The translations under genes were made by a program, and so were the position numbers. From Salpingoeca rosetta (Eukaryota > Protista > Choanoflagellata): a stretch of DNA of 63,227 nt. Of the stretch, positions 1 through 63,227 are shown piece after piece. Numbering within the stretch: the stretch's first letter is position 1; every line of letters starts with the position of its first letter. The stretch is taken from positions 957,460 to 1,020,686 of the forward strand of contig JAWQFM010000021.1 in NCBI GenBank assembly GCA_033442325.1. The letters run 5' to 3'. The notes beneath the pieces were generated by a model. That model ran no database searches, was not told where the DNA came from, and saw only the letters and a list, made by a program, of their open reading frames with translations.

Positions 1-121
1 GGGTATGGTGCGCCTGGTGTGTCGTAGACAGTCACCTCCTCCAGGCCAAAGATGGGCAGGGGCGCTGTACAAGGGGCCAAGCCAAATTGCATATCAGAGT
101 GAGCGCATTGTGAGTGTGTTT

Positions 122-175
<54 letters not shown>

Positions 176-1523
176 GCAGACACACGGCGTTGGAGGAGTG
201 GGGCGTGGGTGTTTGCTGTATCCTTGTTTCCGCTCTCTTGCGTGTCGTGTGATGCTTGGGAGGGTGCAAATGATGTGCCGCCCCTGCATGTCCAGCGAAA
301 AGCAGATTGGCCCCAGCGTCTTTCTCCGGGCGCTGCGACACCGTCGCCTGCCGAGATCGGGGGTGAGGGGGGGTGATGTGAGCGCGCGCGTGTATGTGTG
401 TGTGTGTGTGTCTGTCTGTCTGTATGTGTGTGTGTCTGTCTGTATGTGTGTGTGTCTATGTGTGTGTCTGTCCGTCCGTCTAGCTCTCTGTACGCACTTA
501 TAGGACGGAAAGCAAACCAGCGCTTCCTCATCAACACACGAGCACGCGTCAACAGCATCTTCTCCTTTTGGCTGAACCGATTGCTGTTGATGACAGACGA
601 TTTGCCAACCTTGATTGCGCCAAAGATAAACCCCTCCGTCCCGGGCTTTCTGGGAATACTCGTACACGTTCCTGTGCAGCGCACAAGCATATGCGAGTGA
701 CCTTGAGTATGCGTGAATGTGTGCGTCACGCGTGCCCCTCTTTTGAAACCACCCGCAATTTCTCGGACTCATTCACTTACTCNNNNNNNNNNNNNNNNNN
801 NNNNNNNNNNNNNNNNNNNNNNNNNNNNNNNNNNNNNNNNNNNNNNNNNNNNNNNNNNNNNNNNNNNNNNNNNNNNNNNNNNNNNNNNNNNNNNNNNNNN
901 NNNNNNNNNNNNNNNNNNNNNNNNNNNNNNNNNNNNNNNNNNNNNNNNNNNNNNNNNNNNNNNNNNNNNNNNNNNNNNNNNNNNNNNNNNNNNNNNNNNN
1001 NNNNNNNNNNNNNNNNNNNNNNNNNNNNNNNNNNNNNNNNNNNNNNNNNNNNNNNNNNNNNNNNNNNNNNNNNNNNNNNNNNNNNNNNNNNNNNNNNNNN
1101 NNNNNNNNNNNNNNNNNNNNNNNNNNNNNNNNNNNNNNNNNNNNNNNNNNNNNNNNNNNNNNNNNNNNNNNNNNNNNNNNNNNNNNNNNNNNNNNNNNNN
1201 NNNNNNNNNNNNNNNNNNNNNNNNNNNNNNNNNNNNNNNNNNNNNNNNNNNNNNNNNNNNNNNNNNNNNNNNNNNNNNNNNNNNNNNNNNNNNNNNNNNN
1301 NNNNNNNNNNNNNNNNNNNNNNNNNNNNNNNNNNNNNNNNNNNNNNNNNNNNNNNNNNNNNNNNNNNNNNNNNNNNNNNNNNNNNNNNNNNNNNNNNNNN
1401 NNNNNNNNNNNNNNNNNNNNNNNNNNNNNNNNNNNNNNNNNNNNNNNNNNNNNNNNNNNNNNNNNNNNNNNNNNNNNNNNNNNNNNNNNNNNNNNNNNNN
1501 NNNNNNNNNNNNNTGTCGTGTGT

Positions 1524-1583
<60 letters not shown>

Positions 1584-1816
1584 GTGTCTGTATGCATCAC
1601 AGACACGCACAGACACACACGCACACACGCGCGCGCACACACACAGACACACACACACACTCGATCACTCGCACCTTGCTGTTGCCATCGCTCCACAACG
1701 TTTGGGTTAACGTATCCTGTCATGGTGTGTTGATGCCATGTGGACGTGAGCGCGATGGAAGCATGGCAGGCGGTAGTCCATTGCGCGCACACATCACATC
1801 ACATCACAGCACACAC

Positions 1817-1849
<33 letters not shown>

Positions 1850-2173
1850 TCACACACACACACATCACACACACACACACACACACACGCGCGCGCGCGC
1901 ATCCACACCTGTGCCGCCTGGTTGCTGTGTTTGCAGTGCAACGCCGCAGCCGGCGCATTGAACCGGCAGCCTGTGCTGGTCATTCTTGATGGCCGTCACG
2001 TGGTCGCTACTGTCGTTGTTGTTGGCATCATCCGCACGCACCCCACGCGCAACGTGCAACCGAGCCGTGAAACGGTTCAAGGGCGGTGTAACGACGCTGC
2101 GACGCAACGCATGCACGCGACCTCTCCTGGCAGCAGCGATCGCAGCGAGCGACAAGCGGCCATGTGCAGCCAT
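1..2173 (-). CDS. NOA1: NOA1/YqeH-like circularly permuted GTPase (multi-exon, 3' end outside window, interrupted by N gap)
   Basis: Arg/Ala-rich N-terminus resembling a mitochondrial transit peptide (MAAHGRLSLAAIAAARRGR). Zn-finger start CAGCGVALQTQQPGGTG spliced to GYVNP. G1-like FIFGAIKVGKSSVIN (~590-640). G2-like ATVSQRP..TLGPICF (~300-345, one apparent frameshift). G3 VTVYDTPG (~12-35). Confidence 0.75.
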
Positions 2174-2858
2174 GCCGCGTGCCACCACACGACCACAACA
2201 CCTCATCATCGTTGTTGTTGTCTCGTTTCCGGATTTGCGTTGACCGTGGGCGTGTTGTGGTGTGATGTGTTGTTGGGTGATTTGATGACAGTGTGACACG
2301 GCAATGCCATTCACGGGCATGGCATACACACATCAGAAAGGAGGAACAGTGCAAGTACTACGGAATCAAGTCGATCATGGAACAAAGCACACCCAAGCAA
2401 GCAAGCAAGCCAGTGATGAAGGCAATAAACGGTGAGGGATCAGAAGGTGGTTGTGATAACTCGACTCAAAAGAAGGTGTCATGAAGCAGTAGAGGGCCCG
2501 AAGCGGGGCGCCAGAGGGGGGAGATGAGATACGCAAAGAGGGGCGCCAACGAACAAGCTCAACCGTGCAGCAGACTGACGGTAAGAAGTCGGAACAGACT
2601 TTACCATGGTTGAAAATACTGCTGGGAGCAAAAGAGGAAGAATGAAAGGCCCACGATAGAAGAACGTGACATGATGGTTAACGCAGGAGAAGAAAGGGAA
2701 GCGCACGGTGGACGTGAAACCAGGGGAGGAGCCGCTCAACTGGCCCGTTGCAATTGTGGGCGCTGTGGTCGTGATGCGGCGATACATCGCATGGTGGACT
2801 TTGGCCAGCACGAATGCACACGAGCACCAACACGAGAACCATCAGCGGCACGCGGGCA

Positions 2859-4154
2859 TCAGCAGCCAATGCGGATGTTGCGGCACCACCAGCTGCGCTG
2901 GTTCCCGCCGCGAATCGCCATCTCCACCGTGCGGATGGCGTGGGCCCGGTGAGTGTCCCTGAGGAACTGGATCCAGTCGGGCGAGTTGAGGGAGAAGGCG
3001 GTTGAGACGAGCGCATCAGCACCTCGGGTGAACACGTCGAGCGTGAAGCGCCCAAAGCTGAACGACTGCGGCATGGGCAAGGTGACCACGGGGCCAAGGT
3101 GCTGCTGGTGGTTGCAACGAATGCCTACCCGATCGGTGGCGGCGCTCACGCGCTGCCAAATGGGATTGCTGCGGTCAAATGGCAGCGACACAATGTCCGT
3201 GTCGATGCGGTACACAATCATGTTGCTGGTGCGGCGAGCAATGGCAGACAGCGGCGGGCTGTTGAAGCCGACGGCACAGCCGCGGCCTTCCGCAGCCTGC
3301 ACGCCAGCCAGCGCCCCGCCGAGGCTGTGGCCGGTGAACATGACGATGCGGGCGTCGGGCATGGCTGCGCGGGCACGGGTGACAATGTCGCGGGCCTGCT
3401 GCATGTACGAGGCCGGCGTGTTACTGCAGAACATCTGGAAGTTCTGCGCCCAGTCACCAACATCGGTGAAGCGTGTGCCCATGAAGGTAAGCACACGAGC
3501 AGAGTTCGGCCGCACGCGGACGTGGTCACGCAGCCAGCCGTGCTGGAAGGTGCCCACGGCAAACACGAGCGCGCGCACTCGAAAGGATGCCAAGTGGTTC
3601 GTTGCCACGTCCTCGGGCTGGTTGCGGAAGTTCTGCCAGTTGTACACGCGGTCGGAGAAGCCCGCCAGCTCAAGCAAGGTGTCCCTGGGCCAGTTGTTTT
3701 GGCACACAAGGCTACGGCGAGATCGTGTTGTGTTGTTGCTGTTGTTGCTGTCGCCGTTGATCCCTTGCTCTTCTTGCTCATCTTCTTCGGCGTCAGCTTG
3801 CTCCAGCAGGCTTTGCATCTCGTCCAGGTCCATGTAGTTTGCAAAGGAGTCTTCCTCCAAGTGGCTGTTGTAGTCAACCTCGCGCACGTCGACCTCGTTA
3901 ATCTCGTGCGTCACGACAGCAACGGACGCGCCGTCCTCATACTTGTGCTCGCGCAAAGCAACCGGCACGGCAACAGCCACCACCAGCGCCACAACAACCA
4001 CGCCAACCAGAAGCCACTTCTGCGTCCGGCTCAGCACGCTGCCTGAAGAAGACGCTGTTGTCAGCGGCACAACAACGTCGTCTTCCTCCTCTGCTGCCAG
4101 CTGGGCGCCCGCTTCGTCCTCAGGGACGAGCAGCTTGTAGTCCGTCGATGACAT
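2859..4154 (-). CDS. Class-3 (alpha/beta hydrolase) lipase with N-terminal transmembrane anchor, apparently intronless
   Basis: Nucleophile elbow FTGHSLGGALA, LTFMGT lid/oxyanion region, FNSPP, DIV acid residue, late His (HAI). TM segment WLLVGVVVVALVVAVAVPV. ATG of MSSTDYKLL at 4154. Confidence 0.8.
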   Translation of the reverse strand: MSSTDYKLLVPEDEAGAQLAAEEEDDVVVPLTTASSSGSVLSRTQKWLLVGVVVVALVVAVAVPVALREHKYEDGASVAVVTHEINEVDVREVDYNSHLEEDSFANYMDLDEMQSLLEQADAEEDEQEEQGINGDSNNSNNTTRSRRSLVCQNNWPRDTLLELAGFSDRVYNWQNFRNQPEDVATNHLASFRVRALVFAVGTFQHGWLRDHVRVRPNSARVLTFMGTRFTDVGDWAQNFQMFCSNTPASYMQQARDIVTRARAAMPDARIVMFTGHSLGGALAGVQAAEGRGCAVGFNSPPLSAIARRTSNMIVYRIDTDIVSLPFDRSNPIWQRVSAATDRVGIRCNHQQHLGPVVTLPMPQSFSFGRFTLDVFTRGADALVSTAFSLNSPDWIQFLRDTHRAHAIRTVEMAIRGGNQRSWWCRNIRIGC

Positions 4155-4571
4155 TGGTGGGTCGGTCGGTCGTTTTGGCTGTTGGAGACGTGGAGGGTGG
4201 TGGAAAGTGTGCGTGTGTGTGGCTTGGTCGTCCTGGAGCAACCACCCAAACAAAGAGACAATAGCAGCGGTCAAAACTGCTGTGCCTTTTTTCCCTCGTT
4301 TGGGAGAGAGTCGTAGCGAAAGTTGAGCTATCCGCCGAAACGCGACTGAATTCAGCCTAAACGTGGGCGCACGCATTGTGTTATTCGTGCACGGAATTCG
4401 AGGTGGATGCATCGAAAAGTTTTTAATTTGTCTGGAACGAAGAACAACTCACATGCGAGCATCGGAGCGGACGCGCGAGCGAGCGAGCAGAAAAGGAGAA
4501 GAGAAGAGGAGAAGAAGGAGAGAAGGAACGCAGGCGCCAGGCAGATGCAGGGGACATGTGTGGTGGTGTCA

Positions 4572-10061
<5,490 letters not shown>

Positions 10062-10270
10062 GGTCGGTGGTGGGCTTGTTTGTTGTTTTGTGGTGGCAGA
10101 CAGACAGACGGTTTTTCGGCTTGTTCGTCGCCAACGAATTGGGAGGATTATGGACGCTGCCCGGCAAAAATCTACATTTCAAGGCAAGAGAGAAGAGGAA
10201 CAGCAGGCAGGAGGAAGAGAAGACACGAAGCAACTCACACAACAACTCCGCAACCACATCACAGATCGCG
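10062..10270. promoter_or_regulatory. Probable bidirectional promoter between TTC30 (-) and rhodanese (+)
   Basis: Divergent start codons only ~210 bp apart. No specific motif identified. Confidence 0.5.
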
Positions 10271-10790
10271 ATGATGATGTCTGCGACGACGTGGCTGCTG
10301 CGCCGCAAGTTCCCGACAGTGCAGCAGGTTTGTTTTGCTGCAAAATGAATGAGAAAGGAGTAGCAAAGGCGGCGGGGGAAACGAGAAGGTGCTGTTTACT
10401 TGCAAGGGCAACAACGCAAATGACAGCGTGTGGCAAACACAACACACACACACGCACACACACACACACACTCACTCACTCACACACTCACTCACTCACA
10501 CACACACACATACACACACCATGCATCCTCACAACAGATGCAGACGGACGAGCTGGATCAATTGGACAAGAAGAAGCGCATCCTGCTTGACGTTCGGCCA
10601 GAAGAAGAGTACGCCATCAGCCATCTTCCAGATGCCATTCGCGTAGATCCAGACAACGTTGGTGAGTGTGTGTGTGTGTGTGATTGGTTGTGGGTATGTG
10701 CTTGGGTGAAAACGGAGAGAGTAGGTTGCAGGATTTGGAGCGATGCCCTTGGGGTCGCCTTTCCCTTCAACTTCGCCCTCACACACACAC

Positions 10791-10864
<74 letters not shown>

Positions 10865-11206
10865 CAAGCACAGGAAGCGCTGAGGGAAAAGGGGTACAAG
10901 CCTGGAACGCCAGTCGTCTGCTACTGCAGCGTCGGGTACAGGTCAAGTAAACTGGCACAGATGCTTGCCGAAGCATCAACGCAGGCCGCCGCCCCCACAG
11001 ATTCCACGGCAACGACGCAAGAGGGCAAGGACAACGCGTGTAAAGTGGACCCCAAAGACTGCTACAACTTGGAGGGCTCCATCTTCAAGTGGGCAAACGA
11101 AGGCCGGCCCATCACCAACACTAGCGGCGGCACCGCCAACAAGGTGCACCCATACAACGGCGTCTTCGGCCATCTCCTCGACGCAAACCTGCGCCACCAA
11201 CTCTGA
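10271..11206 (+). CDS. Single-domain rhodanese/sulfurtransferase-like protein (3 exons)
   Basis: Exon 1 MMMSATTWLLRRKFPTVQQ|gtttgt. ILLDVRPEEEYAISHLPDA, active-site loop VCYCSVGYRS, YNLEGSIFKWANEGRP, VHPYN. Confidence 0.88.
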
Positions 11207-12133
11207 TCCTATGTTGCGTGTGGGACGTGTACTGGAGTGCGGTGGTGATTTTCGTTGCTGCTGCCACGCCATGTTTGCCAGTTACTTCCTTTTCTTGTTA
11301 CAACCCCCTTTCTTACTGTCCGCTGCCCCAACGCACCGCCTTGGATGCCTTACCTGCCTTTTTCTTGCGTTTGCATTAATCGAATCCCACCGAAGTTCCA
11401 ACACCTCCTTCGTTGCGCTGCACAACAGCGCTACAGTTTCGCAGTTTCGGGGGAACGCTGTATTGTATGACCAGAGATGGAACAGAGCGTAACGGGCGGG
11501 GAGGAGAAAGGTGAATGAAGGCTGTGGGGGAGGACAAGCGACGACGGAAAGGCGACATTCAGTATGGAAGGGCAAAACAACGGGCGCATGGTCGGGGGAC
11601 GAAAAGCGGGAAGGACGAAAAGTGGAGGGGGAACGGGAAGGACCACTGGACCACCAAACAGAAACAAGTGTGCTTGGGAGGAAACGGTGAACCAAAGGCA
11701 GCTGTAACGTGCCAACACGTGAAAGGACCGACAAAGGCACACGACAGGATGACGAAGAATCTACACGCACTGCAGAGGAAAGTTGATAGCACCGTAAACT
11801 GACAAGGCGGGCACTTGCCGTGTCTCCTCACAAGAACAAAGAAATACAACAAGAGCCGGTGTGCTCGTGCCTGCGCAACGAAAGGAAAGAATGGAAGCTT
11901 GCAAAAATGTTGTACCGTCAACAAACGCAGCAGAATGGCAGAAGACTATCCAGCACCATGGAACAAGGAAGCGACAAAGCAACAAAGCAACAATCTGCCA
12001 TGATACAGCAATGGCAAGCGTGAACTGAGAGTGTGAAGGAGGGGGATGACGAGACGAGACGCCTAGATGTAACACCGAACCAGTGACGCAACACCACCAC
12101 CCTTGTTGGCGCACGGGTGGCGGGCTGTTGCGT

Positions 12134-12934
12134 TCAGGCCTCAAACACGAGGATGCCGCGCACGAGGACACAGGACGGGTCGTTGATCACAATCTCGGCG
12201 GCTGTGCGCTTGCTGGCCCATTCTGTGGGTGCGAGGGGGAATGCGTCAGCCTTGCTGCCGGTGCTGAAATCGACGACGGCAACATGGGCGTCGTGTCCGC
12301 CAACGAGCGGCTTGCCGTTAAAGGTGACAGCGTCCGGCACTGGGTATGGGTTGCCATACTGCACGTCACACACCAGGACCACCCGGAACTGCTTGCCTGC
12401 AGGCAAATTCAGGTGCTGCAGCTCAGGCGGCACATCCTTACACTTCTTCGTGTACTCGAGAGCATAGTCGAGGTCGTGCGTAAAGTAGAAGCCAGCACCG
12501 TACCAGCCATTGTCAGTCTTCTGCAGCTGTGCGAAATCGCCGCCCAGGATGCTCATAGCAACTTTGAATGACGGCACGCCGTGGAACACGCGCTGCAGGC
12601 GAAGATGCACATCGGGCTGCATCATGGCCTGGTCCAGCACCTTGTACGATGAAGCGCCAGCAGGGTGGAGAGTGACTTGAGCAAGGACAGCAGCCTCCTC
12701 GGCGTTGGTGGGCGCACCCGTTGCCGTATCGATCTTGTACTTGGGATGGAACGGGTGGTTGGCGCTGCTCATGTGGCCAAGATAACGGGTCTGGTTGCGG
12801 TGAACTGCGCCGTTGAAGGCAGCGTTCTTCTGGCTGCACTGCACAACAACGACACCAGTTACAGCCTTGCCAAAGGGCTGCAGAGGAGCTGCTGTTGCTT
12901 CATCACTTGAGCGGCCGCCAGCTTCCGTGATCAT
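12134..12934 (-). CDS. PARP-like ADP-ribosyltransferase catalytic exon (H-Y-E triad)
   Basis: LQRVFHG...GWYGAGFYFTHDLDYALEY...VLVCDVQYG...GHDAH...AAEIVI matches the diphtheria-toxin-like ART/PARP fold signature. Confidence 0.8.
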   Translation of the reverse strand: MITEAGGRSSDEATAAPLQPFGKAVTGVVVVQCSQKNAAFNGAVHRNQTRYLGHMSSANHPFHPKYKIDTATGAPTNAEEAAVLAQVTLHPAGASSYKVLDQAMMQPDVHLRLQRVFHGVPSFKVAMSILGGDFAQLQKTDNGWYGAGFYFTHDLDYALEYTKKCKDVPPELQHLNLPAGKQFRVVLVCDVQYGNPYPVPDAVTFNGKPLVGGHDAHVAVVDFSTGSKADAFPLAPTEWASKRTAAEIVINDPSCVLVRGILVFEA

Positions 12935-13063
12935 CTGTCGTGTGGTTGTGGGGTGGGAGACAAGAGAAGAGTGGGTGACCGGTGAGTGTGAAAGGGAGTG
13001 ATGAAGGGATGGGATGAAGGGGCGTGATTAACATGTCGCAGCAACCCATTGCTTCACACGAAT

Positions 13064-13111
<48 letters not shown>

Positions 13112-13673
13112 TCTCACCTGTTTGGCGATGGCGATGCCCTTGTCGTGGGCAGCGCCAACCGCAGCAATGCGCACGGACGCGCGTGTTGGATGAGTCACCA
13201 TGAACGACTGCAGTGGTTCGAGGACGTCCGGCTGCCACTTCCACGCCGCATTGGCAGGACCGTGCAGCTGCTCGTGTTGCTGTTCCATATCAACTGCATG
13301 CTGTTCTTTGGCGGCTGTGTACTGCCCACCCAGCGTGCCTTGCAGCTGAACAAAGGAAGGTCGATTACCGCTCACATCAAAGCACTGGCCAAGCACCTGC
13401 TGCACCGCATCGCTCAGCCTGCGACCATCAACCTCAACGTCGAGTGGAAGGTATCAACTGGAAGTCCCAAGATCGGGGGCCAAAGGGCTGCAGAGGAGCT
13501 GCTGTTGCTTCATCACTTGAGCGGCCGCCAGCTTCCGTGATCATCTGTCGTGTGGTTGTGGGGTGGGAGACAAGAGAAGAGTGGGTGACCGGTGAGTGTG
13601 AAAGGGAGTGATGAAGGGATGGGATGAAGGGGCGTGATTAACATGTCGCAGCAACCCATTGCTTCACACGAAT

Positions 13674-13721
<48 letters not shown>

Positions 13722-16700
13722 TCTCACCTGTTTGGCGATGGCGATGCCCTTGTCGTGGGCAGCGCCAACCGCAGCAATGCGCACGGACGCGCGTGTTGGA
13801 TGAGTCACCATGAACGACTGCAGTGGTTCGAGGACGTCCGGCTGCCACTTCCACGCCGCATTGGCAGGACCGTGCAGCTGCTCGTGTTGCTGTTCCATAT
13901 CAACTGCATGCTGTTCTTTGGCGGCTGTGTACTGCCCACCCAGCGTGCCTTGCAGCTGAACAAAGGAAGGTCGATTACCGCTCACATCAAAGCACTGGCC
14001 AAGCACCTGCTGCACCGCATCGCTCAGCCTGCGACCATCAACCTCAACGTCGAGTGGAAGGTATCTGCCCTTCTCATACGCTCTGGCAATTGTGGAGATG
14101 TTCGCGCCACCCAGAGCAGCGTATTTGCCGTGGTGCCATGGTTTGATGTTGAGGAACAGCTCCCACACGAGAACGGCAAAGGAAAACACGTCCGTGTCCA
14201 TGCGGAGCTCCTGTCCCTCCAACAGCTGTTCCGGCGATGCCCACAGCGGTGTGCCACCACCATGTGTCAGCACGGACTTGTCTGCCGACTTGAAGGTGCT
14301 CAGGCCAAAGTCCGTCACCTTGGCGGAGAGTGATGCGTCCAGCAGCACGTTGGGCGACTTGAGGTCGCGGTGCACGACGTTGTGGGCGTGCAGGAAAGCC
14401 ATGGCACATGCCACCTCGAAAGCAATGCGCAGGCGGGTTGGCCCATCAAGCGGTTGCTTCTTCACGTGCAACAAGTCGTAGAGGGACCCGTTCTCGGCCC
14501 AACTCAGCACAAAGGCCAGCGTCTGGCTTTGCTCATCGTGGGTGAGGCCAAGGAAGTGCACAATGTTGGGATGACGGAGGGAGAGCAGGATGAGCGCCTC
14601 GCGTCGCAGCTGCTTCAAGTGGTCTGGAATGTCCTCAGACCCGGCAACGCATGCAATGATCTCGGGGAGGCGAGGGCGATTCTGCACTGGGGTTTGCTTG
14701 AGAGCAACCGGCTGTCCTGCCAGCTCTGCCTTGAAGAGAGAACCAAAGGCGCCACCAACTTGCTTGCCGTTGATGTCGAAAACTCGCACTTTTCCCACAA
14801 AACGGGACGACGGGATGTTCAGGTTCAACACGCCCTCTGTATGCAGACGCAAGAGGTGGTATGCAGACGATGAGGCGATGAAGGCGAGAACCGCGTGGGT
14901 TGCAGATTTCAAACACAACCAACGTAAGTGAAATGGACGTTGTGTAATTCGACACCACCAACAGAACTGCACTGACCGAGTTGCTCTTCCCAGTTGTCCT
15001 TGAGTTCTACGCGTGTCTTGAAGAAGGCGTTCTCCTGTGCCAACTGTTGTGAATGCGATTCTGGCACACAAGAAGAAGAGATGGGGTTGGAGTGAGGAGG
15101 AAAGCAACTGAGAAAACCAAAAAGAGAGCAGAGAGTAAACACCTGCACCGCGCTGTCAACAGTCACGCACAACATTACCAAAGTTCTTGACGATGTCTTC
15201 AGAGTTGCTGAGAGATTCACTCAGCGCAGTAACTTGCTGCTCAAGTTCGGCGATGCGCGCGTCTGAAGTGGGGTGGATGAGGGAGTTGAAAGATGTTGTG
15301 AGAGGAATGGGGAGCACGGGACAAAGGAGGGGGAGAGGATAGGTGCAGGTGGAAACGTTGGCAATCGCATCCACTCACCTGCATCATTGAGGGAGGATGT
15401 CTTGGACGCGAGTTGCTGCTGGACTGACTGGAGGTTCTGCTGCAGGCTCGAGACTTGCTGGTGCAACTTCGTGTTCTTCTGTTGTAGACTTGCAGTCTGC
15501 TTGCTGAGGCTGCCGTTCTTCTTCTGCAGCGCATTCTTTGCCTGCTTCAGCTTTGCGTTTGCTTGTTGGACCGCGCTGAGTTCTGCATCTGTGTCGTGCC
15601 CAGGTACACCGTGTCGTGTGGCGTGGCGTGGAAACATGAGACAGGCTGACGCACAGAAAGTGTGTATCGAAGCACGGTGGTGGTTGCTCACCTTTCTCTT
15701 GCAGCTTCTTCTTGAGCGCAGCAATCTCCGACTGGTATGAAAATACAATGTTGAAGGTGAATGCGTGAAACGTGTGAGATTGTGGGCACAATGGAAGAGC
15801 AATACAGGTCAAGTGCGGCTGGAGAGCGACAACGCACCGACGGCTTGGACGATGAGCCTGGCGAAGACGGGGGAGCGACTGCGTCGTATTTCGGGTGGGA
15901 AGGTTGCGGCGTGTTTTGCTGGCGGCGCTCGCTCATGCGCTTGTCAAACGCGTGTCTCGCATCTTCGTCCCTGTCGCGACTAATACAACAGCATTGAGGC
16001 AAACGGCAAGAGTGGTGTGGGCTCAGGCAGCAACATCGTCACGCAGTCGCTCGGCTTGGCGGGGGCTTATGTCGAAATACATTGCACGTATCAAACGGGA
16101 TAATCAACGTACAACTTGACGGTGATGTTGCGATGGGGATCGAGCGCATTGGCGATGGTGATGGCGTGGTCGGCAGTCATCCAAACTCGGCTCAAACTGC
16201 AGGACGTAGAACAAAGAACTAGATTGTGAGAAGAAATGGTTGATGTGACATGTCCCCGAATGCAAGCCAATGGCAAAACGACATGCCATGCTTGAAAGCG
16301 CATAGGGCAGAGTGAACGTACTCCAGGGTCTGCAGGCGGTGGTTGGACTTGAGGGCAACAGCAAGGGCGTCGATGTACGCGTCACTGCGAAAGAGTGGAA
16401 GGCGAGCATTGATTGAACATAAGGAAAGTGTGAATCACACGAAACCACCACAAACCAAACGTATTCAGCGCATCATTGTCAATAATACAGTTCACGCTCG
16501 TGTGAGCGCGTGAGTATATGAGTGTGTGAGCGGGTCAGCTACAAGCATCCGTCACTCAACGCAAACTCACAACACTTGTCACCCAACAGAGTCCACAACA
16601 CATGCACCCAAGTACTCAATTGCGCAAACAAACCTCGCTCAACCACAACAACAACACCAACCATCACAAACACACACCACACACTCCCATCACCTTCCTC

Positions 16701-19700
16701 AGCACAACACCATGTACAACGGACACAGCGGACAATCACAACACAAACACCAACAAACATCAACGCATGTGCAGGCTGCGAGTCAACGTACTTGCTGTTC
16801 AGTCACACGTTCCACGCAGCAACAAAGTTGTAGTTGCGCATTCAGCCGCAACGTCATGCCACGTCATCCCAAGAGCAACAAAACACAAAAAGCAACACAA
16901 ACCAAACGTATGCAGCGCATCATCATCATCACATATACAGCGCATCTTCATCATCATCATCCACAATAGTACAGTACACTCTTGTGTGAGCGCGTGAGGC
17001 ATATGAGTGTGTGAGCGGGTCAGCTACAATCATCCGTCACCCAACGCAAACTCACAACACTTGCCACCCAACAGAGTCCACAACACATGCACCCAAGCAC
17101 TCAATTGCGCAAACAAACCACGCTCAACCACAACAACAACACCAACCATCGCAAACACACACACACACTCCCATCACCTTCCTCAGCACATTCACCATGC
17201 ACAACGGACAATCACAACGGACAATCACAACACACACATCAACACAAACATCAACACATGTGCAGGCTGCGAGTCAACGTACTCGCTGTTCAGTCACACG
17301 TTCCACGCAGCAACAAAGTTGTAGTTGCGCATTCAGCCGCAACGTCATGCCATGCCACGTCATGTCGTGTCATGTCATGTCATGTCAAATGGTGGTTCCC
17401 AACAGCAACAAAACACAAAAAGCAACACATCATCATCATCATCGTCATCATCATCATCATCATCCACAATAGTACAGTACACTCTCGTGTGAGCGCGTGA
17501 GTATATGAGTGTGTGAGCGGGTCAGCTACAAGCATCCGTCACTCAACGCAAACTCACAACACTTGTCACCAACAGAGTCCACAACACATGCACCCAAGCA
17601 CTCAATTGCGCAAACAACCCTCGCTCAACCACAACAACAACAACAACACCAACCATCACAAACACACACCACACACTCCCATCACCTTCCTCAGCACAAC
17701 ACCATGCACAACGGACAATCACAACGGACAATCACAACACACACATCAACACAAACATCAACACATGTGCAGGCTGCGAGTCAACGTACTCGCTGTTCAG
17801 TCACACGTTCCACGCAGCAACAAAGTTGTAGTTGCGCATTCAGCCGCAACGTCATGCCATGTCATGTCATGTCATGTCATGTCAAATGGTGGTTCCCAAC
17901 AGCAACAAAACACAAAAAAGCAACACAAACCAAACGTATGCAGCGCACCATCATCATCATCATCATCCACAATAGTACAGTACACTCTCGTGTGAGCGCG
18001 TGAGTATATGAGTGTGTGAGCGGGTCAGATACAAGCCTCCGTCACCCAACGCAAACTCACAACACTTGTCACCAACAGAGTCCACAACACATGCACCCAA
18101 GTACTCAATTGCGCAAACAAACCTCGCTCAACCACAACAACAACAACAACACAAACCAACACAAACACATACCACACACTCCCATCACCTTCCTCAGCAC
18201 AACACCATGCACAACGGACAATCACAACGGACAATCACAACACACACATCTACACACACACATCTACGCATGTGCAGGCTGCGAGTCAACGTACAGGCTT
18301 TTCAGTCACACGTTCCACGCAGCAACAAAGTTGTAGTTGCGCATTCAGCCGCAACGTCATGCCATGTCATGTCATGTCATGTCATGTCAAATGGTGGTTC
18401 CCAACAGCAACAAAACACAAAAAGCAACACAAACCAAACGTATGCAGCGCATCATCATCATCATCATCATCCACAATAGTACAGTACACTCTCGTGTGAG
18501 CGCGTGAGTATATGAGTGTGTGAGCGGGTCAGCTACAAGCCTCCGTCACCCAACGCNNNNNNNNNNNNNNNNNNNNNNNNNNNNNNNNNNNNNNNNNNNN
18601 NNNNNNNNNNNNNNNNNNNNNNNNNNNNNNNNNNNNNNNNNNNNNNNNNNNNNNNNNNNNNNNNNNNNNNNNNNNNNNNNNNNNNNNNNNNNNNNNNNNN
18701 NNNNNNNNNNNNNNNNNNNNNNNNNNNNNNNNNNNNNNNNNAACATCCAACACACACACATCAACGCATGTGCAGGCTGCGAGTCAACGTACAGGCTTTT
18801 CAGTCACACGTTCCACGCAGCAACAAAGTTGTAGTTGCGCATTCAGCCGCAACGTCATGCCATGCCACGTCATGTCGTGTCATGTCATGTCATGTCAAAT
18901 GGTGGTTCCCAACAGCAACAAAACACAAAAAGCAACACAAACCAAACGTATGCAGCGCATCATCATCATCATCATCCACAATAGTACAGTACACTCTCGT
19001 GTGAGCGCGTGAGTATATGAGTGTGTGAGCGGGTCAGCTACAAGCATCCGTCACCCAACGCAAACTCACAACACTTGTCACCCAACAGAGACCACAACAC
19101 ATGCACCCAAGCACTCAATTGCGCAAACAAACCACGCTCAACCACAACAACAACACCAACCAACACAAACACATACCACACACTCCCATCACCTTCCTCA
19201 GCACAACACACAATCACAACGGACAATCACAACACAAACACCAACACACACACATCAACGCATGTGCAGGCTGCGAGTCAACGTAAGCGCTGTTCAGCCC
19301 CACGTTCCCCGCAACAAAGTTGTAGTTGCGCATTCAGCCGCAACGTCATGCCATGCCATGTCATGTCGTGTCATGTCATGTCATGTCAAATGGTGGTTCC
19401 CAAGAGCAACAAAACACAAAAAGCAACACAAACCAAACGTATGCAGCGCACCATCATCATCATCATCCACAATAGTACAGTACACTCTCGTGTGAGCGCG
19501 TGAGGCATATGAGTGTGTGAGCGGGTCAGCTACAAGCCTCCGTCACCCAACGCAAACTCACAACACTTGTCACCCAACAGAGTCCACAACACATGCACCC
19601 AAGCACTCAATTGCGCAAACAAACCACGCTCAACCACAACAACAACAACAACACAAACCATCACAAACACATACCACACACTCTCATCACCTTCCTCAGC

Positions 19701-21485
19701 ACAACACCATGCACAACAATCACAACGGACAATCACAACACAAACACCAACACACACACATCAACGCATGTGCAGGCTGTGAGTCAACGTACTCGCTGTA
19801 CAGTCACACGATGCACGCAGCAACAAAGTTGTAGTTGCGCATTCAGACGCAAAGTCATACCAAGAACAAGTCACGTCGTGTCATGTCATATCATGTCAAA
19901 TGGTGGTTCCCAAGAGCAACAAAACACAAAAAGCAACACAAACCAAACGTATGCAGCGCACCATCATCATCATCATCATCCACAATAGTACAGTACACTC
20001 TCGTGTGAGCGCGTGAGTATATGAGTGTGTGAGCGGGTCAGCTACAAGCCTCCGTCACCCAACGCAAACTCACAACACTTGTCACCAACAGAGTCCACAA
20101 CACATGCACCCAAGCACTCAATTGCGCAAACAAACCTCGCTCAACCACAACAACAACAACAACACCAACCATCACAAACACACACCACACACTCCCATCA
20201 CCTTCCTCAGCACGATACCATGCACAACGGACACAACAGACAAGCACAACACAGACATCAACACAAACATCAACGCATGTGCAGGCTGCGAGTCAACGTA
20301 CAGGCTTTTCAGTCACACGTTCCACGCAGCAACAAAGTTGTAGTTGCGCATTCAGCCGCAACGTCATGCCATGCCATGTCATGCCACGTCATGTCAAATG
20401 GTGGTTCCCAACAGCAACAAAACACAAAAAGCAACACAAACCAAACGTATGCAGCGCATCATCATCATCATCATCCACAATAGTACAGTACACTCTCGTG
20501 TGAGCGCGTGAGGCATATGAGTATGTGAGCGGGTCAGCTACAAGCATCCGTCACCCAACGCAAACTCACAACACTTGTCACCAACAGAGTCCTCAACACA
20601 TGCACCCAAGCACTCAATTGCGCAAACAAACCACGCTCAACCACAACAACAACACCAAACATCACAAACACACACCACACACTCCCATCACCTTCCTCAG
20701 CACGATACCATGCACAACGGACACAACAGACAAGCACAATACAAACATCAACATGCAGGCTGCGAGTCAACGTACGGGCTGTTCAGTCACACGTTCCACG
20801 CAGCAACAAAGTTGTAGTTGCGCATTCAGCCGCAACGTCATGTTGTGTCATGTCGCGTTCCACACCCAACGCGCGCGCACGAGTCGTTCGGGTTTCATAT
20901 GTGTCCACGGCACCGTGTTCCATGATCGCGCACATGCAACGTGTGGCACACAGTCGTCAATGAAATGTTCAAGAGGAGGCGGTGAGCGCGAGACTTGATT
21001 CTTCTTGTGAACCTCATAACCTCATTTGCGCAAGTCGTCAATTCAGTTGAGCGGACACAGCAACACTGTCTCATGAGCGTCGCATTACATTACTGTTCAC
21101 CATCACCACAACGTTAACGCGTCTTCACACTTCGTTGCTACAGCACATGCATGCTCACTCAAGTTCAACAGCTATGACTTACGCTCTGTGATCCGAGCAG
21201 ATGGTTGAAACAGCGTGTGCGATCGAATGAACATGGAACAAGTCGTGAGCAAGCGACAAAACACGAATGCAACTACCACCCGTGACAGCATGTGTGCTCC
21301 CCCTTCCAATTGCTACCCCAGCAACGTTTGCAAGCGACCAAGCAGCTATCCCTTCAAATCTTCTGCAGGACTCACTTGAAGGTTGGTCCACATGTGTTGT
21401 TGGCGATGGATCGCAGCTCATTCTTGTACCCCTGGTGAAGCCAGTCCATCGCCGCCAGCTTGGTTTCCAGCTCCTGGGAGGTCAT
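12134..21485 (-). CDS. LRR (RI-like, with N-cap) - coiled coil - TKL-type protein kinase - PARP/ART catalytic domain fusion protein
   Basis: Exon 1 21485-21376 MTSQELETKLAAMDWLHQGYKNELRSIANNTCGPTF+aa|gtgagt. LRR exons 16384-16322 (63 nt, DAYIDALAVALKSNHRLQTLD) and 16196-16113 (84 nt, LSRVWMTADHAITIANALDPHRNITVKF). Coiled-coil exons ~15980-14970. Kinase exon ~14835-13728 (VALK, HRDLKSPN, DFG, GTPLWASPE). PARP exon 12934-12134 (VFHG, YGAGFYFT, AEIVI). Splice phases checked by hand for the LRR exons and the kinase-PARP junction are consistent. Confidence 0.8.
12869..14065. repeat. Direct tandem duplication: 587-bp copies 12869-13455 and 13479-14065 separated by a 23-bp unique filler
   Basis: Copies appear identical by eye at offset 610, including (CA)n length. 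Filler AACTGGAAGTCCCAAGATCGGGG. Confidence 0.92.
13728..14835 (-). CDS. TKL (MLK/Raf-like) Ser/Thr kinase exon
   Basis: GGAFGSLF, VALK, RREA, LRHPNIVHFLG, HRDLKSPNVLL, KVTDFGLS, GTPLWASPE, DVFSFAVLVWE. Confidence 0.92.
16792..16794 (-). CDS. Candidate 3-nt microexon CAA (specifies Asn)
   Basis: gactgaacag|CAA|gtacgttgac. Confidence 0.6.
17283..17285 (-). CDS. Candidate 3-nt microexon CGA (specifies Asp)
   Basis: gactgaacag|CGA|gtacgttgac. Confidence 0.6.
17790..17792 (-). CDS. Candidate 3-nt microexon CGA (specifies Asp)
   Basis: gactgaacag|CGA|gtacgttgac. Confidence 0.6.
18295..18297 (-). CDS. Candidate 3-nt microexon CCT (specifies Leu)
   Basis: gactgaaaag|CCT|gtacgttgac. Confidence 0.6.
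18793..18795 (-). CDS. Candidate 3-nt microexon CCT (specifies Leu)
   Basis: gactgaaaag|CCT|gtacgttgac. Confidence 0.6.
19287..19289 (-). pseudogene. Inactivated microexon copy CGC (donor GT>TT)
   Basis: ggctgaacag|CGC|ttacgttgac. The upstream flank also diverges from the other units. Confidence 0.5.
19793..19795 (-). CDS. Candidate 3-nt microexon CGA (specifies Asp)
   Basis: gactgtacag|CGA|gtacgttgac. Confidence 0.55.
20302..20304 (-). CDS. Candidate 3-nt microexon CCT (specifies Leu)
   Basis: gactgaaaag|CCT|gtacgttgac. Confidence 0.6.
20776..20778 (-). CDS. Candidate 3-nt microexon CCC (specifies Pro)
   Basis: gactgaacag|CCC|gtacgttgac. Confidence 0.6.
21183..21185 (-). CDS. Candidate 3-nt microexon AGC (unique, outside the array)
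   Basis: Minus strand: gatcacag|AGC|gtaagt, a canonical acceptor and perfect donor. Confidence 0.6.
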
Positions 21486-21704
21486 GACTTGTTGTTGTCG
21501 ATGAATGCTCCTTCAGGTGTCTTGAGTGTGTGCTTGCACCACTTTTTGTGCAAGAGTGTGGCTGTGTGCTGTTGCCTGCAGGCAAAGGCAGAAGGCAAGC
21601 CTGCGAGAGTGTGATGCTTCTGTCCTGTTGTTCTTGTTGTCCTGTTCAGCCACAGCTGTTTTCACTCACAAACAAAAGAAAGTTGCAAGAAGGCAAAGGC
21701 AGCT

Positions 21705-21780
<76 letters not shown>

Positions 21781-22145
21781 AAGCCTCGTTGAGTCGTTGG
21801 TTGAGTCGTTTCACTGTTTCAGTGCGTTCGGACAGTGGCTGGGGTGTTGTGGTTCTGGTGGTGTTAGGGTGACTGTGTGCTTTGTTTTGTTTTGTTTGGC
21901 TGGAGGAAGTTTGTGGTGTGTTTTCCTGCGAATTTTCACCAAGCAAAGCCAACATCAATTCTGACTTTCCACCCCTCGGCAATTTTGCCCTTCTCCCCAG
22001 CAAACCAAACTCACATCATCACCCTTTCCCCTCGCTTGCTTGCCATGCCGTGCTGTGACTCGACTGAGTTTTACTTCCATTCCATTACAGACAACCAACG
22101 ATCTACCTCCCTCTCTACCACCTCCCTCTCCCTCCCTCTCTGTCC

Positions 22146-39487
<17,342 letters not shown>

Positions 39488-40123
39488 GTCTCATCAACAA
39501 CACACACTGCTTGTGTGCTTGTGTGCTGTTGCGTTTGCGGTTTTGCTTGAAGGGGTGATGTGATGCGTTGTGATGATTTGGCAGATGCTGATGATGATGT
39601 TGTGGTGGTGGTGGTGGTGTGGAACCGTGTGTGTGTGTGCGTGCGTGTGTGTGTGCGTGTGTGTGTGCGTGCGGCAATGAATTGCACACACATACACGCA
39701 CTGATGCGTGTGCTTCTTTGCAGTGTGTATTGTATTGGACTGTGGAGGAGAAAGAAACACAACATCAACAACAACAACAACAACAACAACAACAGGACAC
39801 GACGACGACACCCACAACCAGTGCCTACTTGACACCTCCTCACAGACAACAAGGACCGCAACAACAGCACTCCCACGCACGCACTACTAGCAATGTGAAT
39901 GACAAAGTCCAGAGAGGCCAACGCTACAGCAGCCGCCCCCACATCACATGGTCCACCAACGACCGCAAATCAAGGATCATCATCACCATCATCACTGTCA
40001 AAGAAAGACCTTTCCTCCACCAACCAACCAACCAACCAACCAAGAAACCCCTGTTCCATGCACATCACCACCATCAGTCACAGTCAATCATCATCAATCA
40101 CCATCAGTCGCCACCGCCGCACT

Positions 40124-41461
<1,338 letters not shown>

Positions 41462-42233
41462 GGCTGTTTGTCGCTGTGTGCTCCTCCGCTTTGTGCTTCA
41501 AAGAGAGAGTCTTGTCTGGGTGGGTCGGTGGTGATGGCAGTCCTCGTTGGCTGGAAGGATGAGTGCGTTGCTGATTGTTGTCGTGTTTGTGTGTGGCGGA
41601 ATGCGATGATGGTGGATAGCGCCGCCTGCGTAGTCTTACTGCGCACTAAGCGCACAGTTCCCTTTTGCAGCGCAACAACGAATCGTATACTCTGCTCTCG
41701 CCTCCGCCCCCCTCAACACAAACAAACCAAAAACTGACAACAAGCAAGCAAGCAAGAAAGAAGAAGAAGAAGAAGAAGCACAGACAGATCCGTTTTTTTC
41801 GCACACACACACAACAACGTTGGCTTCTGTTGGTGTGTTGCGGATGCGATAGTGGGCTGACTGAGAGGAGAGTGATTTGATTGGTGCGCCTTGTTGGCGA
41901 GCAAAGAAGACGAAGAACAGCAACAACAACAACCTGCAACCTGCACGGTAAACCAAGCCAACAGCCGGCACAAGGCACTGGAGTTGTGTGGCACAGCCAC
42001 AGCCACAGCCCGAGCCACAGACAGAAAGCGAGCTGTACGTGTACAGCTCAGCATCATCCACATCGCCATCGGCATTGTCATTGTCATTGGAGACGTTTGA
42101 AACAAGAGGCAAACCCACACACACCAAGCACACACGCACACGAAACAGGCAGCTCCTTCTTGTTGCGAGCAATCCCACTCCCCCACTCCCCTGTGAACCG
42201 CGATTCCCGTATTCTGAACCAGTAGCACCAGCC

Positions 42234-43690
42234 ATGTCGGTGGTGTTCCGGCCAAAGAGCCGGCCAACCATCACGGTGGGCATGGAGCCGAAGGACAAGA
42301 TGGCGTCGCTGCGGCGCTTCTCCAAGATCTCGGGCCTCTCTGTGGAGTCCGTGGTCGATGCAGCGCCAGATCCGCTCGACGACCGCCACGGCACCCAGGA
42401 CCTTGCGCGGCTCTCCGAGCTCAACGAAGAGAACATCCTCAAGGAGCTCAAGCTCAGGTTTGTGGGGGTAGGGGATATGTGTGTGAGTGTTTGAGGAAGG
42501 CACCATGGTTGTGTGTGTGTGTGTCTGCACGTGTGTGGGTGTGTGTCTGCACGTGTGTGGGTGTGTGTGTGTACGAAAGCGGTTGAACATCCTTGCATGT
42601 GTGTTTCCCACACGTTTCTGTTCTCCTTCGTGTCTCGTGTGCTCTGCGTAGGTATCTGTACGACCTCATCTACACAAACGTCGGCGACATCCTGATTGCC
42701 GTCAATCCTTTTCACTCCATATCCGGCCTCTACGGGTATGCACGTGCTGCGCTGCTCGCTCACGTGGTGACTTCTGTTGTGTGTGTGCCTGTGTGTCCGT
42801 GTCTCTGTGTGTCTGTGTGTGTGTTCGCGCTGTGCCTGTAGTCCTCACGCATGTATGTTTGCACGCGTATGTGCATATGCATGGATGACTGATGCTTCAG
42901 AGAGGAGGCGAATCACCGCTATCTGCACACGTCGCCGCCATGTGACATCCCACACGTCTTCCGCGTGGCACAGAGCGCATACAAGATGCTCCTCGCAAAC
43001 CACAAAAACCAGGTGTGTGTGTCACGATGTGTCTGGCACGTGTGAATTGGTGCTGTCCTCGTTGCTGTGCATGTGATGACGCTCGCTAAACCACAGATAA
43101 CACACACACACTCACACACACACACACACACACAATATCACATATACACAACACACGCCTGCCTGCCTGCCGTTCGCGTGTGCGCGTGTGCAGTGCTGCG
43201 TGATTAGCGGGGAGAGCGGCGCGGGAAAGACAGAGACGGCCAAGTTGATTGTGGAGCATCTCCTGTCCATGTGCAAAGGCACCGGCGCCCTCGAGCAGCG
43301 CATCGTGGAGGTGCGGCCTTGTGTGCTGCTGTTCCTGCTGTTGTTTGCATGCGTTAAGTTGTGTGTGTGTGTGTGTGTGTGTGTGTGAGTTTGTCCAAGC
43401 TTTCTACACCGCGTCTCCTCCATCGAACGAACGTGTTCACCCTTCACCTTTGAACACACACATGCACACACAACACCCGCTCTCTCTCTCTCTCTCACTC
43501 GCACGCAATACAACATATCCACCGCGCCACCCGCAGGTGAACCCGCTGCTCGAGGCGTTTGGCAATGCCAAGACGGTCATCAACGACAACTCGTCGCGCT
43601 TTGGAAAATTCCTGGAGATCAAGTTTGGCTACTTTGGCGAGGTGCGCACTGCTCACTCGTGCGGGCGAATGAGTGTCGCCAATGTGTGCT

Positions 43691-43755
<65 letters not shown>

Positions 43756-43862
43756 GGGTTGTCTTTCCAGCATGTGTGGTCGCGCCTGTGCATTGCCACA
43801 ACAAGAACACTTGCAAAGTTGCACTTTTACGCAGCTGCATACACTCCATCACACCCTCCCTC

Positions 43863-43906
<44 letters not shown>

Positions 43907-45094
43907 CCACAACCACACAACCATGCTCAAACCCCACCCCCTCCATGCTCCACCCCATCCCTCAGGTGCTCGGTGCGCACCTGGCCGAGTATCTTCTGGA
44001 GAAGTCGCGTGTCGTGCGGCAGGCGGACGGCGAGCAGAACTTCCACGTCTTCTACTACATCTTCGGCGGCGCTCCGCAGGACACCAAGGAGCGCTTTGGC
44101 TTCTCAGACATCACCGACTTCCACTACCTGCGCGGCGGCCACAAGCACCTCACCCGCGATGTGGCCATCGACCTTGGTGCGCGCCGTGGTGGTGGTGGTG
44201 GCATGCAGGATGGTGCCGTGTTGCGTTGTGTGTGTGTGTGTGTGTCTGTGTGTGTACGTGTGTGTCTGTGTGTGTGTGTGTGTCTGTGTGTGTGTCTGTT
44301 GCGTTGTGTGTGTGTGGTGGAATTGGGTTGGTTTCCCCGTGTGTACCGCCTGTGTATTCGTTTGCGAACCCCCTCCCTCGCCCCACCTGCTCACACAGCC
44401 ACAACCATGGAAATTCCAACTCTTTATGCTGTTGTTGGTGTGTCTTTGTGTTAGATGTGCCTGCGCTGACTGCGCAGTACCACAGCCTGCTGGAGGTCAT
44501 GGAGGGAATCGGTTTCACCCACGAGGAAGCAGAGGTGTGTGGGCATGTGCATGCGCACGTTGTTCCTTGCTCGCATCGCCGTTCCGCGATGTGCACGCGT
44601 TTGGTCTCTCGACACACCTTAACTTCGTTCTGACCGCAAACACACACATATGCGCATGCTTTTGGTCGGCGCACGTAGTCCATGCACGGCATCATTGCGG
44701 CTGTGTTGCATCTTGGAAATGTGGACTTCTACGAGGCAGACTCAAGCTTTGCTGAAATCTCAACAGACAGCCCCATCAAGACAGGTGGGTACCCGTGACG
44801 TCGTGTGTGTCTGTGTCTCTGTCTGTGTGTGCGTGCATGTGTGTATAGGTATTTTGTTCTTTAATTGCTCACACACACACACACACGCACACACACACAT
44901 ACACACACACGCACGCACGCACGGCCCAGTTGCGCATCTGCTGGGGCTGCCTGTGGACACGCTGTGCCCGATGCTGGTGTCGACGACGACAGTGATGCGC
45001 GGCGAGCTCCTCAGGAAAAACTTCAACGTCGAAAAGGCCGAGGACAACCGCGACGCACTTGCAAAGGTCGTGATGGTCGTGATGGTCGTGTGCT

Positions 45095-45150
<56 letters not shown>

Positions 45151-47244
45151 CGTGCTTGTGTACAACCTTCCCCCCCCCCTTTTTTTTGTTTTGTTTCCCC
45201 TTCGCATCGCACCTTCTTCACTCATACGAACATGCACCCATCCCTCCTTCAGGCAATGTACGGGCGGCTGTTTGCGTGGATTGTGAGCAAAGCGAATGCG
45301 CTGCTGAAACCGCGCGGCCCGGCATACGAGCGCTCAAAGAGCATCCAAGGCGGCATCTCAGAGGTGTGTACACGTGTGTGTGTGTGTGTGTGTCTGTGTC
45401 TGTGTCTGTGTGCGTGTGTGTGGTCAACTGCTTCCCGCGCACGTTGTTGTCAGACATTCCAACCATGTACATAATCGCCTGCACACATGTACACATGCGC
45501 ACAAGCGCAAACACTCACAATCCCGCACATCTTTCTCTCACGCACTTGCACACTCACTCACACGCACACATACACACACACACACACACATACACGCACA
45601 CACACGCACACACGCACACACACACACACACCGACGCGCACAATTCTCTCAGGTTGGCATCCTGGACATTTTTGGCTTTGAGAACTTTGAGAACAACTCG
45701 TTTGAGCAGTTTTGCATCAACACGGCCAACGAGCAGCTGCAGTATTACTTCAACCAGCACATCTTCGCCTGGGAACAAAGTCTCTACGAGGAGGAGGCAC
45801 TCCCGCTCACAGCCATCAAGTGCGCGCTCCCTTGCTGTTTGTTGTGTTTGTGCGCATGCGTGTGTGTACATGTGTGTGTGTGTGTGCTTGATCACCGCTT
45901 CTCCCCATCCTCTGCCAGACCTTCTACTCATCATTCATCCACTCACTCCCCAATGCCGTGTCGATTGATGCAGGTACAAGGACAATGCGGGTCTGCTTGA
46001 CATGATTCTCGGCAAACCCCTCGGCCTCTTTGCGCTCCTTGATGAGGAGTCAAATTTCCCCCGCGCCTCCCCAACCAGCCTGGTGCGTCGTGCGCCTCGT
46101 GTTGTGCGTGTGTGTGTGTGCACTGTGTGTGTGCGTCTCGTGTTGTGTGCGTGTGTGTGCGTCTCGTGTTGTGTGCGTGTGTGTGCGTCTCGTGTTGTGT
46201 GTGTCTGTGTGCACTGTGTGCGTCTCGTGTTGTGTGCGTGTGTGTCTGTGTGTCCATACTGATTGTGCGCATTTTGTGTGCGCTCACTCTGTCGTTGCTG
46301 ATGGGTGTCGTCCTGCCGCTTGTGGTCTGCAGCATCGCAAGTTCATCAAGGCCAAGGACTCATGTGCTTGGAAAGGGCTCTCGGTGCGTACTTTAACGTC
46401 CACACTCCACTGCATATTCTTTGCTTCGTGCACACACACGCGCGTACACGCGCATATGCACACACGCACACACACACACACATGCACACCTCCACCAACA
46501 TCACATCTCAACCAAATCCCTCTTCTACCCCTGCCCCCCCCCCTTCAGCTGCCTGAGACGAGCCACCAGCGGCGACCGACAATAGCGATGCGCGGGCGCA
46601 AGGGAGACACAATCACGCCCTCGGAGACAAAGGGGTTTGGACCGTTCTTCGTCATCCACCACTACGCAGGCAACGTCGTGTACGACTGCCACTCCTTCCT
46701 GGAGAAGAACCGCGACACGCTGTCCCAGCTCGGTTGGTGTCGTGCTCTTGTGTTGCTAGGTGGTCTTGGGGATGTGGCGGTTTGGTGTGCACAACGCGAC
46801 AGTCTTGAACTCGCGCTTCAACATCACAGTGCACTCGCACTCAAACGCGCGCGCTCACACTCACACACTCCTACACGCAACACATTCACCCATGCGCGCA
46901 TACACTCGCGCACATGTACACTCACTCCCCCACTCACCCACTCACCCACTCCCACGCCCCAATACGTTACAGTCATCACGAACATGCGGGAGTCGCGCTT
47001 CGTGTTTCTGGCCAATCTGTTCCGGGAGAAGATGACGCGTACGGGCTCAATGCGCCGCCCGCCAGGCAGCAGCCGTGCTAGTGGTAGGCGCCGTCCGACT
47101 CTGAGAGACAACGCAAAGCTCTCCGTGTCCGCCAATTTCAAAAACTCGCTCCTGGACCTCATGCACAAGATGCAGCATGCACAACCACACTTTGTCCGGT
47201 GCGTACAGGCACACACGCAAATGGCATGCTCGTGCGTGCGTGTG

Positions 47245-47301
<57 letters not shown>

Positions 47302-48054
47302 ACAACTATGTGGTAGACTTGAATTTTGTCTCACTTGACAATTCCAACGCATTCACCCCGCCACACTCACACGCGCGCGCGCGCGCATTTTCTGCACAGG
47401 TGCATCAAGCCCAACGACCAGAAGATCGCGCACAGCTTTGTCGGGGAGCGGGTGAAGCAGCAGCTGCGATACACGGGCGTCCTGGAGACGACACGCATTC
47501 GCCGTGACGGCTTCTCCATCCGTATGCCCTTTGCAGACTTCCTCAACAAGTACGCGACTGTGGCTGTGGCTGTGTGTGCTGTGCTGTGCGTGTGTGTGTG
47601 CTGTGCTGTGTGTGTGTGCGTGTGTGTACTTATGGTTGCTGCTGTTGTTGCCGTTTGTTGTGTGACACTCTTTGTATCCACTGACGTCTGCGGCGTTGCA
47701 ACATTACCACCACCCGTCCCCCTCATCCCGTCCTCCCTTCGCATCATCCCCTCTCCTCTTCCTCCACTGCAGGTACCAGACGCTTGGGTTCAAAGGCTCT
47801 GAACTGCGGGACTGGACGGAGGTTGAGGACACGAGCGAGCTCAGGGTGGCCTGCCAGCGCATCATCAAGCGATGCAGCCTCAAGGGCGCACAGCTCGGTA
47901 AATACACACATGCACACACACTTGTACACACACATACACACACACATGCACACACACTTGTACACACAGACACACATTGCCGCTCTGTGTGCGAGTGTGC
48001 CCTGCTTCTTGAGCTGTCTGTGCATGTTCGGTCTTTCCTTCACATACTACCTTG

Positions 48055-48103
<49 letters not shown>

Positions 48104-48666
48104 CGCACACATCCTTCACCTCTGTTGTGCCGTGGACACCAGGGCTGACGCTTGTGTTCCTGAAGTACTACCACGGCGAGAAGCTGATGCTGCTGATGGA
48201 GAAGCAGGTGGCGATGGCCACGGTGCTGACGAAGAATGCGCGCCGGCTGCTGGCTGTGCGCGCCCTGGCCCGCCTGAAGAAGGAGAAGGAGAGACGCGAG
48301 GCCGAAGAACGCGCACGCAGGGAGCGCGAAGAGGCAGAACGCATCGCGCAGGAGCGAAGTGCGTACTCACATGTTGTCGTGTGTGTGTGTGCGTGTGTGC
48401 GTGTGTGCGTGTGTGCGAATGTGTGTGTGCGAATGTGTGTGTGTGGTGTGTGTGAGGAGAAGTACTTGTTATGCATGCGTGTATGCATGTGTATGTGGCT
48501 GTTCTTCGCTCAAACACCATCATCCTCTGTCCAATTTTCCCCACCCCACCACACCAGTCCGCAAAGAGCGGGAAGCGGCTGAAGCGGCGGCGCGGGAAGC
48601 AGAAGAGGTCGCACGCCGTGCTGCCGCGGTAATGTCTTCTCCGCAGCTTGCTCTTTGTGTGTGTGT

Positions 48667-48703
<37 letters not shown>

Positions 48704-49375
48704 CGTGTGTGTGTGTGTGTGTGTGTTGCGTTCGCTTGTGGCGGTTTTGTCGGAGTACACGCGGCTTTGTGTTGAGCATGATTCGTCGTGGCGTTCGAGC
48801 ATGTCCTTGTTCTTGTGCCCATGGCAAGTCAGCGCCATCTTCCTGTTCTCACTGCACATGCGCAACCGCTTTGAATGCCAGGCCGAGGCCGCCACGCTGA
48901 AGCGCAAGCAGCTGCGCGACGCCCAGCTCGCCAAAGAGCGCGCAGAGGTGAGGCCGCTCAACTCCACATCTGTCGTGTGCTGTGTCAGTGTGTACGTGCA
49001 CACGCAATGATAGTAACTCTCATTCCTTTCCTCATCGTTACCAACACACACACACACACGCACGCACAACGCCCACACCGCACACCAACTGCCACAGGCT
49101 GCGCGCCAGGCTGCGCTTGCGGCGGAGGAGGAGGCGCGGCGTGAGCTCGAGGAGCGGGTGCAGCGGGAGCGGGCGGACGAGGAGAAGCGAGCAGAAGAAG
49201 AACGCGCACAACAAGAGGCAGAGCAGAGGGAGAGGGACGAGCGCAGGAAACGCCTGGAGGAAGAGTACATGAAGGCAAAGAAGAACAGCAGGCGGGACAG
49301 CATCGTCTCTATTGGCTCCGTCGTCGGCACCGTTGGCCCCAAACACGGCAAACGGCTCGGCGCAGGTGTGTGTGC

Positions 49376-49408
<33 letters not shown>

Positions 49409-52400
49409 TGTGCATGTGTGTGTGTGTGCATGTGCATGTGCATGTGTGTGTGTGTGTGTGTGCACATGTTGTTCATCCATGTTGATGAGCAAGACCACTT
49501 CGACGAATGTGACCACAATCACCTGCACCTTGCACCTCCCTCACCGACACGCCCCCTTCCCCACCTTCACTCTTTTTCCCCTCAACAAAACACGATGCTC
49601 GCGTGTGCAGGCGGCGACGATACGGACGAGGAGGATGGCGATGCGTTTGCGCTTGTGTTTGATGACGAGGACCTGAGCCCCGAGGAGCGCGAAGAGCTTC
49701 GTATGCGCGCTGCCGAGCGGCGCTTGGCAGAACAGCGGCGGCAGCAGCAGCTGAAGGAAGAGCACGAGAGGCAGCGCCGCCAGGAGGAGGAGGAACACAT
49801 GCGCAAGCTGAGGGAGATTCAGGAGTATGAGGAGCAGCAGAAGCGCAAGCGCGACGAGGAGCTGACGAAGGAGCTGGACGCGTGCAACGAACGTGTGCAG
49901 GCGCTCGACTTTGGCTCGTTTGCGTTTGGCGGTGGCGGCGGCGGTGGTCTGTTCGGCACCACGCCCACCGCGACGAAGAAGGAGGATGACGCCGAGGAAC
50001 AGAAGAAGAAGAAGCAGCAGCAGCAGCAGCAGCAGCAGCAAGAAAATGAAGCCAAGAAGAAGGAAGAACAGGAGGCGCAGGCGCAGGCAGCTGAGGACAA
50101 GACCTCAACAGCGAAGCGTGGTGGCGGTTTCCTGGGCCTGTTCAAGAAGAGCTCGCCTGCTTCCTCACCGCCCAAAACCAAGCCTTCCTCCAATGATACA
50201 GCCACACCAGCATCAACAACATCATCAACATCAACATCAGCTGCAGCTTCATCTGAGCGCGTTGAGCGCCGCAAGAGCACCAAGTCGCCTGTGCCTCCAC
50301 CGGTGAAGCCACGGCCGTCATCACAGCTCCGAGCAGCATCGCCGTCTCTCCTCTCGTCGTCATCGTCGTCGTCGCTGGCGTCGTCTGCAGCCTCTGCAAC
50401 AACAGCTGCTACAGCAACGCCCGGTGCGCCCGTTCCGAAACCGAAGCCGCGACCAAAGCCAAAGCCGCGCACGGGCCGCTCAGCCACAGTGTCCACGGGC
50501 GTGCCCACACCAACACACCGACCACAGCAGCAGCAGCAACAACAACAACAGCAGGGGCAGGCAGCAACAGCGGCGACTGCAGCGGCGGCAAAGGCGAGCG
50601 AAACATCAACACCAGCACCAGCACCAGCAGCACCAGCGCCAGCACCAGCACGGCGACAGACAACAGCAGGAGACGGCGCGCCGCGGAGGCGAAAGCTGGT
50701 GCGCGGCGGGAACAAGAAGGAAGCACCTGTGCTGCCGGAGTTCAAGCAGGCTGTCGATGCGCTAGCGGACCTGGAGAAGTACCTTGATCCGTGGACGTCA
50801 ACGGTGCGCATTCGCCCGTCGCGCAGTGCCCCGTCCGCTGTTGCCGTTGCCGGGCCCGTGCAGGCCGGGGCACACGCCGAAGACACGCGCCCAAGTGGTG
50901 ATGACAACGCTGGCAGCGCGAAGACAGACGATGCCGCAAACGAGAGAAGGCATGATGGCGACAGCAGCAGCGATGACAAGACGGATCGCGGCGGTGAGGG
51001 GCGAACGCCGCCACCGGTGTCGCCGAAACCAGCGCGGCGGGCAGGGCAGCTGTCTGCGGAGACGAAAGGGACGTCCACCATCTCCATTGGCGGCGAACTT
51101 GGGTCCTCATCCACAACGTCGCAGCCAGCGACACCGACCGTCGCAGCAGCAGCCACAGCAAGAGCCACCACCACAACAGCGACCACAGCAACAGCCTCAG
51201 GAACAACCGCAACAACAACCACAACAACAACAACAACAGCGACAGCAACCATGGCGGTGGCTGGGAGTGCGGATGAGCCGAAGCCGAGGCGACGCAAGCT
51301 GGTGCGTGGCGGCAACGCCCACAAGCCAAAGGTGCTGCCGGAGTTTGCGGACGCCATGTCCGCGCTGGAGGACTTGGAGTCACATCTGAATCCCTGGCAG
51401 AACACGGTGCGCATCAAACTCGGGCGGTCGCGGCCCACGGACTCCAACGAGAACTGCTCATCTACGGACGATGTGCCACAGGCCGGGCCCGTGGCTGCAG
51501 GCAAGGTGCCGTCGCCTCTGGCAGCGGCGCGTGCAGCGGTGATGAAGAGCGAGGGCGGCAGTGCATCCACTCATGACGGTGATGACGGTGATGATGGTGG
51601 TGATGGTGGTGATGGTGATGGTGCTTCGCGCCTGGATGCGGCGACGAGCAGTGCTGGCAGCGGAGAGATTCGCACGAACATCTTCAACCCGGCAGCGCAC
51701 ACGCACCAGCGCACCGTGTCCATGGACGATGAGCTGAGTGTTTCAGAGGAGAAGCCCATCCCACGACACCACGCAGCCACGTCCGCTGCAGCCGGCAAAG
51801 CGGCCAACGGCCCGACACCGTCAGCATCAGCGTCATCGTCGTCACCAGCGTCGGCAGCCAAGCCCGCAGGCCCGCGGAGGCGAAAGCTGGTGCGTGGCGG
51901 TAACAAGAAGGAGGCACCTGTGCTGCCCGAGTTTCGGGAAGCGATGGATGCACTGGCAGATCTCAACGGGTTCCTGGAACGGGAGGAGTCTGTCACAGAC
52001 ATGCTGACCAGTTCGACCGACAACGACGTCCTAGGAGGTGCTGTAGTGCCTTTCAGTGTGCTGCTCATGTGTCTGCTGTGCTTATGTCTGTCGATGTGTG
52101 ATCGCAGTGTTCGTACGTGTGCTTCGGTATTTTTTTTCCGGGGGGGGGGGGGCTTTGTGTGTTTGCTTGGCTGGGTTTCGCCTGCTTGTTCTATGCTGGA
52201 CTGTGAGTTTGCGAATGGCATTCATTATCTTTCATCTTACCCCTTGCCTCTTTGTCTTCTTCTTCTTCTTCTTCTTCTCTTCCTCTTCCTCTTCTTATTC
52301 TCTCTCGCACCCCGTCATTGCAGGTGTTGATGGGCGGCGGCGGACCAGCTCAGCCCGCAAACGCGCGACTGCCGAGGAAGTGGAGGCGCTCTCGGGCGTG

Positions 52401-52680
52401 CTGATGGTCTCTGGCTCGTCCGCCAGCAGCGGTGCAAGCAACGGCGCAGGCACCAGCCCGGACAGCCACCGCGCAGGCGCTCGCGGTGGCCATGACAACG
52501 CCGAAGGTGCTGTCGATGATGACGACGATGATGACGACGATGGGGAGGAGAACATTGACAGCAGGCAGCGGGAGGGCGTGTCCATGCGCAAGGACAGCAC
52601 GAAGCGCGGGAACCGACGCGCGATATCAGAGGCGCAGAAACTGGAATGGCGCAAATCAGGTCGGTGCCCAGTGCGTCTTT

Positions 52681-52763
<83 letters not shown>

Positions 52764-53255
52764 GCGTGTGCATGTGTGCGTGTGCGTGTGCATGTGTGCG
52801 TGTGCATGTGTGCGTGTGCGTGTGCATGTGTGTGTTTGCTCACACTGTTGCTGTTGTGTTGTTTTGTTTCTTTCACAGTTCGGAAAGCGTCCAAGTCATT
52901 GCGGCTGGAGCACGCCGACAACATGGGCGCCATTGACGTCGACGGTCAAGTGCTGCGACCCGAAGATCTCCTCTGTACGTTTGAGCTGCGCTGTGTGCGT
53001 GTGTGTGTGCGCGCGCGATGACGACCGTCATGCATGCCACTGCCCTCCTTTCTTACGCCACTCCCCTTGCGTTCCTGCATTCCTGCGTGTCTCCTGCAGC
53101 GCTGGATGAGAGCCGCCGCGTTGCGCTGCTCAACCTCGTCAAGCGTGGCGAACTCACCGTGCAGGAGGCCTTGGCTCATGTGAGTCCATATATGTGTGGG
53201 TGTGCGTTTACGTCTGTGTACACGTGTGCATGTGTGTGGTGGGGTTGTGTCTGTA

Positions 53256-53286
<31 letters not shown>

Positions 53287-53436
53287 GTGTGTTCTGGATT
53301 GCCTTGTGTGCTTAACTGCGTTGTTCGTTTTGATTCGTTGAGTCGCCGCTGACACAACCGCCTCCATCACACGCGCTGTTCCGTTCCATCACAGGTTGCG
53401 GAGACGAAGCAGAGGAGCAACTGCGTTCTTCAGTGA
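42234..53436 (+). CDS. Unconventional myosin, class III-like motor without N-terminal kinase; IQ-like motif, charged helical neck, low-complexity tail with three internal repeats, C-terminal CaaX
   Basis: [16 protein letters not shown]-loop [81 protein letters not shown]. Last exon 53395-53436 [13 protein letters not shown]. Confidence 0.92.
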
Positions 53437-54281
53437 TTGTTGTGGCTAGCTAGCTTGATGTCACCTCCACCAAACCGCACCCACTTCACATACACACACA
53501 CACACTTTACATACACACGCACTTTTCGCTCATTCCCTGTCGCGTTTTGTTGACTTTGCCACCACGGTTACTTTAGTGTTTTGTCGTCCTTTAACTGCTT
53601 CTCTTGCCACTCTCCATCGTTCATCCTTGCTTCTCTGTTACGTTTCCACCTCACCTCAAGCGCAAGCACGCAAGCAGGCCGGCGCTTTGCTTGGTCTGGT
53701 TCGCTTTCTTTCCTCACCCTCCCTTCACAGACAAACGCAGCGAGCAGGTGGTGGTTGTTGGCAACACGTGCTGTTAATGTTAAACGCTGGCTGGACTTGG
53801 TGCTTGGTGCGTGCTTGTTTATGTGACTCAGACACTGTGAAAACAAGAGGTAACGAAATGAAATTGACACCACACATGCAAGGAAGCAGTGAGGGCGGAA
53901 GAAAGCACGAAAGAAAGGCAGGGGCAAAGCAAGTGGGGGCAAGTGGGCGCAATCAACACAAGGGGCCAAGCCAAGCATGAACACACGCATGACATTGACA
54001 CAGGGAAGCGAGGTAACGCGAATGGAACAAAGGTTGGACAACAGCAAGAGGCAGAGCAAGAGCTAACAAAAGAGTTGCCCAACAGCAACAACAACAAGAA
54101 CACGCACACACACATGCAAGCACGCAGGGGAGATTAGGGAGAAAGGATGAAATTCAAAAAGCAAGGGGCAGAGCAAGTACAGCAATAAGCAAAAGGGTCA
54201 GCAAAGAACTCACACACGCGCGCACACACACACACACTCATACGCACTCATACACACTCATACAAGGAAGGCAATCATCGG

Positions 54282-55415
54282 TCAGTGGACAAGTGTGTCG
54301 TGCGTGATGGGCGGCTGTGCGAGGTCGGGATCGCTGGTGTCGGTGGGCCACTCCTCGCCAAGCAAGAGGGCGTTGATGCGAGGCGTGCGCGTCGGGCGCA
54401 GCTGCTCAATGTCGTAGGCCTCTTTGGGGTTTTCCGAGACGCGCGCCAGCAGCGCCGTGTCCTCGCTCGTGCTGCGGCGAACGGGCAGCGAGAACAAGGA
54501 AGAGCCCCAATGCGGGGTGACCCGGTTTGTCTCAAACGCCTTCTCCAGCACCTCGGTGTGCTCGTGCGTGACGTCCTCGCGTGGGCGGTGGCAGACATAC
54601 ACGACGCCGCGCCACTGCGACCAGGGGTCACTGCGGTCAATGGGCGCGCCCTCGTCCTGGCCCTTGGCAGAGTGCACGAGGGAGGAGAGCCAGAGGATGA
54701 GGCTGCCCTTGTTGGTGTGGACGCACGTCTGAAACGCGCCGCCCTCGTCGCACACGCGCGTCTTGATGTCATCCAGGGTCTGGCGGGTGAAGAGGTGAAA
54801 GTCGCCGACGACCTTGCGGCCGCCCGCACGCTCCGCGTCAAGAAACTCCTGCATGTGGGTGTGGGACTTTGGGGAGCAGCGGAAGGCGGCGGTGGTGTTG
54901 GTGAGCACGACCTGGCCCTGGATGCACTTGGAGATGTTGTCAATGTCGTGGGTTTGGTCGACGTGGGCCCAGTCGCGGTCTGGGTTGTGAAAGGGGGCGG
55001 TGGGCGGCTTGACGTTGATGCCGTCGCAGCTGGTGACGAAGCGGGTGATCTCGCGCCCGCGCAGGCCGCTGTAGGCGTGCTGGAAGACGGCGCGCACGCG
55101 GTCGTCGCTGCGGATGCGCCAGACAATGGGGAACTGGGCCACCAGGCTGTGGTACATGCCAACGGTGGGAGGGCCGGACGGCAGGTTGCCGCGCTGCCAC
55201 GATTCCGGGTCGCGCGTGACGGCCGGGCACAGGGCATGGAAGGAGTCGAAGAGGTGCTCCATGGTGGCGTCGCATTCGGCGGCAGAAAGGACATTCTCCA
55301 CCACCACAACGCCGTCTGACCGGAGGTGCCGGGTCACCTCATCCCGTAGGTTTGGGTGCGTGAAATCGACACGCGGAACCGTGTCCTTGCACGCTGCACA
55401 CGGTGCTGTTGGCAT
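54282..55415 (-). CDS. Phytanoyl-CoA dioxygenase (PhyH)-like 2OG-Fe(II) oxygenase, intronless
   Basis: DGVVVVENVLSAAEC N-terminal motif, HxD (WAHVDQ), CIQGQVVL, GSLILWLSSLVH (distal His), WRGVVYVC (2OG-binding Arg). First ATG at 55415. Confidence 0.8.
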   Translation of the reverse strand: MPTAPCAACKDTVPRVDFTHPNLRDEVTRHLRSDGVVVVENVLSAAECDATMEHLFDSFHALCPAVTRDPESWQRGNLPSGPPTVGMYHSLVAQFPIVWRIRSDDRVRAVFQHAYSGLRGREITRFVTSCDGINVKPPTAPFHNPDRDWAHVDQTHDIDNISKCIQGQVVLTNTTAAFRCSPKSHTHMQEFLDAERAGGRKVVGDFHLFTRQTLDDIKTRVCDEGGAFQTCVHTNKGSLILWLSSLVHSAKGQDEGAPIDRSDPWSQWRGVVYVCHRPREDVTHEHTEVLEKAFETNRVTPHWGSSLFSLPVRRSTSEDTALLARVSENPKEAYDIEQLRPTRTPRINALLLGEEWPTDTSDPDLAQPPITHDTLVH

Positions 55416-56109
55416 TCTGTTCAATTGGTGAGTGAGCACAGAGAGAGGTGGGGAAGGGAGGGGAAGGGAAGGGGTGCGTGCGTGTGAGTGGGTGTGGCGA
55501 CGATCGAGGGTGAATCAGTGCAAGGTGGGGCGTGTGCGAGAGTGGAATGAAATGAAAGCGGGGTGGAAGGGCAAAAGGAAAGGCACTGACAGTGGTGAGT
55601 CAGCAGGGAACAAAAATACAACCAACAACGCACAAAAAAAGAGAGAGAAGAAAGTTACGCTTGTTGCACACAACACAACAACGAAGAGTGTGGGGCGGGT
55701 TCGATGCGCTGACAGCACGGGAAGAAAAGAGGGCTGGCAACACTGGAGATCGCTCCATTGTGGGTTGATTTCACTGATATGCTTAACATGTCAGGGCGTG
55801 GGGATACCGCCAAAGACAGACATGCTCGAATGCACAGTTTGGACAGAGGAAGGAAGGGGGGAGAGGACAGGGAGAGGGGAAGAAGAACGAGAGCAGGAAG
55901 AAGAACGAGGCTTACCATCTTGGTTGGTTCGTTGCACACGCGTGCGTGCGTGTGTGCTGCTGTGTGAAAACTTGTGAATGCGGAGTGGAAACTTGTGTAA
56001 GTTGCATGTGCAATTGTCATCTGCAATTTGCAACGCGAGCGAAATTGTCAAGCAAGGGCAGGACAGAAAGTGAAACGACGACGGTTTTCATTTTCGCGTT
56101 GTGCTGCTG

Positions 56110-59018
<2,909 letters not shown>

Positions 59019-59386
59019 AACGCCTGCTGAATTTCCTGCAATATCTTTTGTTTATTTTCTCCCACTCCTATTTTTGGACACCGCGGTCCTCCGTTTTTTT
59101 TTTTTTTGTGCTGAGTCAGTCACCGCCCACACCCAACACACTGGCAACACACAGACAGCCAACGCAGCAATGCCGTCGTCCTCCTCTGCGTCTGCATCTG
59201 GTGCACGAACAAACACACTCATGAGCGGTGTGGTGGCTTGATGTGGTTGCATTTATTCTCACCACAAGTGATCTTCCCTCCCCCCTCCCCTTGGCACCGC
59301 CCCAATCAATACGCAGGCTAAGTGCTTTCATCACACGCGTTGTGAACACCACACAGCCACAATAAGACCACTTCAACAAACCAACC

Positions 59387-60540
59387 ATGCACCGGTCATC
59401 CTCCTTGCCTTGCCTGCACGCGCACGCTGAGGCGCAGACGTCACACCAACAACAACAACAACGGGCAGTCATCCGGCTTCGGTGCCCGTCTGTGGCAGAC
59501 TCCCGCCCCCACAGCCTGCACTACCCACGATCGCCTTCGCCAACCAAGGCCGTCGCCACCGCCCAGAACAAGAAGCCGCAGCCCACCGGCTGCTATCACC
59601 ATTTTGACATGCACGCGCAGCAGCATCGCAAGCAGGCCCCCTTCCTGAGCAGGATGCGGTCCACACACACCTGCGACGCGTGCCCCGACAGCAACGACGC
59701 TCTGCAACAAGAACGGCTGCAGCTCGAGCAGGAGCGACGAACAGAGGAGGAACAGCACCAGCACCAGGAGGAACAGGAACAGGAGCAGCACAGCCAGCAG
59801 GTCATCACCATCACGCCGCCCAGCGCACATGTGAGTTCGTCCAGCATCCGCAGCGCAGCAACCTGCGACTGCAGCAGCAGCAGCAGCAGCAGCACCTCAG
59901 ACACTGCCAGCGCAGCGTCGTCCACCGCATCAACGCCAACCCGCGGATCCACCGTCAGCCTGCACCCGCCGCTTGAGCACCACCACCGCGGNNNNNNNNN
60001 NNNNNNNNNNNNNNNNNNNNNNNNNNNNNNNNNNNNNNNNNNNNNNNNNNNNNNNNNNNNNNNNNNNNNNNNNNNNNNNNNNNNNNNNNNNNNNNNNNNN
60101 NNNNNNNNNNNNNNNNNNNNNNNNNNNNNNNNNNNNNNNNNNNNNNNNNNNNNNNNNNNNNNNNNNNNNNNNNNNNNNNNNNNNNNNNNNNNNNNNNNNN
60201 NNNNNNNNNNNNNNNNNNNNNNNNNNNNNNNNNNNNNNNNNNNNNNNNNNNNNNNNNNNNNNNNNNNNNNNNNNNNNNNNNNNNNNNNNNNNNNNNNNNN
60301 NNNNNNNNNNNNNNNNNNNNNNNNNNNNNNNNNNNNNNNNNNNNNNNNNNNNNNNNNNNNNNNNNNNNNNNNNNNNNNNNNNNNNNNNNNNNNNNNNNNN
60401 NNNNNNNNNNNNNNNNNNNNNNNNNNNNNNNNNNNNNNNNNNNNNNNNNNNNNNNNNNNNNNNNNNNNNNNNNNNNNNNNNNNNNNNNNNNNNNNNNNNN
60501 NNNNNNNNNNNNNNNNNNNNNNNNNNNNNNNNNNNNNNNG

Positions 60541-60605
<65 letters not shown>

Positions 60606-61751
60606 TGTACATTGCGTTGACCTCGCCGTTGAGCGTTACTGCACGCCATCTCTTGTGAACCCTTTGCATACTCCACCTCACACTCACCATCGCCCTGTTC
60701 CTTGTCATTGCATGTACAGAATGGTCGCAATGCGCACGGGAAACAGCTCTTCCCGAAACCCTCCGAGCTCAAGTACCAGTGCAACACCCCGCTTATGTGG
60801 GCAAAGCGCGTGGGCGTGGTCACGTTTGCTGTTCCCGCCGTTGTCGGTGGTGGCGCGCTGGCGCTCGCAGGCGGTGCTGTGCTCATTCCCTCGCTCGCCA
60901 TCGGCCGCTACGTGAAGAACGTGAAGCGGCGGCGGGCTGCGCGGCGACGCAGGCAACAGCAGCGGCACCGGGTCGCCTATGAACACATGTCCATGGAGCA
61001 AGCCATGTGCAAGGCGCTGCGCGGTGACTCCCGGTGCCTGCACTGTGAGCGCAACGTCAACTGCACCCACCCGCACCAGGCCGGGGAGCGGTGCGGCCTG
61101 TGCCTCCACTACATCTGGGACAACACGTGCGCACATTTCTACGGCCACGATGGCACCTGCATCTTCTGCCACGTGCGGCAGGACCCTCCAGCAGACACCA
61201 GCACAGCGAGCAATGGTAACGCTGACAGCGACAGCGACAGTGACAGCCATACTCATCATTCAATGACCAGCAGCAGTAGTAGCAGTGAGGACGAAGACGA
61301 GGAGGAGAATTGGACGGACTGGGGCAGCATGGACACCGTGATCATCCACGCAGACGACGACGACGACGACGACGACAACGGGGATGCTGTATCTGCTGCC
61401 AATGGAGATGAAGTAGAAGAGAAAGAACAAGAAGTAGAAGGGCAAGAAGTCGCGGGACGAGGGCACGATGATGATGATGATGAGGAGGAGGAGGAGGAGG
61501 AGGAGGAGGCTGTTCAGCAGGAAGCGGATGATGATGAGGAGGAGGAGGAGGAGGAGGAGGAGGAGGCTGTTCAGCAGGAAGAGGAGGAAGCAGACATGGA
61601 GCAAGTGCGTGAGGTGGTGGAAGAGCAAGCGCGGCAGCAAGATGCAGTGGCCATTGTTGTCGAGCACGACACTGACGATGACGCTGATGATGAGGGAGAA
61701 CACAGTGGTGATGAAGTAGAGGTGAAGCAGGAGGCACATGCGCGTATTTGA
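59387..61751 (+). CDS. Uncharacterised protein with TM hairpin, Cys/His-rich segment and acidic tail (middle hidden by gap); possibly RBR-E3-like
   Basis: Open frames on both sides of the gap. Hydrophobic VGVVTFAVPAVVGGGALALAGGAVLIPSLAIG followed by basic KRRR. CLHC..C..H..CGLC..C.H..CIFC cluster. Start position uncertain. Confidence 0.5.
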
Positions 61752-61863
61752 ATGACATTGTTTCATTGACTTGAGTAAACAAACAACAACCCGCAAGGGA
61801 AAAGTAACAGTATCAAGCGGAACGACACTACAACCACCACTGCCGCCAACAACAGCGGGCACA

Positions 61864-63140
<1,277 letters not shown>

Positions 63141-63142
63141 CG

Positions 63143-63225
<83 letters not shown>

Positions 63226-63227
63226 AA

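Follow-up and report, generated by a model that had tools for sequence, protein, structure and literature searches.

A Salpingoeca rosetta gene joining a TKL kinase to a divergent PARP-type ADP-ribosyltransferase behind a vestigial LRR module

Whether a choanoflagellate gene that places a leucine-rich repeat (LRR) module, a coiled coil, a kinase and a PARP-type domain on one polypeptide encodes a sensor-effector receptor is the question raised by a locus of Salpingoeca rosetta, located in the 63,227-nucleotide stretch of contig JAWQFM010000021.1 analysed here (the window). An initial annotation had read it as a cytoplasmic receptor resembling those of innate immunity, in which a variable, RI-like LRR would trigger phosphorylation and ADP-ribosylation, with an array of microexons as its specificity module. 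The locus is a single intron-rich gene with a soluble product of about 900 residues, composed of a cap followed by about two predicted RI-type LRR units, a linker predicted to be disordered, a coiled coil, a TKL kinase and a divergent PARP-type domain. The receptor logic can reasonably be proposed at the level of the family to which it belongs, its sensor part being reduced in this copy.

Gene model, public record and young paralog

The gene runs on the minus strand of the window from an ATG at 21485 to a stop codon at 12136-12134, as had been annotated. Its ten exons (Table 1), separated by GT-AG introns with matching phases throughout, were joined by a script into a coding sequence of 2727 nt, i.e., 908 codons plus the stop. 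Exons were searched singly, the joined sequence being used for a scripted check of frame, length, motifs and hydropathy only, and the full-length fold was run on the public protein P0162, which lacks exon 1. The highest 19-residue Kyte-Doolittle mean in the 908-residue model is 1.43 and no transmembrane segment is seen, in agreement with the earlier reading.

Exons EA to EI match at about 100% the public protein P0162 (XP_004991747.1, EGD75826.1, UniProt F2UGS6), an 883-residue product recorded as 'TKL protein kinase [Salpingoeca rosetta]'. This public model covers the same locus with the same exons from EA through the stop, and it likewise skips a tandem duplicate lying between the kinase and PARP exons. 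It differs at the N-terminus, since its start falls inside the array of intron 1 and its first 12 residues are taken from the last array unit, exon 1 at 21485 being absent from it. Exon 1 is nevertheless conserved: its ATG and GTGAGT donor are kept, with no indel, at the locus of the young paralog described below, it retrieves another paralog (par2) by tblastn with an E value of 5e-10, and it resembles the N-termini of LRR-bearing paralogs, one of which (P0010) has the motif TCGPTLK. The domain order originally described is right, and all its parts fall in a single gene model, which is consistent with the public annotation as well as with 20-odd paralogs. When RNA-derived protein fragments of the locus were sought with the kinase exon, the nearest match reached only 54% identity.

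The young paralog is an inverted duplicate situated about 70 kb away and 95% identical, the product of a segmental duplication with about 90% identity at the DNA level. Exons are 92-98% identical between the two copies versus 84-88% for introns, with the exceptions of EC, ED and an in-frame gap of 105 nt in EE, and no frame-breaking indel is found across the exons.

Table 1. Features of the kinase-PARP gene, in window coordinates
Feature	Position	Strand	Description
Exon 1	21376..21485	-	110 nt, end phase 2; carries the start codon and the N-terminal cap (...SIANNTCGPTF at its end)
Tandem array in intron 1	16471..20960		About 9 units of about 500 bp, each with AG/CNN/GTACGT on the gene strand
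Assembly gap	18557..18741		185 N inside one array unit, intronic
Exon EA	16322..16384	-	63 nt, phase 2 at both borders; first LRR-like unit, helix part (DAYIDALAVALKSNHRLQTL)
Exon EB	16113..16196	-	84 nt, phase 2 to 2; a single LRR-like unit of 28 residues
Exon EC	15838..15979	-	142 nt; charged, Pro/Ser-rich linker, predicted to be disordered
Coiled coil (exons ED-EG)	14977..15731	-	
Exon ED	15692..15731	-	Coiled coil
Exon EE	15379..15588	-	Coiled coil
Exon EF	15179..15262	-	Coiled coil
Exon EG	14977..15060	-	Coiled coil
Exon EH	13728..14836	-	1109 nt; TKL kinase domain and helical tail of about 70 residues
Tandem duplication	12869..14065		Perfect; two copies of 587 bp at an offset of 610, with 23 nt of filler
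Exon EI	12134..12934	-	801 nt including the stop; PARP-type ADP-ribosyltransferase, H760 / Y792 / E889 of the 908-residue model

From the LRR-like cap to the PARP-type domain

In the AlphaFold2 model of P0162 the N-terminal part contains helices at residues 12-25, 41-50 and 66-82 and strands at 31-34 and 58-61 (pLDDT 76-89), so that the predicted beta-alpha units span residues 31-82 and number just about two. No Pfam LRR profile matches exons E1, EA or EB, the public protein or the close paralogs P0151 and P0153 up to an E value of 10, and none of the best 150 genome hits of LRR_6 falls in the window. This profile does match more distant paralogs (P0155 with 62.7 bits, P0003 with 43.1 bits), and the similarity of the gene to the N-termini of such LRR_6-positive paralogs is weak, but consistent in position. 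The RI-like LRR originally proposed is therefore retained in its predicted units and its weak paralog similarity, not in any profile match, and the LRR of this gene is best described, on the modelled fold, as a vestigial cap with about two repeats that lies under every Pfam LRR threshold. In the precomputed annotations, PF27087 is listed for the longer LRR-bearing paralogs.

The idea of a variable LRR sensor does not hold for a module that is vestigial and near-identical in the young paralog, where, save for four replacements clustered in exon 1, it is almost unchanged; exon EA is 96.8% identical versus 55-84% for the adjoining intron sequence. The linker exon EC, for its part, has a dN/dS of 0.74 in the same comparison. 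A further LRR-like candidate exon of 90 nt (about 21272-21183), which would keep phase 2, was rejected: the paralog has no acceptor AG for it and carries a 7-nt frame-breaking indel, and no other part of the alignment is conserved so poorly.

The coiled coil had been correctly recognised, exon EE matching many coiled-coil families and the AlphaFold2 model of P0162 containing one helix of about 95 residues (156-250), with a modest pLDDT of 50-75. It is followed by a kinase domain whose assignment to the TKL group is borne out by Pfam (PK_Tyr_Ser-Thr, PF07714, E value 9e-39, 133.8 bits for a cut-off of 23.1; PF00069, 127.2 bits) and by the nearest solved kinases, all of them of this group: CTR1 (1.1e-32), RAF1 (8e-26), TNNI3K (1.2e-25) and B-RAF. 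In the 908-residue model the VALK (316), HRDLK (428, within HRDLKSPN), DFG (448) and SPE (473) motifs are present, whereas the G-loop (VGGAFG) has lost its first glycine, so that the catalytic motifs, described as intact, are so with this one departure. Across 22 members of the family, the K, E, H, R, N and D-F positions are either invariant or conserved in at least 90%, and comparison with the young paralog gives a dN/dS of 0.08 (dN 0.017, dS 0.22). The domain is thus a TKL kinase that retains the catalytic residues and looks active from its sequence. PADLOC assigned it to generic kinase models only, and returned no match for the PARP-like domain.

The C-terminal domain is confirmed as a divergent PARP-type ADP-ribosyltransferase by its predicted fold and by profile comparison. 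The claim of a PARP domain stands on these grounds and not on the Pfam cut-off, which is missed: PF00644 gives 18.9 bits (E value 0.0012) against a threshold of 26.7, with 14-20.5 bits in the paralogs. The AlphaFold2 model of the domain (pLDDT 92.6, pTM 0.91) has PARP catalytic domains as all its top Foldseek matches (PARP3, PARP1 and PARP4, E values of about 5e-8, probability 1.0), and in the VIA fold comparison it reaches a Z score of 14.9 with PARP12 (158 residues, 2.7 A), 14.3 with PARP14 and 14.2 with tankyrase 2, with rmsd values of 2.2-3.1 A. The PARP exon alone found no match in the PDB by phmmer; a profile of the family did, with ZAP/PARP13 (2.2e-5) and PARP4 (4.7e-5), and the look-alikes of the domain retrieved with a language model are PARP clusters.

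The H-Y-E triad reported for this domain is indeed kept. In 41 sequences the Y (in G-x-G-F-Y-F) is invariant, the E (in A-E-I-V) is conserved in at least 90%, and the H (in FHG) is found in most, below the columns that are at least 90% conserved. In the profile alignment, the H and E columns of the family fall on the substituted positions of the ZAP triad, which is Y-Y-V. The core of the domain differs from that of the young paralog by 7.5 synonymous and 2.5 non-synonymous changes (pN/pS 0.007/0.066, about 0.1); judged from these comparisons, kinase and PARP core are both under purifying selection. PARP and LRR are both missing from the precomputed Pfam lists of close family members, which contain kinase families and, in one case, a coiled-coil family as well: because the PARP-like domain scores under the Pfam threshold, databases name the family only as kinases.

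A kinase-PARP family and its relation to known systems

The PARP-like domain is present at 37 loci of the genome, 23 of them close, and kinase exons adjoin most of the close ones. They make up a family of about 23 kinase-PARP loci in S. rosetta, several located on the same contigs within a few hundred kb of one another; the heads that have been annotated are LRR or ankyrin. In other species the kinase-PARP core follows ankyrin, WD40, MORN or thioredoxin-like heads, and a TPR head is found on the PARP-like domain alone. In two related species, kinase and PARP-like domain share one mRNA, as shown by complete transcriptome ORFs of Didymoeca costata and of Microstomoeca roanoka, the latter with ankyrin, coiled coil, kinase and PARP-like parts. 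A further 13 loci are more distant, with E values of 1e-20 to 1e-28 versus 1e-70 or better, and correspond to the branch of the LRR-Roc-COR-TIR-PARP-like proteins of S. rosetta (for example PTSG_11903, 1728 residues; P0015), which share this C-terminal domain family and have a Roc-COR switch and a TIR domain where the gene studied here has the coiled coil and the kinase.

Among known systems, the mono-ART PARPs (PARP12, PARP13/ZAP, PARP14, PARP15 and PARP10), PARP4 and tankyrase have the same ADP-ribosyltransferase fold (Z 13.8-14.9 over 150-169 residues), and tankyrase and PARP1-4 have the same H-Y-E arrangement; ZAP and PARP4 are also those with profile similarity to the family. However, identity of the S. 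rosetta domain to known PARPs is only 12-20%, and in place of their WWE, macro, zinc-finger, SAM or ankyrin partners it is fused to a kinase. With LRRK2/Roco, TNNI3K, RIPK4, CTR1 and RAF the gene shares a TKL-type kinase accompanied by an N-terminal LRR or ankyrin module; yet it has neither the Roc-COR GTPase nor the WD40 tail of LRRK2/Roco, and its coiled coil and C-terminal ADP-ribosyltransferase are found in none of these proteins. The likeness to NLRs and other receptors with RI-like LRRs resides in the LRR_6 repeats of the longer paralogs and in the logic of a repeat head followed by an effector, whereas the repeats of this gene are about two, sub-threshold, and N-terminal instead of C-terminal. 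Pfam found no NACHT or NB-ARC domain in the exons, the close paralogs or the longer family members, no Roc-COR in the gene or its close paralogs (it is present in P0015), and no TIR or death-fold domain in the gene. Lacking a NACHT/NB-ARC or Roc-COR switch, the protein is neither an NLR nor a Roco protein. Full-text literature searches yielded no description of a kinase and a PARP-type ADP-ribosyltransferase in one polypeptide.

Alternative readings and proposed role

Two repeated segments complicate the reading of the locus. The 587-bp duplicate includes a second kinase tail and intron, together with 66 nt from the start of the PARP exon. It gives rise to a decoy acceptor (13545) and to a pseudo-exon of 427 nt (13544-13118) that would break the frame; the young paralog has the same duplication, likewise 100% identical internally, and the public models of both genes skip it. 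The other segment, the array, fills an intron of about 5 kb that separates exon 1 from the first of the LRR exons, and is found only here and at the inverted duplicate (C21:1036089-1040948). Each unit has a core of about 150 bp in which little varies apart from the NN positions, the columns of highest variability, although their variants are linked to unit subtypes and need not be independent. Unit spacing across the assembly gap is 498, with the register kept; since the ungapped array of the paralog has one unit more, a unit may be hidden in the gap. No exon of the present or the public model lies near it, and continuity of the reading frame is therefore unaffected. Longer exons within the array units were also considered and rejected, phase-2 frames meeting a stop at most 4 codons from the GTACGT donor or just past the CGCAG acceptor, which leaves the 3-nt option alone.

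The duplicate bears directly on the product. The decoy acceptor and the 183-nt intron upstream of it are identical to the true acceptor and its upstream intron, and the decoy is nearer to the donor, giving a short intron like the other internal ones, so that a truncated, PARP-less protein could be the main isoform: inclusion of the pseudo-exon, whose length is not a multiple of 3, would bring a stop at about 13436-13434, some 50 codons past the kinase exon, and leave the PARP exon as an untranslated remnant. We consider this improbable, taking into account the excess of synonymous differences in the PARP core, the retention of the duplication in a paralog whose public model also skips it, and the existence of paralogs, such as that at the C23 locus, that show the same kinase-PARP junction with no duplicate in the alignment. 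The PARP part would be translated only if the duplicate is skipped, and the selection detected on it suggests that it is. Still less credible is that the gene is a decaying duplicate whose open frame is a mere leftover: the segmental duplication is very recent, and the internal duplication and the satellite-filled intron are odd, but the ten exons carry no frame-breaking change, they are better conserved than the introns, and synonymous divergence of the kinase far exceeds the non-synonymous one. Hardly more plausible is the proposal that the array units act as 3-nt microexons or recursive splice steps, each contributing one codon to the first LRR loop. Entry and exit phases would fit, all units but one keep AG, exactly 3 nt and GTACGT, and the variable bases would be codon positions 1 and 2, with the constant C at the wobble position. 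If it were true, about 9 extra codons would enter that loop, and the kinase-PARP protein would carry a variable peptide there, determined by the length of the array and the order of its units. Against it, the array is restricted to two young duplicate loci, its variants travel with the linked subtypes, the donor GT is replaced by TT in one unit, the public models do without such exons, and we know of no precedent for nine successive 3-nt exons. Moreover, in par2 (C23:852000-866500; a distinct paralog, not P0001) exon 1 is situated near the LRR exons and is spliced to the LRR exon across an array-less intron of 635 nt with the phase unchanged, so that a microexon module is not needed; the array is better regarded as an intronic minisatellite, and the specificity module first envisaged is not supported.

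As to function, the explanation that we favour, with moderate confidence, is that the kinase-PARP gene belongs to a family with sensor-effector logic, operating in lineage-specific stress or defence signalling. Dimers or oligomers would form through the coiled coil, while a partner may be bound by the small repeat module at the N-terminus; proximity would then allow the kinase domains to trans-phosphorylate, after which the tethered ADP-ribosyltransferase could modify the protein itself or nearby targets with NAD+, two covalent signals arising from one polypeptide. Across the family and choanoflagellate relatives a constant kinase-PARP core would be combined with exchangeable heads (LRR, ankyrin, WD40, MORN), and it is this pattern that makes a role in lineage-specific stress or defence signalling the most likely for the family. 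A less probable view makes the product a kinase of general signalling, outside defence, whose ADP-ribosyltransferase tail is regulatory; the family expansion would then reflect ordinary diversification of choanoflagellate TKL signalling, and the heads would serve as scaffolds. Choanoflagellate kinomes are very large and rich in architectures, the LRR of this copy is vestigial, the low dN/dS of its kinase is typical of housekeeping constraint, and the gene has none of the NACHT, TIR or death-fold domains. However, some 23 paralogs, several of them clustered and with swapped heads, and a sister family that fuses the PARP-like domain to LRR-Roc-COR-TIR, form a pattern more typical of conflict systems.

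Kinases and PARP-type ADP-ribosyltransferases are both familiar on their own; what the literature searches did not yield is a description of the two joined. The interest of this particular copy is tempered by its vestigial LRR and by the dependence of PARP translation on skipping the duplicated pseudo-exon. Genome editing has been reported in S. rosetta. If the domain is active, the fusion would provide a compact system in which to study the cross-talk between phosphorylation and ADP-ribosylation, and the family would be a candidate for a pre-animal set of sensor-effector proteins.

A TKL kinase joined to a PARP-like domain

The window spans G000:C21:957460-1020686. The gene is intron-rich, and its ten exons, read on the minus strand with script-checked borders, are listed in the table. 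Every intron is GT-AG with compatible phases, and the spliced exons add up to 2727 nt, or 908 codons, with a sole, terminal stop. From EA to the stop, the window exons match the public record P0162 (XP_004991747.1, EGD75826.1, F2UGS6; 883 aa) at 95-100% per blast segment. This alignment and the exon model agree that the gene start and end in the initial annotation were exactly right; the gene was thus correctly observed and well located, but it was already annotated publicly ("TKL protein kinase"). Exons were searched one by one, and the full-length fold was taken from public P0162.

Features of the gene and distant PARP-like copies (window positions unless prefixed by a contig)
Feature	Position	Strand	Content
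E1	21485-21376	minus	start codon, N-terminal cap
EA	16384-16322	minus	first LRR-like unit
EB	16196-16113	minus	second LRR-like unit
EC	15979-15838	minus	linker
ED	15731-15692	minus	coiled coil
EE	15588-15379	minus	coiled coil
EF	15262-15179	minus	coiled coil
EG	15060-14977	minus	coiled coil
EH	14836-13728	minus	kinase
EI	12934-12134	minus	PARP-like domain and stop
Intronic array	16471-20960		500-bp tandem units
Assembly gap	18557-18741		185 N, within array
13 distant PARP-like copies	C25:56134, C24:1202269, C2:37546, C20:1226870, C28:969889, C32:33659, C13:1698684, C27:1038649, C34:18171, C33:64092, C34:396244, C25:355939, C27:6148		

The kinase matches Pfam PK_Tyr_Ser-Thr (E 9e-39) and Pkinase (E 1e-36), and its closest solved chains, CTR1 (1e-32), RAF1, TNNI3K and B-RAF, all belong to the TKL group. 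The motifs VALK, HRDLKSPN, DFG and SPE were found, and across 22 family members the catalytic Lys, Glu, His-Arg-Asp, Asn and Asp-Phe either never vary or reach at least 90% conservation; the first glycine of the G-loop is substituted (VGGAFG) family-wide. Against the 95%-identical paralog, dN/dS of the kinase is 0.08. The TKL kinase with intact catalytic motifs initially described is therefore borne out, as is the coiled coil: exons ED to EG match many coiled-coil families in Pfam and form a single helix of ~95 residues (pLDDT 50-75) in the AF2 model of P0162. Exon EC is predicted to be disordered.

The C-terminal domain reaches 18.9 bits against PF00644, versus a cut-off of 26.7, and its exon as a lone sequence gave no match in the PDB. 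HMMER, run against 1.84 billion representatives, retrieved 176 relatives, of which 22 had E <=1e-30. In an alignment of 41 of these relatives (A1), the Tyr in G-x-G-x-Y-F is invariant, the Glu in A-E-I-V near-invariant, and the His of F-H-G present in most. Searched against the PDB, the A1 profile found ZAP/PARP13 (2.2e-5) and PARP4 (4.7e-5), plus PARP16, PARP12 and PARP15, the family H and E columns aligning with the substituted triad positions of ZAP. The AF2 model built from A1 has a pLDDT of 92.6 and a pTM of 0.91; the top Foldseek matches of the domain are all PARP catalytic domains (PARP3, PARP1, PARP4, tankyrase; E ~5e-8), VIA-align superposes it on PARP12 (Z 14.9, 158 residues, 2.7 A), PARP14 (Z 14.3), tankyrase 2 (14.2), and PARP15 and PARP10 (both 14.1), and its language-model look-alikes are PARP clusters. 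Taken together, the profile, Foldseek, VIA-align and AF2 evidence identifies the domain as a PARP-type ART with H-Y-E that has diverged too far to pass the Pfam threshold, in agreement with the initial annotation. The absence of an ART/PARP profile match, named there as grounds for rejection, holds narrowly for Pfam alone, but the A1 profile and the fold comparisons overturn it.

A reduced LRR region and its first exon

The weak part of the architecture is the LRR. No LRR model matched the exons or the close paralogs, even at E 10. The region consists of the cap, EA (21 residues) and EB (28 residues), and appears as helix-strand-helix-strand-helix (pLDDT 76-89) in the AF2 model of P0162, which starts without E1; phmmer with paralog LRR regions matched E1, EA and EB in the correct positions, at E values of only 0.1-2. 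Taking into account that more distant paralogs carry clear LRR_6 arrays (P0155, 62.7 bits; P0003, 43.1 bits; also P0005, P0010 and P0011), the region is what is left, in reduced form, of an RI-type LRR. Thus, the N-capped RI-like LRR originally proposed survives as a cap and two modelled units, but one that no LRR model recognises, and a variable sensor does not fit a gene that keeps only these sub-threshold elements.

The public start of P0162 draws 12 residues from the array unit nearest EA, the last in the intron, and that of the paralog a different 3-4 residues, traced by eye to an array unit too. Since two near-identical genes begin differently, these starts look like predictor picks of a nearby ATG. 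Three points speak for E1 being the real first exon: the ATG-to-GTGAGT exon is intact in the paralog locus, with zero indels; it terminates in phase 2, as EA requires; and it is similar to the N-termini of paralogs with an LRR (...TCGPTLK... in P0010; related caps in P0003, P0155 and P0153). A third paralog, par2 on C23, has an E1 homolog (tblastn E 5e-10) just ~635 nt upstream of its EA homolog, in the same phase. Between the gene and the paralog, exon 1 (window 21378-21485) shows four replacements within 8 residues (D>F, G>D, Y>A, N>D), and ~6.5 non-synonymous versus 1.5 synonymous changes, sites too few to call selection.

The intronic array and the tandem duplicate

Intron 1 is filled by ~nine tandem units, a sequence found at only two sites, the gene locus and the inverted paralog. 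With 498 bp between the unit anchors that flank the assembly gap, the gap length as estimated preserves register. Taking into account that ten units are present in the paralog array, which has no gap, and that collinear alignment of the two arrays leaves ~490 bp unmatched, the gap may conceal one unit; since no exon of either model is nearby, it poses no frame question for the protein. Just upstream of the array, 288 bp (window 20880-21167) are 99-100% identical between the paralog loci, versus 67-92% in neighbouring sequence, which could stem from a recent gene conversion or from constraint, perhaps on a promoter or enhancer.

In each unit, an AG is followed by three bases (C N N) and then GTACGT, which could be read as a microexon or a recursive splice step. 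The two N columns vary more than any others in a near-invariant ~150 bp core (one site per unit, window 16791-20775), with 7 different dinucleotides, linked to unit subtypes, among 15 units from the two arrays; read in phase 2, they would fill codon positions 1 and 2. However, the variants move with the linked subtypes, the donor is broken in one unit, these two exons are separated by no array in par2, and direct E1-EA splicing yields the short loop found in par2. The microexon or recursive-splice reading is thus highly improbable, and the array as a specificity module, as first suggested, is not supported; the hypervariable columns between AGC and GTACGT are a curious feature. A second splicing question is posed between the kinase and PARP exons, where a 587-bp stretch that runs from the kinase tail through the intron and 66 nt into EI occurs twice, 100% identical, at an offset of 610 with a 23-nt filler (window 12869-14065). 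The full protein requires donor 13727 to be joined to the distal acceptor 12935, across a 793-nt intron; the identical proximal acceptor 13545 would insert a pseudo-exon of 427 nt that breaks the frame and soon runs into a stop. The public models skip the duplicate, and the purifying selection seen in the catalytic core of the PARP-like domain (7.5 synonymous versus 2.5 non-synonymous differences from the paralog; pN/pS ~0.1) argues that the pseudo-exon is indeed skipped; a kinase-only isoform is the less likely, but still realistic, alternative. The paralog carries the same duplicate, its copies 100% identical over 618 bp; as the two loci differ by ~5%, this implies that the duplicate is old and homogenised within each locus.

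The kinase-PARP family and its possible role

The partner locus (XP_004991757.1; P0151, 839 aa) belongs to a segmental duplication in inverted orientation, 11.5 kb or more in length, ~90% identical and ~70 kb apart (window 11502-22998 versus G000:C21:1034041-1045884), which spans the whole gene, its upstream region and the array. Beside the gene, ORF pieces resembling, by eye only, a rhodanese-type domain (CYCSVGYRSS loop) and split by CA-repeat introns lie at window 10430-11206 (+), and its upstream neighbour (22709-24220, minus) is a long ORF with WD40-like sequence and CA-repeat-rich introns.

The genome holds 37 PARP-like domain loci: 23 are close, most with a kinase exon just upstream, and 13 are distant, positioned a few kb from LRR_6 exon clusters. 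Several of these distant copies lie close to contig ends as well as to such clusters. The distant copies probably belong to an LRR-Roc-COR-(TIR)-PARP family; one fully annotated relative, PTSG_11903, is LRR-Roc-COR-TIR-PARP-like. In a survey that included transcriptome ORFs of Microstomoeca roanoka and Didymoeca costata and one non-choanoflagellate protist, the kinase-PARP core was headed by LRR_6, ankyrin, WD40, MORN, thioredoxin-like or SH3-like domains, and TPR was found on the PARP-like domain alone. The ORFs of these two species show kinase and PARP-like domain on one mRNA. Unlike NLRs, the gene has no NACHT, and unlike Roco proteins it has no Roc-COR, so it is neither.

Full-text literature searches found no paper on a kinase-PARP fusion or on the accessions of the gene. 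A PARP survey that included S. rosetta makes no mention of the fusion (PMC4245714), presumably because the domain escapes Pfam. The gene is annotated but under-described; what is new is that a PARP-type domain with H-Y-E is recognised in fusion with a TKL kinase, together with the surrounding family.

Beyond the domain chain, purifying selection, family size and head swapping observed here, we infer a defence or stress role. The coiled coil would oligomerise the protein, proximity would activate it, and the output would combine phosphorylation and ADP-ribosylation. An immune-receptor reading, weak for this copy, is plausible at the level of the family.

What the first reader, a model, noticed from the sequence alone, without database searches (positions are those of the whole stretch)
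16450..21190. One codon per repeat: tandem array of variable 3-nt microexons building the ligand-facing segment of an LRR
Seen: each ~500-bp unit has, on the minus strand, ...gactgaa(c/a)AG|NNN|GTACGTtgac. Flanks are conserved but the triplet differs: in transcript order CCC, CCT, CGA, CGC (dead donor), CCT, CCT, CGA, CGA, CAA. A tenth unrelated site cacAG|AGC|GTAAGT lies upstream at 21183-21185. They sit in a phase-2 gap between exon 1 (..TF aa|) and a 63-nt LRR exon (|t GAC GCG..). Every array triplet starts with C, which supplies the wobble base of the previous codon, so each unit chooses one amino acid with its last two bases. No subset can frameshift or create a stop. The next LRR exon is exactly 84 nt (28 aa, RI-like LRR length), and 63+7x3=84. 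One 7-microexon path gives F-K-A-P-L-D-L-L-N-DAYIDALAVAL, aligning gap-free with L-D-L-S-R-V-W-M-T-ADHAITIANAL and the LxLxxNxIx consensus. Nine intact sites are visible, so spares (Asp/Asp/Asn) exist for the last position. Inference: combinatorial inclusion and/or unequal crossover between units could vary single residues on the LRR recognition surface, a Dscam/VLR-like diversification at single-codon resolution. Gene predictors would miss it because skipping all microexons is also in frame.
Basis: partly seen in the sequence, partly recalled or inferred. Interest (0 to 1): 0.97.

Follow-up and report, generated by a model that had tools for sequence, protein, structure and literature searches.

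The report
Tandem array of single-codon exons
Inside a Salpingoeca rosetta LRR-kinase gene, a 500-bp block holding a complete intron plus a 3-base exon has been copied about ten times. Its two codon-defining bases change about 17 times faster than the surrounding intron, so these look like real single-codon exons, but their presence in mRNA is still unproven.

Summary
On the minus strand, nine ~500-bp units each carry ...ACAG|NNN|GTACGT, with exactly the triplets reported. A tenth site, AG|AGC|GTAAGT, lies at 21183-21185. All sit between a phase-2 first exon and a 63-nt exon.

The host gene is S. rosetta XP_004991747. It encodes two RI-like LRRs, a coiled coil, a TKL kinase and a PARP-like tail.

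New evidence:
- An inverted paralog 57 kb away has ten more units with a different triplet series.
- Two distant paralogs on another contig lack the array. They still keep AG|NNN|GTAAGT sites at the same distances from exon 1 (about 189 and 600 nt), inside introns that otherwise cannot be aligned.
- Triplet positions 2 and 3 are the two most variable of 350 unit columns. They differ in 47% of nearest-neighbour unit pairs, against 2.8% for the flanks.

Best reading (about 0.55): an [intron + 3-nt exon] cassette was amplified by unequal crossover. This inserts about 10-12 variable residues in the loop after the first LRR strand.

Inclusion in mRNA was not shown. The single read-laying run printed neither a direct exon1-exon2 joint nor any microexon joint.

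The parts
21376..21485 (-). Exon 1 coding part (MTSQELETKLAAMDWLHQGYKNELRSIANNTCGPTF plus 2 nt), followed by a phase-2 donor AA|GTGAGT
   Evidence: Sequence read. The X5 RNA contig (depth about 250) ends exactly at 21376, and stranded reads cover it. Homologous first exons occur in 3 paralogs and in an LRR family. It is absent from the annotated models.
21183..21185 (-). m1: cacAG|AGC|GTAAGTcat, 188 nt after the exon-1 donor
   Evidence: Identical in paralog B at 184 nt. Present as AG|ACC|GTAAGTcat at 189 nt in the C23 paralog, whose intron is otherwise about 50% identical.
16471..20852 (-). Tandem array of nine ~500-bp units. Each unit is the 3' part of an intron (CAACTACAAC..tttgttgctgcg..ACAG), a 3-nt exon, and the 5' part of the next intron (GTACGT..)
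   Evidence: Full copies occur only here and in the inverted paralog at C21:1036101-1040948.
20776..20778 (-). Triplet 1, CCC
   Evidence: An exact 77-nt contig of independent run X1 covers it.
20302..20304 (-). Triplet 2, CCT (acceptor AAAG)
19793..19795 (-). Triplet 3, CGA
19287..19289 (-). Triplet 4, CGC. The donor is mutated to TTACGT and the acceptor region has decayed (3-nt deletion plus substitutions, pyrimidine fraction 0.39)
18793..18795 (-). Triplet 5, CCT
18557..18741 (.). Assembly gap (185 N) inside the intronic part of unit 5
   Evidence: Depth is 0. The same gap is in GCA_000188695.1.
18295..18297 (-). Triplet 6, CCT
17790..17792 (-). Triplet 7, CGA
   Evidence: An exact 78-nt contig of run X1 covers it.
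17283..17285 (-). Triplet 8, CGA
16792..16794 (-). Triplet 9, CAA
16839..16841 (-). ATG used as start codon by the public gene model (MRNYNFVAAWNV..). It lies inside the last array unit and is probably an annotation artefact
16322..16384 (-). Exon 2 (63 nt, phase 2): (N)DAYIDALAVALKSNHRLQTL
   Evidence: The contig match is exactly 63 nt on this side of the joint.
16113..16196 (-). Exon 3 (84 nt): second RI-like LRR
   Evidence: Joint 16196->16322 with CT..AC ends seen in X21, X22 and X5.

Best explanation
The gene is a Salpingoeca rosetta LRR / coiled-coil / TKL-kinase gene. Its family ancestrally carried one or two 3-nt exons between exon 1 and the first LRR helix exon.

In the two C21 copies, a ~500-bp segment spanning the second 3-nt exon was amplified by unequal crossover to about 9-10 copies. 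The segment is the 3' part of one intron, the triplet, and the 5' part of the next intron. Every hybrid unit is again a complete intron, with donor GTACGT, a CAACTACAAC/T-rich stretch and acceptor ACAG, followed by a single-codon exon.

If the units are spliced intron by intron, the mRNA gains AGC plus the array triplets. In copy A this gives F-KAPLD(A)LLDDN-DAYID instead of F-N-DAYID. In copy B it gives KAPLAPAFDPLR. The C23 paralogs would gain KPRI and A. The extra residues lengthen and vary the loop that follows the first LRR strand.

The last two bases of each triplet are codon positions 1 and 2. They diversify much faster than the intron, which points to diversifying selection on a recognition loop.

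Shown: the anatomy, paralog conservation, hypervariability, array turnover and the exon edges.
Inferred: that the triplets are in the mRNA and translated, and that selection rather than a mutational hotspot drives the variability.
For: (1) Sites are conserved where the introns are not. AG|NNN|GTA[AC]GT lies 188 and 595 nt (A), 184 and 591 nt (B), and 189 and 600 nt (C23 paralog L016) after the exon-1 donor. L017 has one site at 405 nt, about the length of the second sub-intron (404-408 nt). The A and L016 sub-introns are only about 50% identical outside short islands. CAGNNNGTAAGT is rare genome-wide, at 161 sites.

(2) Spacing is always 3 nt. Every GTAAGT or GTACGT inside the four introns (24 of 24) has an AG exactly 3 nt upstream. 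No combination of triplets shifts the frame or makes a stop.

(3) The triplets are hypervariable. Positions 2 and 3 rank first and second of 350 columns, need 7-8 Fitch steps against a mean of 0.33, and are the only four-state columns. In nearest-neighbour unit pairs they differ 14 times out of 30, against 2.8% for the flanks. This is replicated independently in L016: its two units are about 98% identical downstream of the site but carry GCG and GAT.

(4) The array shape fits duplication of an exon with half-introns. The first sub-intron has a unique 5' part and the last has a unique 3' part.

(5) Intron sizes favour subdivision. The gene's other introns are 103-183 nt. The sub-introns are 190-506 nt, against 4991 nt for one undivided intron.

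(6) The unit with the dead donor also has a decayed acceptor region (7 changes in 79 core positions against 15 in 401 elsewhere).

(7) The annotation misses exon 1. Three annotated paralog models (A, B and the C23 paralog L016) all start at ad hoc ATGs in the last sub-intron, although RNA-seq/PASA was used and the direct join is in frame. That is expected if transcripts carry segments that cannot be aligned.

(8) RNA contigs stop exactly at the exon-1 donor and the exon-2 acceptor, yet no direct 21376->16384 joint was printed. This is weak evidence.

(9) The N-terminal region evolves fast: A versus B gives dN/dS about 0.8 for exon 1 plus the LRRs and 0.08 for the kinase.
Against: - No read or contig was shown to contain a triplet between exons. 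Exon depth in the raw RNA runs was only about 1-8, and the output hid 5 joints and 117 loose ends.
- The array acceptors have a poor pyrimidine tract (0.46-0.54, against a mean of about 0.69 for the gene's real introns).
- Each unit also carries an invariant acaAG|TGTT|GTGAGT. This shows that splice-like AG..GT pairs can sit unused in this repeat.
- No database protein contains exon 1 or a triplet-encoded insert.
- Arrays of 3-nt exons are otherwise unknown, and exon skipping is rare in unicellular holozoans.
- A mutational hotspot at the two bases before GTACGT cannot be formally excluded.
Confidence: 0.55

Rival explanations
1. This is a plain intronic minisatellite. The 5-kb intron is removed in one step (exon 1 joined directly to exon 2, giving TF-N-DAY). 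The AG|NNN|GTACGT motif is carried along in each unit by descent and is never used. The variable dinucleotide is a local mutational hotspot.
For: - There is no RNA evidence for inclusion.
- The acceptors have weak pyrimidine tracts.
- A second, invariant splice-like pair, AG|TGTT|GTGAGT, sits in every unit and is evidently tolerated.
- The direct join is in frame.
- The splice core is no more conserved than other parts of the unit.
Against: - It does not explain why distant paralogs without the array keep AG-3nt-GTAAGT at the same distances, in introns that otherwise cannot be aligned.
- It does not explain why the spacing is always 3 nt.
- It does not explain why the same two positions are hypervariable in two independent duplications.
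- No direct exon1-exon2 joint was printed, although contigs end at both exon edges.
- The annotation pipelines never found the simple in-frame join.
Confidence: 0.27
2. The ancestral sites (m1 and one m2) are genuine 3-nt exons. The amplified copies are used only partly or variably, through cassette skipping, cryptic choices or unproductive isoforms. The array would then mainly create isoform heterogeneity or regulate expression, rather than encode a fixed peptide.
For: - The paralog conservation concerns m1 and m2 only.
- The array acceptors are weaker than m1's.
- One unit is already dead.
- The X5 RNA contigs break between exon 1 and exon 2 despite a depth of about 250-300, which would fit a branch in the assembly graph.
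Against: - The break between contigs can have other causes, such as the paralog.
- Exon skipping is rare in unicellular holozoans.
- No isoform was seen directly.
Confidence: 0.15
3. Each unit is a mobile or RNA-producing element, either an introner-like transposon or an intron-hosted snoRNA array, and the triplets are target-site or junction remnants.
For: - The units begin with GT and end with AG.
- They contain GATGATGA and CTGA motifs, and there are weak C/D-box snoRNA hits (E 0.24-0.99).
Against: - Full copies exist only at the two paralogous loci. Elsewhere only microsatellite-like pieces match.
- No Rfam match comes near the gathering score.
- The unit folds no better than shuffled sequence (z = +1.44).
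- RNA depth on the unit is low.
- The ends of the array show duplication of half-introns, not insertion.
Confidence: 0.03

Closest known systems
Schistosoma micro-exon genes (MEGs)
   Same: They have runs of very short symmetric exons (3-81 bp, multiples of 3) separated by long introns. They encode fast-evolving, variable proteins, and the exons are routinely missed by annotation (abstracts of 10.1101/2023.06.21.545858 and PMC4350168).
   Different: In MEGs most of the coding sequence is made of different microexons, in secreted proteins. Here only one loop of an intracellular-type LRR kinase is affected. All exons are exactly 3 nt, and they are tandem copies that share a homologous 500-bp intron. 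Alternative splicing has not been shown here.
Single 3-nt microexons of animals and plants (for example the cytohesin-1 GGG exon; plant microexons of 15 nt or less)
   Same: An AG-3nt-GT exon adds one residue in frame, is conserved, and is often misannotated (titles and abstracts seen: PMC6314551, PMC8831610, PMC8042270).
   Different: Those are single sites. Here about 10 sit in tandem, with codons that are hypervariable rather than conserved.
Recursive splice sites (ratchet points) of long Drosophila and vertebrate introns
   Same: A juxtaposed 3' and 5' splice site subdivides a long intron (my own knowledge, not checked here).
   Different: Ratchet points are AG|GTRAGT with zero exon length, and they regenerate a donor at the junction. 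Here 3 nt intervene and none begins with GT, so the triplet would remain in the mRNA.
Dscam1 exon clusters and lamprey VLR cassettes
   Same: Tandem arrays of related coding cassettes diversify a recognition surface.
   Different: Dscam uses full-size, mutually exclusive exons with docking and selector RNA elements. VLR uses somatic DNA assembly. Neither mechanism is evident here, and the diversity shown here is evolutionary (between units and paralogs), not per transcript.
Intronic minisatellite / VNTR
   Same: Head-to-tail ~500-bp units with embedded microsatellites, turnover of unit number, and inter-locus homogenisation.
   Different: An ordinary VNTR has no splice-site pair conserved in array-less paralogs, and no codon-sized hypervariable core.

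Membership tests
Spliceosomal 3-nt microexon | Flanked by a 3' splice site (..AG) and a consensus 5' splice site (GTRMGT) | tested here: met
   ACAG/AAAG|NNN|GTACGT in 8 of 9 window units. One donor is dead. m1 has ACAG|AGC|GTAAGT.
Spliceosomal 3-nt microexon | Length keeps the reading frame, with no stop created | tested here: met
   All 24 sites in the 4 paralogs are exactly 3 nt. The translations are KAPLD(A)LLDDN, KAPLAPAFDPLR, KPRI and A.
Spliceosomal 3-nt microexon | Conserved as a splice element in homologous genes | tested here: met
   Same distances from exon 1 in A, B and L016 (188/184/189 nt and 595/591/600 nt), although the introns are only about 50% identical.
Spliceosomal 3-nt microexon | Present in mature mRNA | tested here: inconclusive
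   One search listed neither a microexon-bearing joint nor a direct exon1-exon2 joint. Exon depth was about 1-8 in the raw RNA runs and part of the output was hidden. No transcript-derived protein was found.
Micro-exon gene (MEG-like) | Most of the coding sequence is built from symmetric microexons | tested here: not met
   Only about 10 of about 900 codons would be. The other exons are 40-1109 nt.
Micro-exon gene (MEG-like) | Protein variation by alternative inclusion of microexons | not testable with these tools
Recursive splice site (ratchet point) | AG directly abutting GTRAGT, so that a donor is regenerated after the first step | tested here: not met
   There are always 3 nt between AG and GT, and no triplet starts with GT.
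Introner / mobile intron | Many dispersed near-identical copies in unrelated genes | tested here: not met
   Whole-unit matches occur only at C21:973930-978301 and 1036101-1040948.
Intron-hosted snoRNA array | A conserved structured small RNA in each intron | tested here: not met
   Rfam gave only sub-threshold C/D-box hits (22 bits against a gathering score of 50). The fold z-score is +1.44.
Dscam-type mutually exclusive exon cluster | Exactly one variant exon per transcript, chosen through docking/selector pairing | not tested
   No isoform data are available. The units are whole introns plus 3 nt, not alternative full exons.
RI-like (NLRC3-type) leucine-rich repeat | 28-29-aa repeat LxxLxLxxNxIGDxGAxxLAxALxxN | tested here: inconclusive
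   Exons 2 and 3 and the tail of exon 1 fit by eye. Exon 1 is homologous to the first exon of a large S. rosetta LRR family with 84-nt phase-2 exons. Pfam reported no LRR family for P0121, only the kinase (E 2.7e-38) and a weak PARP match.

The most novel reading that the evidence does not exclude
The single-codon exons are included in variable subsets. One gene would then produce a population of LRR-kinase isoforms whose recognition loop differs residue by residue. Unequal crossover and diversifying selection would keep renewing the codon repertoire. This would be a Dscam/MEG-like diversity generator at single-codon resolution in a unicellular relative of animals.
Probability: 0.1. Interest if true: 0.95.

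Novelty: new variant of a known kind. Interest (0 to 1): 0.68.

Why it matters
If the triplets are spliced in, this is a gene architecture not described before. A codon-sized exon would be amplified together with its intron, so that unequal crossover adds or removes single residues and selection rewrites them. The affected loop is the likely recognition loop of an LRR kinase, in the closest unicellular relatives of animals.

It would show that intron-defined splicing can chain about ten 3-nt exons. It would explain why all members of this family are misannotated at the 5' end. It would also give a simple, testable example of how receptor loops can diversify without whole-exon duplication.

Practically, it flags a class of exons that gene predictors and RNA-seq aligners cannot see.

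Tried and rejected
- RNA reads. It confirmed the exon edges and the exon 2-3 joint. It printed no joint or loose end at 21376 or 16384. All joints listed inside the array have non-canonical ends and sit at AAC/CA microsatellites, so they are artefacts.
- Transcript-derived protein fragments. I searched with the exon-1 peptide (no candidates), with P0121:13-120 (nothing) and with the exon-1 peptide against the representative library (one spurious repeat-protein hit). Searches were coordinate and length slips.
- Independent assembly. The NCBI record GL832973.1 is the same assembly, with the same 185-N gap, so it is not independent. Independent support for two triplets comes only from exact X1 contigs.
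- Introner or transposon origin: rejected.
- snoRNA or structured RNA: rejected.
- The recurrent genome-wide CAGCAAGTAAGT sites are unrelated Gln-rich exon ends, not microexons.
- Stronger conservation of the splice core than of the rest of the unit was not found.
- Literature. Nothing was found on 3-nt exons or exon arrays in choanoflagellates.
- Not attempted.

Full report
**Observation.** On the minus strand of window 16450-20900 there are nine head-to-tail units of 491-509 nt. Each contains ...gtgactga(a/c)AG|NNN|GTACGTtgactcgcag. Exon 1 (ATG at 21485) ends at 21376 with two bases of a codon. The next exon (16384-16322, 63 nt) starts with the third base, and exon 3 is 84 nt.

The assembly gap (18557-18741) lies inside the intronic part of unit 5. 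Both of its sides align in register with the other units, and the unit with its N's is one period long (498 nt). The gap therefore touches neither a triplet nor the frame. No read spans it, so whole extra units could be hidden there.

**What the gene is.** The window is Salpingoeca rosetta, the Broad assembly GL832973.1, with the same gap. The gene is XP_004991747 ('TKL protein kinase', 883 aa, P0121). It encodes two RI-like LRRs, a coiled coil, a TKL kinase (Pfam E 2.7e-38) and a weakly PARP-like tail.

The public model starts at an ATG inside the last array unit (window 16841, MRNYNFVAAWNV..) and ignores exon 1. The models of paralog B (MGVC..) and of a C23 paralog (MRVIS..) do the same. Exon 1 is nevertheless real:
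- An RNA contig at depth about 250 ends exactly at its donor, and stranded reads cover it.
- Homologous first exons exist in three paralogs.
- A similar first exon (..IRAIANNTCG..) begins many NLRC3-like LRR genes of this genome.

**A second array.** The whole 5' region is duplicated in inverted orientation about 57 kb away (C21:1035462-1041050). Overall identity to the window copy is about 92%. That copy has ten units, with triplets CCC CCT CGC CCC CGC CTT CGA CCC CCT TCG. Full units occur nowhere else in the 55-Mb genome. That rules out a dispersed element.

**Paralogs without the array.** This is the key comparison. Two further family members on contig C23 have first introns of only 1160 nt (L016) and 637 nt (L017) and no 500-bp repeat.
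- L016 has AG|ACC|GTAAGT at 189 nt, AG|GCG|GTAAGT at 600 nt and AG|GAT|GTAAGT at 902 nt after the exon-1 donor. The last two lie in a ~300-bp tandem duplicate.
- In copies A and B the first two sites lie at 188/595 nt and 184/591 nt.
- L017 has a single AG|CGC|GTAAGT at 405 nt, which is about the length of the second sub-intron elsewhere (404-408 nt).
- The A and L016 sub-introns are about 50% identical, which is essentially noise. The exceptions are short islands, one of which is cAG|NNN|GTAAGTCAT.
- CAGNNNGTAAGT occurs only 161 times in the genome.
- Every GTAAGT or GTACGT inside the four introns (24 of 24) has an AG exactly 3 nt upstream.

So a splice-site pair enclosing exactly one codon's worth of sequence is maintained in this family while the intron around it decays. 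This is the strongest argument that the sites are functional exons.

**Hypervariability.** I aligned all 19 units. Triplet positions 2 and 3 are the two most variable of 350 ungapped columns. They are also the only four-state columns, and they need 7 and 8 Fitch steps against a mean of 0.33. In the 15 nearest-neighbour unit pairs the flanks differ at 2.8% of sites, but these two positions differ in 14 of 30 comparisons. The pairs are not independent, so the nominal p of 1e-14 overstates the case.

The effect repeats in L016's independent duplication. The ~170 nt downstream of the site are about 98% identical between its two units, yet the triplets are GCG and GAT.

Exact contigs of an independent run cover two of the window triplets, so this is not an assembly artefact. 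In the phase-2 context these two bases are codon positions 1 and 2, so every change is non-synonymous. I found no mutational mechanism that would target them. Diversifying selection is the simplest reading, but it is an inference.

**How the array arose.** The first sub-intron has a unique 5' part, and its last ~70 nt match the unit. The last sub-intron starts like a unit and ends in unique sequence. That is the footprint of unequal crossover on a segment made of the 3' half of one intron, the triplet, and the 5' half of the next. Each hybrid is again a full intron.

The number of m2-type copies is 1 (L017), 2 (L016), 9 (A) and 10 (B). Between A and B, dS is 0.06 for exon 1 plus the LRRs but 0.21 for the kinase. 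The 5' regions are therefore still exchanging sequence. dN/dS there is about 0.8, against 0.08 in the kinase.

**Splicing plausibility.**
- The gene's eight other introns are 103-183 nt long, with donors such as GTACGT or GTGAGT and acceptors ending in ACAG, CCAG or GCAG.
- The sub-introns would be 190, 404, about 470-506 and 407 nt long, against 4991 nt if the intron is undivided.
- The array acceptors end in ACAG or AAAG, but their pyrimidine fraction is about 0.5, at the low end of the real range (0.46-0.79).
- The unit with the dead donor also has a decayed acceptor region.

One caution applies. Every unit also holds an invariant acaAG|TGTT|GTGAGT. A splice-like pair can therefore exist in this repeat without being used, because a 4-nt exon would break the frame.

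**RNA evidence.** The single read-laying run confirmed the exon-1 donor, the exon-2 acceptor and the exon 2-3 joint. It listed no joint between 21376 and 16384 and no canonical joint in the array. Five joints and 117 loose ends were not printed, and exon depth in the raw RNA runs was only about 1-8.

Two X5 contigs carry about 36 and about 45 further letters beyond the exon-1 and exon-2 edges, and these letters were not shown. A direct joint backed by contigs at depth about 250-300 should have outranked several rows that were printed. I take this as weak evidence against a simple direct join, and no more than that.

The Broad pipeline used ab initio predictors plus PASA and RNA-seq. It still missed the in-frame exon 1 in all three annotated paralogs. 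That fits transcripts whose 5' parts could not be aligned.

**Where the residues would sit.** The tail of exon 1, ELRSIANNTCGPTF, lines up with the LxxNxIGD part of the canonical repeats of the sister LRR family. DAYIDALAVALKSN lines up with GAVALAEMLKHN (alignment by eye). The strand is therefore already in exon 1.

The triplets would lengthen the strand-to-helix loop:
- Copy A: KAPLD(A)LLDDN.
- Copy B: KAPLAPAFDPLR.
- L016: KPRI.
- L017: A.

The idea of a ligand-facing variable segment survives in modified form.

**Rivals.**
- A never-spliced minisatellite with a hotspot (0.27). It fails to explain the paralog conservation, the fixed 3-nt spacing and the replicated hypervariability.
- Partial or variable use of the amplified copies (0.15). 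This remains open.
- A mobile-element or snoRNA origin (0.03). This is essentially excluded.

**Comparison with known systems.** The closest known systems are the Schistosoma micro-exon genes, which have symmetric exons of 3-81 bp and evolve fast, and isolated 3-nt microexons of animals and plants.

This case differs in being a tandem amplification of one single-codon exon together with its intron. It sits in one loop of an LRR kinase, and the codons are hypervariable. It is not a recursive splice site, because 3 nt remain and no donor is regenerated. Nothing shows Dscam-like choice.

First-stage notes on other windows of this genome claim 1-nt and 7-nt exons in conserved genes. These notes are unchecked. 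If they are true, they raise the prior that this spliceosome handles tiny exons.

**Verdict.** The microexon reading is the best supported explanation (about 0.55), but inclusion in mRNA is unproven. Combinatorial splicing is speculative (about 0.1). I class the finding as a new variant of a known kind.

Noticed in passing
window ~11444-23520 versus G000:C21:1033525-1045941 (L013-L015): Inverted segmental duplication of the whole kinase gene (about 92% identity), arranged head-to-head about 57 kb apart. The two C23 paralogs (788 kb minus strand, 861 kb plus strand) are arranged the same way. dS is 0.06 in the 5' part and 0.21 in the kinase, which implies recent gene conversion limited to the exon 1-array-LRR region.
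   Followed up: partly
window 12869-13455 and 13479-14065: A 587-bp perfectly identical direct repeat (period 610) lies inside the 3' part of the kinase gene. It is either a very recent duplication or an assembly artefact.
   Followed up: no
window 16571-16574, 17558-17561, 18061-18064, 19070-19073, 19562-19565, 20074-20077, 20570-20573 (minus strand): Each array unit also contains an invariant acaAG|TGTT|GTGAGT. This is a second splice-like pair that would enclose 4 nt and shift the frame. It lies in the most conserved part of the unit (pi about 0.01-0.02).
   Followed up: partly
window ~21280-21295 (minus strand); L016 ~2570: A 14-nt island, AGGGGAGCACACAT, is conserved between sub-intron 1 of copy A and of the C23 paralog, although the rest of the intron cannot be aligned. 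It may be a regulatory or splicing element.
   Followed up: no
L018-L023 (C28:976 kb, C34:12 kb, C26:15 kb, C30:75 kb, C35:35 kb, C32:770 kb): A large family of NLRC3-like LRR genes shares a near-identical first exon (MSGGEKRAREEVEALLAQTKLKDGVK..IRAIANNTCG..) and then 84-nt phase-2 LRR exons. The kinase family's exon 1 is a diverged member of this leader exon.
   Followed up: partly
window 16839-16841; P0001, P0003, P0121: The public S. rosetta models of three family members (A, B and the C23 paralog L016) begin at ad hoc ATGs inside the last sub-intron and lack the true first exon. The 5' ends of this family are misannotated.
   Followed up: yes
window 22254-22256 (minus strand): Another AG|GAA|GTAAGT lies about 770 nt upstream of the exon-1 ATG in a GA-rich repeat. 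It could be a 5'-UTR splice element or chance.
   Followed up: no
L017 (C23:860800-864300), intron 1: This paralog lacks the first 3-nt site. Its distance from exon 1 to its only site (405-407 nt) equals the second sub-intron of the other paralogs. The first sub-intron plus m1 may have been lost precisely.
   Followed up: no
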